In this document: positions 1 through 64,000 of the stretch, in pieces | Position numbering within the stretch: position 1 is the stretch's first letter | Layout of the letters: each line of letters starts with the position of its first letter | Origin: an uncultured Bacilli bacterium | GTDB taxonomy: Bacteria > Bacillota_I > Bacilli_A > RF39 > UBA660 | NCBI GenBank assembly: GCA_944332295.1 | Contig: CALVJR010000002.1 | Span: 72,589 to 136,588 of the forward strand | Reading direction: 5' to 3' | Length of the DNA: 64,000 nt | Translations under genes and position numbers: made by a program | Notes under the pieces: model-generated | What the model was told of the DNA's origin: nothing | Seen by the model: the letters and a program-made list of their open reading frames with translations, nothing else | Database searches by the model: none

Positions 1-33
1 TTACAGCTAAAGTGTTCACTTTATTATTATAAT

Positions 34-612
34 GTGGATGATTTTATAGAATTGTGTAAGGATGAAAAGCAGTACGCTACTTTTCTTGATTCGGCTTTGT
101 TATTAACAGAATATGATGAGGGATTTTTACGTTTGGATTCGGAATTCCTTGAGAAAATTTCTAGAGTGATAGAAGAGTACCGGTTTATTTATACTGATTC
201 TTCTTATAATCCTGGTGTAAATGATATGATTTGTCGGTTAAATGTTATTAAGTCTGATTCGTCAAAATTAGCCGATGCTAAAATGGAGCATTATTTATGT
301 TGGCAAGAAGATAGTAGAGATGTTTATTTTACGGATTTAGATGATTTTATTAGTACTATGGCAGATGATTACTTCGTTTATCAAAAATTTTTATCTGGTT
401 ATGATCAAAAGATTTCTGATGTTACGATTTATTCTTCTTTGAATTATTTTGCTGCGATGTGTCCTCAAGTTTTTTTAGATTCTAATTTTTATCAAAGTTC
501 TATGGATTATTTAGATGGTCAGGCTAATAGATATCTAATACGTAAGAATCATAAAATGGCTGCTATTAGGGCAAGAGATAATATTCAGAAAATCAAAAAG
601 GGCTTAAATTAA
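34..612 (+). CDS. hypothetical protein (192 aa), upstream of the spoVID-like gene
   Basis: Complete ORF with sensible codon usage; I recognise no motif in it. Confidence 0.4.
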   Translation: MDDFIELCKDEKQYATFLDSALLLTEYDEGFLRLDSEFLEKISRVIEEYRFIYTDSSYNPGVNDMICRLNVIKSDSSKLADAKMEHYLCWQEDSRDVYFTDLDDFISTMADDYFVYQKFLSGYDQKISDVTIYSSLNYFAAMCPQVFLDSNFYQSSMDYLDGQANRYLIRKNHKMAAIRARDNIQKIKKGLN

Positions 613-668
613 GTCCTTTTTTTTCATATTCTTTTTTTTAAGTCATATAATCTGTTAGGAGGGATGAT

Positions 669-1547
669 ATGAGAAAAGTTATTTCTTTTGATAAAGAGTT
701 AGAATTTAAGACTATGATAGGTGAGATTACTTCTATTTCTTTAGATCAAAATTTATTGTTTGAAGATGATAGTACTGTTTCTGGTGAATTGATTGTTTCT
801 GGTAAATATAAATTAACAGCGGCATCTAGATTAGAAGAGGATTTTTCATTTCATTTACCTATGGAAATTGTTCTTACAGAACGACTAGATTCTGAAACGA
901 GAAATGTTAATATTGAAGATTTTAGATATGAAGTAGAAGATAATGACATTTTACTTTGTCATATTGATTTATTAGTTGAAGGGGTAGAAATTATTGATGA
1001 TGTAGAGAGTGATTGTGAGGATATTAGGGAAAGTTCAGATACTGTTTCTATAGAAGCTACTGATGATAATCCGTCTGTTGAAGAAATTAAGACAGTACAA
1101 ACATCTGATATTGCTGCTCCAATAGATATTTCTACTTCTCCTGAGATAGTTTCACCAAGACAAGAGGTAGTATCTAATGACTCTGCTAATTTTTCTAATG
1201 CTTTAGATAAGCCTGTTGATGTAGATGTTAATGTTAACGTTAATACTAATTCTAACTCTAACATTAATTCTAATATTAATACTATTGATTCTACTGTTGA
1301 AGTTGATAATACTGTTGTTAATGATAGTGATGATGTACATGATGGGGTAGGGTCATTATTCTCTTCCTTTAAGGATAGTGATGAGACTTTTGCTACTTAT
1401 TCTGTATATATTTTCCGAGCCAATGATACTATAGAAATGATTATGGATAAATATCAAGTTACAAAAGAAGAATTGGAGAATTATAATGATTTATCTACAT
1501 TAACTATCGGTTCTAAAGTAATTATTCCAACGCAAATTCATGAGTGA
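669..1547 (+). CDS. SpoVID-like sporulation protein with C-terminal LysM domain and an internal Asn-rich (VN/SN) repeat
   Basis: Strong RBS (AGGAGGG). The N-terminal region resembles the SpoVID N-domain. The C-terminal ~45 aa (YSVYIFRANDTIEMI...LTIGSKVIIP) is LysM-like. A CotS/YsxE-like gene follows, as in the B. subtilis spoVID-ysxE operon. Confidence 0.5.
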   Translation: MRKVISFDKELEFKTMIGEITSISLDQNLLFEDDSTVSGELIVSGKYKLTAASRLEEDFSFHLPMEIVLTERLDSETRNVNIEDFRYEVEDNDILLCHIDLLVEGVEIIDDVESDCEDIRESSDTVSIEATDDNPSVEEIKTVQTSDIAAPIDISTSPEIVSPRQEVVSNDSANFSNALDKPVDVDVNVNVNTNSNSNINSNINTIDSTVEVDNTVVNDSDDVHDGVGSLFSSFKDSDETFATYSVYIFRANDTIEMIMDKYQVTKEELENYNDLSTLTIGSKVIIPTQIHE

Positions 1548-2424
1548 TTTAAAAATTCGTAGATGTTTTTATATTCATGGAGAAAAAATTATAGATACTC
1601 CTGATGGAGAGTTTTTGGTTACACCTAGGTGCAATGATAAATTAAAAATTTTTGATTATTTAGAAAATAAAGATTTTCCTTTCTTTTTACCTATGAGAAA
1701 TTCGAGTTCTGATTCTTATGAAGTTTATCCATATATAGTTGATTCTATGGAGCCTAGTGATAAAGCTGTTGACTTGATACATGTTTTAAGTTTATTGCAT
1801 ATAAAAACTACCTCTTATCGTGAAGTTCAAATGGATTCTATTAAAGAAATTTATGAAACGACATTACAGAAAATTGATAGTTTGAAGGAATATTATTATC
1901 AATTGCAGGATGTGATTGAAGAACATATCTATATGGCTCCTGATGAGTATTTATTAATTCGTAATATTAGTTTGTTATATGAGAATTTGAATCTTTCTAG
2001 AGAGTATTTAAATGAATGGTATGAGAGTAAAAAAGATGAAAAAAAAGAAAGGGTGGTTTTTCTACATAGGCAACCCTCTCTTTCTAATTTTATAGATTTT
2101 AAGACACCTTATTTTATTCACTGGGATTTATCGGAGAAAGGTTATCCTATTTATGATTTTCTATATTTTTATAGATGTCATTATCTGGAATTGGAGATGG
2201 ACTCTTTATTTCAGGTTTATCAAAGTAAATTTTTATTTACATCAGATGAAAAAGCGTTATTTTTATGTTTGTTATTATTAGATGAAAAAATTGAACTTTC
2301 AGACAATCATTATCAGAATACTATTTTAGTACATCATCGTATTTTGTATTCCGCTAAGGCAAGGGATTTTGTATTAAAACAAAATCAAGAATATCAAGAA
2401 GCAAATGAGAACAAATTCTATTAA
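1540..2424 (+). CDS. CotS/YsxE-family spore-coat kinase-like protein
   Basis: 294 aa; its start overlaps the SpoVID-like stop by 8 nt; aminoglycoside-kinase/CotS-like architecture. Assignment rests partly on synteny. Confidence 0.4.
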   Translation: MSDLKIRRCFYIHGEKIIDTPDGEFLVTPRCNDKLKIFDYLENKDFPFFLPMRNSSSDSYEVYPYIVDSMEPSDKAVDLIHVLSLLHIKTTSYREVQMDSIKEIYETTLQKIDSLKEYYYQLQDVIEEHIYMAPDEYLLIRNISLLYENLNLSREYLNEWYESKKDEKKERVVFLHRQPSLSNFIDFKTPYFIHWDLSEKGYPIYDFLYFYRCHYLELEMDSLFQVYQSKFLFTSDEKALFLCLLLLDEKIELSDNHYQNTILVHHRILYSAKARDFVLKQNQEYQEANENKFY

Positions 2425-2625
2425 TAATATGATGGCATTTAGTCTTGTGGTTATGAAAATTAATAGTATGATTTGATAGAATATTATGATTATGGTTGCT
2501 ATTATGCCTAGAAGATATAGTAGACTATTTCTTCTTTTTTGCTTGCAAAAATTACATCTACAGAAGAGATTGTGTTTTGTTTTCATTTTATCACCTATAA
2601 TAATGTATGCATATCTTTTTTTGTG

Positions 2626-2675
2626 TTGACAAAGTAGTAAATTTTTAATATAATTTTATTGATAATTATTATCAA
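2626..2675 (+). promoter_or_regulatory. sigmaA-type promoter (TTGACA 2626-2631, 17-bp spacer, TATAAT 2649-2654) followed by a perfect 7-1-7 Fur/PerR-type operator palindrome TTGATAATTATTATCAA (2659-2675)
   Basis: The hexamers and the palindrome are read directly; the palindrome lies between the -10 and the RBS of the Fur-family gene, implying autoregulation. Confidence 0.6.
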
Positions 2676-2687
2676 TAAGGAAGGCTT

Positions 2688-3065
2688 ATGAATACACGAA
2701 ATACAAAGCAAAAAGAAATTATTTTGAGTGCATTACAACAGATGCATAATCATCCATCTATTTTGGAATTGTATGAACAAGTTAGGGAATTTGACTCTTC
2801 TATAGGACAAGCTACAGTTTATAGAAATGTATCTAAATTAGTGGAAGAAGGATTGATTTTGAAAATTCCAACGAATGATGGTGTGGATCATTATGATGGT
2901 AATTGTATGAATCATTATCATTTTATGTGTCAAAAATGTCATAAATTATATGATTTATATGATGATAGTTTTGTACCGTTTTTGAAAAAAGTGGGAAAAG
3001 GACGTAATTTTAAAGTAGATCGTGTTCATCTGTTACTTGAAGGCATATGTCACGAGTGTGAATAA
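2688..3065 (+). CDS. Fur-family metalloregulator, probably PerR-like
   Basis: 125 aa with CxxC...CxxC zinc-site cysteines (CQKCH...CHEC) and a winged-helix N-terminus. It sits immediately upstream of rubrerythrin and has its own operator. Confidence 0.7.
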   Translation: MNTRNTKQKEIILSALQQMHNHPSILELYEQVREFDSSIGQATVYRNVSKLVEEGLILKIPTNDGVDHYDGNCMNHYHFMCQKCHKLYDLYDDSFVPFLKKVGKGRNFKVDRVHLLLEGICHECE

Positions 3066-3202
3066 TGATTAAGTTTCTTTACTGATTTAATAATTATAAA
3101 GGGACTCTTGATATACTTGTTTGTTTATGTTACTATACAGGTGATAAGTATATTAGGGATTTGTTCCTTTAATATAAAATAATTTAGAAAGAAGGTATTT
3201 TA

Positions 3203-3745
3203 ATGGAATTAAAAGGATCTAAGACTGAACAAAACTTAATGACTGCTTTTGCAGGAGAAAGTCAAGCTAGAAATAAATATACTTTTTATGCTAGTAAGGC
3301 TCGTAAAGATGGTTATGAACAATTAGCTGCTATATTCGAAGAGACTGCTAATAATGAAAAAGAACATGCTAAACTTTGGTTTAAAGAGTTACATGGTGGT
3401 GAAATTCCTGAGACTACTGTTAATTTAGAAGATGCTGCTGCTGGTGAAAACTATGAGTGGACAGATATGTATAAGAGTTTTGCAGAGACTGCTAGAGAAG
3501 AAGGATTTACAAGACTTGCTACATTATTTGAAAAAGTTGGCGAGATTGAAAAAGAACATGAAAAGAGATATTTAACATTACTTCAGAATATTAAAGATGA
3601 TAGAGTATTTAAAAAAGATGGAGACAAAATTTGGGTATGCCGCAATTGTGGATATGTTTATACAGGAAAAGAAGCTCTTGCAGTTTGTCCAGTTTGTGCT
3701 CATCCACAAAGCTTCATGGAAGTTAAAGCTGACAATTACGAATAG
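3203..3745 (+). CDS. rbr: rubrerythrin (ferritin-like diiron domain plus C-terminal rubredoxin-like CxxC...CxxC)
   Basis: The ExxH diiron motifs (EKEH twice) and the C-terminal CRNCGY...CPVC are diagnostic. Confidence 0.85.
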
Positions 3746-3816
3746 TTCGGATTATTTGATTATGAAATCTACACCGTATGGTGTGGATTTTTTAGTTAGT
3801 ATTGGGATGAGTTTTT

Positions 3817-4116
3817 TTATACAAGTTTATCTTGTTGTGCTAAATAGTATAAATATGAGAAGGTACTTGCGAAAATAATAACGCTATTAATTAGCCTTCT
3901 TTCCTGGGTGTTAGGGATGGTTTGTTCTGTGATGTATATACATAATAAAGTGATGATTGTGATAGTCCAACCTAATTTTTGTAAATTTTTTCTTTGATTA
4001 TAAGGAGGTTCTTGTAAGAGTTTATTTCCATAGTTAATAAATATCGTTGCTAAGACTATACTTATGATTGCCCAGGTTATGAAGACTTGGTTGTTGATTA
4101 ATGAGTATTTTTTCAT
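3817..4116 (-). CDS. small membrane protein (99 aa, 3 predicted TM segments), hypothetical
   Basis: Hydrophobic ORF between convergent or flanking genes; weak RBS. Confidence 0.3.
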   Translation of the reverse strand: MKKYSLINNQVFITWAIISIVLATIFINYGNKLLQEPPYNQRKNLQKLGWTITIITLLCIYITEQTIPNTQERRLINSVIIFASTFSYLYYLAQQDKLV

Positions 4117-4174
4117 ATTATAGTATATGTCGAAATATTGGCTTATTATGTTATAATAATGATGGTGATTTGGA

Positions 4175-6358
4175 ATGAAAAAACATGAACTTTTAGTACC
4201 TGTTGGTAATATGGAATGTTTACATCAAGCTATTGCTAATGGAGCGGATGCTGTTTATGGAGCTTGTCAGTGTTTTGGAGCTAGAAAGTTTGCTAAGAAT
4301 TTTACGAATGAAGAGATAGTTGATGCTATTAAGTTATGTCATTTGTATGGTGTTAAGTTTTATGTTACAATGAATACTTTGGTTAAAGATAGTGAGGTTT
4401 CTTCTTTTTTAGAACAAGTAGAGTTTTTATATAAAAATGGTGTCGATGCTATTATTATGCAAGATTTTGGAATGATTTCTTATGTTTTAAAGCGATATCC
4501 TAATTTAGAAGTTCATGCTTCTACGCAATTGAATAATTCTTCTTATGATATTGTAAAATTACTTTATGAGATGGGTGTCAAAAGGGTAGTATTGTCTAGA
4601 GAGATGTCTTTGGAAGAGATTGAAAAAATAGATGTACCTATTGAAAAGGAAGTTTTTATTCATGGTGCACTTTGTATTTCTTATTCCGGATGTTGTCTTA
4701 TGAGTTCAATGATTGGTGGTCGTAGTGGTAATCGAGGAGAATGTGCAGGATCATGTCGGTTACCTTATCAATTATATGAAGGTGATACATTGTTATCGGA
4801 TTCTAAATATTTGCTTAGTACGAAAGAATTAAATACTAGTTATCATTTTCGTAAGTTACTTGATAGTAATATTTATAGTTTTAAAATAGAGGGACGTATG
4901 AAAAGTCCAGAATATGTTGGATTTATTACTAGGATGTATCGACATTTGATAGATTCTAATGCTAATGATTTTGATTTGGATGTAGAAAATGATAAATTAA
5001 AGACGATTTTTAATCGGGAGTTTACTAAGGGACATTTGTTTCAATCAAGTGTTAGTGAATTAATGAATACTTCTAGTCCCAATCACATTGGACTTATGAT
5101 TGGTAAAGTTATTTCTTGTGATAATAAGCGGATAGGAATTCGTTTGGAGCAAACGCTTCATCAAGGGGATGGCATTCGTTTTTTAGAAAGTGGTAAGGGA
5201 CTTATTATAAATTATTTATATGATGCTAAAGGGTTGCTTGTATCGGAAGTATATAAAGGTAATGTTTGTTATATTGATAATAAAATAGGACTTACTGGTT
5301 TTGAGACGGTTTCTAAAACTTCTGATTCTTTATTGATGGAGGAGTTGAGAAAACTTCCTCATAGAAGAGTTCCTGTTAGTTATTCTGTTACTGCGCGGGA
5401 GGGAGAGCCTTTTACAGTGTCTATTAGTGATAGGGTTCATACTGTTTCGGAGGCAGGAAGCATTGTACAAAAATCTATTACATCTCCAGTTAGTGCGGAT
5501 AGGATTCGTACTCAACTTGAAAAATTAGGAAATACACCATTTATTAGTGAGGCATTTGAAATTGATAAGGATGAAGATATATTTATTTCATTACGTGATA
5601 TTAATGAAATTCGTCGTACCTTGGTGGATAAATTATCTTGTGCTAGGATGATGGTAGGTTATTCACCAGTGATTCGTGAAGTTGTATTTGATCATTTAAA
5701 TCTTTCGCGTGATACGGAAAAAAGTTGCTCAGTCTTTAATGAAAAGCAGTTGTTAGCTTGTTTAAAATTAGGTTTTAGCCGAGTTTATGTAAATAATTAT
5801 TCTTTGTTTTTGAAATATCAATCTAATTCTTCTGTTTATTATTCTATTCCTAGATGTTTATTTTCTATGCAAAGAGAGATTCCATCCCGGACTTTGGTTA
5901 AAGATTTGTTTTCTTTTTCTAATAGAGATTCTTTCATTGGAGATTATACTTTAAATGTATGTAATATTTATACTGCTTATTATTTATATCAATTAGGGTT
6001 ATCTAAGATTACACTTTCTGTTGAACTTTCTTCTAGCGAAGTGAATAATTTTGTTGATTTGTTCTATCATACTTTTGGTTGTTTTCCTAATGTTGAAGTG
6101 GTTCGATATGGTGCGGTTGAAGTTATGGTTATTAAAGATAATATTTTAGACTTAAAAGAGAATGTATTTTCTTACTATTTAAAGGATTTACATCAACGTT
6201 TATTTCCTGTTTATTTCAATGGAGTTCAAACGATTATTTTAAATTATAATACACAGCCTAAATTAGATTTTCATTCTTTGTGCAAAGACGTATCTGTTCG
6301 TTATCAATTTTATCAAGAGAATGAAAATGAGATTTTTGAAATTGTAAAAAACAATTAA
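4175..6358 (+). CDS. U32-family peptidase (collagenase-like PrtC family), 727 aa
   Basis: The U32 signature region (...FKIEGRMKSPEYV...) and Cys-rich segment are present. Confidence 0.75.
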   Translation: MKKHELLVPVGNMECLHQAIANGADAVYGACQCFGARKFAKNFTNEEIVDAIKLCHLYGVKFYVTMNTLVKDSEVSSFLEQVEFLYKNGVDAIIMQDFGMISYVLKRYPNLEVHASTQLNNSSYDIVKLLYEMGVKRVVLSREMSLEEIEKIDVPIEKEVFIHGALCISYSGCCLMSSMIGGRSGNRGECAGSCRLPYQLYEGDTLLSDSKYLLSTKELNTSYHFRKLLDSNIYSFKIEGRMKSPEYVGFITRMYRHLIDSNANDFDLDVENDKLKTIFNREFTKGHLFQSSVSELMNTSSPNHIGLMIGKVISCDNKRIGIRLEQTLHQGDGIRFLESGKGLIINYLYDAKGLLVSEVYKGNVCYIDNKIGLTGFETVSKTSDSLLMEELRKLPHRRVPVSYSVTAREGEPFTVSISDRVHTVSEAGSIVQKSITSPVSADRIRTQLEKLGNTPFISEAFEIDKDEDIFISLRDINEIRRTLVDKLSCARMMVGYSPVIREVVFDHLNLSRDTEKSCSVFNEKQLLACLKLGFSRVYVNNYSLFLKYQSNSSVYYSIPRCLFSMQREIPSRTLVKDLFSFSNRDSFIGDYTLNVCNIYTAYYLYQLGLSKITLSVELSSSEVNNFVDLFYHTFGCFPNVEVVRYGAVEVMVIKDNILDLKENVFSYYLKDLHQRLFPVYFNGVQTIILNYNTQPKLDFHSLCKDVSVRYQFYQENENEIFEIVKNN

Positions 6359-6418
6359 TTATAGTACTAAAATTAGTCGTTTTATGATAAAATATTTTTA
6401 GATAGGATGTGATATTTA

Positions 6419-6949
6419 GTGGCTAATGATACTGAAGAGAAAATTATACCAAAGAAAAATTATATCATAGTTGCGATTATGTTTCTTGCAGTAGTGATTT
6501 TAGTTGTTTATTTATGTGGTTTATATCATGTATATGACGAACATCAACGTGAGATACCTGTAATTCGAGGAACATTATCTGAAATTTTACCGGATGAGTT
6601 AGATCATTATATTATGGAAAATCCAACTACTGTTATTTATATGTGCACTGCTTCTGATTCTATATGTAGGGATTACGAGAAAAATTTTAAAAAGTTGATT
6701 AAGCAAGATGATTTACAAGAAAGTATCATTTATTTGAATTTAAGTAGTATTGATCAAGAAGAGTTTGTTGATACTTTTAATCGTACATATCCATATAAAA
6801 ATTCTTTGACGAAACATTATCCTGCCTTGGTTTCTTTTGAAGATGGCGAAATAGAAGGAATTTTACAAGGAACTTCTAATCAGGAGTTAACCATTTCTAA
6901 AACAGAGCAATTTATAGATATGCATCAAATAAAAAAACAAGGTGAATAG
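6419..6949 (+). CDS. membrane-anchored hypothetical protein (GTG start)
   Basis: N-terminal TM helix; no recognised catalytic motif. Confidence 0.4.
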   Translation: MANDTEEKIIPKKNYIIVAIMFLAVVILVVYLCGLYHVYDEHQREIPVIRGTLSEILPDELDHYIMENPTTVIYMCTASDSICRDYEKNFKKLIKQDDLQESIIYLNLSSIDQEEFVDTFNRTYPYKNSLTKHYPALVSFEDGEIEGILQGTSNQELTISKTEQFIDMHQIKKQGE

Positions 6950-7095
6950 TTGAAGAAGGAAAATAAATGTAGACATAACAATATGTCTACTTTTTATTGA
7001 TAAGTTCAGTGAGTAGTCTTGTTTTTTACTTTTTTATGGTTTAAAATAAATTATTCAGATGAGTGATTAATTATTTTGAGAAGTGGAGGGATATG

Positions 7096-7620
7096 ATGAA
7101 TCATATAGTTTTATTTGAACCTGAAATTCCACAGAATACAGGGAATATAATGAGAACATGTGTTGCAACAGGTACAAAATTACATTTGATAAAACCATTA
7201 GGTTTTTCTTTAGATGATGCTCATTTAAAGAGAGCTGGTGTTAATTATATTGACAGGTTAGAGTATCAAGTATATGAGAACTTTGATGACTTTGTGTCTA
7301 AAAATCCGGGTGTTTATTATTATTTTACGAGGTATGGAAAAAAGCCACATTCTAGTTTTGACTATAGTAATCCTAGCAAAGATAATTTATATTTTATTTT
7401 TGGAAAAGAATCTACTGGTATTCCAAAAGAAGTTTTGAAGCGTGATTTGGAGCATTGCATGCGTATTCCTATGACTGATGGTGTGCGTGCTTTGAATGTT
7501 TCGAATAGTGTTGCTATTGTTATTTATGAGGCTTTGAGGCAGCAAAATTATGAAGGTTTATTACTTACAGAGCCTTCTACAGCACAACATAAAGGTGCTG
7601 ATTATTTGGAGAGAGAATGA
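7096..7620 (+). CDS. trmL: tRNA (cytidine/uridine-2'-O)-methyltransferase TrmL (SpoU/TrmH class)
   Basis: The N-terminus IVLFEPEIPQNTGNIMRTC is the TrmL signature. The start is moved to the second ATG after GGAGGG. Confidence 0.75.
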   Translation: MNHIVLFEPEIPQNTGNIMRTCVATGTKLHLIKPLGFSLDDAHLKRAGVNYIDRLEYQVYENFDDFVSKNPGVYYYFTRYGKKPHSSFDYSNPSKDNLYFIFGKESTGIPKEVLKRDLEHCMRIPMTDGVRALNVSNSVAIVIYEALRQQNYEGLLLTEPSTAQHKGADYLERE

Positions 7621-8285
7621 TGTTAAATAAGGAATTGGTTTCTTATATTGAACGTTGTATTTTCCCAAAATATGATAGGTTATATGCTCATGGTTTGTTA
7701 CATATTCAGTATGTGATTGATCATTCTTTTATAATTGCTAAAGAGTATGATGTTGATTTAAATATGGTTTATTGTATAGCTTGTTATCATGATTTGGGTC
7801 TTTTAGCTATTGATATGAACCGAGAAGATCATGCTATAGAATCAGGGAAAATATTAATGGCGGATAATAATTTGCAACGTTTTTTTGATGATAATCAATT
7901 ACGGATTATGAAAGAAGCAATAGAAGATCATTCTGGTTCTTTAAATAGGCGTCCTAGAAATATTTATGGTGAGATTGTCAGTGATGCTGATAGAGATGTT
8001 GATATTTACATCTTAGCAAAGCGACAGCTACAAACAAGTATTAAATATTATCCTGAATTGAATACGTTTGATGAGCACTTTGATAGATGTTATCAATATA
8101 TTTTATATAGAAATAAAAAGCCATTTCATTTATGGACAGGAAATTTTAAAGTTTTGCAAATGATGGAAAAATTTAGGAGTGATTTTTTAGATAAAGATTT
8201 TGCAAGGAAAGTTTATTTGGATGCATGGAATTATATAGAAGAAGAGGGATTGAAAGAGAAGTTTATATCTTTTTATGAAGATTGA
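7617..8285 (+). CDS. HD-domain phosphohydrolase
   Basis: H...HD motif (CYHDLGL); the start overlaps the trmL stop. Confidence 0.5.
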   Translation: MMLNKELVSYIERCIFPKYDRLYAHGLLHIQYVIDHSFIIAKEYDVDLNMVYCIACYHDLGLLAIDMNREDHAIESGKILMADNNLQRFFDDNQLRIMKEAIEDHSGSLNRRPRNIYGEIVSDADRDVDIYILAKRQLQTSIKYYPELNTFDEHFDRCYQYILYRNKKPFHLWTGNFKVLQMMEKFRSDFLDKDFARKVYLDAWNYIEEEGLKEKFISFYED

Positions 8286-8304
8286 GTAGTTCTTTTATAA
8301 GGTT

Positions 8305-9159
8305 TTGTTTGATATTTTATTTGATTTGAAAGTAGTGATAGAAATGTTATCAAGAAAAGAAGAAATTGAACGTAGTATTATTACAAAATTTCGTAAAGAA
8401 ATTTGGAGACCTTTTACTAAAGCTGTTCGAGAATATCAGCTTATTCAAGAAGGAGATAAGGTTGCTGTGTGTATTTCTGGTGGTAAAGATTCTATGCTTT
8501 TGGCTAAATGTATAGAGGAGTTACAGAAACACGGAAAGGTTAAGTTTGATGTTTGTTATATTGTGATGAATCCTGGATATCGTCCGGAGATTTATGAGCA
8601 GGTTTTGGAGAATGCTAAAATTTTAGGAATCGATATTCAGGTTTTTTCTTCTAATATTTTTGATGTTGTAGATAGTCAGAATTCCTCTCCTTGTTATTTG
8701 TGTGCTAGAATGCGAAGAGGCTTTTTGTATGCTCGTGCTCAAGAGTTAGGGTGTAATAAGATTGCGTTAGGTCATCATTTTGATGATGTTATTGAAACAA
8801 TTTTGTTGTCTATTTTTTACGGGGGAGAATATAAAAGTATGCCACCAAAGTTGTGGAGTACCAATTTTGATGGTATGGAACTTATTAGACCACTTTATTT
8901 AGTTAGAGAAGATGCTATTATTCGTTGGGCTAAATATAACAATTTAGATTTTATTAATTGTGCTTGTAAGTTTACAGATTCTTCACATATTGATTCTAAA
9001 CGATTAGAAATGAAGAAATTGATTCATCAGTTTGAAAAGAGAAATCCTCATGTAGCTGCTAATATATTTAAGTCTTCAGAAAATGTTAATATTGAAACGG
9101 TTTTAGGTATTAAGAAAGATGGAGAAAAAATTTCTTTTTTAGATAACTATGATAAGTAG
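8305..9159 (+). CDS. ttcA: tRNA 2-thiocytidine biosynthesis protein TtcA-like (PP-loop ATPase)
   Basis: PP-loop CISGGKDS motif, conserved Cys pairs, 284 aa. Confidence 0.7.
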   Translation: MFDILFDLKVVIEMLSRKEEIERSIITKFRKEIWRPFTKAVREYQLIQEGDKVAVCISGGKDSMLLAKCIEELQKHGKVKFDVCYIVMNPGYRPEIYEQVLENAKILGIDIQVFSSNIFDVVDSQNSSPCYLCARMRRGFLYARAQELGCNKIALGHHFDDVIETILLSIFYGGEYKSMPPKLWSTNFDGMELIRPLYLVREDAIIRWAKYNNLDFINCACKFTDSSHIDSKRLEMKKLIHQFEKRNPHVAANIFKSSENVNIETVLGIKKDGEKISFLDNYDK

Positions 9160-9265
9160 ATTTATCTTTTTTAAGATATAGTGTGAAGTTATAATATGAA
9201 AAATATTGATATTGTTGAATAAAAAAGCTCTTTTCATCTCATAAGAAAGATGAAAGGAGCTTTTT

Positions 9266-10042
9266 ATGTCTAAATATAAAGTAGAAATTAGTGGTGTAGA
9301 TACTAGTTATATAGAGGTTCTTAGTAATTCAGAGATGAACGAGTTGTTTCAGGAGATGCAAAATGGTAATTTGGAGGCAAGGACTAAATTAGTTGAAGGT
9401 AATTTGAAGTTGGTTTTATCTATTTTGCAAAGATTTCATCATCGTGTTGAAAATATGGATGATTTATTTCAAATAGGTTGTGTTGGGTTGTTAAAGGCCA
9501 TTGATAATTTTGATTTATCTCATGAAGTAAAGTTTTCAACTTATGCAGTTCCTATGATATTAGGGGAGGTGCGTAGATATTTAAGGGATAATAATAGTGT
9601 GCGTGTTAGTAGATCTTTGCGGGATATTGCGTATAAGTCTTTAAAGTTTAAAGAACAGGTGTATAATCAAACTGGAAAAGAACCATCGATTGAGGAAATT
9701 GCTACACAGTTGGAGGTTAAACCATTTGAAGTTGTTCAGGCTTTGGATTCTTTGCGGGAACCTGTAAGTATGTTTGAACCTATTTATTCTGATGGTGGAG
9801 ATACCATTTATTTGTTTGATCAGTTAGAAGATAAAACTAATAATAGTGATGATGTATCTTTAAAAATGGCTTTAAATGATGCCATTCAACAATTGGAAGA
9901 TAGGGAACAACATATTTTGGATGAACGGTTTATTGTTGGAAAGACACAGATGGAAATTGCAGAAGAATTGAATATTAGTCAGGCACAAGTTTCAAGAATT
10001 GAAAAGGGTGCGATTAAACAATTGAAGAAAGTTTTGAAATGA
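9266..10042 (+). CDS. sigG: sporulation sigma factor, SigG/SigF-type (sigma-70 regions 2-4)
   Basis: The N-terminal motif and the region 2.x and 4.2 HTH are consistent with forespore sigma factors. A YlmC/YmxH gene follows, as downstream of sigG in spore formers. Confidence 0.7.
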   Translation: MSKYKVEISGVDTSYIEVLSNSEMNELFQEMQNGNLEARTKLVEGNLKLVLSILQRFHHRVENMDDLFQIGCVGLLKAIDNFDLSHEVKFSTYAVPMILGEVRRYLRDNNSVRVSRSLRDIAYKSLKFKEQVYNQTGKEPSIEEIATQLEVKPFEVVQALDSLREPVSMFEPIYSDGGDTIYLFDQLEDKTNNSDDVSLKMALNDAIQQLEDREQHILDERFIVGKTQMEIAEELNISQAQVSRIEKGAIKQLKKVLK

Positions 10043-10069
10043 GTTGCATATATTTTATTAGGTGGTAGA

Positions 10070-10300
10070 ATGCGTTTGTCAGAGCTTCAAGGTAAAAACA
10101 TTGTCAGTGTTGTAGATGGAAGAAATATTGGTAATATTATTGATGTTAATATTATGATGGATGGACGTATTGAGTCTTTAATTATAGAAAGAGGAAAATC
10201 TATTTTTAGTTTTAATAGAGATGGGGATACAAAAATTTTATGGAAGGATATTACTAAAATAGGGGAAGATGTTATTTTGGTAAATGTTAATATGAAATGA
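10070..10300 (+). CDS. YlmC/YmxH-family sporulation protein (PRC-barrel-like)
   Basis: 76 aa, MRLSELQGKNIVSVVDGRNIGNI...; family signature. Confidence 0.7.
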   Translation: MRLSELQGKNIVSVVDGRNIGNIIDVNIMMDGRIESLIIERGKSIFSFNRDGDTKILWKDITKIGEDVILVNVNMK

Positions 10301-11022
10301 AAATTGCTAAGAAGATAGGGGGAGTTTTTCTTTTTTCTATTCTCATTTCTTTTTTTTGTGTTTCATTATTGGGGGAAAAGGTAAATCCTATTTTGTCAAA
10401 TTATTTAAATCTGGAAGTAGAGAGGATAACTTCGAATGTTATTGATTCTACAGTAAATGATGTTTTAGCACAGGGCTTAACACAAGAATTGTTTATTGTT
10501 TCCAAAAATAGCAATGATGAGATTGAAATGATTGATTATAATTCTAAGGAAGTTAATGTTTTATTATCTGATATTAATCAAAGGATTTATTTAAAACTGA
10601 AAAAATTAGAAGAAGGAAATGTGAAGGATTTTGATTTATCTTCTTCTTTATTAGGTTCTGGTTTTCGAAGTGTTAAAAATGGAATAGTCTGTGAAATACC
10701 AATTGGATCTTTGACAAATAATGGCTTTTTAAATAATCTAGGTCCTGTTATTCCTATTAAGATGTCTTTTTTAGGTCAGGTTAATAGTAGTTTAAGAACA
10801 AAAGTTACTAGTTACGGAATTAATAATTTATATTTAGAAGTATATGTTGATGTAGAAGTGAAAGAGCGTATATCTTTGCCTAAATCTTCTAAGGATGTTA
10901 CAATTCATGTAGAAGCACCTTTAAGTATTAAGATCATTTCTGGTAGTGTTCCAGATTATTATGGTGGGATTGTTGGAAAAAATTCTGAGACAGTTTTTTT
11001 AGAAGAATATAATTTGTATTGA
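10297..11022 (+). CDS. YunB-like sporulation membrane protein
   Basis: N-terminal TM, size and synteny after sigG-ylmC; the homology is recalled from memory, not verified. Confidence 0.4.
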   Translation: MKIAKKIGGVFLFSILISFFCVSLLGEKVNPILSNYLNLEVERITSNVIDSTVNDVLAQGLTQELFIVSKNSNDEIEMIDYNSKEVNVLLSDINQRIYLKLKKLEEGNVKDFDLSSSLLGSGFRSVKNGIVCEIPIGSLTNNGFLNNLGPVIPIKMSFLGQVNSSLRTKVTSYGINNLYLEVYVDVEVKERISLPKSSKDVTIHVEAPLSIKIISGSVPDYYGGIVGKNSETVFLEEYNLY

Positions 11023-11049
11023 CATTATATGTTATAATTTTTATAGAGT

Positions 11050-11355
11050 ATGTTAAAGATTGGACGTGATGGAATGAAAGTTTATACATTTAATGGTAAT
11101 GAATATGAATTGTTATCTGATGATGGTTGTTTTTCATATGATTATATTAAGGATTATATTACCGATTATTTTAAGGATTTTGATTATATTTTTGGTGATT
11201 TTTCAGGTGATAAAGTTAGACTAAAAGGTTTTTTTCAAAGTGATTATAAGAATGTTAAGAAGTATAATGATATCAAATATTTAGATTATTATCGTAAAGA
11301 ATATTGTAATTATGGAGCAAAAACCTTCTTATTAAAAAAAGTTAGTAAAAAATAG
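11050..11355 (+). CDS. YutD-like protein (DUF1027)
   Basis: Small acidic protein resembling the YutD family. Confidence 0.35.
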   Translation: MLKIGRDGMKVYTFNGNEYELLSDDGCFSYDYIKDYITDYFKDFDYIFGDFSGDKVRLKGFFQSDYKNVKKYNDIKYLDYYRKEYCNYGAKTFLLKKVSKK

Positions 11356-11416
11356 TTGTAATTTCTTTAAAATACGATATAATTATATTATATGGATAAT
11401 AAAGGGAGGACAATTT

Positions 11417-11680
11417 ATGGAAGAAAAGAAAATGATGAAAATCGTAGCGGAAGATGGCTCTACTGAAGATGTAGAAGTTGTGTTTGCTTTCGAGTTTAAA
11501 GATAATAAAAAAGAGTATGTAATTTATACAAAAAATGAACGTGATGATGATAATAATATTACTATCTATGTTTCACATGTAGATCGTTCGAATGGCAGTG
11601 CGAGACTTTTAGGCGTTGATAGTGAAGAAGAATGGAATAGAATAAAAGATGTTTTACGTGAACTTGCTAAAGGAGAATAA
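11417..11680 (+). CDS. DUF1292-family small protein
   Basis: 87 aa; the pattern IVAEDGSTEDVEVVFAFEFKDNKKEYVIYT is typical of DUF1292. Confidence 0.45.
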   Translation: MEEKKMMKIVAEDGSTEDVEVVFAFEFKDNKKEYVIYTKNERDDDNNITIYVSHVDRSNGSARLLGVDSEEEWNRIKDVLRELAKGE

Positions 11681-11699
11681 TGTTTGAGGAGGGATATTT

Positions 11700-12953
11700 A
11701 TGAATGAAAATGTAGTTTTCAAGGAGATGTCTTTTGATGAGATGCAGACTGTCATGGGTAGTAGACGAATTAAGATGAAACCTATGTCAATGGATCAGCT
11801 TTTGCTTAAGGTGGCTAAGTTTAGTCCTATATCTGTTACTAATATGGGTGCTCCTGAAGTAACACAGACTCCTTCTACTTCTGTAGTAGTTCCTGTTTCT
11901 GATGAAAAACCTGAAAATGTTATTAAAATTTCTACTTTAGATAATATTGAAAAAGAGAATATTAATGATTATGTATTACAATTTTTTCCTTTTATTGAGT
12001 CTAAACCTATTCGATTAACTGATTCTATGTATTTAAAAGTTGGAGCAAATGCTTTAATTACTAAAGAAAACTCTTCAGAAGCAACAACTGTTGCTGAGTT
12101 TCCTTTTAATACTCCTGTTTTTGATTCTGTAGCTGAGACTAGTACGAGTAGTGGTTTAGTTACCGTCAATTCTATTGATACTAGTGCTATTGATGCTCAG
12201 AAAATTCAAGATACAGTTAGTGATGCATTTAATGTTACTGAGGAAAATATGAAAAAAGTAGGATATTCTAATTCTAAAGCTAAAGTTGAAAAATATAATG
12301 GTGATATTGAAGTTGCAAAAGAAATTCCTAAATTTGGTCACATTAATGATGGTATTTTTTCTAATACTGTTAGTAGTTCTGTAGAAGATACAACTAGTAT
12401 TCAAGCAGATGCTGTTGAAAATAATAAAGATAGAGTTGTTCCTATTGTTGCTCCTGTTAGAGAAGAGAAGATAATGGTTGTAGAAGAGAAAAAAGAACCT
12501 GAAGTTAAGCAGTTTGTTTTTGAACAAGATACGAATAATGATAAAAATGAAGTTGTAGAAAAGCCAATTGTTTTAGAAAATTCTGCTGTTGATACAGATG
12601 TTTTTGATTTTGCAAAGGCTAAGGCTATTATTGAGGAAGAAAAGAAAAAAGCAGCTAGTTTGGATGAAAAGAAGCAAGAAGAAGAACAAAAATTAGAAGC
12701 GGCTGTTAAAAATTGTAATGAGCAGCGTGAGGATTATAAGAAAGTTTGTCAGCAAGTTAGAGAAGAGATTGCTTTTTGGCAAAAAACTAATGAGGATAGA
12801 CAACAGGAAGTTCAGCAACTTGAAGAAAAACGTCTTCAACAAGAAAAGATTGCTGCAGATTATGCTCAACAGAAAGCGGAAATTACAAGTTTAATTTCTG
12901 GAACTATGGATTATTCAGAGTCTGCACAATTTGTTAAGTATAGGGCTGCTTAG
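11700..12953 (+). CDS. hypothetical protein with a C-terminal E/K/Q-rich coiled-coil region
   Basis: 417 aa; the C-terminal 150 aa are strongly heptad and charged. Confidence 0.4.
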   Translation: MNENVVFKEMSFDEMQTVMGSRRIKMKPMSMDQLLLKVAKFSPISVTNMGAPEVTQTPSTSVVVPVSDEKPENVIKISTLDNIEKENINDYVLQFFPFIESKPIRLTDSMYLKVGANALITKENSSEATTVAEFPFNTPVFDSVAETSTSSGLVTVNSIDTSAIDAQKIQDTVSDAFNVTEENMKKVGYSNSKAKVEKYNGDIEVAKEIPKFGHINDGIFSNTVSSSVEDTTSIQADAVENNKDRVVPIVAPVREEKIMVVEEKKEPEVKQFVFEQDTNNDKNEVVEKPIVLENSAVDTDVFDFAKAKAIIEEEKKKAASLDEKKQEEEQKLEAAVKNCNEQREDYKKVCQQVREEIAFWQKTNEDRQQEVQQLEEKRLQQEKIAADYAQQKAEITSLISGTMDYSESAQFVKYRAA

Positions 12954-12983
12954 GATATTGGGATTATAAAGTAATAATTATAA

Positions 12984-13010
12984 GGATGACGTCAGTCATT
13001 CTTTTTTTTT
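12984..13010 (+). terminator. rho-independent terminator (GATGAC...GTCATT stem plus T9)
   Basis: Hairpin followed by a run of 9 T immediately after the 11700..12953 stop. Confidence 0.6.
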
Positions 13011-13120
13011 GAAGGAATTGCAATGATATTCTTTTTTTATTGTGGCGTGTAGTAAGGTTGTTAACAATCCGTTTTTTGATAGTCAAGTTATATTTTTGAT
13101 TTTATTTCATATTATTAATT

Positions 13121-13999
13121 ATGAAAAATAAAATTAGATATTATTATAATTTTAATGATTTTAGTCTTACTAGAATTAAAGATTGCTATTATTTTAGATA
13201 TCAAAATATACTTTATTCATTTGAAAGGATAGAGAATATTGAGTATTTTCAAGTAATACTTTCTATTCTTAAGTCAATTCCTAGTTCACGGTTTTTTAAG
13301 GTTGTTCCTAATATTTATAATGATGACTTTTGTACTATTAATAATCAGTCTTATGCTTTATTTATGCATAGGTCAAGTGATTTTTCTCTTTATAAAGAAA
13401 TAATTAATTTGCCTATGTTTAATTATCATATACCTAATATTAAAATCTTTCCCTGGGATTTTTTATGGATAAAAAAAATTAATTATTATGAGTATCAAAT
13501 AAAACATATTTTTAATGTTGATACTTCATTAATAATTAATGATTGTTTTTATTATTATGTTGGTATGGCAGAGAATGCAATTTCTTACTTAAAGTATAAT
13601 TCTGCATTTTTTTCTTCTAATTTATGCTTATGTCATAAACGCATTTCAATTAAAGATTTTTTTCATCCACAAAATATTATTGTTGATTGCTATCCTAGAG
13701 ATGTATCTGAGTATATAAAATATTTATTTTTTTCTAATACGTATCAGGGATTTTGTTTTTCTTCTTTTTTTGAATTATTACATTTTTCCTATAATGATTT
13801 TGTATTATTATACGCAAGGCTTCTTTTTCCTTCATATTTTTTTGATATATACGATAATATTGTCAATACACATTCGGATTATTCTGCGTTAAAATCTATA
13901 TTATTACGTGTGGATGAATATAATAACTTTTTACATTATATTTATACTATTATTTGCAAGTTTATTGAAATACCAGAAGTTTTATGGATAAAAAATTAA
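13121..13999 (+). CDS. hypothetical protein, possibly CotS-family spore-coat kinase-like
   Basis: 292 aa, Tyr/Phe/Asn-rich; weak resemblance to CotS-like proteins. Confidence 0.3.
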   Translation: MKNKIRYYYNFNDFSLTRIKDCYYFRYQNILYSFERIENIEYFQVILSILKSIPSSRFFKVVPNIYNDDFCTINNQSYALFMHRSSDFSLYKEIINLPMFNYHIPNIKIFPWDFLWIKKINYYEYQIKHIFNVDTSLIINDCFYYYVGMAENAISYLKYNSAFFSSNLCLCHKRISIKDFFHPQNIIVDCYPRDVSEYIKYLFFSNTYQGFCFSSFFELLHFSYNDFVLLYARLLFPSYFFDIYDNIVNTHSDYSALKSILLRVDEYNNFLHYIYTIICKFIEIPEVLWIKN

Positions 14000-14235
14000 T
14001 TTTCTGGTATGTTTTGTACTTCTTTTATTTCTGGTATTTCATTCTTTAGGATTTCTTCTATTCCATCTTTTAAAGTGATATCCATCATAGGACATCCTTC
14101 ACATGCTCCTGTTAATTGTACATATACTATATTTTCTTCATATTTGACAAATTTTAAATCTCCACCATCATTAATTAAATATGGTCTTATTTTTTCAATT
14201 AATAATTTTATTTTTTCTTCTGTTTCCTTTTTCAT
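13996..14235 (-). CDS. NifU-like Fe-S cluster scaffold protein (Nfu type)
   Basis: CxxC motif TGACEGCPMM and the flanking conserved NifU C-terminal domain pattern. Confidence 0.75.
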   Translation of the reverse strand: MKKETEEKIKLLIEKIRPYLINDGGDLKFVKYEENIVYVQLTGACEGCPMMDITLKDGIEEILKNEIPEIKEVQNIPEN

Positions 14236-14348
14236 TTTTTATCACCAATGTTATTATATCTCTTTTTTTTTTATTGGTAAAGAGTATTATCTTCTCCTTG
14301 TGATTACATTGTTTTAGTGCTATACTGTTTATGTTGGGATGTGTTTGA

Positions 14349-14723
14349 ATGAATCAATACAAAAAAAATCAAATAGTTAAGGGTTGTGTTACTGGTATAG
14401 AAAAATATGGAATTTTTGTGAGTTTAGATGATTACTATAGTGGATTAATTCATATTTCAGAAATTTCTGATTTCTTTGTTAAAAATCCTGCTGATTATGT
14501 ACATATAGGAGAAACAATTAGAGCTAGGGTTGTTGATGATAGTGAACTTGAATCTTTTCATGTTAAACTTAGTATAAAGAATATGGATTATAGATTTAAT
14601 AAACAATGTAGGAGAGTAAAAATTGTAGAGACTAGTAAAGGTTTTATGACATTAGGTGAAAGCTTACCTATATGGATTTTATCAAAAAAAGAGGAAATTA
14701 AAGAAAAGATGCAAAAAAATTAA
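14349..14723 (+). CDS. S1 RNA-binding domain protein (YugI / general stress protein 13-like)
   Basis: Single S1 domain (VKGCVTGIEKYGIFVSLDD...). Confidence 0.65.
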   Translation: MNQYKKNQIVKGCVTGIEKYGIFVSLDDYYSGLIHISEISDFFVKNPADYVHIGETIRARVVDDSELESFHVKLSIKNMDYRFNKQCRRVKIVETSKGFMTLGESLPIWILSKKEEIKEKMQKN

Positions 14724-14741
14724 AAAAATTATGTTGATAGT

Positions 14742-14770
14742 ATTGACAAACAGTATTTTTATTGGTATAT
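14742..14770 (+). promoter_or_regulatory. sigmaA promoter for the first tRNA operon (TTGACA, 17 bp, TATATT)
   Basis: Hexamers read directly, about 25 bp upstream of tRNA-Val. Confidence 0.55.
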
Positions 14771-14794
14771 TTAGTACTGTCAACTGACATTAAC

Positions 14795-14871
14795 GGGCGA
14801 TTAGCTCAGTTGGTTAGAGCACCTGCCTTACAAGCAGGGGGTCACAGGTTCGAGTCCTATATCGCCCACCA
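14795..14871 (+). tRNA. tRNA-Val (anticodon TAC)
   Basis: Cloverleaf, CTTACAA anticodon loop, encoded CCA. Confidence 0.9.
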
Positions 14872-14872
14872 T

Positions 14873-14948
<76 letters not shown>

Positions 14949-14956
14949 TTTTTTTT

Positions 14957-15040
14957 GGAGAGGTAGCGAAGAGGCTAAACGCGACAGACTGTAAATCTGT
15001 TCCTTCGGGTTCAATGGTTCGAATCCATTCCTCTCCACCA
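14957..15040 (+). tRNA. tRNA-Tyr (anticodon GTA), long variable arm
   Basis: CTGTAAA loop, class II variable arm, CCA. Confidence 0.9.
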
Positions 15041-15046
15041 CTGTAT

Positions 15047-15121
15047 TGCCTCGTAGCCAAGTGGTAAGGCATCAGACTTTGACTCTGACATGCGTTAGTT
15101 CGAATCTAACCGAGGCAGCCA
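15047..15121 (+). tRNA. tRNA-Gln (anticodon TTG)
   Basis: U1-A72, CTTTGAC loop, CCA. Confidence 0.85.
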
Positions 15122-15130
15122 TTATTATTT

Positions 15131-15206
15131 GATCTGTTAGCTCAGTCGGTAGAGCATTTGACTTTTAATCAAAGGGTCATGAGTTCGAATCTCATACAGA
15201 TCACCA
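15131..15206 (+). tRNA. tRNA-Lys (anticodon TTT)
   Basis: CTTTTAA loop, CCA. Confidence 0.9.
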
Positions 15207-15209
15207 GTT

Positions 15210-15298
15210 GCCTGAGTGGCGGAATTGGTAGACGCACAGGACTTAAAATCCTGCGAGATTCAACCCTCGTGCCGGTTCAAGTCCGGCCTTAGGCACCA
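15210..15298 (+). tRNA. tRNA-Leu (anticodon TAA), long variable arm
   Basis: CTTAAAA loop, long extra arm, CCA; only a 3-nt spacer after tRNA-Lys. Confidence 0.85.
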
Positions 15299-15308
15299 TT
15301 TTAATAAT

Positions 15309-15337
15309 TACTCATTAGTTACTGATGAGTTTTTTTA
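15309..15337 (+). terminator. rho-independent terminator ending tRNA operon 1
   Basis: Hairpin CTCAT...ATGAG followed by T7. Confidence 0.6.
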
Positions 15338-15366
15338 TAAACTATGCTCTAGATTTTTAAAAAGTG

Positions 15367-15395
15367 TTGACATAGTTAAAATGTTTTGTTATAAT
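15367..15395 (+). promoter_or_regulatory. sigmaA promoter for tRNA operon 2 (TTGACA, 17 bp, TATAAT)
   Basis: Perfect consensus hexamers about 28 bp upstream of tRNA-Ser. Confidence 0.65.
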
Positions 15396-15423
15396 CATTT
15401 TGTCGTCTGGAAAAGACGCATTC

Positions 15424-15516
15424 GGAGGAATACCCAAGTCTGGTTGAAGGGACCGGTCTTGAAAACCGGGAGGTCGTGCGAGCGGCGCAGGGGTTCGAAT
15501 CCCTTTTCCTCCGCCA
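15424..15516 (+). tRNA. tRNA-Ser (anticodon TGA)
   Basis: CTTGAAA loop, long variable arm, CCA. Confidence 0.9.
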
Positions 15517-15522
15517 TTATAT

Positions 15523-15599
<77 letters not shown>

Positions 15600-15603
15600 A
15601 TTT

Positions 15604-15680
15604 GGTCTCATGGTGCAGCTGGTTAACACGTCTGCCTGTCACGCAGAAGATCGCGGGTTCGAGTCCCGTTGAGACCGCCA
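15604..15680 (+). tRNA. tRNA-Asp (anticodon GTC)
   Basis: CTGTCAC loop, CCA. Confidence 0.9.
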
Positions 15681-15683
15681 TAT

Positions 15684-15759
15684 GGCTTCATAGCTCAGTC
15701 GGTAGAGCAAGGGACTGAAAATCCCTGTGTCGCTGGTTCGATTCCCGCTGGAGCCACCA
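15684..15759 (+). tRNA. tRNA-Phe (anticodon GAA)
   Basis: CTGAAAA loop, CCA. Confidence 0.9.
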
Positions 15760-15800
15760 TTTTGTTAATAACTTAGTTTTATATAAATTGGTTACGTACT

Positions 15801-15877
15801 GCGCTCGTAGCTCAGTTGGATAGAGTGTTTGGCTACGAACCAAAAGGTCAGGGGTTCGAATCCCTTCGAGCGCACCA
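15801..15877 (+). tRNA. tRNA-Arg (anticodon ACG)
   Basis: CTACGAA loop, CCA. Confidence 0.9.
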
Positions 15878-15882
15878 TATTT

Positions 15883-15959
15883 CGGGAAGTGGCTCAACTT
15901 GGTAGAGCACTTGGTTTGGGACCAAGGGGTTGCAGGTTCAAATCCTGTCTTCCCGACCA
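15883..15959 (+). tRNA. tRNA-Pro (anticodon TGG)
   Basis: TTTGGGA loop, CCA. Confidence 0.9.
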
Positions 15960-15970
15960 TTTGATTATAG

Positions 15971-15995
15971 ACGTTGATAATTCAACGTTTTTTTG
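15971..15995 (+). terminator. rho-independent terminator ending tRNA operon 2
   Basis: ACGTTGA-TAAT-TCAACGT hairpin plus T7. Confidence 0.7.
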
Positions 15996-16071
15996 TGCTC
16001 TAATGTGTTTATGGTGTAATTTTGAATATTTTAGATTTATTTGTACTATGTGCTATAGCTTATATTTAAAA

Positions 16072-16120
16072 AAATAAATATTAATAATAGTTAATAAAAT
16101 AAATATTAATAATAGTTAAT
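16072..16120. repeat. two tandem copies (25-bp period) of AAATAAATATTAATAATAGTTAAT
   Basis: Exact 24-nt unit at 16072-16095 and 16097-16120, between the tRNA terminator and the 3' end of the endonuclease-like gene. Confidence 0.8.
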
Positions 16121-16130
16121 ATTTATTTAT

Positions 16131-16895
16131 TTATAAACGATAATATAACATTGAGATATTTTCTTTTTTTATTTCAAAGTTAGTCCCATGATCATAAGTT
16201 TGTCCGCATTTTTTGCCATTTCGATATATTCCAATATTAAATACAATTTTTATTTCTCCTTTTTCTATTAATGATAGAAATGTGCTAAAGTCTTTAATTT
16301 TATAGAAGGTTATATTTGTATATCGAAAATAAGTTGTACTGTTTTTTTTCTTTTTTTCAGCTTCAATAAATGCTAAATATTTCATTTTGGCATCTAATTT
16401 TTCTTGTAATGTTTTAAAATTCCAAAAACAGTTTTTTTCTATAAGATTATAATGATTGTCTAAAATTACTAGATATACTTTTTGATAAAAATAATCTATT
16501 TCTAGCTTCATAAAATAGCTATTATTTATTTTTGTTAATTTGTTCGCTGTAATTGTTGCGTAGAAAATTTTATTTTGAGATAAGACTTTATCACTCCATC
16601 CATATTGATCTTTTAAATATTGTGTTCCGAAAATGTATGGTCCATCAAATGTAGCACTAAATAGTGTTATGTTTAATCTACTATTATATTTTAAGCTTGT
16701 TTTAATTTCTATTCCATTATAGTCTGCAATTGGAAAGTTTTCTCTTTCTTTCCCAATTATATTCTCAAATGTAATTCCAACGTTACCTTTTCCATTCGAT
16801 GTTCCTTCTATCCAATTAAGATTTTTGATTTCTGTAAATTTTAGTGCGAATTCTTCTATATTTTGTTCCATATTTTGCCTCCTCATATATATCAT
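16131..16895 (-). CDS. MvaI/BcnI-family Type IIP restriction endonuclease-like protein (254 aa), with no adjacent methyltransferase
   Basis: The segment PIADYNGIEIKTSLKYNSRLNITLF fits the D-x4-E-x-K catalytic motif and the following SNLTLF-type block as I recall it from BcnI/MvaI. The size (~250 aa) fits this monomeric family. Confidence 0.45.
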   Translation of the reverse strand: MIYMRRQNMEQNIEEFALKFTEIKNLNWIEGTSNGKGNVGITFENIIGKERENFPIADYNGIEIKTSLKYNSRLNITLFSATFDGPYIFGTQYLKDQYGWSDKVLSQNKIFYATITANKLTKINNSYFMKLEIDYFYQKVYLVILDNHYNLIEKNCFWNFKTLQEKLDAKMKYLAFIEAEKKKKNSTTYFRYTNITFYKIKDFSTFLSLIEKGEIKIVFNIGIYRNGKKCGQTYDHGTNFEIKKENISMLYYRL

Positions 16896-17034
16896 TATAG
16901 AAAAAATAGGATGTTCACATGAAAATTAATCTAAATAGTAATTTTATGTTTATGCTAAAAATATATATTTTAAATAAAATATAATTTTGTTTTATATAAT
17001 CAAAAGTATCATATACTTTAATAGGTGATTTCTT

Positions 17035-18093
17035 TTGAAAAAATTTTTTCTTTTTTTAACTTTTTTTCTTTTTTTTCTACCATTCACTGTTGCTGCAGAT
17101 TCAGCTAAATCTACTATTGTAATGGATTTAGATACTGGAAGAATTTTATATGAGAAAAATGCGGAACAGAGGAGATTAATAGCATCAATTACAAAAATTA
17201 TGACGGCGATTGTTGCTATTGAAGAAGGAGATTTAACAGAAAAAATTACTGTTGGTGAAGAAGTCCTTTCTATGTATGGGACTAATATCTATGTAGAAGT
17301 AGGAGAAAAAATGAAACTTCGAGATTTATTATATGGTTTACTTCTTCGGAGTGGAAATGATGCTTCGGTTGTGATTGCTAAAGCTGTTGCAGGTAGTGAA
17401 GAAAAGTTTGTAGATATGATGAATCAGAAAGCACAAGAAATAGGTATGAAAAATACGACTTTTAAGAATCCACATGGTTTAGATGAGGAGTCCGAAAATT
17501 ATTCTACAGCTTATGACATGGCATTACTTTCTAAATATGCATATAAAAATAAAACTTATCGCAATATAGTTTCTACTGATAAGTATGAAGTTTCTACTGG
17601 TAAAAAAACATATCTTTGGTATAATCGTAATAAATTGTTGACAACTTATGAATATTGTACGGGTGGCAAAAATGGTTATACTCCAAGAGCAGGAAAAACC
17701 TTAGTTACAACAGCTTCGAAAAATGGACTTAATTTAACTATTGTTACTTTATCTGATGGAGATATATATAATAATCATCTTGAATTGTATGAAAATATGT
17801 TTTCACAGTATCATCGCTATAAAATAATTGATAAAAATAGTTTTTCTATTGATAAACAATTTGTAGATGAAGAAGTATACCTTAAAGATTCTTTTTATTA
17901 TCCTCTTACTCTGAATGAAATAGATAATATAAAGACAATTGTTCATTTTTTTGAGGACTCTGCTATTGATGAGATTGGTAATATCGAAATCTTTTTAAAT
18001 GATCAAAAGATAGGGGAAGTTCTAATTTATTCCAAATTAAAAAGGAAAGATCAATTTTCTTTCCTAACCTGGTTAAAAGAATTATTTTCTTGA
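17035..18093 (+). CDS. D-alanyl-D-alanine carboxypeptidase (S11 family, DacB/DacF-like) with signal peptide; TTG start
   Basis: SxxK motif (ASITKIMT), SGN motif (RSGNDA) and KTG motif (GKTL). Confidence 0.75.
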   Translation: MKKFFLFLTFFLFFLPFTVAADSAKSTIVMDLDTGRILYEKNAEQRRLIASITKIMTAIVAIEEGDLTEKITVGEEVLSMYGTNIYVEVGEKMKLRDLLYGLLLRSGNDASVVIAKAVAGSEEKFVDMMNQKAQEIGMKNTTFKNPHGLDEESENYSTAYDMALLSKYAYKNKTYRNIVSTDKYEVSTGKKTYLWYNRNKLLTTYEYCTGGKNGYTPRAGKTLVTTASKNGLNLTIVTLSDGDIYNNHLELYENMFSQYHRYKIIDKNSFSIDKQFVDEEVYLKDSFYYPLTLNEIDNIKTIVHFFEDSAIDEIGNIEIFLNDQKIGEVLIYSKLKRKDQFSFLTWLKELFS

Positions 18094-19002
18094 TAATCTG
18101 AAAAAATTGATACTTGGTCTACAGAATAAACGAAATCCGTTATCTGTAGTTCCAATTCCACTTGATATATATAATTTTGATTGTTCAAGTTGATAAAATT
18201 CATTTATGTATTTATTTGCACCTTCTTTTTTGAGAATACCTCCAAGATATGGTATAGCCACTTGTCCGTTATGTGAGTGTCCTGCCAAAAATAGGTCTGT
18301 TTGGTAGCTTGCGATAATATCATCTACAGAATCTGGTTCATGTAATAAAGTTATTGTATATATATTTGAATTATGAGTTGGTTCTTCAAAGTATTGGTAT
18401 GCTTGGTTAATGTTTATATTTCCTGATATGCTACTATTTAGGCCAATTAAAAGAATAGGTGTGTTACTGTTGTTATAGATTAATTCATAGCTATTATTTA
18501 GTATTGTAAATTCACTTTGATTCATGATTGTCGTAAACTGTTCTTTATCTTCTTCTCCTAAGATAGCATATTTTCCAATTGTAGATTTAATTTTTTTAAG
18601 TTCTTTAATTAGCGTTTCTTGTTCTTTTGATTTTAATTTATAATCTTTGTTGATTAGGTCTCCTGTAAATACTACCAGGTCTGGATTTCTACGATTAATT
18701 GTTTTTACTAATTTTTTTATGTCGTTTATAAATATGGTAGAACCATAATGAATATCTGATAGTTGAATGATTTTTAGACCATCAAAACTTTCTGGTATTT
18801 TTTCATCTATGATACGTTCTTCTTTCACAGTAATTAATTTAGATGAGATGTATGTAGTGTACAGAAAAAATGAGATACTTATTATAATTACTATGAAGAT
18901 GACTTTTAGACTTGTTAAAACAATTTTTTTACGTAGTTCTCTATTTTCTTCTTTTATAATTTCTTTTTGTTTTTCTTCATTTCTTTCTGTTCTTGTCGTC
19001 AT
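18082..19002 (-). CDS. membrane-anchored calcineurin-like metallophosphoesterase (YkuE-like)
   Basis: GDLIN and GHSHNGQ motifs, with an N-terminal TM helix. Confidence 0.6.
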   Translation of the reverse strand: MTTRTERNEEKQKEIIKEENRELRKKIVLTSLKVIFIVIIISISFFLYTTYISSKLITVKEERIIDEKIPESFDGLKIIQLSDIHYGSTIFINDIKKLVKTINRRNPDLVVFTGDLINKDYKLKSKEQETLIKELKKIKSTIGKYAILGEEDKEQFTTIMNQSEFTILNNSYELIYNNSNTPILLIGLNSSISGNININQAYQYFEEPTHNSNIYTITLLHEPDSVDDIIASYQTDLFLAGHSHNGQVAIPYLGGILKKEGANKYINEFYQLEQSKLYISSGIGTTDNGFRLFCRPSINFFRLSRK

Positions 19003-19120
19003 CTTATCACCAATATTATTGTATCATAATTTAGAGTAAGTATAAAATAATTCCTATGCTTTTATTTTAGGGTTGACATTAGAAAAATAGAAGAAATTTA
19101 TTTTTTATGATACAATAATA

Positions 19121-20515
19121 TTGGTGATGAAAATGAAATATGATGTTGTAATTATAGGAGCAGGACCAGCAGGGTTATTTACAGCGTATGAACTTATCAC
19201 AAAAAATAAGAGTTTAAAAGTGGCTTTAATGGATAAGGGTCAAAAAGTAAAAACTAGATTTTGTCCTATGAATAAATATAAAACAAAGTGTGTAAATTGT
19301 AATCCTTGCCGTATTTTATCTGGTTATGGTGGTGCTGGTACGTTTTCTGATGGAAAATTGAATTTTATTCCTAAACTTGGGAAAAGTGATTTATTTAAAT
19401 ATATGAGTGAAAGTGAAGCTAATCAACTGATTGATGATACTGAAGAGATATTTACTAAGTTTGGTATGGATAGTGAGGTTTTTCCTAGTAATATGGAGGA
19501 AGCATTAGAGATTAAGAGAAAAGTTGCAATCCAAGGTGCTAGGTTATTATTAATTCGTCAAAAACATTTGGGTAGTGATCATTTGCCTGAATATATTGAT
19601 GATTTTAGTAATTATTTAGAAGAGCATGGTGTTACTTTATATGAAAATACAGATGTTTCTGATATAGTTGCTATTGATAATGGATATGAGGTTATTTATG
19701 GAAAGAAGAAGCTTATTGCACGTAAAGTAGTTGTTGCGCCTGGTAGAACAGGGGCAAAATGGATTCAAGAATTAGCTGATAAGTATCATATTCCATATTT
19801 ATCTCAGAGTATTGAAATAGGTGTTCGTGTTGAGGTAAGGAAAGAAATTTTAGAGGCAATTACTAATGTAATATATGATCCTACTATTTTTATACGTACA
19901 GATACTTATGGTGATGAAATCAGAACTTTTTGTACGAATCCTGGTGGATTTGTAGCAAAAGAAAATTATTATGGCTATATTTGTGTTAATGGTCATGCAT
20001 TAAAAGATGTGAAGTCTAATAATAGTAATTTTGCATTTATTAGTCGTGTTCATTTGACTGAACCAGTTACTAATACTAGACTTTATGGTGAATCTATTGC
20101 TAGAATTGCTAATGTATTAGGAGATTCTAAACCAATTATTCAATCTCTTAAAGATTTAAGGAGTGGAAGAAGATCTACTTGGCATCGTATTAATCAAGGA
20201 TTTGTGGAACCAACGCTAAAAGATTGTGTTGCAGGGGACCTTGCTTTGGTTTTACCACATCGTATTATTACTAATATTTTGGAAGGTTTACAAAAATTAG
20301 ATAAGATTATTCCGGGTGTTAATAATGATGAAACGCTTCTTTATGGACCTGAGATTAAATTTTTTAGTAATGAGATTGAAACAGATAATCATTTTAAATT
20401 AAAGTCAGAAGATATTTATTTTATCGGTGATGGTGCTGGTAAAGCTGGAAATATTGTAGTTGCTGCTGCAACTGGATTAGTTGCAGCACGCGATATTTTG
20501 GAGAAGGAGAAGTAG
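19121..20515 (+). CDS. FAD-dependent oxidoreductase (COG2509-like uncharacterised dehydrogenase)
   Basis: N-terminal GAGPAG dinucleotide-binding motif, 464 aa. Confidence 0.55.
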   Translation: MVMKMKYDVVIIGAGPAGLFTAYELITKNKSLKVALMDKGQKVKTRFCPMNKYKTKCVNCNPCRILSGYGGAGTFSDGKLNFIPKLGKSDLFKYMSESEANQLIDDTEEIFTKFGMDSEVFPSNMEEALEIKRKVAIQGARLLLIRQKHLGSDHLPEYIDDFSNYLEEHGVTLYENTDVSDIVAIDNGYEVIYGKKKLIARKVVVAPGRTGAKWIQELADKYHIPYLSQSIEIGVRVEVRKEILEAITNVIYDPTIFIRTDTYGDEIRTFCTNPGGFVAKENYYGYICVNGHALKDVKSNNSNFAFISRVHLTEPVTNTRLYGESIARIANVLGDSKPIIQSLKDLRSGRRSTWHRINQGFVEPTLKDCVAGDLALVLPHRIITNILEGLQKLDKIIPGVNNDETLLYGPEIKFFSNEIETDNHFKLKSEDIYFIGDGAGKAGNIVVAAATGLVAARDILEKEK

Positions 20516-20516
20516 T

Positions 20517-21188
20517 ATGAAAAAAATATTATTAGTGTTTGTTACTATTGCTACACTGTTTACTTTAACAGGTTGTGGTGTGGAAGAAGATTTACTTGGT
20601 ATTTCTTATGATGTTGATGGAAACGAAGCTGCTCTTGATCAATATGATACTGAGAACCCTGTTGTTGCGATGTATGTAGAGGATTACGGATCTATTGTTA
20701 TAGAGCTTTATCCTGATATTGCTCCTAATACTGTTAATAATTTTATTTCTTTGGTAAAATCCGGGTTTTATGATGATAATACTTTTCATCGTTTGGTGAA
20801 GGATTTTGTATTACAAGGAGGAGATCCTAACGGGAATGGTTCTGGTGGTCCTGGATATACTATTAAGGGTGAGTTTAGCGAAAATGGATTTGAAAATGAT
20901 TTAAAACATAATAAATGGGTAGTTTCTATGGCACGTAGTGAGGATTATGATTCTGCGGGTAGTCAGTTCTTTATTATGTTGGGTGAAGCAGAGCATTTAG
21001 ATGGACAATATGCGGCTTTTGGTAAAGTTATTGATGGTAAAGATAATATTAATCGAATTGTTAAAAATGAGGGTATTTCTGATCCTAATTCTGGAAAACT
21101 TACTCATAATTTGACTATTAAGAAAGCAATTATTGATTTAAAAGGAAAAGAATATTCTGATGTTAAAAAGATTGAAAAAAACAGTTAA
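20517..21188 (+). CDS. peptidyl-prolyl cis-trans isomerase (cyclophilin-type) lipoprotein
   Basis: Lipobox LTGCG and the cyclophilin core (FHRLVKDFVLQGGDP...). The start is set at the ATG after GGAGAAGGAG. Confidence 0.8.
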   Translation: MKKILLVFVTIATLFTLTGCGVEEDLLGISYDVDGNEAALDQYDTENPVVAMYVEDYGSIVIELYPDIAPNTVNNFISLVKSGFYDDNTFHRLVKDFVLQGGDPNGNGSGGPGYTIKGEFSENGFENDLKHNKWVVSMARSEDYDSAGSQFFIMLGEAEHLDGQYAAFGKVIDGKDNINRIVKNEGISDPNSGKLTHNLTIKKAIIDLKGKEYSDVKKIEKNS

Positions 21189-21202
21189 GATAAGTAATAT
21201 TC

Positions 21203-21231
21203 TTGAAAAAATAGTTAATATACGTTATAAT
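21203..21231 (+). promoter_or_regulatory. sigmaA promoter (TTGAAA, 17 bp, TATAAT) for the T-box leader
   Basis: Hexamers read directly. Confidence 0.5.
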
Positions 21232-21237
21232 CATTCG

Positions 21238-21461
21238 TAGATGCGATGATACTGAGGAGTAAAAATAGAAAGTCTTTAGAGAGGTTATGGTTGGTGTAAA
21301 TAGCTGATGGACTATTTTGAAGGTAGCAGTGGAGCAGAATTTCTGAAATAGTAGTAAGAAATATCCGTTCATCACGTTACGATGTTGAGATAGGGTTTTT
21401 AATTCTATAAAATAAGGTGGTACCACGAGCTTTCGTCCTTTGGATGAGGCTCGTTTTTTTA
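21238..21461 (+). promoter_or_regulatory. T-box riboswitch leader
   Basis: K-turn-like GATGA...GAGTA near the 5' end. A GAAGGUAGC segment is the specifier-loop candidate. The conserved T-box sequence AATAAGGTGGTACCACG lies at 21411-21427, immediately followed by the terminator hairpin ACGAGC...GCTCGT and T7. Confidence 0.75.
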
Positions 21462-21476
21462 TTAAGAGGTGATGCT

Positions 21477-21923
21477 ATGAGAGGAAAAGTTGTTATTATA
21501 CCTGACGATAGACAAATTTTGGCTGATTCTTTTGGGCGAGATGTATTTTATGGTGAGGATCATATAGAGGTTTATCAGGAATTTTCTGATAAATATCAAC
21601 TTGGTTATTCTTTTTCTAAAGATGATTCTCAATATGCATCTTTAGAAATTGCACGTTTAGGTCATTTTTCTTATAAAACTGAAAATGATACGCGTATTAT
21701 TATTTTTTATTTACCTAAAGAAATAACTGATCAGCAATTGAATTTTTTTGAAGCACATCAATATGAATTTTCTTCTTGGAATATGGTCTTTGCTTATAGC
21801 TTTTCGGAAGATAATAAGGAACAGGAAGTTATATCTTTAAAAGGTTTATCTACAATTTTACAAACGATGCGAGTCAAAAACCAGTTGTTTCGTTCGAATC
21901 AAATAAATTTAAAAAGTAAATAG
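21477..21923 (+). CDS. hypothetical protein (148 aa), first gene downstream of the T-box
   Basis: The ORF starts after the T-box terminator with RBS AAGAGGTGA. I recognise no motifs. Confidence 0.45.
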   Translation: MRGKVVIIPDDRQILADSFGRDVFYGEDHIEVYQEFSDKYQLGYSFSKDDSQYASLEIARLGHFSYKTENDTRIIIFYLPKEITDQQLNFFEAHQYEFSSWNMVFAYSFSEDNKEQEVISLKGLSTILQTMRVKNQLFRSNQINLKSK

Positions 21924-21935
21924 AAGGGTGATGTT

Positions 21936-24347
21936 ATGTTAGATAAAAAATATAATGCGAAAGAAAAAGAAGAAAAATGGTTGAATTATTGGAATGATAA
22001 TAGAATATATCGATTTGTTCCAGATGGTAGAGAAGTATTTTCAATAGATACTCCGCCACCAACAGTAAATGGTAAAATTCATATTGGACATATTTTTTCT
22101 TATTCACAGACAGAAATGATTGCTAGATATAAAAGATTGAGAGGGTATAATATTTTTTATCCTTTTGGTTTTGATGATAATGGTTTACCAAGTGAAAGAC
22201 TTGTTGAAAAAGAGCAGGGTAAAAAAGCTCATGAAATCGGTAGAGAAGAATTTTCAAAATTGTGTTATAAAACTACAGATAGATATGAAGAAGAATTTCA
22301 AGAGTTGTTTAGTAAAATGGGAGTAAGTACTGATTGGGATATTCATTATAAGACAGTTAGTCCTTCAACTATTAAGATTAGTCAGTTATCTTTTTTAGAC
22401 TTAGTCGATAAGGGACATTGTTATCACAGAGAATCTCCTGCTTTATGGTGTAATGAATGTTTAACATCTATTGCTCAAGCCGAGTTAGAAACCAAGACTA
22501 TTAAAACGACATTTAATTATATTAATTTCAAAACAGTAGAAGATGGTGAAGAATTTACTATAGCAACAACTCGTCCGGAATTATTACCAGCTATTGTATG
22601 TGTATTTGTTAATCCTAATGACGATGAACATAATCATTTAATTGGTAAGACAGCACATATTCCCATTATAGATGTAGAAGTACCTATCATGGCTGATGAG
22701 AAGGTTGCTATAGATAAAGGTACGGGTGTAGTAATGTGTTGTACTTTTGGTGATCAGACAGATATTGAATGGTGGAAGAAATATAATTTACCGTTGAAAT
22801 ATATTTTTACTAATGATGGAAGAATTATAGATGATGTACCAAATTATGGCGGATTAAAAATTAAGGAAGCTAGAAAGAAAATTATTGAAGATTTACAAAA
22901 TGGTGGATTTATAGTAAAAATTGAAGAATTAGAGCATGAAGTTCAAACGCATGAAAGATGTGGTAAGGAAGTAGAGTATTCTGTTATGAGGCAATGGTTT
23001 ATAGATACTATGAATCATAAAGAAGATTTTTTGAAAATAGGAAATGAAATTCACTGGCATCCTAGTCATATGAAAAATAGATATAATGAATGGGTTGAAA
23101 ATATTATGTGGGACTGGTGTATATCAAGACAAAGATACTTTGGTGTTCCATTCCCAGTTTGGTATTGTAAAGATTGTGGAGAACCAATATTTGCTAGAAA
23201 AGAAGATTTGCCAGTTAATCCATTAGTGGATTTGCCAAAGGTAGATAAATGTCCTAAATGTGGCTGTACTGAATTTGTTTCTGAAACCGATGTCATGGAT
23301 ACCTGGGCAACATCTTCAGTAACACCATTAATTAATATGCATTATGGTGAAAAAGACAACTATGAAGATATTTTAAAACCTATGAGTTTAAGAACGAATG
23401 CTTCTGAAATTATTAGGACATGGGATTTTTATACAATCGTTAAGAGTTTTTATCATTTTGGCAGGAGACCATGGGATAATGTTATGATTTCTGGATTTGT
23501 TATGGCTGATAAGGGACAGAAAATAAGTAAGAGTAAAGGTAATAGTAAAGTAGAACCGTTATCTCTTATAAATCAATATTCTGCTGATGTGATACGTTAC
23601 TGGGCTGGTTCAGGACGGTTAGGTACAGATATTGTTTATAGTGAAGAAACATTACAAAGGGGACGTAAATTAGTAAATAAGATATGGAATGTATCTAAAT
23701 TTATTGAAATGCATCTTCAAGATTATGAAGATAGAGAGTTTAGTAATTATGAATATATTGATAAATGGATTTTAGGAAAATTTCAAGAAATGGAAAAAGG
23801 ATTTTTAAAATATCTTGATGATTATGAAGTTGGTCTGGCCTTAAATCACTTAGAGAAATTTTTCTGGAATTTTTGTGATAATTACATTGAAATAGTAAAG
23901 CACAGGTTATATCGTCCTGAGGAATTTGGTGAAGAAGCTAGATATTCTGGGCAAAAGACAGTTTATACTTTACTTTATAAGTTGTTGCAAGATTTTAGTA
24001 TATATTTTCCATTCATTACCGAAGAAATTTATCAAGAGTTGTATCGTGAAAAGCAATCTATTCATTTGACAGAAATTAAAGAGTTAAATAATAACTTTGA
24101 TAAAGAAATGAAACTTGGAGATCAAATTGTTGAAATTATTGGTCTCGCTAGAGGAGAAAAAACAAATCATAATGTGTCTTTGAAAACACCAATTAGCTTA
24201 TTAGAATTAGAAGTTACGAAAGAATTAAAGAATGCGATTGAATGTTCAATGCAAGATTTTAAAGCTACTTTATTTATTGAAAACATTCATATGAGTCTTA
24301 TAGATTGCAATTATCATGTTAAAAATATTGAGTTAGAATTAGAATAG
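21936..24347 (+). CDS. valyl-tRNA synthetase paralogue, divergent type (803 aa, lacks the C-terminal coiled coil)
   Basis: PPPTVNGKIHIGH (HIGH), KISKS (KMSKS), the editing-domain TTRPE block and WCISRQRYFGVPFPVWYC are ValRS-family signatures. It differs from the canonical bacterial motifs of the downstream copy. Confidence 0.65.
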   Translation: MLDKKYNAKEKEEKWLNYWNDNRIYRFVPDGREVFSIDTPPPTVNGKIHIGHIFSYSQTEMIARYKRLRGYNIFYPFGFDDNGLPSERLVEKEQGKKAHEIGREEFSKLCYKTTDRYEEEFQELFSKMGVSTDWDIHYKTVSPSTIKISQLSFLDLVDKGHCYHRESPALWCNECLTSIAQAELETKTIKTTFNYINFKTVEDGEEFTIATTRPELLPAIVCVFVNPNDDEHNHLIGKTAHIPIIDVEVPIMADEKVAIDKGTGVVMCCTFGDQTDIEWWKKYNLPLKYIFTNDGRIIDDVPNYGGLKIKEARKKIIEDLQNGGFIVKIEELEHEVQTHERCGKEVEYSVMRQWFIDTMNHKEDFLKIGNEIHWHPSHMKNRYNEWVENIMWDWCISRQRYFGVPFPVWYCKDCGEPIFARKEDLPVNPLVDLPKVDKCPKCGCTEFVSETDVMDTWATSSVTPLINMHYGEKDNYEDILKPMSLRTNASEIIRTWDFYTIVKSFYHFGRRPWDNVMISGFVMADKGQKISKSKGNSKVEPLSLINQYSADVIRYWAGSGRLGTDIVYSEETLQRGRKLVNKIWNVSKFIEMHLQDYEDREFSNYEYIDKWILGKFQEMEKGFLKYLDDYEVGLALNHLEKFFWNFCDNYIEIVKHRLYRPEEFGEEARYSGQKTVYTLLYKLLQDFSIYFPFITEEIYQELYREKQSIHLTEIKELNNNFDKEMKLGDQIVEIIGLARGEKTNHNVSLKTPISLLELEVTKELKNAIECSMQDFKATLFIENIHMSLIDCNYHVKNIELELE

Positions 24348-24364
24348 TGTAAGGAGGATGAGTT

Positions 24365-26908
24365 ATGTTAGATAAAAAATATAATCATGTAGAAGTTGAA
24401 AAAAATAAGTATGAAGAATGGAAGAGTAAAGGCTATTTTAAGTCTGATAGTAAGAGTGATAAAACACCTTATTGTATCGTAATACCTCCTCCAAATGTAA
24501 CTGGAAAGCTTCATTTAGGTCATGCCTGGGATACAACGCTTCAAGATATTTTGATTCGTTATAAGAGAATGCAAGGATATGACGCATTATGGCTTCCGGG
24601 TATGGATCATGCGGGTATTGCGACTCAAGCTAAAGTTGATAAACGTCTTCGGGATATAGGAATAAATCCTCGCGGGATCTCTCGTGATGAATGGCTTAAT
24701 CATGCTTGGAGTTGGAAAGATGAGTATGCAAATACTATTCACGAGCAATGGGCAAAGTTAGGACTAAGTCTTGATTATACGAAAGAAAGATTTACTTTGG
24801 ATCAAGGACTTAATGATGCAGTTAATTATGTGTTTGTTAAACTTTATGAAAAGGGTTTAATTTATCGAGGAGAAAGAATTATCAACTGGGATTCAGTTCA
24901 GATGACTGCTCTTTCTAATGAGGAAGTTATTTATAAAGAAGATAAGGGTGCTTTTTATCATATTAAGTATTTTATTACTGGAACAGATGATTATTTGGAT
25001 GTAGCGACGACTCGTCCTGAAACTCTATTTGGTGATACAGCAGTTGCAGTTAATCCAAAAGATGAACGTTATAAGCATTTGATTGGAAAAACGGTTATTT
25101 TACCAATTGTTAATAAGGAAATTCCTATTGTTGGTGATATGCATGCTGATCCAGAGTTTGGTACTGGTGTTGTTAAGATTACACCTGCTCATGATCCTAA
25201 CGATTATGAAGTAGGAATGCGTCATAATTTGCCTAGAGTTGTGGTTATGAATTTAGATGCTACCATGAACGAGAATGCTCCTGGATATGAAGGAATGACT
25301 CGTGAGGAGTGTCGTGAAAAATTATTAGAGGATTTGAAAGAGAAAGATTTATTAATTCGTGTTGAAGAAATGGTACATAACGTTGGTCATAGTGAGAGAA
25401 GCGATGCGGTAGTTGAGCCAACACTTTCTAAGCAATGGTTTGTTAAAATGCGTCCTCTTGCCGATCGAGTTTTAGAAAATCAAAAAAATAAAGATACAAA
25501 AGTTAATTTTGTACCTGAGCGATATGAGAAGACAATGAACCATTGGATGGAAATTACCTATGACTGGTGTATTTCTAGACAATTATGGTGGGGACATAGG
25601 ATTCCTGCTTGGTATCGTGGAGATGAAGTTTATGTTGGAGTTGTTGCTCCAGAAGGAGATGGCTGGGTACAAGATGAAGATGTTTTGGATACTTGGTTTT
25701 CATCAGCTTTATGGCCATTTTCTACCTTGGGCTGGCCAGAAGAGACTGAATTATTTAAAAGATATTATCCCAATAACGTATTAGTTACTGGTTATGATAT
25801 TATTCCATTCTGGGTAAATCGTATGACTTTCCAAGGGTTAGAATTTACTGATAAACGTCCGTTTAAAGATTGTCTTATTCATGGACTTATTCGTGATAAA
25901 GAAGGGCGTAAGATGAGTAAGTCTTTAGGTAATGGTGTTGATCCTATGGATGTTATTGACGAGTATGGTGCGGATAGCTTACGTTTCTTTTTAACAACCA
26001 ATACAGCCCCTGGTACTGATTTACGTTATGATGAGGAAAAAGTTAAATCTACTTGGAATTTTATTAATAAATTATGGAATGCATCTCGTTATGTTTTAAT
26101 GAATATTGAAGATTTAACGAAAGAAAAAATTACATTTAATCATTTAAGTAAAGCAGATAAGTGGATTTTGACAGCTAAAAATTATTTAATCCAAGAAGTT
26201 ACTAAAAATATGGATAGTTATGATTTTCATAATGTAGGTAATACTTTGTATCAATTCATTTGGGAAGATTTTTGTGATAATTATATAGAACTTAGTAAAG
26301 CATTGATGAATGATACTACTAAGAGTGTTTTATTAGATGTTCTTACAACAATTTTGAAGTTACTTCATCCATTTATGCCTTATGTAACGGAAGAAATTTA
26401 TTCTATGTTACCAGTGAAAGATACTGAGTCTATCATGATTAGTTCTTATCCTATATATAATGAAAAAGAAGTTTATGCAGAGGATTATGAAAATGTAAAA
26501 AAAGTGATTACTGATTTAACAGAGATTCGTAATTTAAAAGTTACAAATGGTGTTAAGAAGGATGCTAAAGTTCAGTTAGAAACTGATAAAGATTTGGAAT
26601 ATATTTATCGTTCTCAACTAAAAATTGCAGATGATAATTTCATCACTAATAACGATGATATTACTAATTATCAAACGATTTCTTACCAATCTTCTTTGGT
26701 TCAGATTACTTATTATTTTGAAAATGAGGTTAATAAAGAACAATTACAAGAAGAAATTAAGAAACTAAAAACTTCTATCGAAAGACGGGAAAAACTTCTT
26801 TCTAATGAAAATTATGTAAATAAAGCACCAAAGAATATTGTAGATATGGATCGTGAAAAGTTAAAAGAAGAACAAGAAAAACTATTATCTTTACAAGCAC
26901 AATTATAG
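24365..26908 (+). CDS. valS: valyl-tRNA synthetase, canonical bacterial type (847 aa, C-terminal coiled coil)
   Basis: [48 protein letters not shown] and KMSKS, plus the C-terminal coiled coil. Confidence 0.85.
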
Positions 26909-26913
26909 TCGAT

Positions 26914-26945
26914 AAGCAATAGAATTTCTATTGCTTTTTTTGTGG
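26914..26945 (+). terminator. rho-independent terminator after valS
   Basis: AAGCAATAGAA...CTATTGCTT hairpin plus T7. Confidence 0.7.
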
Positions 26946-26977
26946 TTGTTTAGTATTCTTATGATAGGAGTGGTTGT

Positions 26978-27829
26978 ATGAGAGAAGTGTTGGATCAACT
27001 AATTGCTGGTGATGATTTTGATAAGGTGTTAGTAGAACATCAATTGGATAAGTATGAATTATTAGCATTTTTACGTCAAGAGGTGCTTGCATATAAAAAA
27101 GAATTTGATTTAAATCAAAGAGAACAATTGAAATCCATTTATTTAAAATTTTATAGTATGGTAGATTTAACAGGACAAAAAGTGGCTTTTGTTTCTGATA
27201 CTCATTTTGCCAGTAAATATGAAAATACTGAATATTTTCCCGTGGTTTTAGACTTTTGTCGTAATCATGGGATTTTTTATTTATTTCATGGTGGGGATAT
27301 TGGTGATGGGATGGTAGAGGCTCGAAGGGAATATCAAACACATTTAAAACAGATAGATCATATTGTGGATGTATATCCAGAAGATAAGTATATTCGTCAG
27401 TATATACTTGGTGGTAATCATGATGCTAAATACATGAAAAATGGTTATGATATATTAAAGATTTTATCTACAGAAAAACGTAATGTTTTTCCTTTAGGAT
27501 ATTTACAATCTTATTTTACTGTTTTTGGATATCCTATTTCTTTTGAACATCATTCTAAAATTCGTTTGCAATATCGGTTAGTAGAATTTCCATTTGTTAT
27601 TACTGGTCATGCACATAAAAGCCGATTTGCTGATGATTTTATTAAACTACCTACACTTAGTGATGATATTCATTATAAAAATTTGCCTGAAGGGGTACCT
27701 GGGTTTGTGGTTATGGAGACAACTTCTTATGGAATACATTTTGATATTACTCTTTCAAGATATTCTTTTGATTCATCGGAACCTAGAAAAGAAGAGGCTT
27801 ATACATATCAGTTTATTAAAAAATTATGA
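26978..27829 (+). CDS. calcineurin-like metallophosphoesterase
   Basis: VAFVSDTHF, GGDIGDG and GGNHD motifs. Confidence 0.6.
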   Translation: MREVLDQLIAGDDFDKVLVEHQLDKYELLAFLRQEVLAYKKEFDLNQREQLKSIYLKFYSMVDLTGQKVAFVSDTHFASKYENTEYFPVVLDFCRNHGIFYLFHGGDIGDGMVEARREYQTHLKQIDHIVDVYPEDKYIRQYILGGNHDAKYMKNGYDILKILSTEKRNVFPLGYLQSYFTVFGYPISFEHHSKIRLQYRLVEFPFVITGHAHKSRFADDFIKLPTLSDDIHYKNLPEGVPGFVVMETTSYGIHFDITLSRYSFDSSEPRKEEAYTYQFIKKL

Positions 27830-27912
27830 TGCTTTGTAAATTTTTGAAAGTGTCTTTTTTTTCGACAAATATTTTACTTTCTTTTTGATATTCTGTAGAT
27901 GGTGATGAAGAA

Positions 27913-28365
27913 ATGAAAAAGACAATGTTATTAGCTGTAATTTTTGTAGTGCTTGGTGCTGTTTGTGGTAATTATTTATATCAGAAAGCACCTGATAGTA
28001 TTTCTGTATTCCAAGAAGATAATGCTTATTATTTTTTACAGGAGGGAGTTTATTCATCTAAAGAGATTATGCAGGAGAATGTCGGTGATTTAGCGAATAA
28101 ATTAACAGTTTTAGATGATAATAAGTATTATGTATATGTTGGTATTACTAAAAGTCGTGAAAATGCAGAAAAAATCCAAAAGATTTATAAGAATATGGGA
28201 TATCAGATTTATATTAAAGAAGTAAAATTAGATAATGAAGAGTTTTCTAATAATGTAGTTCAATTTGATTTGTTAGTAAAAGAGTCAGATTCTACGGATG
28301 ATATTTTAACTATTGAAGAAGTTGTACTTGCTAATTATGAGGAATTAATTGGAACAGGAATGTAG
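27913..28365 (+). CDS. membrane-anchored hypothetical protein, possibly with a SPOR-like C-terminal domain
   Basis: N-terminal TM; the C-terminal region is weakly SPOR-like. Confidence 0.3.
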   Translation: MKKTMLLAVIFVVLGAVCGNYLYQKAPDSISVFQEDNAYYFLQEGVYSSKEIMQENVGDLANKLTVLDDNKYYVYVGITKSRENAEKIQKIYKNMGYQIYIKEVKLDNEEFSNNVVQFDLLVKESDSTDDILTIEEVVLANYEELIGTGM

Positions 28366-28391
28366 AAGTTTTTTCTTATAATAATATAGAG

Positions 28392-29084
28392 GTGATTATT
28401 ATTTATAAGATGAAAGAACTTCCTGATGATGAACGACCTAGAGAGAAGTTGATTATGAATGGTGCTCAGTCATTATCAGATTCGCAGGTATTATCTATTC
28501 TTCTTCGTAACGGATGTCATAATAAAAATGTACATGAATTAGCGATTGAAGTTTTACAAAAATATCCTATTTCCATAATTAAAGAGTGTAGTTATTATGA
28601 TTTTATTTCTGTTAAGGGAATAGGAAAAGTAAAAGCAATCGAAATATTAGCAGCTATTGAATTGGGTAGACGTATTTTTTTACGAGATAAAGAATCATTA
28701 GTTAAATTTCAATGTGCGGAGGATATCTGGAAAGATATTAAATATTATATTGCTGATTTAAAACAAGAATATTTTTATTGTTATTATTTTAATCAAAAAC
28801 AAGAATTATTGGAAAGGAAGTTGTTGTTTATGGGAACTATTAATCGTAGTATTGTTCATCCAAGAGAAATTTTTAAGGAGGCTTATCGTTTGAGTGCATC
28901 TAGTATTGTATGTATTCATAATCATCCTTCTAATCATGTTATGCCTAGTAAAGAAGATGTTTTACTTACTGATCATTTAGTTAAAACTGGCTATGTTCAA
29001 GGTATTCCTATTCGTGATCATATTATTGCAGGAGAAGATTCTTATTATAGTTTTTATGAACATCATAATATTTTAAATCTATAG
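28392..29084 (+). CDS. radC: RadC-family JAB/MPN-domain protein
   Basis: The N-terminus LPDDERPREKL and the JAMM motif HNHPSNHVMPSKED. Confidence 0.8.
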   Translation: MIIIYKMKELPDDERPREKLIMNGAQSLSDSQVLSILLRNGCHNKNVHELAIEVLQKYPISIIKECSYYDFISVKGIGKVKAIEILAAIELGRRIFLRDKESLVKFQCAEDIWKDIKYYIADLKQEYFYCYYFNQKQELLERKLLFMGTINRSIVHPREIFKEAYRLSASSIVCIHNHPSNHVMPSKEDVLLTDHLVKTGYVQGIPIRDHIIAGEDSYYSFYEHHNILNL

Positions 29085-29134
29085 TTGCGAGGCTAATTTA
29101 TTTATATTATAATAAGTTAGAATGGGATGATGTT

Positions 29135-29935
29135 ATGTACAAGAGTAGAAAAAGAAAAAATTTAAATTTTAAAATTGTAGTTATAGCTGTTATCTTTTTA
29201 GTAATATTTGGTCTTACGATTTCTATTAAGATGAATCGTTCTAATTTTTTTGGTGAAGGCATTGTTAAAGATGTAATTACAATGATAGATAAGGTAGTGA
29301 TGTATCCTTTTACGGCTTTAAATGGAGAAAAAGATGTTGATCAGACAGAGAGTTATCTTATCCAAAAAAATGTTAATGCTTCTTTAGAACAAGAAATTCA
29401 AGAACTTAAAGAAGTATTAGATTTAAATAGAACACTTACTGAATATACACCTGTTAACGCTACGATTTTATCTAGAAATAAAAATTATTGGTTTAATCAA
29501 TTAATGATAGATAAAGGATCTAAGGATGGAATAAAAAAGGATATGGCTGTTGTTACTAAACATGGTTTGGTTGGTAAAGTTTCTAGAGTATATAGAAATT
29601 CGAGTGAAATAAAATTAATTACTTCAGATGATGTGAATTATAAAGTTAGTGTTACTATTCAAACTGGTACAGGTGATAGTTATGCTATTTTAAATGGATA
29701 TGATTCTGATACTGAATGTGTAACAGTTACTGGTGTAGATAAAATGAGTACGGTACAAAAAGGGGATACTATTGTTACTAGTGGTTTAGGTGGTATGTTT
29801 CCTGGAGGAATTTATGTAGGTGTTGTACAAGATATAAAAAGTGATAAGTATGATTTAAGTAAAACTCTATATATTAAAACGTCACAGGATTTTAATGATA
29901 TTCATTATGTTACTGTTTTAAAGGAGAAAGAGTAG
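29135..29935 (+). CDS. mreC: rod shape-determining protein MreC
   Basis: N-terminal TM, coiled coil, then the MreC beta domain; followed by mreD. Confidence 0.75.
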   Translation: MYKSRKRKNLNFKIVVIAVIFLVIFGLTISIKMNRSNFFGEGIVKDVITMIDKVVMYPFTALNGEKDVDQTESYLIQKNVNASLEQEIQELKEVLDLNRTLTEYTPVNATILSRNKNYWFNQLMIDKGSKDGIKKDMAVVTKHGLVGKVSRVYRNSSEIKLITSDDVNYKVSVTIQTGTGDSYAILNGYDSDTECVTVTGVDKMSTVQKGDTIVTSGLGGMFPGGIYVGVVQDIKSDKYDLSKTLYIKTSQDFNDIHYVTVLKEKE

Positions 29936-29936
29936 T

Positions 29937-30449
29937 ATGATGATTCCAATTGTTATCTTAGTTATCTCTTTTCTTTTAGATGGGGTGCTTTCTAATTTCT
30001 TACCTTATATGGTTGGTGATTTATCTTTATTTACACCTATGCTTACGATTGTCTCTTTGGTTATTATTTATCCCTTTTTTACTAAAAAGAAGCGTAACTA
30101 TTTTATTATTTGTTTTGTATTAGGTTTGATTTATGACTTTATGTATACTAATTTATTGTTTTATAATGCGATTTTGTTTTTAGGATTAGGTGTTATTATT
30201 ATGTTTTTACATCGTTATATTCGTTTGAATTGGTTGAGTTTGTTATTATTTATCAGTTTGGCGATTATTGGATATGAAGCTATGAACGTAATAATTATTT
30301 TGATTTTTCAATTAGTTCCGATGACATTTTATCGTTTTCTTTATAAAATTAGTCATAGTTTATTACTCAATTTAATTTATGGAGAACTTCTTTATTTGAT
30401 TATTATTCTTATTCCTAAAAAATATAAGAGGTTTGCTATTAATTCTTAA
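29937..30449 (+). CDS. mreD: rod shape-determining protein MreD
   Basis: 170-aa polytopic membrane protein immediately after mreC. Confidence 0.6.
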   Translation: MMIPIVILVISFLLDGVLSNFLPYMVGDLSLFTPMLTIVSLVIIYPFFTKKKRNYFIICFVLGLIYDFMYTNLLFYNAILFLGLGVIIMFLHRYIRLNWLSLLLFISLAIIGYEAMNVIIILIFQLVPMTFYRFLYKISHSLLLNLIYGELLYLIIILIPKKYKRFAINS

Positions 30450-30506
30450 GAAAAGTAGAATATCTGCTTTTCTTTTTTCATATCCTTTATTAGAGGAGAT
30501 TATACT

Positions 30507-31082
30507 ATGAATACAAAGAAAACAGTAAAGAAGAAACTAGTACTTAAAAAAAGTGTTAAATCATTTATGACCAGAGCGCTTATTACAGTAATTATATTTT
30601 TAGTAGGTATGATACTCATAAAGAAGGATAATAATATTAAGAATACTATATTGGAGAATGTGTATGATAAGAATTTTGAGTTTACTAAAATAAAAAATAT
30701 ATACCAAAAATATTTTGGTAATATTTTATCTGTTGATCAATTGGCTGTTAAAGAACAGGCTGTTTTTCAAGAGACTTTATCTTATAAAAAGGCTCATACA
30801 TATTTAGATGGTGTGAAGTTAACCGTGGATCAAAATTATATGGTTCCTGTGCTTGAGAGTGGTATTGTTATTTTTTTAGGTGAGAAAGAAGGGTATGGTA
30901 ATACGGTTGTTATAGAGCAGGTGGATGGTGTAGATGTGTATTATTCCAATATTTCGACTGATGGTATAAAACTTTATGATTATGTAGAAAAAGGGACGTT
31001 GTTAGGTGAGGCAGAAAATAAGAAACTTTATTTAGTTTTTCAAAAAGATGGGAAGTTTTTAAATTATAAAGACTATATTTAG
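30507..31082 (+). CDS. membrane-anchored M23/LytM-domain protein, SpoIVFA-like
   Basis: N-terminal TM, C-terminal M23-like fold region, and synteny with the downstream M50 protease as in spoIVFA-spoIVFB. Confidence 0.45.
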   Translation: MNTKKTVKKKLVLKKSVKSFMTRALITVIIFLVGMILIKKDNNIKNTILENVYDKNFEFTKIKNIYQKYFGNILSVDQLAVKEQAVFQETLSYKKAHTYLDGVKLTVDQNYMVPVLESGIVIFLGEKEGYGNTVVIEQVDGVDVYYSNISTDGIKLYDYVEKGTLLGEAENKKLYLVFQKDGKFLNYKDYI

Positions 31083-31101
31083 TTATATTGAAGTTCATCC
31101 T

Positions 31102-31815
31102 TTGTTTTATTTGCTTGCTTTTTTTGCAGTTATTACGGCTTCCTTTTTTTCTTTTTGTGTTATTACTTTTTTAATTGTTATTCATGAAATTGGACATTTT
31201 CTTATGGCCTATTTATTAGGAGGAAAGATTTATAAGATATTAATTTATCCCTTGGGGGGAATTTCAAAGTTTTCTACTTCTTATAATATTTCATTATTTA
31301 AAGAATTTATTATTTTACTATTTGGACCGTTATTTCAGATTTTGGGATGGCTCTTACTAATTCATTTATTTCCTGAAAAAGAAGTCTTAATCTCTACTTA
31401 TCATTATGGAATTTTGTTTTTTAATTTATTACCAATTTATCCTTTGGATGGTGGAAAATTATTATGTTTAGTTTTTCATACTATTTTTTCTTATAAAAAA
31501 GCTTTTTATTTTACTTTTTGTGCTGGTTATTTGTTATTACTTTGTTTTTTTATTTTTATAGTTTTTTCATTTTCATTTAATATTCTTTTTTTATCTGTTT
31601 TTTTACTTATTAAACTTATGAAAGAGTATCAGCAAATTCCTTATTTTTATGAGAAATTTTTATTAGAGAGATATTTAAATCATTATTATTTTAAGAAGAG
31701 TAAATTGATTCGGGATTCTGATAAATTTTGTCGAGGGTATCGTCATTTAATTAAAGAAGGGGATTTTTATTATCTTGAAGATGAATATTTAGAAAAAAAG
31801 TACAAAAATTGTTGA
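31102..31815 (+). CDS. M50 site-2 protease, SpoIVFB-like (no CBS domain)
   Basis: HEIGH zinc motif in a TM helix and the NLLPIYPLDGG motif. Confidence 0.6.
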   Translation: MFYLLAFFAVITASFFSFCVITFLIVIHEIGHFLMAYLLGGKIYKILIYPLGGISKFSTSYNISLFKEFIILLFGPLFQILGWLLLIHLFPEKEVLISTYHYGILFFNLLPIYPLDGGKLLCLVFHTIFSYKKAFYFTFCAGYLLLLCFFIFIVFSFSFNILFLSVFLLIKLMKEYQQIPYFYEKFLLERYLNHYYFKKSKLIRDSDKFCRGYRHLIKEGDFYYLEDEYLEKKYKNC

Positions 31816-31840
31816 CATTTCATATTTTGCTTGCTATAAT
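31812..31840 (+). promoter_or_regulatory. sigmaA promoter (TTGACA, 17 bp, TATAAT) for tRNA-Ala
   Basis: Perfect consensus; overlaps the last codons of the M50 protease gene. Confidence 0.65.
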
Positions 31841-31873
31841 CAATTTGTCGACTTGAGAAAGGGAGACAAATAT

Positions 31874-31949
31874 GGGGCATTAGCTCAGCTGGGAGAGCGC
31901 CACGTTTGCACCGTGGAGGTCAGCGGTTCGATCCCGCTATGCTCCACCA
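31874..31949 (+). tRNA. tRNA-Ala (anticodon TGC)
   Basis: G3-U70, TTTGCAC loop, CCA. Confidence 0.9.
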
Positions 31950-31960
31950 TATTGATGATT

Positions 31961-31984
31961 ACGCTACTAAGTAGCGTTTTTTTA
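31961..31984 (+). terminator. rho-independent terminator after tRNA-Ala
   Basis: ACGCTACT-AA-GTAGCGT hairpin plus T run. Confidence 0.7.
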
Positions 31985-32008
31985 TTTTTGTTTTCTATAT
32001 AAGGAAGG

Positions 32009-32467
32009 ATGTTTATGAGTAAACTGTTATTAGTATTTGATTGTTTTTTAAATCGTGATATTAAAGAGTATTTATCTATTATACCAGGTGTTATCGATGT
32101 TAATATTCATCATTGCACCTTAATGATAGAGTATGATAATCAAAAACTTAGCGATTATATTTTACGCATGGAAGTTTTTTTGTTTTTAGATATTTTTAAA
32201 AGGCCATCTTTAATTTCTTTTGATAAATATGCGAATAAAGAATTACTAAGTTATTGTATGAAGATATCTGACTTTTGTTGTGAATACTGTTTAAAGGGAA
32301 TGCTAGATGAGTTGTTTTTAACGAATGGTGTTATAAGTGCCTTTATGGAATATGATGATATAGTGGAAAACGATAAGTGTGATGCAGTTATCAATATTAC
32401 ATATGATCCTTCTATTATTAATGAAAAAATGCTTACTATTTTAGAAAGTAAGTTTAATACCAAATAA
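32009..32467 (+). CDS. hypothetical Cys-rich protein (152 aa)
   Basis: ORF with several CxxC-like pairs (CCEYC); unknown family. Confidence 0.4.
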   Translation: MFMSKLLLVFDCFLNRDIKEYLSIIPGVIDVNIHHCTLMIEYDNQKLSDYILRMEVFLFLDIFKRPSLISFDKYANKELLSYCMKISDFCCEYCLKGMLDELFLTNGVISAFMEYDDIVENDKCDAVINITYDPSIINEKMLTILESKFNTK

Positions 32468-32490
32468 AAAAGCACAATGTTGTGCTTTTT
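32466..32490. terminator. bidirectional terminator hairpin between convergent genes
   Basis: AAAAAGCACAA-TG-TTGTGCTTTTT palindrome flanked by A and T runs. Confidence 0.6.
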
Positions 32491-32644
32491 ATCTGCAACC
32501 GTTTCCTCCGTTGTTGCAGCAATTATTATTTCCTCCCCAGATGAAGAAAATAATTATAATAACGATGATGATTGCCCAGATCCATCCTGAACCAAAACCA
32601 TCATTATTTCCATAATTGTATGGATAAGGATACATTCCGTACAT
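32489..32644 (-). CDS. YjcZ-like tiny Gly/Tyr/Asn-rich membrane peptide (51 aa); below the ORF-track size cut-off
   Basis: Translated by hand: MYGMYPYPYNYGNNDGFGSGWIWAIIIVIIIIFFIWGGNNNCCNNGGNGCR, with a single central TM helix. It resembles sporulation-associated YjcZ-type peptides. Confidence 0.5.
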   Translation of the reverse strand: MYGMYPYPYNYGNNDGFGSGWIWAIIIVIIIIFFIWGGNNNCCNNGGNGCR

Positions 32645-32774
32645 ATTACTTCATTCCTTTCATTATAGTATAATCAAAAGAATAATAAATATATACAGCA
32701 AACGCCTAATTTATGGAATAATTTATCATATCAGAAATGTATGCTATAATATTTAACAAGTGATAGGTGATGTT

Positions 32775-33533
32775 ATGAAAACGTTAGAAGAGTTAGATTT
32801 ATCTAAAAAGAAGTATATTATTTTTGATATGGATGGTACCCTTATTGATTCTATTGGAATATGGAATGAAGCAGATTGTCGGATTATTGATAAGTTTGCA
32901 GGTATCAAGATTGATTATGATGAAATACAAAAAGAAAGAGAATGGTTTTTAGAAACTCATTCTAATGAAGATATTTATGTTGCATATTGTGATTACTTAA
33001 TTCAAAAGTATCATATGAATGTTTCTAAGGAAGAGTTGATTTTAGAGAGATGGGGTAGTGTTGAGTCAATTTTAAAATATGAATTGACATATAAACCTGG
33101 TGTTCCGGAGTTGTTGCAGCAATTGAAAGAACAAGAGTTTACTTTGATACTTGCAACTGCCACGACACAAAGACAGATTGATATTTATGCTAATAAAAAT
33201 ATTATGATGGTAAATTCTGTTCCATTTTATGATACATTTGATTTTGTGCTTAGAAAAGAAGATGTTACTTATAAAAAGCCTCATCCCGAGATTTATCTGA
33301 AAGTTTTAGAGCATTATCAAACAACTCCGGATTTATGTTTAGTGTTTGAAGATTCTCTACATGGTGTTATAGCTGCTAGGGAAGCAGGAATAGAAACTAT
33401 TAATGTGTATGATAAATATTCTGATAAGGACCGATTAAGAATTGATTCTTTGACGGATTATAAAATTGATTCTTATCCAGAGTTTATAGATTGTTGTTTG
33501 TTAAAAAAAGGTTATCAATATAAAAAAAGATAA
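32775..33533 (+). CDS. HAD-superfamily hydrolase (beta-phosphoglucomutase-like subfamily IA)
   Basis: DMDGTLIDS motif I; the start is set at the ATG after AGGTGA. Confidence 0.7.
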   Translation: MKTLEELDLSKKKYIIFDMDGTLIDSIGIWNEADCRIIDKFAGIKIDYDEIQKEREWFLETHSNEDIYVAYCDYLIQKYHMNVSKEELILERWGSVESILKYELTYKPGVPELLQQLKEQEFTLILATATTQRQIDIYANKNIMMVNSVPFYDTFDFVLRKEDVTYKKPHPEIYLKVLEHYQTTPDLCLVFEDSLHGVIAAREAGIETINVYDKYSDKDRLRIDSLTDYKIDSYPEFIDCCLLKKGYQYKKR

Positions 33534-33638
33534 AATGTTTCTTATGAAAAATCAAAAAAATGTTATAATTAAATTACAACGAGTAGTTATTTATTGGTGT
33601 AAGTCCAGTTGATAGCTACTTTTTTTAGGAGGCTTAAA

Positions 33639-34127
33639 ATGTATAAATCTGGAGATGTTGTTGTATATAGAAGAGATGTCTGTAGAATAAAGGATGTGAA
33701 GGAACATTATTTTTTTGATAAAACTTATTATATTATGAGTCCTATTGATGATGATTCCTTGGTTACCAGTATTCCTGTAGATACTACATCTTATTTACGA
33801 GATGTTATTACGAAAGAGGAAGCGGAAGAATTGATTTCTAAGATTCCATATATTGAAACTGTTCAAGTAAGTGATAGAGATATTGAATATGAATATAAAC
33901 GATTATTAGGTGAAAATACTTTGGAAAGTTTAATAAAGATTATTAAAACTACTTATATGAGAAATGCTAAGAGATTAGAGCAAAATAAAAAGGTTAGTGA
34001 AAAGGACGAACAATATTTTAATCAGGCTGAAAGACGGTTATATAATGAATTATCTATCAGTTTACAGTTATCTTTTGATGATACAAGGCAATATGTTCTT
34101 GATTCTGTAGAGGCTTTGTTAGCATAG
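33639..34127 (+). CDS. CarD/CdnL-family RNA polymerase-binding transcription factor
   Basis: The N-terminal Tudor-like domain MYKSGDVVVYRRDVCRIKDV; the start is set at the ATG after AGGAGG. Confidence 0.65.
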   Translation: MYKSGDVVVYRRDVCRIKDVKEHYFFDKTYYIMSPIDDDSLVTSIPVDTTSYLRDVITKEEAEELISKIPYIETVQVSDRDIEYEYKRLLGENTLESLIKIIKTTYMRNAKRLEQNKKVSEKDEQYFNQAERRLYNELSISLQLSFDDTRQYVLDSVEALLA

Positions 34128-34189
34128 GATTTAGTAGATTATTCCAATCTACTTTTTCTATGGTATAATTTTTATGGAAGGGTGGTACT

Positions 34190-34669
34190 ATGGATAAAAC
34201 TAATGTCATGCGAATTTTAAAGCAACATAAAATAAAATATCAATCTTATTATTATGGCGATACTTCTGTTGTTAGTGGTGTTGAAGTGGCGACTGTTTTA
34301 AATCAAGATTTTAGAAGAGTTTTTAAAACATTGGTTACTGTTTCTAATTCAAAGAAATATTATGTGTTTATGATTCCAGTAGATAAAGAATTAGATTTAA
34401 AAAAAGCTGCTAAAAGTGTTTCCTGTAAGTCTATTTCTATGTTACCTTCCAAAGAGTTACTTCCTCTTACAGGATATGTTCATGGAGGTTGTTCTCCAAT
34501 TGGTATGAAGAAAAGATTTTTTACAGTTATTGATTCTAGTGCTAAAGAGTTTTCTACGATTATTTTTAGTGCAGGAAAGATTGGATATCAAGTAGAAGTT
34601 TCGGTTGATGATTTGGTTCAGCTGCTTGAGTGTCAATTTTCTAGTATTTTGGAGGGTGCTTGTTTATGA
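34190..34669 (+). CDS. ybaK: Cys-tRNA(Pro)/Cys-tRNA(Cys) deacylase YbaK-like
   Basis: 159 aa with the YbaK/ProX deacylase domain pattern. Confidence 0.65.
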   Translation: MDKTNVMRILKQHKIKYQSYYYGDTSVVSGVEVATVLNQDFRRVFKTLVTVSNSKKYYVFMIPVDKELDLKKAAKSVSCKSISMLPSKELLPLTGYVHGGCSPIGMKKRFFTVIDSSAKEFSTIIFSAGKIGYQVEVSVDDLVQLLECQFSSILEGACL

Positions 34670-35043
34670 CATTAGAGGAATATCAGGATATAGAGATAGA
34701 TAAGTTATTTTTAAGACTTGAACATTCTAAATTTCGTAGTCGATTTCATTTAACTGAGAAAGATAAGAAATATATTTTAGAAAAAGGTATGGATGTGATA
34801 TCATCTCATGCATATGATTTTATTTCTAAGCGATTAGCTCCTGCTAATTTAGTTAATGATGGAAAACAGACTCCGATGAAGGGACATCCTGTTTTTGTGG
34901 CTCAACATGCTACTGCTACCTGTTGTCGAGGGTGTCTTTATAAATGGCATCATATTTCTAAAGATAAAGATTTAACAAAAGAACAAGTGGATTATGTTGT
35001 TCATGTTATTATGCGTTGGATAAAAAAAGAGGTGATAAAATGA
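34660..35043 (+). CDS. DUF4186-like protein
   Basis: Conserved Cys cluster CCRGCLYKWHHI. Confidence 0.35.
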   Translation: MFMTLEEYQDIEIDKLFLRLEHSKFRSRFHLTEKDKKYILEKGMDVISSHAYDFISKRLAPANLVNDGKQTPMKGHPVFVAQHATATCCRGCLYKWHHISKDKDLTKEQVDYVVHVIMRWIKKEVIK

Positions 35044-35348
35044 CATTGAAAGATGAGTTTAAGTATTTGGTTGGTGGATATTATGGAATTATGGAAATGG
35101 ATGAGTATGATTTAAAAGTTTATGTATTAAAAGATATAGAAAATTATATTCGTGCTTTTATTGAGGAGAACCCTATTCCTAATTTTGATTATAAAAAAGA
35201 AGCAGAAAATATTAAAGATACTATGTCTCTTAGAACTAAGTTACAAGATAGTTTATTAATTTTATATAAAATAGATGCTTCAATGGATTTGGTGTTTATG
35301 GTTAAGGCAAGATTAAAACAATTGGATAAAGAAAAAAATGCTTCTTAA
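35016..35348 (+). CDS. hypothetical protein (110 aa)
   Basis: ORF only. Confidence 0.35.
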   Translation: MDKKRGDKMTLKDEFKYLVGGYYGIMEMDEYDLKVYVLKDIENYIRAFIEENPIPNFDYKKEAENIKDTMSLRTKLQDSLLILYKIDASMDLVFMVKARLKQLDKEKNAS

Positions 35349-35463
35349 TATAGAGATATCGTTTAGGTATTAAACATTAGAACTTGCAATTTAGTATTAT
35401 TTTCAGTTTCTCTTGTTTATTTTGTGATATTGTAGTATAATAAGCATAAATTTTAGGGGGATT

Positions 35464-36342
35464 GTGATGGAATTTTTAGTATTTATTAGTTATATCTTTT
35501 TTGCATTTTTGTTATTTTTATTTCTTAATTTTATGGTAGAAAAATTTTCTTTAACTAAAATTCAATATGTTTTATTTACGAATATTTTTTTAGTTTTTTT
35601 GGCAAGTTTTGCTAGTTACTTCCACTTAAATGTTTTTTGTGATAATATTTTTATAATTGTTGTTTTTGAATTTTTAATTCGTATGATTTATACTACTTAT
35701 TTATTAGAAAAAGATTTCTTTTCTAAAGAAGAAGGGAATTTGGTTTTATATTTAAGTAATTTAATAGTAGCATATCTATTAAATCAGTTTATTATTCGTC
35801 AAGTAGACATGGTCTTTTTAAATCCGGAACAGTTAAAGTTTTTACTCTGGGTATTTATTATTTTATTTATCTATCAATTTTTTTATAAGAAAGATGCTAC
35901 TACTTTTAGAGAGAAATCTTCTAAAAAAATATCTATTGCAGATAGAGGACAATATATAGTTTTACAATATGCTAAGATGAAACAGAAATTTGGAAAAGAG
36001 ATTAGAGTACAAGGTGATATACGTTTATTAGTTTATGCTATTATGATTTTTGAAAACTATAGACGTCCTAGTTTCTTTAGACAGTTAGACTATTTTCGTT
36101 ATCAGTTTGATCATGTTCCTAGAAAACAGGGTATTATGCAGATTGATAGTAAGAAAATTATTAATGATTTAGAAAGTATTGAAATCATTGAGAAGAAATT
36201 TGAAAAATTACAAGAGAAAAAGAAAACAAAGAAGAATGATATTGATGTTTCTTTCTTGTTAAAGGGTGTTGGTAAAAAACAAGAAGAAATTGAACAAATA
36301 GAAGAGATTTATCAATATTTGAAAGATTTTTCAGCCTTGTAA
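35464..36342 (+). CDS. polytopic membrane protein with a charged C-terminal tail, hypothetical
   Basis: Four or five TM helices followed by a K/E-rich tail. Confidence 0.4.
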   Translation: MMEFLVFISYIFFAFLLFLFLNFMVEKFSLTKIQYVLFTNIFLVFLASFASYFHLNVFCDNIFIIVVFEFLIRMIYTTYLLEKDFFSKEEGNLVLYLSNLIVAYLLNQFIIRQVDMVFLNPEQLKFLLWVFIILFIYQFFYKKDATTFREKSSKKISIADRGQYIVLQYAKMKQKFGKEIRVQGDIRLLVYAIMIFENYRRPSFFRQLDYFRYQFDHVPRKQGIMQIDSKKIINDLESIEIIEKKFEKLQEKKKTKKNDIDVSFLLKGVGKKQEEIEQIEEIYQYLKDFSAL

Positions 36343-36926
36343 ATTTTTCTTTTTTTTATTTATAAAAATGGTATGGTGATTTTTGATATTTATGGTTAGT
36401 GCTTATGGTTTAGATATTTTATTTTCATGCAATTCTATTGGAAAGAATAAAGATTGTTTGGCTTATGTGTGAAAATTTAGCGTTTATTTTGCCTAGAAAT
36501 TTTAGTGTTTATGATTTTTGTTTAAAATTAGATTGTAATATTTTGAGAAATTAACAAGTAGTTATTTCTGATTTGAATGTGGAAGTTTTTCATATTAATA
36601 ATCAATTTTTTGATTATGTTTTTTTGATTCAATAAATTTTATCAAAGTACTAAATGAACTGAAAAGGAAGTTTTTTGAATAGTTAACGATTAGTTGATTA
36701 TTTTGCAAATTGTTGTTGTGTGAATGAAGCGGTTGAGAAGAAGCGAGATTATGATAAATTAGAGTAATTTAAAACCTTACGCAAAAATATTGGTGAATTA
36801 ATAGATTATGTTATTAGTCAAATTAAAGAAGATAATTTAGAAGCATATGTTAAAAGAAAAGTAGCGTAACTTGCTTGTCTTTTTTTCTTTTCTATAGTAA
36901 AATTTAAGGAGTTTTGAGGTGATAAA
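36343..36926 (+). promoter_or_regulatory. long (about 580 bp) AT-rich leader upstream of the ABC-F gene, containing mini-ORFs (e.g. MKRLRRSEIMIN)
   Basis: No ORF of 60 aa or more; the short uORF is at about 36723-36761. Resistance-type ABC-F genes are classically controlled by leader-peptide attenuation. Confidence 0.3.
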
Positions 36927-38510
36927 ATGATTCAAGTAAATAATGTTAGTTTAAAGTTTGGAAAAAGAACTTTATTTGAAGATGTTAATATTAAGTTTAC
37001 CAGTGGTAATTGCTATGGACTAATCGGTGCTAATGGATCTGGTAAAAGTACTTTTTTAAAAGTATTATCTGGAGAAGTGGAAACTACAACAGGAGAAGTA
37101 ATTGTTTCTAAAGATGAACGGATTTCTTTTTTGAGACAAGATCATTATCAATATGAAGATGATATTGTTTTGGATGTTGTTATGATGGGAAATGAAAAAT
37201 TATATAGTATCATGACAGAAAAAAATAAGATGTATATGCAAACAGAATTTAGTGAAGAAGATGGTATGCGACTTGCTAATTTGGAAGCTGAATTTATGGA
37301 GCTTGATGGTTGGAATGCAGAGGCTGATGCTGCAACCTTACTAAATAGTTTAGGTGTTGATATGGAGTATCATTCTATGAAAATGAAAGATATTCCAGTT
37401 AAGTTAAGGGTAAAAGTATTACTTGCACAAGCTTTATTTGGTGATCCTGATATTTTGCTTTTAGATGAACCTACTAATAGTTTGGATATCGAAGCAATTA
37501 AATGGTTAGAAGAGTTTTTAATTAATTTTAATAATACTGTTATTATTGTTTCTCATGATCGTCACTTTTTAAATAAAGTATGTACTCATATTGCGGATAT
37601 TGATTATGGTAAGATTAAATTATATGTTGGTAATTATGATTTCTGGTATGAGTCTAGTGAACTTTTACAAAAACAGATGAAGGAGTCTAATAAGAAAAAA
37701 GAAGAAAAAATTAAAGAATTGCAAGCATTTATTGCTAGGTTTAGTGCGAATGCTTCTAAATCAAAACAAGCAACATCTCGTAAGAAATTGCTTGATAAGA
37801 TTCAATTAGATGAAATTGTTCCTTCTTCTCGTAAGTATCCATATATTGATTTTAAAATAGAAAAAGAAGCTGGAAAAGAAATCTTAAAAGTTGAGAATTT
37901 AACAAAAATCATTGATGGAAAAACAATTTTAGATCATGTTTCATTTACGATATTAAAAGGTGATAAGATTACATTTTTAGCACAAGATGATTTTGTTAAG
38001 ACTACATTATTTAATATATTAGCCGGAAAAGAAGAGTATGATGAAGGTACTATCGAATGGGGTAAGACTATTAATTATAGGTATTTACCACAAGATAATA
38101 CAGAGTACTTTAATACCGATAAAAATATTATGGAGTGGATTGGGCAATATTATGATATTAAGGATGAAACGGTTCTTCGAGGATTTTTAGGTAGAATGTT
38201 ATTTTCTGGTGAAGATGTGTTTAAGAAAGTATCTGTTTTATCTGGAGGAGAAAAAGCTCGTTGTATGTTATCTAAGATGATGTTAGAAGAACCTAATTTC
38301 TTAATTTTGGATGAACCAACAAATCATTTGGATTTGGAAAGTATTACTTCTTTAAATAAAGGTATGGTTAATTTTAAAGGTGAAATTTTATTTACTTCCA
38401 GGGATTATGAGTTAAATAGTACAGTAAGTAATCGAGTTATTGAAATTTTAGAGGATGGTAAAATTGTTGATAGAGCTATTCCTTATGAGGAGTATTTGGA
38501 GAAGAAGTAA
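36927..38510 (+). CDS. ABC-F family ATPase (two ABC domains, no TM domain); translation factor or ribosomal-protection type
   Basis: Two Walker A motifs (GANGSGKST and a second), two LSGGE signatures, an inter-domain linker; 527 aa. Confidence 0.8.
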   Translation: MIQVNNVSLKFGKRTLFEDVNIKFTSGNCYGLIGANGSGKSTFLKVLSGEVETTTGEVIVSKDERISFLRQDHYQYEDDIVLDVVMMGNEKLYSIMTEKNKMYMQTEFSEEDGMRLANLEAEFMELDGWNAEADAATLLNSLGVDMEYHSMKMKDIPVKLRVKVLLAQALFGDPDILLLDEPTNSLDIEAIKWLEEFLINFNNTVIIVSHDRHFLNKVCTHIADIDYGKIKLYVGNYDFWYESSELLQKQMKESNKKKEEKIKELQAFIARFSANASKSKQATSRKKLLDKIQLDEIVPSSRKYPYIDFKIEKEAGKEILKVENLTKIIDGKTILDHVSFTILKGDKITFLAQDDFVKTTLFNILAGKEEYDEGTIEWGKTINYRYLPQDNTEYFNTDKNIMEWIGQYYDIKDETVLRGFLGRMLFSGEDVFKKVSVLSGGEKARCMLSKMMLEEPNFLILDEPTNHLDLESITSLNKGMVNFKGEILFTSRDYELNSTVSNRVIEILEDGKIVDRAIPYEEYLEKK

Positions 38511-38812
38511 TGAGAGTAGCAATTATTTCTATTAGTAACAGAGTGTATTTTTTAGATTACATTTCTTGTTTTTATGATATCAACGAAAATCAGGATGAGA
38601 TTTTAAGATATTTAATGAATCAAAAAAGTGCTGATTTTATTTCTAATATTTTTGAACTTTTTTCAGGTGATGATAAAAAACAGGATTCTTCTTTTGGTAT
38701 TATGATTATTGATGATAAAAGTCAAGTTATGGATATAGAGCAAGATTCTTATAAAATGGTTAATACTGATATAAAAAGAATGATAAAACAACAAAATATT
38801 ATGGTTAATTAA
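38510..38812 (+). CDS. hypothetical protein (100 aa)
   Basis: ORF; its start overlaps the ABC-F stop. Confidence 0.35.
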   Translation: MRVAIISISNRVYFLDYISCFYDINENQDEILRYLMNQKSADFISNIFELFSGDDKKQDSSFGIMIIDDKSQVMDIEQDSYKMVNTDIKRMIKQQNIMVN

Positions 38813-38872
38813 AGATTAAGACAAAGCCGAAGATAAATGTGATATAATGTAAATATAGTTGGAGGAAAATAT

Positions 38873-39442
38873 ATGGAAGCAATTGATTTTATGAATGGAA
38901 GTAGTTATTTAAAAGAACCTGGAACAGTAGATGATATAGCGAGTCATCCTAAGTTTGTTCTTATTCGTCCAGATGGAACTATTCTTTATTCTGATACTAG
39001 TAATGATGGAAAAATGATTTCACTTCATGGTACTGAAGTAAAATGTACTCATCATGAACATTATATGGCTAAATTAGTCGAAAATTTTTTCCCGGAAAAA
39101 GTGGAGTTAGCAAATAAAATAGAGCAAGGAAATATTTTTGCTCCAATCTTTGAATTTTTGGGGGAAGGGAATATTTTATTTAATAATACTACTACTTATG
39201 AGGGACCAACATTCTTTTTGCATGGTATTCATGGACAGTTATTGATTCCTGAGAATCCAACGAATGCTCAGAAAGAAGCGATGATGCAATTAGATCCTTA
39301 TGTTAATTATTTTAAAGAAATTGAAGTGAAAGAGTATCAAGATGTGGTACGAAATATTAAAGATAATTATTATGAAGATGGCTCGGTAGCAATAAAAAAT
39401 TATTTAGATAGACATCCTGTATATGGAAAAGCAAGACATTAA
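38873..39442 (+). CDS. hypothetical protein (189 aa)
   Basis: ORF with good RBS (GGAGGAAAATAT ATG). Confidence 0.4.
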   Translation: MEAIDFMNGSSYLKEPGTVDDIASHPKFVLIRPDGTILYSDTSNDGKMISLHGTEVKCTHHEHYMAKLVENFFPEKVELANKIEQGNIFAPIFEFLGEGNILFNNTTTYEGPTFFLHGIHGQLLIPENPTNAQKEAMMQLDPYVNYFKEIEVKEYQDVVRNIKDNYYEDGSVAIKNYLDRHPVYGKARH

Positions 39443-39866
39443 AATTTTTGTTATTCATAAAGAATTTCCAATTTATCGTGCTGTTGACATATTATATGAA
39501 AATCCAATTTATTATAATCATTTAGAATATTGGGAAGAACATTTATCAAAAGTACAGTATGAAACTGTTAGTTTAGATGATTTATATCAAGATACGAGAA
39601 ATTTGATTGCTATTAAGATAGCTATGGAAGGAAATATTGTGTTTATGGATACCTCTAAAAGAAATGGAAGTTATCGTTCTGGTGTAATATGTTTGCCATC
39701 TTCTATTTCTTCTGCCAGAAAAAAGTTAGCTGCTATGCTAACATCATCTTATGATTATTTAAATGTTATTTATGATATTTATTATGATGGGAAATCCTAT
39801 CGTGCTAAGGAAAAAGATATTATTCGATCTTCCGATTCTTCTAAAGTTCTAACATATCGTTTTTGA
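39423..39866 (+). CDS. hypothetical protein (147 aa)
   Basis: ORF overlapping the previous stop. Confidence 0.35.
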   Translation: MEKQDIKIFVIHKEFPIYRAVDILYENPIYYNHLEYWEEHLSKVQYETVSLDDLYQDTRNLIAIKIAMEGNIVFMDTSKRNGSYRSGVICLPSSISSARKKLAAMLTSSYDYLNVIYDIYYDGKSYRAKEKDIIRSSDSSKVLTYRF

Positions 39867-40806
39867 GTTCTTTTTTTCCTTTCTCGCAGCGGTTTCCCCA
39901 GGAATCTAATAATTTATCATCTTTTTTTATGCAAATAATTTCACAATTATTAGGACATCCTGAACAGTTGATACTTGATGTTTCAAATTCTTCTTCTATA
40001 ATGTCAAAAGAAAAGTTAATTTCTGGTTCTTTTTTAGAAAGAATCGCTACTCCTAGGGCTCCCATTAGGTGTCCATTTTCATCAGTAATGATTTTTTCAT
40101 TTAATATTTTTTCAAAAGCTTTTACAACACCAATGTTTTTAGATACTCCTCCTTGAAAGATAATAGGGGAGGCTATCTTTTTTCCTTTTCCAACATTATT
40201 TAAATAATTTAGAGCAACACTTTTACAAAGACCTGCAACAATGTCTTCTTTTTTATGACCCATTTGTGCTTTATGAACTAAATCACTTTCTGCAAATACG
40301 GTACATCTAGCAGCAATAGGAGTAGGATTATTACTTGTTAGTGCAATAGAACCAAACTCTTCTACAGGGATATCTAGTCTTTCTGCTTGACTAGAAAGAA
40401 AAGCTCCTGTACCTGCTGCACAGAGTGTATTCATCGCATAATCTATTACTACTTGGTCTTTTAATAAAATGATTTTGGAGTCTTGTCCTCCAATTTCGAT
40501 AATGGTTTTAATATCTGGATATTTTGATAGTGTTCCAATGGCATGAGCAGTAATTTCATTTTTTATAATATTTGCTCCTAGAATGGTACCTACTAATTTT
40601 CTTGCTGAACCTGTTGTTCCGACACCTACTACTTTATAATTTTTTGGTAGTTGTTTTTTTATTTCTACTAAAACTTCTTTTACTGCTTTTAGTGGATTTC
40701 CTTTGGTCCAAAGATAGGTGCTTGCTACAATGTTATTATCTTTATCAATTACAACACCTTTTGTGGAAATGGAACCGATATCAATCCCTAGATAAGCTTT
40801 TGTCAA
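39841..40806 (-). CDS. CoA-substrate-specific enzyme activase (BadF/BadG/BcrA/BcrD ATPase, HgdC-like) with a C-terminal Cys cluster
   Basis: N-terminal LGIDIGSISTKGVV, actin-like ATPase motifs, and C-terminal CSGCPNNC. Confidence 0.75.
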   Translation of the reverse strand: MTKAYLGIDIGSISTKGVVIDKDNNIVASTYLWTKGNPLKAVKEVLVEIKKQLPKNYKVVGVGTTGSARKLVGTILGANIIKNEITAHAIGTLSKYPDIKTIIEIGGQDSKIILLKDQVVIDYAMNTLCAAGTGAFLSSQAERLDIPVEEFGSIALTSNNPTPIAARCTVFAESDLVHKAQMGHKKEDIVAGLCKSVALNYLNNVGKGKKIASPIIFQGGVSKNIGVVKAFEKILNEKIITDENGHLMGALGVAILSKKEPEINFSFDIIEEEFETSSINCSGCPNNCEIICIKKDDKLLDSWGNRCEKGKKELKNDMLEL

Positions 40807-41869
40807 CTTTATTCCTCCTTATCGTAATTAAATCTTTGAATGCTTCTAATCTAGTATTTATCCCTTCTGATCCTGTTTCTGAATCATAGGAGAAGAATAT
40901 AATAGGAATTTCATAATTGTTACACACTTTTTGAATGATTGGTATTGCTGTTATTTCTGGCGTACAGCCAAATGGCTTTATATGAATAATTCCATCATAT
41001 TTTTTCTTACCTAAATAAATAGAACGATAAACATTATCTAGACCATCTGCTCCTAATTTATATTTACAATATTTTTTTGCTTTTTTTCGCATACTTCGTC
41101 TTAATAGTCGTTTTTGCCATAATAAGTAAGACAGGTTAGTAAATCTTTTAATTTCTATATGTTCTTTTGCTAGTTCTTTCTCTAGGTCATAATTAGAATA
41201 TGGTTCCATGGATGTATATAATTCGCCAATAATTCCAACTCTTAAACAATTTTTTGGTTTATTGATTTTTATTTTTTTAAATCTTTTTTTATATTTTTTA
41301 TATAATAATGTTAATTTTATTATGGATGATGTTTTGTTAAATGTACGAAACATTTTTTTTTGAAGAGTTTGATGTGCATTTTTTTCTACTTCAAATCCTA
41401 TATTTTTTCTAATTATTTTATCTATCTCATCCATATAAAAAATATATAGTAAAGTATAAATAACACTATGAATGAAGTGAGAAAGTGTTAATGTTGGATT
41501 AATTTCTTTAAAGATATTATAGGTGTTTTTCCAATTAATTTTGTCTTGTTTTATTAATTTATAAAATTTAAATTCATATCCTAAGTCTTTTAGAATAGTT
41601 TCTGTTACTTCGGCATAATATCGATATCTGCATCCTCCTCCGGCTGTAAATAAGACATTTGCACCTTGCTCTAGACTTTCAATAAAGTTACCTAAATTAT
41701 ATTTGAAGGGAATACAAACTGTATCTGGTGCGTACTTTGTTCCGAGTTCTAGTGTTTTTTTTGTGATAGGTGGTGCTGGTATAATTTTATCTTTGGTGAG
41801 TAGTGACAATAATTTTGATATGGGATGATAGTAATTTCCTAGATGTGGAAAACTAATTATATTATTCAT
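40781..41869 (-). CDS. activase-associated dehydratase-like protein (DUF2229 / 2-hydroxyacyl-CoA dehydratase-related)
   Basis: Co-oriented and overlapping with the activase gene; Cys-containing family. The homology is recalled from memory, not verified. Confidence 0.4.
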   Translation of the reverse strand: MNNIISFPHLGNYYHPISKLLSLLTKDKIIPAPPITKKTLELGTKYAPDTVCIPFKYNLGNFIESLEQGANVLFTAGGGCRYRYYAEVTETILKDLGYEFKFYKLIKQDKINWKNTYNIFKEINPTLTLSHFIHSVIYTLLYIFYMDEIDKIIRKNIGFEVEKNAHQTLQKKMFRTFNKTSSIIKLTLLYKKYKKRFKKIKINKPKNCLRVGIIGELYTSMEPYSNYDLEKELAKEHIEIKRFTNLSYLLWQKRLLRRSMRKKAKKYCKYKLGADGLDNVYRSIYLGKKKYDGIIHIKPFGCTPEITAIPIIQKVCNNYEIPIIFFSYDSETGSEGINTRLEAFKDLITIRRNKVDKSLSRD

Positions 41870-42701
41870 GAGGATTCTCCTTTAAATTATTTAAAATATC
41901 TATGAAGCTTTCTAATCTAGTAATAATCCCGGCGTCATTATTTAAATCTTCAAAGATTAAGGTGATGATTGGAATTTTTTTAATTTTATGACAGATTTGC
42001 TCATTCATTAACGAATCTGGTCCACAAGGGAAAGATGAAATTAGAATGATACCATCTACTATATTTTCATAGTATTTTGTACTTGCAACGATTTCTTTAT
42101 TGTGAGTCCAGTGAATATCTGTTGATATTTTTCTACATTCTTCATCTACTATCGTATGATTAATTTTGTCACTATATAGTATTGTTATATTATTTTCTTT
42201 TAAAAAGTCGATTACTGATTTTCCAATTAAAGAATCATATAGATTATATGGATGACCTGCTAATAGTATTTTGATTTTATTTTTACTTTCTTCTATTTCT
42301 TTTTCTTGCATTAATTCTTGCTTTCTTTGTTTCATTTTTTTTATTTTTTCTGCATATTTATATGCTTTATAAGATTTTATGTAAGAAAAACCTAGTTGTT
42401 CTCCAATATTTAAGAAACCTAATAATTGATAATTTTTAGTGGAGACGTCTACATTATAATTTAAAATATTTACGTCAAATAAGCTATTTACTAAATCATA
42501 TAAGGCATTAAAATTAGTACATACTTGTTCATTTTTCTTTAATGAATATAATCTGGGTATCAATATATAGTCGCATTTATCTTTTAATTCTAGTATATGA
42601 CCTAAATATACTTTTAAGGATAGACAAGCTTCGGATGGTGCTAATTTTGTTCCAAGGTCTACCATTTTTTTGTTGGTGTTAGGACTGATTACTATATTCA
42701 A
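41862..42701 (-). CDS. second DUF2229-like activase-associated protein; the N-terminus may extend upstream with a non-ATG start
   Basis: Paralogue of the previous gene. The reading frame stays open about 32 codons upstream of the annotated ATG (to 42797), where there is a GAGGA RBS and an ATT codon. Confidence 0.4.
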   Translation of the reverse strand: MNIVISPNTNKKMVDLGTKLAPSEACLSLKVYLGHILELKDKCDYILIPRLYSLKKNEQVCTNFNALYDLVNSLFDVNILNYNVDVSTKNYQLLGFLNIGEQLGFSYIKSYKAYKYAEKIKKMKQRKQELMQEKEIEESKNKIKILLAGHPYNLYDSLIGKSVIDFLKENNITILYSDKINHTIVDEECRKISTDIHWTHNKEIVASTKYYENIVDGIILISSFPCGPDSLMNEQICHKIKKIPIITLIFEDLNNDAGIITRLESFIDILNNLKENPHE

Positions 42702-42933
42702 TCCTAATTTTTTTAAGAATTCAATCCATAAATCTTTATCATAGTAGTAAAGTAATGCTCTTGGTATTCCAATTGTAGTTTTGATAATATCACGTCCTCA
42801 TTTTACTTTATGACAGTATCTTTTAAAAAATAATTTTTTCTTTCGACAATTTTTATTGTGAAAATTGTTGAGGATTTATTCTATTTTTGATAAACTATGT
42901 TATAATGTATAAGTATGGAAGGAGTAGAATATA

Positions 42934-43503
42934 ATGAATAATAAGAGTAAAAAAATAGTTATAGGAATTGCAATTGCAGTTGGTGTTATTTTAGTTTGTG
43001 CATTATGTTATTTTGCTTCATCTGCAGTTAGTGCTGAAGCAGGAGATAATTATAGCGAGTCTGATAATAGTAGTTCTAGTGCTGCTAATAGTGCTGCAGA
43101 TATGACTGCTCGTGCTCAAGAAGAGAGTGCAAATGTTCCTGATGATGAGCAAAAGGATTTTAATGATATTGATATTGATGAATACTTAGACCTTTACGAG
43201 GGTAGTAAAAATAGTATTGTATTATTTTCTAGACCTACTTGTGGTTATTGCCAAATTGCAGAACCAATCTTACATCATATAGCATATCAATATGATCTTA
43301 CTATTAATCATATTAATACTGATGAGATGTCTTCTGATGATGAAACTAAATTAGTTGAGTCTGATGAATATTTTAGTGGAGGTTTTGGTACACCATTGTT
43401 ACTTGTTGTTTCAAATGGAGAAATTGTTGATATAGTTAGCGGGCTAGTGGATACTGAAAGTTATGTTAGCTTCTTTACTGATAATGGTTTTATTAGTGAA
43501 TAG
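42934..43503 (+). CDS. membrane-anchored thioredoxin-fold protein (CxxC)
   Basis: N-terminal TM, acidic Ser-rich linker, then RPTCGYCQ in a thioredoxin-like context. Confidence 0.55.
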   Translation: MNNKSKKIVIGIAIAVGVILVCALCYFASSAVSAEAGDNYSESDNSSSSAANSAADMTARAQEESANVPDDEQKDFNDIDIDEYLDLYEGSKNSIVLFSRPTCGYCQIAEPILHHIAYQYDLTINHINTDEMSSDDETKLVESDEYFSGGFGTPLLLVVSNGEIVDIVSGLVDTESYVSFFTDNGFISE

Positions 43504-43516
43504 GAAAGGGTAATTT

Positions 43517-43960
43517 ATGAAAAGTGTATATGAGTTAGCATTAGAGTTTAAAAAAAGACATCCTCTTACTGTTGGATGGAGAATTAGACAGAATTCCTCT
43601 GTCGTAGAAAAGCACTTAAATGATGACGAACAAGTTTTGTATGTTTTTGTAGCTCAGAAGAATAATAATCCATTTAATATTTTAGGAACAGCTGTTATTG
43701 CAATTACAAATAAGAGGATATTGATTGGTAGAAAAAGGGTAGTAATAGGATATTTTCTAAATTCTATTACTCCAGATATGTTTAATGACCTAAAAGTTAC
43801 TAGTGGTATTCTCTGGGGAAAAATATACATCGATACTGTGAAGGAATTTATTGCATTATCTAATATTTCTAAAGATGCTTTAGCAGAGATAGAAAATGCG
43901 ATATCTTCATATATGATGGAAGAAAAAAAGAAGTACGGTATTAATCCGGTACAAAAATAA
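43517..43960 (+). CDS. bacterial PH-domain-like protein (DUF304/YdbT-like)
   Basis: 147 aa; the pattern is weakly reminiscent of bPH_2. Confidence 0.3.
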   Translation: MKSVYELALEFKKRHPLTVGWRIRQNSSVVEKHLNDDEQVLYVFVAQKNNNPFNILGTAVIAITNKRILIGRKRVVIGYFLNSITPDMFNDLKVTSGILWGKIYIDTVKEFIALSNISKDALAEIENAISSYMMEEKKKYGINPVQK

Positions 43961-44008
43961 CTTTTTTTCTTTCTTTTTTTTTGATATACTAATTACAGTG
44001 GTGGTCTT

Positions 44009-45250
44009 ATGAAAAAACTTTTACCAATCTTAATTTTGCTTGCATTTGTTGCTTTTTGCTACCAAATTATAGTTACTTTTTTTATTACCGAGCATGAGAT
44101 TAATTATTCTTTAATTGCTTCTGATCAAAGACATTATACTATTTCTGAGAAATATCAAAGAGATGGTGAAAGACACTATTATTCTTTTTTAATAAAATCA
44201 AAAAATAAACATTATACTACTGCGGTTTTTAATGATTTCAATAAACAAGATAGAGTTATTACCGATATTAAATATTATAAAAAAAATAATTTACAATGTA
44301 TTTTTCCTATTTATAAGAGAAATCATACTTTTGATGTGGCTTGTTTACTTGATAATCAACAAGTATCTCCTTTTTATTTGTTAGAAAGTGGTAATTCGGA
44401 TTTTTCATTTATTTCAAAAAAATTTTCAGAAGAGGGTTATGATGAACGGTATTATAAATTAGAAGAAAATATTACAGAAGAAGAGAACCTATCTATTTAT
44501 TACGATTACATTCCTAAAAATTATTTGTTTGCTATTTGGAATTATCGAGGAATTTATATAGTTAATTCGGATGGTATTGAAAATAAAGTTTTTTTGAATG
44601 AGGATCATTATGAAAATAATTTATCTATTGTGGCTGGTAAATATTATGTTACTGTTAATACTGATGATGAAGAAGAGCAGTTAAATTATAATCAAATTAT
44701 TCTTTATAATTTACAGGATGGGGGAAAATCGTTGGTAGAAGTTGATTTGTCACAGGATTCTTATTTTAATGGTACATTTAATGATAAGGTTTATATTACT
44801 GATCCTAAGGCAAAAGTTCAGTATGTCTTAGATCCAAGTAAGAAAACAATTCAGGAAGTAAATCAACCTAAAGAGATTATTAACTCGCAGTTGAAGAATG
44901 CAGGTAAAGATTTTTTTGATTCTTTACATGTAGATAATAATAAGGTTAATAATAAGAAAATTTCTTCTTTATATGATACTACTGATATTAAGAAAAATGG
45001 TGAGGATTACTATTTTAAAACTAAAGATGGAGAATTGTATCGAGTTATTCAGAATGATTATGAACATCCCATTTTATTATGTCAATTCGATGATATTAAA
45101 GAATGGCAAGTTCATGACGATGGGCTTAGTTTTATTGTTGATGATACTTTATATTTTTATAGTGACATTTATGGTGTTAAACCTGTTGTTAAAAACTTGG
45201 AGTTTAAATATAACTATAAAAATATTACTCATTTCATTAGAGAGGAATAA
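44009..45250 (+). CDS. membrane-anchored or secreted hypothetical protein (413 aa)
   Basis: N-terminal TM or signal segment; Tyr/Asn-rich. Confidence 0.4.
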   Translation: MKKLLPILILLAFVAFCYQIIVTFFITEHEINYSLIASDQRHYTISEKYQRDGERHYYSFLIKSKNKHYTTAVFNDFNKQDRVITDIKYYKKNNLQCIFPIYKRNHTFDVACLLDNQQVSPFYLLESGNSDFSFISKKFSEEGYDERYYKLEENITEEENLSIYYDYIPKNYLFAIWNYRGIYIVNSDGIENKVFLNEDHYENNLSIVAGKYYVTVNTDDEEEQLNYNQIILYNLQDGGKSLVEVDLSQDSYFNGTFNDKVYITDPKAKVQYVLDPSKKTIQEVNQPKEIINSQLKNAGKDFFDSLHVDNNKVNNKKISSLYDTTDIKKNGEDYYFKTKDGELYRVIQNDYEHPILLCQFDDIKEWQVHDDGLSFIVDDTLYFYSDIYGVKPVVKNLEFKYNYKNITHFIREE

Positions 45251-45339
45251 AATCCTCTTTTTTTCATATAATGAATTAAGAAAAAAATAAAAATATTATT
45301 GAAATTTTATATGAGCTTTGATATAATCATAAGTGCAAT

Positions 45340-45413
45340 GGGGCTTTAGCCAAGTGGTAAGGCGTGGGTCTGCAACACCCTGATCACCGGTTCAAATCCG
45401 GTAGGCCCCTCCA
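45340..45413 (+). tRNA. tRNA-Cys (anticodon GCA)
   Basis: Cloverleaf, CTGCAAC loop, discriminator U, CCA. Confidence 0.85.
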
Positions 45414-45414
45414 T

Positions 45415-45489
45415 GCGGATGTAGTTTAGTGGTTAGAATACGGCCTTGCCAAGGCTGTGACGGGGATTCGATTTCCCTCATCCGCTCCA
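45415..45489 (+). tRNA. tRNA-Gly (anticodon GCC)
   Basis: TTGCCAA loop, CCA; 1-nt spacer after tRNA-Cys. Confidence 0.85.
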
Positions 45490-45528
45490 TAAGGTAAAAT
45501 CGTCGCACCAATGTGACGTTAATGATTA

Positions 45529-45556
45529 AATCAATCTGAAAAGATTGATTTTTTTG
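45529..45556 (+). terminator. rho-independent terminator after tRNA-Cys/tRNA-Gly
   Basis: AATCAATCT-GAAA-AGATTGATT hairpin plus T6. Confidence 0.7.
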
Positions 45557-45587
45557 TGCGTTATTGCAAAGAAAGGTGTGATGTGAT

Positions 45588-45860
45588 ATGATTAAAATAA
45601 TTAAAAAGAAAATCAATATGAGTGATGAACTCAAAACCAAAATTAATTGGTCTTGCAAATTTAATAACAGACCCTACCAGATTATTGAGGGTCACCTAAG
45701 AATTGTGGAACATACAAATCTAGCGTATGTTGAGCCACACAAAGTAATTATTGGAGAAACACTATATTTATTCTTCAATGAACAAAAACATTTTTATATT
45801 GGGAATTTAAAGAAGAAAATCCCTATCGCTGATTTATCAGAGTACATAGCAAGGCATTAA
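45588..45860 (+). CDS. small protein A (90 aa); paralogue of 50527..50817, and each precedes a large serine recombinase
   Basis: Shared block ...GHL-I-(E/D)(H/N)TN(L/I)-(Y/I)-EPH(K/R)(V/I)I... between the two small proteins. Confidence 0.5.
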   Translation: MIKIIKKKINMSDELKTKINWSCKFNNRPYQIIEGHLRIVEHTNLAYVEPHKVIIGETLYLFFNEQKHFYIGNLKKKIPIADLSEYIARH

Positions 45861-45928
45861 TTAATTGAGAGTTTATATACTCCCACAATATTGGTTTATT
45901 TTGTCGTGTAAATAAATTAATATGTTAG

Positions 45929-47833
<1,905 letters not shown>

Positions 47834-47836
47834 ATT

Positions 47837-48190
47837 ATGGAATTAAAATATACAAAAACTGGTGATTATGAATTACCAAATTTAACTTTAAATGATAATA
47901 AAAAAGGAACAATTAATAAGTATGGAATGTTAAGGCTTGATTATTTAAAGCAACATAAAAAAGCACTTTATATCACACTTTTAATGAAAGATGAACTTAC
48001 TAATCATCTTGTTTCAGTAAGTAAAGATGCAGAAAATTTATTAAATAATATGATGGAAAGTTATAAAAAATCAGATGAAAAACTATCTGAAAAAAGTAAA
48101 GAAATTAATCAACTTGAATGGGTAAAATTGATGAATAATTATAAAAATATGGCTGAGGAAATAATTTTAAAGGAGTTAATATATGTATGA
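47837..48190 (+). CDS. TnpV-like transposon protein (117 aa)
   Basis: Tightly coupled downstream of the recombinase as in Tn4451. Pattern YTKTGDYELPNL...KYGMLRLDYLKQH...LEWVKLMNN resembles the TnpV family as I recall it. Confidence 0.45.
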   Translation: MELKYTKTGDYELPNLTLNDNKKGTINKYGMLRLDYLKQHKKALYITLLMKDELTNHLVSVSKDAENLLNNMMESYKKSDEKLSEKSKEINQLEWVKLMNNYKNMAEEIILKELIYV

Positions 48191-48285
48191 TGTTGTCTAT
48201 AAGCAAGCACTGAATTTGTACTCCCGTACAAATTCTATTATGGGAATTCCCATACCCTTAAATTTTAGAAAGGAGACCTTAAATT

Positions 48286-48657
48286 ATGAGAATAAGAAAT
48301 AATAAAGTTAATGTATTTTTAAGTGATGATGAAAAATTTATTTTAAAAAGAGATTCTTCAAAACTAAAATTATCTCAATCTGAATATATTAGAAATTTAA
48401 TTATAGGATATGAGATTAAAATTCCAGAAGTCAAAGAAGAACAAAAGTCTAAAAAAGATGAATATATTATAGAGAATATTGCCAAATCATTAGAAGAAAA
48501 TATTGAATGCTTAATTAAAGTAAAAAATAAATTTCATTATCTTGGATATTTTGAAGATGAACGAGCAATCGGAGCTAAAATTGAATATTTAAAATTGCAA
48601 AATAGCACATTAAAAAAATATATTCCTATTGAAAATGATAAAGACAATGCCAACTAA
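48286..48657 (+). CDS. ribbon-helix-helix protein (MobC-like)
   Basis: N-terminal motif VFLSDDEKFILKRDSSKLKLSQSEYIRNLI, typical of MobC-type relaxosome accessory proteins. Confidence 0.4.
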   Translation: MRIRNNKVNVFLSDDEKFILKRDSSKLKLSQSEYIRNLIIGYEIKIPEVKEEQKSKKDEYIIENIAKSLEENIECLIKVKNKFHYLGYFEDERAIGAKIEYLKLQNSTLKKYIPIENDKDNAN

Positions 48658-50270
48658 ACATTGTCTTTTAATAATAATTTATGATTATCAAAGTGATAAA
48701 ACTTATTACATATTTCATTTATTTTTTCATTATGTGTAGCAATTATTAATGTTTTATCTTTAAAGTGTTTTAATATAAAATCCACTACAATTTCTTCCGT
48801 ATGTTTATCTAAATTAGATGTAGGTTCATCTAAAATATAAACATCTTTTCCCATTAGATAACTTCTTAAAATATTTATTCTTCTTTTTTGTCCAGTTGAA
48901 AGCTTTAATCCTTTTTCGCCAACTATTGTATATATTCCATCTTCAAACATTAGAATTTCATCTAGTTCTAATTCTTTTAAATAATTTATTATTTTTTCAT
49001 CTGAAATATTCTTATCTAAACATAAATTTTCTTTTATAGTCATATTAAATAATTCTATTTCTTGACTTACAACACCTATGTCAAGTCTATAATCTCTCAT
49101 ATTATTTTCATCTATTTTAGCCTGTCCTTTATAGATAGTTATATTTCCTAAAATCAAGTTTATTATAGATGTTTTGCCTTGACCAGATTTCCCAGTTATT
49201 GAAATTTTATCTTTGTTTTTTATTATCATATTATCAACTTTAATATTAAAATTAGATTCTTTATATTTTAAATCTATATTTGATAATTCTATTTTATTAA
49301 AATTAGTTAATAACTCTCTTTCATCCAATTTACTAAATAATTGAACACATTTTTTCTTTAATGCTTTTAATTCAAAACCACTAACTATTGTTCCAGACAA
49401 TTCATCAAATATAAATCCCATTTCTAAATAAATAGATATATAAAATGTAATTATTCCTAGTGTATCAATTCCATTAGATAAATCTACAACTGCTTTTATA
49501 ATTGCTAATGCAAAAGGTATCACTATTAAAATATTTCTTATAAGTTCTTCTAATGAATAGCATTTAACATACTTATTTTGCTTTTTATAACATTCTTTTC
49601 CTTCTTTTGATACAATTTTTTCAAAATATTTGTTATCGTTCAATGCTTTGACAGTTCTAATATTACTAATAAAATCTTGATATACAGATGAATACTCATA
49701 TTCTTTATCATACAATTCTTCAACGTGTTTATTAGATTTTTTTAATATATATACACTTATCATAACACATAAAATACTTAATACTAATGATACTAAGAAT
49801 AAAATTTTCGATTGTTGAAATACAGTAAAAAAGAAAAATCCAAAAGATAATAATATTCCTATGTATTCTGCACTAAGAATCTTTTTAACTAATTCAGATA
49901 TCTTTTCTATTATATTTTCTAAATATCCCGTTTGATACTTAGATAAAGTTTCTACTGGCACTTTTGTTAATTTCTTGTAATATTCTAAATATTGAACATT
50001 AGAATAATCATATAAATAATTATCCATAACTTTTCTTTCTAAATATAATACAAAACATCTAACTGATTTAGAAGCAATAAATATTGAAGCAACAATTATT
50101 GCTTTTTCAACAGTAAAAGGCATTGTTAAAAAAAGAGCAAAAGTATAAGGAATAACGTAGTAAATAAAATCTAAAAAAGCCTCAATAAACAAGCATAAAA
50201 AAACTTTTTTTCTGTCTAATAATCCAAATATAAAATTAATGTTGTTTTTTTTCATCTTAATCCTCACCAC
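48654..50270 (-). CDS. ABC exporter, fused permease (6 TM) plus ATPase, 538 aa
   Basis: Walker A GKSGQGKTS, signature LSTGQKRR, Walker B ILDEPTSNLD; TM domain N-terminal. Confidence 0.75.
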   Translation of the reverse strand: MVRIKMKKNNINFIFGLLDRKKVFLCLFIEAFLDFIYYVIPYTFALFLTMPFTVEKAIIVASIFIASKSVRCFVLYLERKVMDNYLYDYSNVQYLEYYKKLTKVPVETLSKYQTGYLENIIEKISELVKKILSAEYIGILLSFGFFFFTVFQQSKILFLVSLVLSILCVMISVYILKKSNKHVEELYDKEYEYSSVYQDFISNIRTVKALNDNKYFEKIVSKEGKECYKKQNKYVKCYSLEELIRNILIVIPFALAIIKAVVDLSNGIDTLGIITFYISIYLEMGFIFDELSGTIVSGFELKALKKKCVQLFSKLDERELLTNFNKIELSNIDLKYKESNFNIKVDNMIIKNKDKISITGKSGQGKTSIINLILGNITIYKGQAKIDENNMRDYRLDIGVVSQEIELFNMTIKENLCLDKNISDEKIINYLKELELDEILMFEDGIYTIVGEKGLKLSTGQKRRINILRSYLMGKDVYILDEPTSNLDKHTEEIVVDFILKHFKDKTLIIATHNEKINEICNKFYHFDNHKLLLKDNV

Positions 50271-50526
50271 ATAGTATTTTCTTACAAGTAAATTATACTA
50301 TATTTTGACATTTTTTTCTATACTACCTTGAAAATATCTAGGAAAATGATATAATTGATTCATCAGAGAGATTTAATCAATCTTGGGAGTATAATTTTCT
50401 CATACGTGTATAGTTTAGGCTCCATTGAGGTTGAAAGTCGCACATTTGGCGATTTCTATATAAAGAAAAGTTCATAGTATTTGATACTATGGACTTTTTT
50501 CATGCTCAAAGGAGGGATGAATATTT

Positions 50527-50817
50527 ATGAAAACAGTCATAACAGAATTACCTTTTCCTTGTGAAATTAAAAACAAAATTAAAATGAAAGTTAGTACAGG
50601 AAATTTGGAAATTAATTTTTTGTCGGGACATCTTATCAAAATCGATAATACCAATATCAGTATAGAAGAACCGCATCGAATTATTGTAAAGAAAGATAAT
50701 ATGATATTACTTGCTATGCTTTATAATAATGAAGATAAAATATATTTACCAAATAATAATATCATCATTACTTTAACCAAATACATTTCCATTCTAAACT
50801 CTATAAATAAAATTTAA
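50527..50817 (+). CDS. small protein B (96 aa), paralogue of 45588..45860
   Basis: See small protein A; RBS AAAGGAGGGATGAATATTT ATG. Confidence 0.5.
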   Translation: MKTVITELPFPCEIKNKIKMKVSTGNLEINFLSGHLIKIDNTNISIEEPHRIIVKKDNMILLAMLYNNEDKIYLPNNNIIITLTKYISILNSINKI

Positions 50818-50987
50818 AAAAATTTTTGGGGGTATATTTTTATTTAATAGTTTAATTAATGGTTTATTTTAACCATTTGCTTAATAATTTAAACATTTTT
50901 GTAAAATTCAGTTCGACTATTTTTCCTACTAAAATTCCTATAAAATTCCCTACTGACTTTTCGATTGTCAAGTTTTATAATTAAGTA

Positions 50988-51007
50988 AGGTAGACAAATT
51001 TCTACCT
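50988..51007. repeat. perfect palindrome AGGTAGA-CAAATT-TCTACCT upstream of recombinase 2
   Basis: 7-bp arms. Same AGGT...ACCT arm ends as the 45932-45955 palindrome before recombinase 1, but not followed by a T run. Confidence 0.6.
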
Positions 51008-51055
51008 AATAATGATTAGGACTTAGTCTTTATATAATTTTTAGTTATTGTTTGA

Positions 51056-51087
51056 AACACAAGGAAAATTACTCCCTTGTGTTTTTT
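51056..51087 (+). terminator. hairpin AACACAAGG...CCTTGTGTT plus T6 immediately upstream of recombinase 2
   Basis: Read directly. Confidence 0.55.
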
Positions 51088-51115
51088 CGTGTGCAAAGGA
51101 GTTGGTAAAAAATAA

Positions 51116-52858
<1,743 letters not shown>

Positions 52859-53056
52859 AACTATCTCAATTTTTTATTTTAAAAGGGGGTTATATATTGA
52901 ATGAATTTTTTAAATATCTACTACCACAGTTATTAAGTTATTTTGGTAGTGAAAAACTAGTTTTAGAGGACTTTATACCTAAAGCAATAGAAAATCATTA
53001 CGGAAATCTATTGCTTCCGTATGAGCCAAATAATAAAGAAAATATGGAGAATAAAG

Positions 53057-53299
53057 ATGATGAAATTAACAAATGAAGATATTAATAAAAATCATGTGGA
53101 TACTATTTCTCAATATTATGTATTAGATTATCTAAAAAGGCAGCTTAACATTAACGAATTTGAAATTTATCTATATGACAAAGATACAATAAAAGTCATT
53201 GATAAAAACCTAGAAACTGGGTACTTTAAATATAATAGTTGCACCAAAAATATAGACTTTTTTGAGAATTTGGAAAATGAGCGAGAAATGGAAATTTAA
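53057..53299 (+). CDS. hypothetical small protein (81 aa from the ATG after GGAGA)
   Basis: ORF with RBS; the upstream in-frame extension is unlikely. Confidence 0.3.
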   Translation: MMKLTNEDINKNHVDTISQYYVLDYLKRQLNINEFEIYLYDKDTIKVIDKNLETGYFKYNSCTKNIDFFENLENEREMEI

Positions 53300-53410
53300 A
53301 CACTTTTTTATAAAAAGGTAATACCTCTAAAGACTTATAAAATAAGGGAAAATCGAAGGTGTGTATTACCAAATGTGTCAAATTGTGGTTATTTCGGCAA
53401 GTGCCGAAAA

Positions 53411-53480
53411 ATTTTTGCACCAAAAAAACGGCGAAAAATCCTTATAAAATAAGGGTTTTCGTTTTTTTTTGGTGCAATTC
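53411..53480. repeat. about 65-bp hyphenated palindrome between convergent genes (arms GCACCAAAAAAACG / CGTTTTTTTTTGGTGC around a near-palindromic CTTATAAAATAAGGG core), within a region of reiterated TTGCACCAAAAAAA-type and CTTATAAAATAAGGG motifs (53330-53600)
   Basis: Read directly. CTTATAAAATAAGGG occurs at 53334-53348 and 53441-53455; GGTGCAA/TGCACC copies at 53417, 53471, 53524 and 53567. Confidence 0.6.
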
Positions 53481-53631
53481 CCATATCCTGTTGTATTTTT
53501 TTTAGGTATAAAAATGAGTTTTTTTACCAAAAAAGCATATGCGATCAAAAAAATATTGGTGCAACATTTTTTCGATTTTTTGTGAAGTAAAAAACAACTC
53601 CTGTACTAGCAAGTTGTTTGCATTTTAATAT

Positions 53632-53850
53632 TTATAACTTTTGTAAATTTCCATAATTACTAGATATAAAAACATTAAAAACTTTATGTTCGTATTTTTT
53701 CTGCAAATCAGTAATATCAAGAATTATTTTTTTTAATGTTTTTATGTTTTTAGTAAGAATGATAAAATTAATTATTTCGTTTTCTTCTATGACATTATAT
53801 GAAATGACTGTATCTTCATCGAGAAAAATATTATTATTAGTTTTATTCAT
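53632..53850 (-). CDS. hypothetical small protein (72 aa)
   Basis: ORF whose start overlaps the stop of an upstream reading frame (ATGAATAA). Confidence 0.35.
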   Translation of the reverse strand: MNKTNNNIFLDEDTVISYNVIEENEIINFIILTKNIKTLKKIILDITDLQKKYEHKVFNVFISSNYGNLQKL

Positions 53851-54146
53851 ATTGTATGCTCATCAATTCTTCTAAAGATTTACATTCTTCAAGATATTTT
53901 CTAAATGTATCATCATATTTTTTCTCAAGTTGTAGTTTCTCATTTTCCCATTCCCTATGAGATTTACGAAATAATTTACAAGGCTCATTATCAATTAACA
54001 CATCATATTGTTCTCTAATGATTTTACATTGATTATCATAGAAATTAGCAAAAGTTAAAGTACTATCTCTTAAATGAATGAATTGTATAGTAAATAGTTT
54101 ATCTATTATTACTTCATTAGATAGTATTTCATTTTTTCTTTTTCAT
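53843..54146 (-). pseudogene. about 100-codon ORF interrupted by a frameshift in an A6 (T6 on the plus strand, 54132-54137) homopolymer; translationally coupled to 53632..53850
   Basis: ATG AAA AAG AAA AAA TGA in frame 0. Removing one A fuses it to a 95-codon open frame ending in TAA that overlaps the downstream ATG. Confidence 0.3.
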
Positions 54147-54289
54147 ATAGACCACCTTTTGTTTTTGTGAATAATTTTTCCAATTCTGCAAACCCTATTC
54201 CTAGTACTAATAGGAATTTCAAACCAAAAAAATATTTTTAGTATATCATTGACTTATGATTTTAAACAAAGAATTGGAGGTGTGTAGAT

Positions 54290-54502
54290 ATGCAACTTAA
54301 GGCGACTGATTATAAACCAAAAGAAATCATTAAATTCATTCGTGAATGGACAGAATTAACTCAAAATGATTTTGCAAAATCTATACACCGTAGTAGAAAG
54401 ACTATTGAAGGTTATGAATATGGAACAATTAATGTTAGTCTTGCTACACTTTTAAAAATTTGTAAGACACATGATATAGAAATTATTATTCGCAAGAAAT
54501 AG
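54290..54502 (+). CDS. XRE-family HTH transcriptional regulator (70 aa)
   Basis: HTH_3 pattern (IREWTELTQNDFAKSIHRSRKTIEGYEYG). Confidence 0.6.
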   Translation: MQLKATDYKPKEIIKFIREWTELTQNDFAKSIHRSRKTIEGYEYGTINVSLATLLKICKTHDIEIIIRKK

Positions 54503-54660
54503 TTTCTTTTTTTTATTTTCACTTCATTTACTTCTTTATACTTAATGTACTATCTATTGTTGTCATAATGATTATATCATATTTTTGCTCATATACACCG
54601 AAGAAAATTAAAAATAGCCGAATTTAATGTCATTATTTTTATTGAGGATAGGTGAAAATA

Positions 54661-55107
54661 ATGAATCAAAGGTTAGAAGATTTAAGAGACGAAAAGAACT
54701 TATTGAAAAAACAAGTAGCAAAAGACATTGGTGTGGTGGAATCGGTTTATTCAGAATGGGAAAATGGAAAGCTATCTATTCCAACTAAAAGAATATTTCA
54801 ATTAGCAAACTATTTTGAGGTAAATATTGATTATATGTTAGGCATTTCAAATAATAGAACACATATCAAATCTAATTGTAATATTGATATTCATGTAGTA
54901 GCAAGCAGAATTAAGGAAATAAGAAAATCACTCAAACTAACTATGAGAGAACTAGCAAGTAAGTTTAATACATCTTCTTCTGCTATTAGTAATTATGAAA
55001 ACGAAAAATATTTAATATTAAGTCCATTTTTAGTTGAATTATGCAAATCTACTAACTATTCTATTGACTGGGTACTTGGTAGATCTAATAAAAAGTATCG
55101 CGATTAA
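54661..55107 (+). CDS. XRE-family regulator with two tandem HTH domains
   Basis: Two HTH_3-like repeats (LLKKQVAKDIGVVESVYSEWENG... and LTMRELASKFNTSSSAISNYENEK...); the start is set at the ATG after GGTGA. Confidence 0.55.
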   Translation: MNQRLEDLRDEKNLLKKQVAKDIGVVESVYSEWENGKLSIPTKRIFQLANYFEVNIDYMLGISNNRTHIKSNCNIDIHVVASRIKEIRKSLKLTMRELASKFNTSSSAISNYENEKYLILSPFLVELCKSTNYSIDWVLGRSNKKYRD

Positions 55108-55201
55108 TCGTTAATTTATCTAAAATCAAAGTCAAAATCAAAAAACATTGTTATTAAATTAATGTTATGGTATAATAAAACTCGATTGAGGGGGAATTTG
55201 C

Positions 55202-55741
55202 ATGGAAAAAACGCGAAGAAACAGAATTATAGTTATGTCTATTATGACTTACTATGCACGACAAATATTTGATGAAACCAAAGGATATGAGTTTAGAAAA
55301 TCACCATTAAAGGACCAAGATTTAGATAAAAAAATTTATGTTTATTCTGCAAAAGAAGATAAAGCTCTAATTGGATACATGAAAGTTTCAGAAATTTTAA
55401 AGGGTAATACTACACAAATTTTAAAATCTACCGGTTATGATGTGAGACCAGATGGTCATGAAATCGTTGATTATTATGGAAAAGACTTTCAAAGATGTTG
55501 TGCTTTAAAATTATATGACGTAACTGAATTTGAAGAATATCTTACATTAAGAGATATGCGAAAAATTGATCCTAATATTAATCTACCACAATATTATTCC
55601 TATATTTATGAAAGTAATCCTTTATATGATGTTATTAGAGAATGGGATGAAGCATTTAGTTTAGATGGAAATTTGTGTAAAAATCCAACTAAACAGAAAC
55701 AATTGATTTTACAAAGAGGTATAGAAAGAAGGAGAAAATAA
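55202..55741 (+). CDS. ASCH/PUA-like domain protein (179 aa)
   Basis: N-terminal block SIMTYYARQIFDETKGYEFRK resembles the ASCH beta-barrel start (SIKP-YAE-I--G-K-YEFRR). Confidence 0.4.
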   Translation: MEKTRRNRIIVMSIMTYYARQIFDETKGYEFRKSPLKDQDLDKKIYVYSAKEDKALIGYMKVSEILKGNTTQILKSTGYDVRPDGHEIVDYYGKDFQRCCALKLYDVTEFEEYLTLRDMRKIDPNINLPQYYSYIYESNPLYDVIREWDEAFSLDGNLCKNPTKQKQLILQRGIERRRK

Positions 55742-55742
55742 A

Positions 55743-56087
55743 ATGATTCATGAAATGAAATTACAACCAGAATATTACAATTTTATATTGAATGGTACAA
55801 AAAGAATTGAAATAAGATTATATGATGAAAAAAGACAAAGTATAAAATTAGGAGATACAATTAAATTTTTAAAGGAGCCTGAATTATCAGAATCTTTTAA
55901 TGCAAAAGTTATAGGTTTATTAAGATATAATTCTTTCAAAGATATGTTTAAAGATTTTGATATTTCTATTTTGTCTGATAAATCAATGACAAAAGAAGAA
56001 TTAATTAAAGTGCTAGAACAATTTTATACTAAAGAAAAACAGGAACAATATGGTGTATTAGGTATAAGAATAGAATTGATAGATTAA
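55743..56087 (+). CDS. ASCH-domain protein (114 aa)
   Basis: MKLQPEYYNFILNGTKRIEIRLYDEKRQ is a classic ASCH N-terminus. Confidence 0.55.
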   Translation: MIHEMKLQPEYYNFILNGTKRIEIRLYDEKRQSIKLGDTIKFLKEPELSESFNAKVIGLLRYNSFKDMFKDFDISILSDKSMTKEELIKVLEQFYTKEKQEQYGVLGIRIELID

Positions 56088-56169
56088 CTGATAGTCTATC
56101 TTTTTATTATTGTCAAAATAACAAAAAAGTGTTAGAATAAACAACATATTGTGAGGGAGGCTTGGTTTT

Positions 56170-56727
56170 ATGGTTTATATTGAAAGTTTAAAAAGTTATA
56201 TTGGAAAAATAAGTGATGAAGAATTTGCAGATTTAGCTAAAAGAATCTATGATATTACTGATTTTATTTGTGAAGATTATCCAAAACATAAAGAATGGTA
56301 TTTTCATAAACAACTACCTAGAATTTTTACACCAAGTGGCGAGATTTTGTTTGCAAGATCAAATGAAGATGATAACACTATATTGGCAATGTCATGCTTA
56401 AAGAAAGATGAAGAAGAAAAGAAGATTTGTACTTTATATGTGTCAGATCAATGTAGAGGTCAACATTTAGGGACAAGAATGGTGGAAGCTTCTATGAAAT
56501 TTTTAGAAACTACAAAACCACTAATTACTTTGGCAGATTATAAATTACCTATGTTCCAACCAATAATAGATAAATATGGATGGGAATTAACTGAAATTGT
56601 TGAAGGATTATATAATGATAGAGCTAAAGAACTATGTTTTAATGGAACACTTACAAAACAAGCTAACATGGATAAACAAGGACCGTCTTTAGTAAAAAAA
56701 CTTAAAGATGATAATTCAAATACTTAA
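56170..56727 (+). CDS. GNAT-fold acetyltransferase-like protein
   Basis: Motif-A-like CRGQHLGTRMVEA within a 185-aa protein of GNAT size. Confidence 0.45.
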   Translation: MVYIESLKSYIGKISDEEFADLAKRIYDITDFICEDYPKHKEWYFHKQLPRIFTPSGEILFARSNEDDNTILAMSCLKKDEEEKKICTLYVSDQCRGQHLGTRMVEASMKFLETTKPLITLADYKLPMFQPIIDKYGWELTEIVEGLYNDRAKELCFNGTLTKQANMDKQGPSLVKKLKDDNSNT

Positions 56728-56912
56728 AAATGTTGTTGTAATAAAAAAATATATACGGTATAATTAATACATCAAATACGAATGAACTTTTTACTAAAGT
56801 GTGCGTAACCCCTTTAGTAAACGCTCCATAAGAGCAATTAAAACTCATACTGTTTGGTATGAGTTTTTTATAATGCATTTTTATTGCATTTTTAAGTGCA
56901 ATTGTAGTTTAG

Positions 56913-58154
56913 CTATTTTTTTTGTAAATGTTTTTTTAAAGATTTTGATATCTGGTCACATTTTTCTTTATATGGTTTGCTATTTATTTCTAAATATATA
57001 TTAGGAACATTTGGATTAATCATTAACGAAAGTATATTGTTTAGCATATTATTATATTCTGTTAGAGTGTTTTTACTTACTATACTTTCTAATTTGTCGG
57101 TGTCATTATTGATTGCGATTTCATCAAAAAAGCCTTCAAATGTAGTAAACAAGTCACCTGATAAAGGTAATATAGAAAGATACACAGATTGACATTCTCC
57201 ATTATTATCAAATAGTTGTGGTAAAATATTTTTATCTTCGAAAGCATGCTTATCAGTTCTTAGTTCATTAATTACATTATAGTCAATACCTCCGTTTTCG
57301 ACAGCATGCCTTATTTCATGATAGAAATTATGATTTAGATTAAATCCTTTATTTTCTAATATAGGAGATATAATCCAATTATTTATTGTCTCTATATTAT
57401 TTTCTTTAATGTAGAAATGTGCACATTGCATTTGTCCATTTTGTAAAAAGATATCTTGTTGTAACATTCTGTATAATAAATCTTCTAGGCTTGTCTGTTT
57501 TAGATCGTTTTCACTAATACCATTATTTTTTGTAAAGTATCTAAATAGTCTTTGTCCCCATAATGTTTTCTTTAGTAAGGATATTTGATATTCTGTTTCT
57601 ATTTTCTTCATTTTATCTAATATTGAATCGATAATGTGAGTATTAGTTACGGGCTTGCATCCTAAATTGTTGCATTGCGTAAAATATTTTTGCTGTGATT
57701 TGTGTATTTGATTTTTCATATCATCAAGCGTATATGGATTATTTAATATGTTAATTACATCGCTAGAGTAGCTACTTAAAGATAATTCTTCAATAGGTAT
57801 ATCTTTTTTATTTAATACTGCTTCAGAGATTCCATATTCTTTACATAATAATCTTCTTATGTTCATTATTTTCATTTTTTTTAATTCTTTATTAATTTTT
57901 ATGTAATCTAAATATTCTGTAATCATGTTATCATATTCTATTTGACTTTTAAAATGATTATTAAAATCTTTTAGTTCTTCGTATATTAAATCTGGTGTAG
58001 AACTCATTAAATAGAAAGTATGATTTATTCTGTGTTCTATCAGTTCTTTATTTTTTTTACCATATTGTGACGTGTAATAAGATATTAATGTCTTATTCAT
58101 ATCCGCTAGTATTTCTTGGCAATAAATAACTTGCTCTATAAATTTTGTTGTCAT
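56913..58154 (-). CDS. hypothetical 413-aa protein containing an HExxH motif (FYHEIRHAVENGG)
   Basis: Motif read directly; family unknown. Confidence 0.4.
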   Translation of the reverse strand: MTTKFIEQVIYCQEILADMNKTLISYYTSQYGKKNKELIEHRINHTFYLMSSTPDLIYEELKDFNNHFKSQIEYDNMITEYLDYIKINKELKKMKIMNIRRLLCKEYGISEAVLNKKDIPIEELSLSSYSSDVINILNNPYTLDDMKNQIHKSQQKYFTQCNNLGCKPVTNTHIIDSILDKMKKIETEYQISLLKKTLWGQRLFRYFTKNNGISENDLKQTSLEDLLYRMLQQDIFLQNGQMQCAHFYIKENNIETINNWIISPILENKGFNLNHNFYHEIRHAVENGGIDYNVINELRTDKHAFEDKNILPQLFDNNGECQSVYLSILPLSGDLFTTFEGFFDEIAINNDTDKLESIVSKNTLTEYNNMLNNILSLMINPNVPNIYLEINSKPYKEKCDQISKSLKKHLQKK

Positions 58155-58226
58155 TGATTATTTACCTCTTTCTGCTGTTTATGAAGTATTATAGATTATA
58201 TCAGTTTAAAAGAAAAGGTTGCTAGT

Positions 58227-58781
58227 CTATTTTTGTAATTCTTTTAATAATTCTTTCGTATCATCATGCATTTTGATTTCTTTTTCTTTTAGTCTTATTT
58301 TTTGTTTTTCTAGACAATAGAGTAGAGCATTGTCTATATTTTGATATGCTATCTCTTTTACTGGTTTTAATGCTTCTGGAATTTTTTCTCTACCGATTTT
58401 ATCTGCAATATAAATAATTTTTGCTAGTAAATCCATACTTTTATTTCCTATTGTATGGTATTTTATAGCATTACAAATATCGTCATCTAAATTATATTTT
58501 TCTTTTGCTATTACGGCTCCAATATCGGCATGTTTAATATTTATGTTTTCTTTATTTTCTAAATCTTTCGATAATTTTCCTTTTTCTATCCAATAAATAT
58601 TTTCTTCTTCTGTTAATTCTTTTGCAACATCATGAATTAATCCTGCTAGGTATGCTTTATCTTCATTTATATGATAATGTTTTGCTAAAGACTTTGCTTC
58701 TTTTGCAACCATAATACTATGATTATATCTTTTTGGTGAAAGAGAGTTTTTTAAATCTTCGTTTATCTGGTCTATTTTCAT
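58227..58781 (-). CDS. YqeK-like HD-domain hydrolase (bis(5'-nucleosyl)-tetraphosphatase family)
   Basis: HD motif (LIHDVAKE) and IKYHTIGNKSMDLLAKIIYIADKIG, matching the YqeK pattern IRYHTSG...LEKVIYVADYIEP. Confidence 0.55.
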   Translation of the reverse strand: MKIDQINEDLKNSLSPKRYNHSIMVAKEAKSLAKHYHINEDKAYLAGLIHDVAKELTEEENIYWIEKGKLSKDLENKENINIKHADIGAVIAKEKYNLDDDICNAIKYHTIGNKSMDLLAKIIYIADKIGREKIPEALKPVKEIAYQNIDNALLYCLEKQKIRLKEKEIKMHDDTKELLKELQK

Positions 58782-58905
58782 GGTTATCCATCCTTTTCTT
58801 AATGAAAGTATATCATATTTTTCTTTTATTAAAAATTTAATTAACTACTTCTCATCTTTTTAAAATTATGATACAATGATTTCATAATAGGAAGGGTAGG
58901 ATAGT

Positions 58906-59544
58906 ATGACTGATGAAAATATAAGAAAAGTTAAACGAAGAGGAAGAAATGTACCAAAGAGATATACAAAAGAACAAAAGGAAGTTCTGGAAGTTGAACA
59001 AGAAGGATGCTGGGTATATATTTTATTATTATCTACTATAGTAATACTTGCTCATTCTTTAAAAGATTATACTTTTTCTTTTGATAATATAACTTTGACA
59101 TATTCTTTATTTGTATTACCAGTGGTATATTTTGTTACTAATTATATTACTAAGAAATATGGTTATGCGAAATCTGTTGTTAGTATTGCTATGTCAGGAT
59201 TATTGTTAGTATTGTTTAGTATTATTATGAGCTTTGTAATAGGTAAAAGTTTTAATTTTTATGATATTAGTGGTGAGTTTTGCGGGTATGTTGTTAGTCA
59301 GTTTGTTAACTTGACTATTTATCAATTTTTATTAGTAAATACTACAGGTTCATTTATTTTAATTTATTTAACTTATATGTTTGCTTTTGTTGTTTTTTAT
59401 TTATTCTATACATTGCTTTATATGAATCTGTTAGTATTTGATAATTATTGGACATCATATTTTTCAACACTTCTTCTTCAAGGTATTATTTGTTTGTTAT
59501 TAACATTCTTTGATGTTAATACGAAGCCGGGCTTAGAAATTTAA
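58906..59544 (+). CDS. polytopic membrane protein, possibly a VUT/DUF165-type (queuosine-precursor transporter-like) transporter
   Basis: Basic cytoplasmic N-terminus then about six TM segments; family assignment tentative. Confidence 0.3.
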   Translation: MTDENIRKVKRRGRNVPKRYTKEQKEVLEVEQEGCWVYILLLSTIVILAHSLKDYTFSFDNITLTYSLFVLPVVYFVTNYITKKYGYAKSVVSIAMSGLLLVLFSIIMSFVIGKSFNFYDISGEFCGYVVSQFVNLTIYQFLLVNTTGSFILIYLTYMFAFVVFYLFYTLLYMNLLVFDNYWTSYFSTLLLQGIICLLLTFFDVNTKPGLEI

Positions 59545-59567
59545 AAAATCGCTTGATAGCGATTTTT

Positions 59568-60263
59568 TTATGTGATAATTGATAATATTATTAATATTGT
59601 ATTATGAAGCATATGCATTAACATTGATGTGTATATTGTGTCTGTTTTTTGATACATTATGGCAAATGCTGCTCCTAGACTTCCATATGGTATAATAAAT
59701 AATAAATCCATAGGGGATGTCATACTTGTTATTACGTGTAATGAACCAAATACTAAACTAGATAGTCCGATGAATAACCATTTATTAGGAAATGCATTTT
59801 TGTAACATTTTCTAAATATAATTTCTTCTACACAAGGAGCAATAATTCCAGCATTTATTACCATTACCCAGGGTAAGTAAGAGATTAATTGTTGTACTGC
59901 TTGTTCGTTAGCTGCTTGTCCCATTTTTAATACAAATGTAAGAATAGTATTAGATACCATCATTACGATTAAGCCAATAATCCAATATTTTATTCCAGTA
60001 TCAATATTTTCTAAAAGTTTTTCTTTAAATATTTTCCATTCATGTAGTAATTGTTTTCTGAATATGATGATTAGAATGATTAATATGATTGTATTTGAAA
60101 ATAGAGATAATAGTACTTGAGTTGAACCAGTGATTTTTTTAATATTAAATAAATATATTGGGATTAGTTGTAGATATGCACTAAAATAATATAGAATGAA
60201 TAATGCGATACCAATGATTACTCCTTTAATATTTATTAGTTCGTTTTTTTTAAATTTGCTCAT
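59568..60263 (-). CDS. CPBP-family intramembrane metalloprotease (CAAX protease / Abi-like)
   Basis: EEIIFRKCY and FGSLHV motifs in TM helices. Confidence 0.65.
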   Translation of the reverse strand: MSKFKKNELINIKGVIIGIALFILYYFSAYLQLIPIYLFNIKKITGSTQVLLSLFSNTIILIILIIIFRKQLLHEWKIFKEKLLENIDTGIKYWIIGLIVMMVSNTILTFVLKMGQAANEQAVQQLISYLPWVMVINAGIIAPCVEEIIFRKCYKNAFPNKWLFIGLSSLVFGSLHVITSMTSPMDLLFIIPYGSLGAAFAIMYQKTDTIYTSMLMHMLHNTILIILSIIT

Positions 60264-60447
60264 AATATAGTTTTTCCTTTCTTATAAATTGTGAATTATT
60301 ATTAAGTAATTCCTTCTTCAAGAATAGCATAAAAGTTATTAAAATTAAAGATATTTGTTTGTATTTTACAAAAAGTATGTTATACTATGTACAGAAAGGA
60401 GTGGGAAGAAAAAGGTCCCGCTCCTTATTATTTCTAGGAGGTGAAGT

Positions 60448-60702
60448 ATGAAAGAGAAAATAATTGATTTGGTGAGTGATCATTTAGTTGAATTTCAAGT
60501 CTATATTGATGATGTTTTTGTATCTGTAGAGGAAGGGAAAAAGTTATTAAATATTGTCTTGGATAGTAATTCTGTTATTATTGATTTAAATCTAATTACG
60601 GAGGCTTCTAGAGTTATTAACCAAATTATTGATAAAAACAATGTGTTAGATGATGATATTTATGAAGTAGATATTTATTCTAAAGAGAAGGGAGAAGATT
60701 AA
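60448..60702 (+). CDS. rimP: ribosome maturation factor RimP, N-terminal domain only (84 aa)
   Basis: Position immediately upstream of nusA and similarity to the RimP N-domain; no C-terminal Sm-like domain is encoded. Confidence 0.5.
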   Translation: MKEKIIDLVSDHLVEFQVYIDDVFVSVEEGKKLLNIVLDSNSVIIDLNLITEASRVINQIIDKNNVLDDDIYEVDIYSKEKGED

Positions 60703-60703
60703 T

Positions 60704-61873
60704 ATGAACGGAAAAGAGTTTTTAAAAGCATTAAATAATATTGTTAAAGAAAAAAATATTGATCCAGAAGTGGTGTATGATGCTATGGAATTAGCACTTA
60801 CTTCTGCTTATAAGAAAAACTTTAATTCTAAGACGAATGTAAAAGTATTGTTTGATCGTATTACTGGTGAAATTAAAGTGTATTCTTATTTGACTGTTGT
60901 TCCTGATGATAAGATGACAAAAGAAGAATATGAAGATTATTTGTTTGAACATTATACTGATGAGGATGACGAAGAAGAGGAAGAAGAAACTTTAGAAGAG
61001 GAAGCTCCTGTAAGTTACTTTAACCCTGAAACTGAAATTAAAGTAAGTGAAGCTAAGAAAATTGATAAAACTTTAGAGGTTGGAGATACTATTGATAAAG
61101 AAGTTACTCCAAAAGATTTTGGTCGTGTTGCTACTTCTACTGCTAAACAAGTTGTTATTCAAAAAATTCGTGAAGCAGAGAGAAATAGTATTATGGAAGA
61201 GTTTGGTGATAAACAAGATGAACTTTTAATTGGTACTGTAGCATTAGAAGATACAGATAATTACTTTATCGATTTAGGTCGTACTAATGGTATTTTACCT
61301 AAGAAAGATATTATTCCAGGAGAAAAAATTGAAATGGGTTCTCAAATTAAAGTATATGTTACTAAAGTAGATAATAATGGTAAGAACTTACTTATTTTAT
61401 TAAGTCGTAGTCATTATGGATTTGTTAAGAGATTATTTGAACTTGAGATTCCTGAACTTGCTGATGGTACTATTATGTTATATAGTGTAGCAAGAGATCC
61501 TGGAAATAGAAGTAAAGTTGCTGTTTATTCAGAATATTCTAATATTGATCCAATTGGTGCATGTATTGGTGAGAAGGGTAGTAGAATTGCTCGTATTATT
61601 GAAGAGTTACATGGAGAAAAGTTAGATGTTGTTAAATATGATAAGGATCCAGCAATTTTTATTGAGAATGCTTTAAGTCCTGCTAAAGATTTAACAGTAT
61701 GTATTACAGATCCTAAAAAACAAGAAGCTATGGTTATTGCTGATGGAGATAATTTTTCTTTAGCAATTGGTAAGAGAGGACAAAATGCTCGTCTTGCTAG
61801 TAAACTTACTCATTATAAGATTGATATTAAAACTACAGAACAAGCTAGAGAAGCTGGCATTAACTTTAGATAA
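60704..61873 (+). CDS. nusA: transcription termination/antitermination factor NusA
   Basis: N-terminal RNAP-binding domain, an acidic insertion, the S1 domain (DLGRTNGILPKKDIIPGE) and two KH domains. Confidence 0.85.
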   Translation: MNGKEFLKALNNIVKEKNIDPEVVYDAMELALTSAYKKNFNSKTNVKVLFDRITGEIKVYSYLTVVPDDKMTKEEYEDYLFEHYTDEDDEEEEEETLEEEAPVSYFNPETEIKVSEAKKIDKTLEVGDTIDKEVTPKDFGRVATSTAKQVVIQKIREAERNSIMEEFGDKQDELLIGTVALEDTDNYFIDLGRTNGILPKKDIIPGEKIEMGSQIKVYVTKVDNNGKNLLILLSRSHYGFVKRLFELEIPELADGTIMLYSVARDPGNRSKVAVYSEYSNIDPIGACIGEKGSRIARIIEELHGEKLDVVKYDKDPAIFIENALSPAKDLTVCITDPKKQEAMVIADGDNFSLAIGKRGQNARLASKLTHYKIDIKTTEQAREAGINFR

Positions 61874-61892
61874 TTGTTTTTGAGGAGGTTTT

Positions 61893-62156
61893 ATGAAAGT
61901 TAGAAAAATACCTTTAAGAACTTGTGTTGTTACGAAAGAAAAATTGCCTAAACAAGAGTTACTTCGTATCGTTCGTACACCGGAAGGTAGTGTTATGATT
62001 GATGAAGGTGGAAAAATGAATGGTCGAGGTGCATATATTAAAAGAGATGTTCAAGTTTTAGAACAAGCAAGGAAGAAAAAAGTTTTGGAAAGACACTTAG
62101 AATGTAGTATAGATGATAGTGTATATGAGGAAATAAAAAGTGTATTAGAAAAATAA
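61893..62156 (+). CDS. ylxR: YlxR-family RNA-binding protein (DUF448)
   Basis: IPLRTCVVTKEKLPKQELLRIV...GRGAYI is the YlxR signature; position after nusA. Confidence 0.75.
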   Translation: MKVRKIPLRTCVVTKEKLPKQELLRIVRTPEGSVMIDEGGKMNGRGAYIKRDVQVLEQARKKKVLERHLECSIDDSVYEEIKSVLEK

Positions 62157-62174
62157 ATGGAGGTGAAGGTAATC

Positions 62175-64000
62175 ATGAATATTGAAGATTATGCTTTAGA
62201 TGTAGGAAAAACAGTGGATGAAATTAAAGCTTTATGTGATAAGATTGGGATTGAATATAAAGATGAGAGCACTGTTTTAGATGAGACTGATATTATTTTG
62301 CTTGATAATGAAATTCAAGATCAAGAAGATTATGTTGAAGGTGATATTGAGGATTTAGAATCTAGACTTTATGAGGAAGAAGTTTATGATAAGGCAGAAG
62401 AGTTAGCGATGAATACTAAGATTGATTTAGATAATTCTACTTCTTTTGAGAAAGTAAAACCTAAGTCTCAAAAGAAAAATGATAATAAAAAGTCAGACTT
62501 TTTTAAAGAGAGAAAGAAAATTTATAAGCATCGCGAAAAATTACAGAAGAATGAAGCTGTTCAAGATGATAATGTTATTTTATATAAAGATGGCATGACT
62601 GTATCAGAACTTGCTGGTATTTTGGAAGTTGCAGCAGTAGAGTTAGTTAAAAAGCTTATGGGATTAGGTGTTATGGCTAATGTTAATCAGTCTGTTGATT
62701 TTGAGACTGCTGAAGTATTGGTTGCTGATTATAATAAAATATTAAAGAAAGAAGAAACTGCTGATATTTCTAATTTTGAAAATTTTGAGATTGACGATAA
62801 GGAAGAAGATTTAGTAGAACGTCCTCCTGTTGTTACTATCATGGGTCATGTTGATCATGGAAAAACTACATTACTTGATGCTATTCGTAAGAGTAATGTT
62901 GCAGTAGGAGAGGCTGGTGGAATTACACAAGCAATTGGAGCTTATTCTGTTTCTTGTAATGGCAAGAAGATTACTTTTATTGATACTCCAGGACATGCTG
63001 CTTTTACTGAGATGAGAGCACGTGGTGCTTCTATTACGGATATTGTTATTATTATTGTAGCAGCAGATGATGGTGTTATGCCACAAACAAAAGAGGCTAT
63101 TGATCATGCTAAAGCTGCGGGTGTACCGATTATTGTTGCGATTAATAAGATTGATAAACCTGAAGCTAATGTTGAACGTGTTATGACTGGTTTAGTTGAA
63201 AATGGTCTTACTCCAGAAGAATGGGGAGGAGATATTATCGTTAATAAGATTTCTGCTGCTACAGGAGAAGGAATTAATGAACTTTTAGAAAATATTTTAT
63301 TAGTTGCTGAGATGCAAGAATATAAAGCAAATCCATCTCGTTATGCTAGTGGTGTTGTTATTGAATCTAAGAAAAATAGTAAAGTTGGTTCTGTTGCAAC
63401 CTTACTTATTCAAAATGGTACGTTACGTTTAGGGGATCCTATTGTTGTTGGTACTATTTATGGAAAGGTTCGTACTTTAAAGAATGATTTAGGTCAAAAT
63501 ATTGTAGAAGCAACTCCATCTACACCAGTAGAAGTGACTGGTCTTAGTGATGTTCCTAATGCCGGAGATAAGTTTATGGCTTTTGAATCAGAGAAACAAG
63601 CTAAGCATATTGCTGATGAGCGAAGTTTAAGAGCGAGAGATGCAGATACTAATTTTAGTGGTATGTCTTTAGATGATTTATTTGGTCGTATTCAAGAAGG
63701 TGTTAAGGAAATTAACATTGTATTAAAAGCAGATGTTAATGGTAGTTTGGAAGCTGTTCGTGGTGCATTAGAAAAAATTGATGTAGAAGGCGTAAAAATT
63801 AATATTATTCGTGGTGCTGTTGGTGGTATTACAGAAAGTGATATTGTGTTAGCTCGTGCTAGTTCTGCAATTATTATTGGTTTTAATGTTCGTGCGAATA
63901 GTCAAGCTATGGATGATGCTAAACAGTATGGTGTAGAAATTAGAACTTATGATATTATTTATAAAGTAGTAGAAGACATGGAAGATGCTATGAAAGGTAT
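62175..64000 (+). CDS. infB: translation initiation factor IF-2 (5' part; runs off the window end)
   Basis: RBS GGAGGTGAAGG. N-terminal domain, then the G domain [23 protein letters not shown]...DTPGHAAF...NKIDK. No stop within the window. Confidence 0.85.

Follow-up and report, generated by a model that had tools for sequence, protein, structure and literature searches.

Both Iyer et al. 2013 (NAR 41:7635, as cited in PMC7641849) and Bell et al. 2020 (PMC7641849) predicted operons in which a (PIN)-GNAT-EVE protein is combined with an ASCH protein, optionally together with AAA_17. As shown here, these operons correspond to the PADLOC candidate system PDC-M11, of which the AAA_17 ATPase is a frequent, non-obligatory member. 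ASCH-acetyltransferase contexts have also been noted in a 2026 preprint, where ASCH genes of the YqfB clade are linked to TmcA, with writer and eraser in one operon (bioRxiv 10.64898/2026.08.01.741249). The N4-acetylcytidine (ac4C) amidohydrolases E. coli YqfB, TthASCH, EOLA1 and TRIP4-ASCH share the ASCH fold. The octapeptide GxKxxE/TxR carries a catalytic Lys and a catalytic Glu/Thr, and TthASCH, EOLA1 and TRIP4 cannot remove ac4C without the K and the E (both according to bioRxiv 10.64898/2026.02.27.708502). ZmASCH of Zymomonas mobilis (PDB 5GUQ/5GUS) is a single-stranded RNA-binding, Mg-dependent ribonuclease. In the literature, we found no experimental report for PDC-M11 or for the three-gene arrangement described below.

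Gene content of the locus

The window analyzed in this work is a 64,000-nt stretch of contig CALVJR010000002.1 from an uncultured Bacilli bacterium. Five ORFs, all on the plus strand, were located where the original prediction had placed them (Table 1). Two encode XRE-family proteins; the other three, ORF3, ORF4 (ASCH4) and ORF5, encode two ASCH proteins and a small GNAT acetyltransferase, and are referred to here as the trio. Dozens of species-level genomes carry the trio, a recurrence of the gene arrangement that is far beyond chance, and 72 blocks of the assembly collection contain a protein identical to ORF3 (of these contigs, 21 were read).

Table 1. Features of the trio-bearing element and its surroundings in the window.
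Feature	Position	Strand	Remarks
GCTCCAT core, 3' end of tRNA-Gly(GCC) 45415-45489	45484..45490	+	in L002 the tRNA-Gly end joins module 2 directly
Second GCTCCAT, module 1/module 2 junction, left end of the trio's element	50419..50425	+	
Large serine recombinase of module 2, 580 aa	51116..52858	+	Resolvase 2e-37, Recombinase 1e-20, Zn_ribbon
70-aa XRE-family HTH protein	54290..54502	+	Pfam HTH_3 7e-7
Double-HTH XRE protein, 151 or 148 aa	54652..55107	+	two HTH_3/HTH_19 stretches, 2e-22
Trio cassette, ~1.7 kb	55132..56829	+	88-98% nucleotide identity with otherwise unrelated contigs (L008-L013)
Cassette promoter TTGTTA-17 nt-TGgTATAAT (extended -10), then RBS GAGGGGGA	55148..55176	+	predicted from sequence
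ORF3, ZmASCH-type ASCH, 179 aa, pI 8.8	55202..55741	+	PDC-M11B profile, fold
ORF4 (ASCH4), classic small ASCH, 114 aa, pI 5.9	55743..56087	+	Pfam ASCH 4e-13
Promoter-like site for the GNAT, TTGTCA-17 nt-TGtTAGAAT, then RBS GAGGGAGG	56110..56138	+	consensus match only
ORF5, small GNAT acetyltransferase, 185 aa, pI 5.3	56170..56727	+	Pfam Acetyltransf_1 9e-7
Element right end, attR-like: conserved hairpin 56790-56821, third GCTCCAT 56823-56829	56790..56829	+	
Bidirectional terminator hairpin, just outside the element	56840..56867	.	sequence varies between loci

The domain calls made from the sequence were upheld for all three trio proteins. In addition to its Pfam match, ORF4, which had been called a classic ASCH, matched PH0355 (PDB 2Z0T, 6e-17); the ASCH-like ORF3 was recognized by its profile matches to PDC-M11B and ZmASCH and by its AF2 fold match, as detailed below; and the AF2 model of ORF5 (pLDDT 81) has the GNAT fold. 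One correction concerns ORF4, for which the N-terminus originally quoted is an internal Met. The ORF4 ATG lies one base past the ORF3 stop, and since almost every homologous locus shows the same spacing, the true start is the ATG at 55743 (MIHEMKLQ...). For the double-HTH protein, gene callers on identical contigs place the start three codons later, which gives the 148-aa form.

Relationship to PDC-M11

Based on profile comparisons, the predicted (PIN)-GNAT-EVE and ASCH system (PDC-M11) is the closest relative of the trio. The ORF3 family has been flagged in defence contexts (PADLOC PDC-M11B; PMC7641849). In a Pseudomonas plasmid operon with the order AAA_17 > GNAT-EVE (PDC-M11A, 2e-137) > ASCH (PDC-M11B, 2e-50) > small GNAT, the ASCH protein (1.8e-50 to the PDC-M11B model) aligned with the ORF3 profile (hhalign 96%, E 4e-9) and the small GNAT with that of the window (hhalign 98.6%, E 7e-16). 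Nitrosophilus, Paenibacillus and Methylobacterium likewise have this small GNAT family next to GNAT-EVE and an ASCH of the ORF3 kind. Thus, both the ASCH partner of PDC-M11, which belongs to the ORF3 family, and the small GNAT family of the window are found in PDC-M11 operons; in both arrangements, which are located on mobile or accessory DNA, an acetyltransferase is combined with a pair of distinct PUA-like modules, and both are predicted systems.

The two differ in that the stand-alone classic ASCH, ORF4, occupies in the trio the place of the EVE-bearing protein, and in that the hosts of the trio are gut Firmicutes. A scan of the trio loci L001-L074, for which two GNAT-EVE proteins served as phmmer queries in the case of GNAT-EVE, detected no GNAT-EVE, PIN or AAA_17, and no EVE domain was present in the window genes. 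The window GNAT matched PDC-M11A with an E value of 1.5e-3 through the generic GNAT core only, and its comparison with a real GNAT-EVE (hhalign 0.6% probability) revealed no similarity to the GNAT of the latter. The original prediction had recognized no described system at this locus. This holds for the three-gene architecture itself, which we did not find described in the literature, but not for ORF3, whose family, PDC-M11B, supplies the ASCH protein of the predicted (PIN)-GNAT-EVE operons.

Sequence and structure of the trio proteins

ORF3 had no match in Pfam or NCBIfam. Its profile matched PDC-M11B (PDLC04425, 5.7e-19), phrog_3136 (5e-19) and the ZmASCH structures 5GUQ/5GUS (2e-10). Its AF2 model (pLDDT 92) matched ZmASCH, TthASCH, EOLA1, TRIP4 and YqfB, with ZmASCH as the best fold match (E 1e-10; TM 0.64 query-normalized and 0.75-0.81 target-normalized). 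The octapeptide region of ORF3 reads E25-T-K27-G-Y-E30-F-R32, in which the leading G of GxKxxE/TxR is not kept; K27, E30 and R32 are at least 90% conserved, and R32 is invariant in one alignment (A3). Additionally, Y48, K54 and Q130, the counterparts of the ZmASCH cleft residues Y47, K53 and Q127, are invariant in the family. Two extra helices are located at the C-terminus of the protein.

In ORF4, the corresponding motif is G18-T-K20-R-I-E23-I-R25, and 39 ASCH4 sequences show no variation at its G, K, E, I and R. ORF4 is the slowest-evolving member of the trio, with 87-93% identity where its partners show 63-73%. The ASCH beta-barrel fold was assigned to both ORF4 (Pfam ASCH, 2Z0T) and ORF3 (AF2). 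Both keep the K, E and R on which related ASCH proteins depend to deacetylate ac4C, in line with the link to this activity drawn in the original prediction, and this conservation suggests a catalytic potential of ORF3 and ORF4 for ac4C-type deacetylation.

ORF5 is a divergent GNAT that matched phrog_13728 (1e-14). Its motif A reads R96-G97-Q-H99-L-G101, and in 40 sequences of the family the loop is R96-G97-(L/Q)-(G/H)99-(I/L)-G101, with R96 invariant and G101 present in 37. The GNAT superfamily consensus for the acetyl-CoA pyrophosphate loop is Q/R-x-x-G-x-G/A; a putative acetyl-CoA loop is kept here as R-G-x-(G/H)-x-G, with a His in place of its second Gly in the clade of the window. This His is found in the whole co-directional clade of the window (11 of the 40 sequences, down to ~75% identity), and the canonical Gly occupies position 99 outside of it; such clade-wide conservation argues against a dead enzyme. 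Nine polar residues, E83, K85, D123, Y124, K125, Y136, Y148, N149 and E154, are invariant. No specific relative with a known substrate was identified for the GNAT, whose best PDB fold matches were generic (TM ~0.55). A search of its profile against PDB sequences gave six weak matches at E<=1, without a GNAT toxin among their annotations; the top 50 Foldseek matches likewise named no such toxin, and nothing in NCBIfam was above the cut-off. A TmcA/NAT10-like identity was rejected: the protein is a single 185-aa domain as opposed to the helicase-GNAT-tRNA-binding architecture, and hhalign against E. coli TmcA gave a 0.1% probability, with 29 columns of motif A aligned.

Linkage of the three genes

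The trio genes stay linked in more than 100 loci despite at least three gene orders, namely ORF3>ASCH4>GNAT, the divergent <GNAT|ORF3>ASCH4, and ASCH4>GNAT>ORF3. In most other loci, the GNAT is transcribed separately (divergently). Approximately 38 of the 51 species-level loci found via ORF3 keep all three genes, and ASCH4 is present in 65 of 66 GNAT-anchored loci. All three pairwise fusions were found: ORF3-ASCH4 (P0040, P0091), GNAT-ORF3 (P0338) and ASCH-GNAT, the last in at least 11 of the best 150 cluster representatives. In ~40 metagenomic loci, a stand-alone ASCH4 orthologue comes after the ASCH-GNAT fusion, in convergent orientation. The fused ASCH domain has lost its catalytic Glu in 3 of 13 ASCH-GNAT fusions; hence, not every ASCH in these systems can erase. 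The functional coupling of the GNAT with both ASCH genes, as originally proposed, is supported by linkage through changes of order, by fusions of every pair and by the near-constant presence of ASCH4, and by these comparisons the GNAT, ORF3 and ORF4 constitute a real, conserved module. At one further locus, an NT5C nucleotidase adjoins an ORF3 relic.

The XRE genes do not share this conservation. The 70-aa XRE protein was seen only in near-identical copies of the element, and its distribution indicates that it is part of the element and outside the conserved trio. The double-HTH XRE protein is probably the regulator of the element; some other elements have a comparable double-HTH gene next to the trio, on the opposite side and strand (L015/16/53, 37-39% identity, minus strand; further relatives in L068-74). 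The idea that the XRE genes control the trio as part of the system finds no support, as the cassette begins, with a conserved promoter of its own, 3' of them, and in most loci the trio has no XRE neighbour.

A mobile cassette in a serine-recombinase element

A serine-recombinase element of 6.4 kb, flanked by GCTCCAT repeats and integrated at tRNA-Gly, carries the trio at its right end. The tRNA-Gly GCTCCAT core is the chromosomal attachment site common to two tandem serine-recombinase elements, the first of which (module 1, 45491-50418 of the window) is missing from the otherwise 99.9% identical L002. The module 2 recombinase is CcrB/XisF-like by matches below the cut-offs. The trio-bearing element was also found in other contexts (L001, L005). 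Similarity to L001, L008 and L013 ends at the third GCTCCAT core, and that of the cassette ends earlier, at ~56737, in several of L008-L013. In L008-L012, the block of similarity starts with the conserved cassette promoter, of which L014-L017 keep the -10 element; the promoter-like site upstream of the GNAT fits the separate (divergent) transcription predicted for this gene in most other loci.

The 355 genes neighbouring the trio fall into 274 families, of which the serine recombinase is the sole recurrent one, and the cassette is elsewhere the cargo of Mob_Pre/serine-recombinase elements. The view of the trio as cargo of an integrative element was thus confirmed by the serine recombinase and the GCTCCAT repeats at tRNA-Gly, and occupied, empty and alternative sites were all seen. 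From the contigs compared, the trio is a cassette that spreads horizontally among the genomes of gut Firmicutes on small mobile elements. An association with defence islands was not seen around the trio: its neighbourhoods showed no enrichment in known defence genes and no link to restriction-modification systems or prophages, and its close relatives were absent from IMG/VR phage contigs.

Proposed function and alternative explanations

The gene identities, folds, motifs, linkage, fusions, mobility and PDC-M11 homology are established by the data above, and we infer from them the substrate, the way in which the two ASCH proteins share the work, and a possible effect in defence or toxicity. Our preferred explanation, held tentatively and at slightly less than an even chance, is that of one self-contained acetyl-transfer module, a GNAT writer with two ASCH proteins, acting in genetic conflict. 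The small GNAT would be an acetyl-CoA-dependent writer that works with both PUA-like ASCH proteins, probably in a complex. ORF3, which is basic and ZmASCH-like and has a conserved nucleic-acid cleft, would most likely bind an RNA or single-stranded nucleic-acid substrate, and ORF4, acidic, most conserved and with an invariant K-E-R triad, would most likely recognize and hydrolyse an ac4C-type N-acyl base, which may reverse or limit the mark of the GNAT or recycle the released nucleoside. The target of the acetyl mark would probably be RNA or nucleotides. A role in conflict (defence or addiction), rather than in housekeeping, is proposed because the cassette is mobile and akin to the predicted PDC-M11 conflict systems. 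Several observations speak against the preferred explanation: the neighbourhoods without enrichment in known defence genes, the absence of close relatives from IMG/VR phage contigs, the acidic GNAT with its generic fold matches, the fused ASCH domains that have lost the catalytic Glu, the nucleotide-hydrolase operon of one Clostridia lineage (see below), and the His in the acetyl-CoA loop of the window clade. A more specific version, in which the GNAT would acetylate the exocyclic amine of a nucleobase (in tRNA/RNA, DNA or the nucleotide pool) with a growth-arresting or anti-phage effect, ASCH4 would erase and ORF3 would target, is unlikely in our estimation. If true, the trio would be the first toxin-antidote or defence system to use acetylation as a reversible base modification in the manner of DarTG, and a biochemical logic would be gained for the whole PDC-M11 / (PIN)-GNAT-EVE class.

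Losses within the trio are asymmetric. ASCH4 is intact where the GNAT is frameshifted (L010, L012) and, in widespread lineages, where the GNAT is a fragment and where ORF3 is truncated (L164-L172). Together with the ASCH4 found near almost every intact GNAT, the invariant ASCH4 triad, the ac4C deacetylation known for ASCH proteins, and a mobile cassette in variable contexts, as with toxin-antitoxin modules, this would agree with a DarTG-like writer/eraser pair. The GNAT would then be a toxin acetylating a tRNA, RNA or DNA base or an aminoacyl-tRNA, ASCH4 its antidote and ORF3 a targeting or tuning factor, and the cassette would be an addiction or abortive-infection module. However, independent use of ASCH4 would explain the losses equally well, a toxin and its antidote in one polypeptide, as in the ASCH-GNAT fusions, would be unusual, and some of the fused ASCH domains are without the catalytic Glu. 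The GNAT is also acidic, unlike tRNA-binding GNAT toxins, it is mostly divergent and not co-transcribed with the putative antidote, and solitary, more distant GNATs occur (L161, phage loci L065-67); we consider this toxin-antidote explanation doubtful. A housekeeping function in nucleoside or nucleotide salvage or detoxification, without any conflict, seems improbable as well; ASCH4 would deacetylate free N4-acetylcytidine-type nucleosides (cf. YqfB, EOLA1), and related nucleosides, modified or analogue, would be the substrates of the GNAT and ORF3. In one Clostridia lineage (L063, L046, L047), the trio is part of a compact operon, transcribed in one direction, whose other genes encode an ENPP-type phosphodiesterase, His_Phos_1, CYTH, TfoX_N and Ham1/ITPase, and this nucleotide-hydrolase operon points to metabolism instead. 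The nucleotidase beside the ORF3 relic, the AAA_17 kinase-like genes of PDC-M11 operons, the lone ASCH4 retained in stable chromosomal contexts and the acidity of ASCH4, as in small-molecule YqfB-type enzymes, agree with it. Metabolic operons, nevertheless, are usually syntenic, whereas almost all trio contexts differ; the cassette crosses species at 88-98% nucleotide identity on serine-recombinase and mobilizable elements, its ORF3 family has been flagged in defence contexts (PMC7641849), and salvage needs no dedicated acetyltransferase.

GNAT toxins are a known class, and the XRE proteins gave weak, sub-threshold matches to the antitoxin families PezA, MqsA and HipB. A type II toxin-antitoxin pair of the AtaT/TacT/KacT kind, with one of the upstream XRE proteins as antitoxin and the ASCH genes as bystanders, is nonetheless extremely unlikely. 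This explanation is disfavoured because of synteny: the XRE genes are outside the cassette and absent from most loci, and the conserved partners of the GNAT are ASCH proteins. The AtaT/TacT-type relationship raised earlier also failed in other respects, since no RHH/DUF1778 domain was present in any neighbouring ORF, and the similarity to toxins is that of the generic GNAT fold, with no GNAT toxin named among the weak PDB matches or top fold matches listed above. The trio may, as a last alternative, be a set of unrelated cargo genes, with the GNAT being, for example, a streptothricin/aminoglycoside-type antibiotic acetyltransferase and the ASCH genes having separate roles. Resistance genes are frequent on mobile elements, the GNAT had a weak profile match to the putative streptothricin acetyltransferase 3PP9 (E 0.12), and its generic fold matches include streptothricin and aminoglycoside acetyltransferases; at TM ~0.5, this similarity is no better than that to any other GNAT. 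Linkage through three orders and three kinds of fusion, and the pairing of an ORF3-type ASCH with the small GNAT across phyla, make unrelated cargo highly unlikely, and we regard this explanation as already disfavoured.

Comparison with other known systems

ZmASCH is the top match of ORF3 by sequence and by structure, and both proteins are basic. They share 22% sequence identity, and ZmASCH S128 is replaced by an invariant Tyr in ORF3. ORF3 has a ~40-residue two-helix C-terminal extension that is lacking in ZmASCH and, likewise, in short Clostridia forms of the ORF3 family. No GNAT partner has been reported for ZmASCH. As for the ASCH amidohydrolases, their fold is common to ORF3 and ORF4, ORF4 carries the full GxKxxExR ('GKER') octapeptide and ORF3 its K, E and R, and in both cases the genes are linked to acetyltransferases. 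The YqfB-TmcA link is a core-genome gene pair with one ASCH protein, whereas the trio is a mobile cassette with two, and its acetyltransferase is a single-domain GNAT without specific similarity to TmcA/NAT10.

With the GNAT/RHH toxin-antitoxin systems (AtaT-AtaR, TacT-TacA, KacT-KacA and ItaT-ItaR), the trio shares a small GNAT and a location on mobile DNA; growth-arresting acetylation as a common trait was an idea of the original prediction. The trio differs from them in its ASCH partners, which are found in place of RHH/DUF1778 proteins, in its acidic GNAT and in a fold affinity that is generic only. DarTG acts by ADP-ribosylation, as opposed to the putatively reversible and toxic acetylation proposed for the trio; the folds are unrelated, with no homology. 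The likeness between them is conceptual only: in each, a base-modifying transferase would be paired on mobile DNA with a mark-removing hydrolase of a reader/eraser fold.

Gene content and protein families

The five co-directional ORFs of the original prediction, namely, two HTH regulator genes (XRE1 and XRE2) followed by the trio ORF3, ORF4 (ASCH4) and ORF5, were confirmed with unchanged boundaries (see table). Pfam and NCBIfam searches with ORF3 gave no match. ORF3 matched the PADLOC candidate-defence model PDC-M11B (E 5.7e-19) and phrog_3136 (5e-19), and the profile of its family matched the Zymomonas ASCH (ZmASCH) crystal structures 5GUQ/5GUS (2e-10). Its AF2 model (pLDDT 92) superposed on ZmASCH (Foldseek E 1e-10; TM 0.64 query-normalised, 0.75-0.81 target-normalised), with TthASCH, EOLA1, TRIP4 and YqfB as the next-ranked fold matches. 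Based on the profile match and the superposition, ORF3 was correctly called ASCH-like. ASCH4 matched the Pfam ASCH family (4e-13) and Pyrococcus PH0355 (2Z0T; 6e-17), while ORF5 matched Acetyltransf_1 (9e-7) and phrog_13728 (1e-14), and its AF2 model (pLDDT 81) showed the canonical GNAT topology. The structural relatives of this GNAT were generic only (TM ~0.5-0.58): uncharacterised GNATs, SpeG, NatD and streptothricin acetyltransferases. ASCH4 also weakly matched the single-gene PADLOC candidate PDC-S70 (E 4e-4), and the phage counterpart of its family is phrog_19935 (8e-21).

Coordinates of the features described in the window and in compared loci (L numbers)
Feature	Sequence	Coordinates	Strand	Description
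XRE1	Window	54290-54502		Single Cro/C1-type HTH protein
XRE2	Window	54652-55107		Two HTH_3/HTH_19 domains
ORF3	Window	55202-55741		179 aa; ASCH by profile and fold
ORF4 (ASCH4)	Window	55743-56087		Classic ASCH
ORF5	Window	56170-56727		GNAT
GCTCCAT	Window	45484-45490		Closes the tRNA-Gly gene
GCTCCAT	Window	50419-50425		Module 1/module 2 junction
GCTCCAT	Window	56823-56829		Just after the GNAT gene
Insertion	Window	45491-50418		Module 1; starts directly after tRNA-Gly(GCC)
Large serine recombinase	Window	45947-47833		TnpX-like; module 1
TnpV	Window	47837-48190		Module 1
Mobilisation protein	Window	48286-48657		NikA-like; module 1
ABC transporter	Window	48654-50270	minus	Module 1
Five small ORFs	Window	50527-50817, 52897-53299, 53632-54001		96, 59, 92, 72 and 52 aa; module 2
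Stable hairpin	Window	53415-53477		Between convergent small ORFs of module 2
Promoter-like site and hairpin	Window	56736-56829		After the GNAT gene; read as attR end
413-aa ORF	Window	56913-58154	minus	Between the element right end and yqeK
Solitary small GNAT	L013	4226-4747		72% identical
Solitary small GNAT	L094	3378-3854		
Relics	L164-L168	~3059-3842		Intact ASCH4 and 5'-truncated ORF3
Relics	L169-L172	3218-3842		Intact ASCH4 and 64-residue GNAT fragment
Trio in operon	L063	5399-9934		Clostridia; also L046 and L047
Small GNAT by GNAT-EVE and its ASCH	L075	5413-6009		Pseudomonas
Small GNAT by GNAT-EVE and its ASCH	L081	2857-3372		Nitrosophilus
Small GNAT by GNAT-EVE and its ASCH	L082	2920-3456		Paenibacillus
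Small GNAT by GNAT-EVE and its ASCH	L083	2848-3483		Methylobacterium

Organization of the mobile element

Using blastn against contigs with identical proteins, we found that the insertion directly following tRNA-Gly(GCC) is absent from the otherwise 99.9% identical contig L002. The heptamer that closes the tRNA-Gly gene, GCTCCAT, recurs at the junction of the two modules and again after the GNAT gene, where it adjoins a conserved hairpin. From these three copies, we identify module 2 as a serine-recombinase element of 6.4 kb that has integrated at tRNA-Gly and whose rightmost genes are the trio. A second element, module 1, was inserted there in tandem. By blastn, module 2 was also found with its trio at 99.6-99.7% identity in two further contexts: in L001/L003 it lies between a set of Mob_Pre relaxase genes and a different serine recombinase, and in L005 its left flank differs. 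The recombinase, the repeats and these additional contexts bear out the proposed mobile-element setting.

From 55132 to 56737 or 56830, a block of only ~1.7 kb shares 88-98% identity with L008-L013, whose flanks are unrelated. At the equivalent chromosomal site, Candidatus Faecimonas intestinavium (L012) has only the trio and an attR-like end; the trio is 89% identical there, versus 77% for the flanking core genes. The promoter TTGTTA-17-TGgTATAAT is conserved across loci, and the similarity block starts ~10 nt upstream; the GNAT gene is preceded by a separate promoter-like site and a strong RBS. The promoter-like site and hairpin after the GNAT gene were considered as a small RNA gene, a candidate that we rejected: there was no Rfam match, the motif is confined to the window-type clade, and it ends exactly at the third GCTCCAT. 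We read this region as the attR end of the element.

A widespread relative of the GNAT, P0138 (287 blocks of the assembly collection), is likewise cargo of a Mob_Pre/serine-recombinase element, as part of a very widespread relative of the trio. Besides the Mob_Pre relaxase and the serine recombinase, that element (L068-L074) has several HTH genes, and a SpoIVA_ATPase fragment (126-154 aa) lies at its left border, so that it may disrupt spoIVA or contain a piece of it.

The gene content of module 1 (see table) resembles Tn4451/Tn4453. The hairpin of module 2 is long and very stable (a 201-nt region folds at -55 kcal/mol, z -5.4, and gives spurious Rfam microRNA matches) and is probably a bidirectional terminator. 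The five small module 2 ORFs, which received no family assignment, are conserved only in near-identical element copies. The 413-aa ORF had no family match in Pfam, NCBIfam, PADLOC or PHROGs, and since it is missing from the syntenic L012 locus, it may also be accessory DNA.

Conservation of the trio

Our ORF3-profile scan of one genome per species identified 51 loci, mostly in gut MAGs labelled Bacilli, Tenericutes or Firmicutes, with some in Clostridia; tblastn and HMM mapping located the complete trio in ~38 of them. At least three arrangements occur: ORF3>ASCH4>GNAT, as in the window; ASCH4>GNAT>ORF3; and the commonest, the divergent <GNAT / ORF3>ASCH4. One base separates the ORF3 stop from the ASCH4 start in nearly all loci. 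Every pairwise fusion of the three genes was found, i.e., ORF3-ASCH4 (P0040 and P0091, each 293 aa), ASCH-GNAT (11 or more among the top 150 cluster representatives of the GNAT family) and GNAT-ORF3 (P0338). With the fusion proteins as queries, 79 loci were recovered from metagenomes, ~40 of which have a stand-alone ORF4 orthologue ~70 nt after the ASCH-GNAT fusion, on the opposite strand; these orthologues (median E 1e-54, ASCH4 HMM) retain an intact GTKRIELR motif.

The co-occurrence rule is a trio-type GNAT with ASCH4 and one more PUA-like module, which can be ORF3 or a fused ASCH. ASCH4 was present in 65 of 66 loci with an intact GNAT, a count restricted to GNATs with 2 kb or more to either contig end and made with rough thresholds on loci that were not de-replicated. 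Linkage, fusions and co-occurrence thus uphold the coupling of GNAT and ASCH proteins in the original prediction. The XRE control postulated there is not supported: apart from near-identical copies of the window element, neither the XRE genes nor the recombinase are found with the trio, and in a few other elements a double-HTH gene lies on the opposite side and strand. On this synteny, the XRE proteins were ruled out as members of the system. Extra solitary small GNAT copies are located a few kb from a complete module in L013 and L094.

The 355 neighbour genes within 4 kb of trio loci fell into 274 families, and the sole recurrent one was a large serine recombinase (9 loci). In a Pfam and PADLOC census of 149 representative neighbours, no theme dominated and no defence-island enrichment was seen; the defence matches were scattered and comprised a single type IIG restriction-modification enzyme, one RecD-like protein and a small number of PDC models. 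The census was crude, as it took a single representative from each family and used no background model. Near-identity searches with 50800-58300 against cultured-phage and plasmid collections gave no match. In IMG/VR, the ORF3 profile had no match, and the GNAT profile recovered three distant phage GNATs only (30-32% identity), without ASCH neighbours; the trio is thus not evidently phage-borne.

Conserved residues

In 39 distinct ASCH4 sequences, the motif G18-x-K20-x-x-E23-I24-R25, the 'GKER' octapeptide, is invariant. The Lys and Glu of this octapeptide are essential for the removal of N4-acetylcytidine from tRNA by TthASCH, EOLA1 and TRIP4-ASCH (bioRxiv 10.64898/2026.02.27.708502). ASCH4 is acidic (pI 5.9) and by far the most conserved member of the trio (87-93% identity vs 63-73% for ORF3 and the GNAT); among its 2468 homologues, the best 120 each reach 87% identity or more.

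In ORF3, which is basic (pI 8.8) and has two additional C-terminal helices, K27, E30 and R32 are at least 90% conserved. The ZmASCH cleft residues Y47, K53 and Q127, required for nucleic-acid binding and ssRNA cleavage, correspond to the invariant Y48, K54 and Q130.

Nine polar residues are invariant in the GNAT, which is acidic (pI 5.3). Loss of the acetyl-CoA motif would have told against the original prediction; the loop is retained, R96-G97-(L/Q)-(G/H)99-(I/L)-G101, with the caveat that His99 replaces the canonical Gly. This His occurs in the entire co-directional GNAT clade, including the window, and Gly in other members; judged from the alignment, it appears to be a lineage trait under conservation, with no obvious inactivation.

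Proposed function and alternatives

ASCH proteins have reportedly been demonstrated only recently to erase N4-acetylcytidine, and we know of no explanation so far for their abundance in bacteria and mobile elements. Here, an ASCH protein of the eraser type, a second ASCH of the RNA-binding type and a dedicated acetyltransferase form a single, very common, horizontally mobile module of human-gut Firmicutes; ASCH4 alone has thousands of metagenome homologues. We tentatively propose, with somewhat less than even confidence, that the trio is an ASCH-guided acetyl writer/eraser acting on RNA, tRNA or nucleotides in genetic conflict. The existence of natural fusions suggests that the GNAT and ASCH proteins would cooperate physically, and the conserved catalytic triads suggest that at least ASCH4 may be an amidohydrolase rather than a passive reader. 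If an acetyl mark is indeed written and removed on RNA, DNA or nucleotides, the module would represent a novel type of reversible nucleic-acid modification for genetic conflict. With three genes in 1.7 kb, abundant in the human gut, the module is small enough for easy direct testing.

A variant in which writer and eraser form a toxin-antidote pair rests on the pattern of gene loss, and we consider it unlikely. L010 and L012 have a frameshifted GNAT with both ASCH genes intact, intact GNATs almost never occur without ASCH4, and in two abundant lineages ASCH4 is the sole intact survivor, adjoining a 5'-truncated ORF3 that lacks the K-E-R region in one and a 64-residue GNAT fragment in the other. 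However, this pattern is equally compatible with ASCH4 being useful alone, natural toxin-antidote fusions would be unusual, the catalytic Glu is lost in 3 of 13 fused ASCH domains, and the acidity of the GNAT also counts against this variant. A metabolic role is similarly improbable. In one Clostridia lineage, the trio, as ASCH4>GNAT>short ORF3, belongs to a compact operon of co-directional genes that it shares with Phosphodiest (ENPP-like), His_Phos_1, CYTH, TfoX_N and Ham1/ITPase genes, a theme of nucleotide house-cleaning, but extremely variable contexts and recent interspecies transfer argue against metabolism as the general role. That an XRE protein is the antitoxin, or that the GNAT is a hitch-hiking resistance gene, is in each case very improbable.

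The relic loci, which come from abundant gut species, lie upstream of hisS (L164-L168) and between dlt-like genes and PPDK (L169-L172). Their intact ASCH4 proteins (88-89% identical) occur in 208 and 104 blocks (two hisS-context proteins) and 36 blocks (dlt-context) of the assembly collection.

Comparison with known systems

The analogy drawn earlier to AtaT/TacT-like GNAT toxins did not hold, and this candidate was ruled out: no RHH/DUF1778 antitoxin gene lies in the vicinity, and no specific similarity to these toxins was found. A TmcA/NAT10-like GNAT was also ruled out (hhalign probability 0.1%). According to a 2026 preprint, TRIP4-clade ASCH domains occur fused to acetyltransferases or in operons with them, and a YqfB-TmcA operon is also mentioned there (bioRxiv 10.64898/2026.08.01.741249). 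We found no experimental study of an ASCH/GNAT module in the literature.

Homology ties the module to the predicted defence/toxin class PDC-M11 / (PIN)-GNAT-EVE. Bell et al. [quoted passage not shown] (2013), treats them as predicted toxin-antitoxin or defence systems that might acetylate a base. A tblastn search of plasmids with ORF3 and the GNAT led to a Pseudomonas operon of the order AAA_17 > 352-aa PDC-M11A > 138-aa ASCH > 198-aa GNAT. The 352-aa protein matches PDC-M11A (1.8e-137) and has a Rhizobium homologue with a Pfam EVE domain, the 138-aa ASCH matches PDC-M11B (1.8e-50) and aligns with ORF3 (hhalign 96%), and the 198-aa GNAT belongs to the window GNAT family (hhalign 98.6%, E 7e-16). 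Judged by these profile matches, the operon shows PDC-M11 to be the GNAT-EVE/ASCH system.

In Nitrosophilus, Paenibacillus and Methylobacterium, too, a small GNAT of the window family is found no more than ~3 kb from GNAT-EVE and an ORF3-like ASCH, and GNAT-EVE is followed by an ORF3-like ASCH in Rhizobium and the Lactobacillus prophage Lj965. All four loci reached via the GNAT alone have GNAT-EVE within ~3 kb, which shows the small GNAT to be a recurrent component of PDC-M11 operons; we found no mention of it as a component of PDC-M11 or (PIN)-GNAT-EVE in the searchable literature.

As these operons hold an ORF3-like ASCH and the small GNAT, two of the three window genes are homologous to neighbouring genes of PDC-M11 operons. 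By contrast, GNAT-EVE, PIN and AAA_17 are absent from all trio loci searched, and the window GNAT is unrelated to the GNAT part of GNAT-EVE. The claim that the system is undescribed stands only for the three-gene architecture. The trio is a novel version of a predicted system type: it shares the PDC-M11 plan of an acetyltransferase and two different PUA-like modules, yet lies outside that system.
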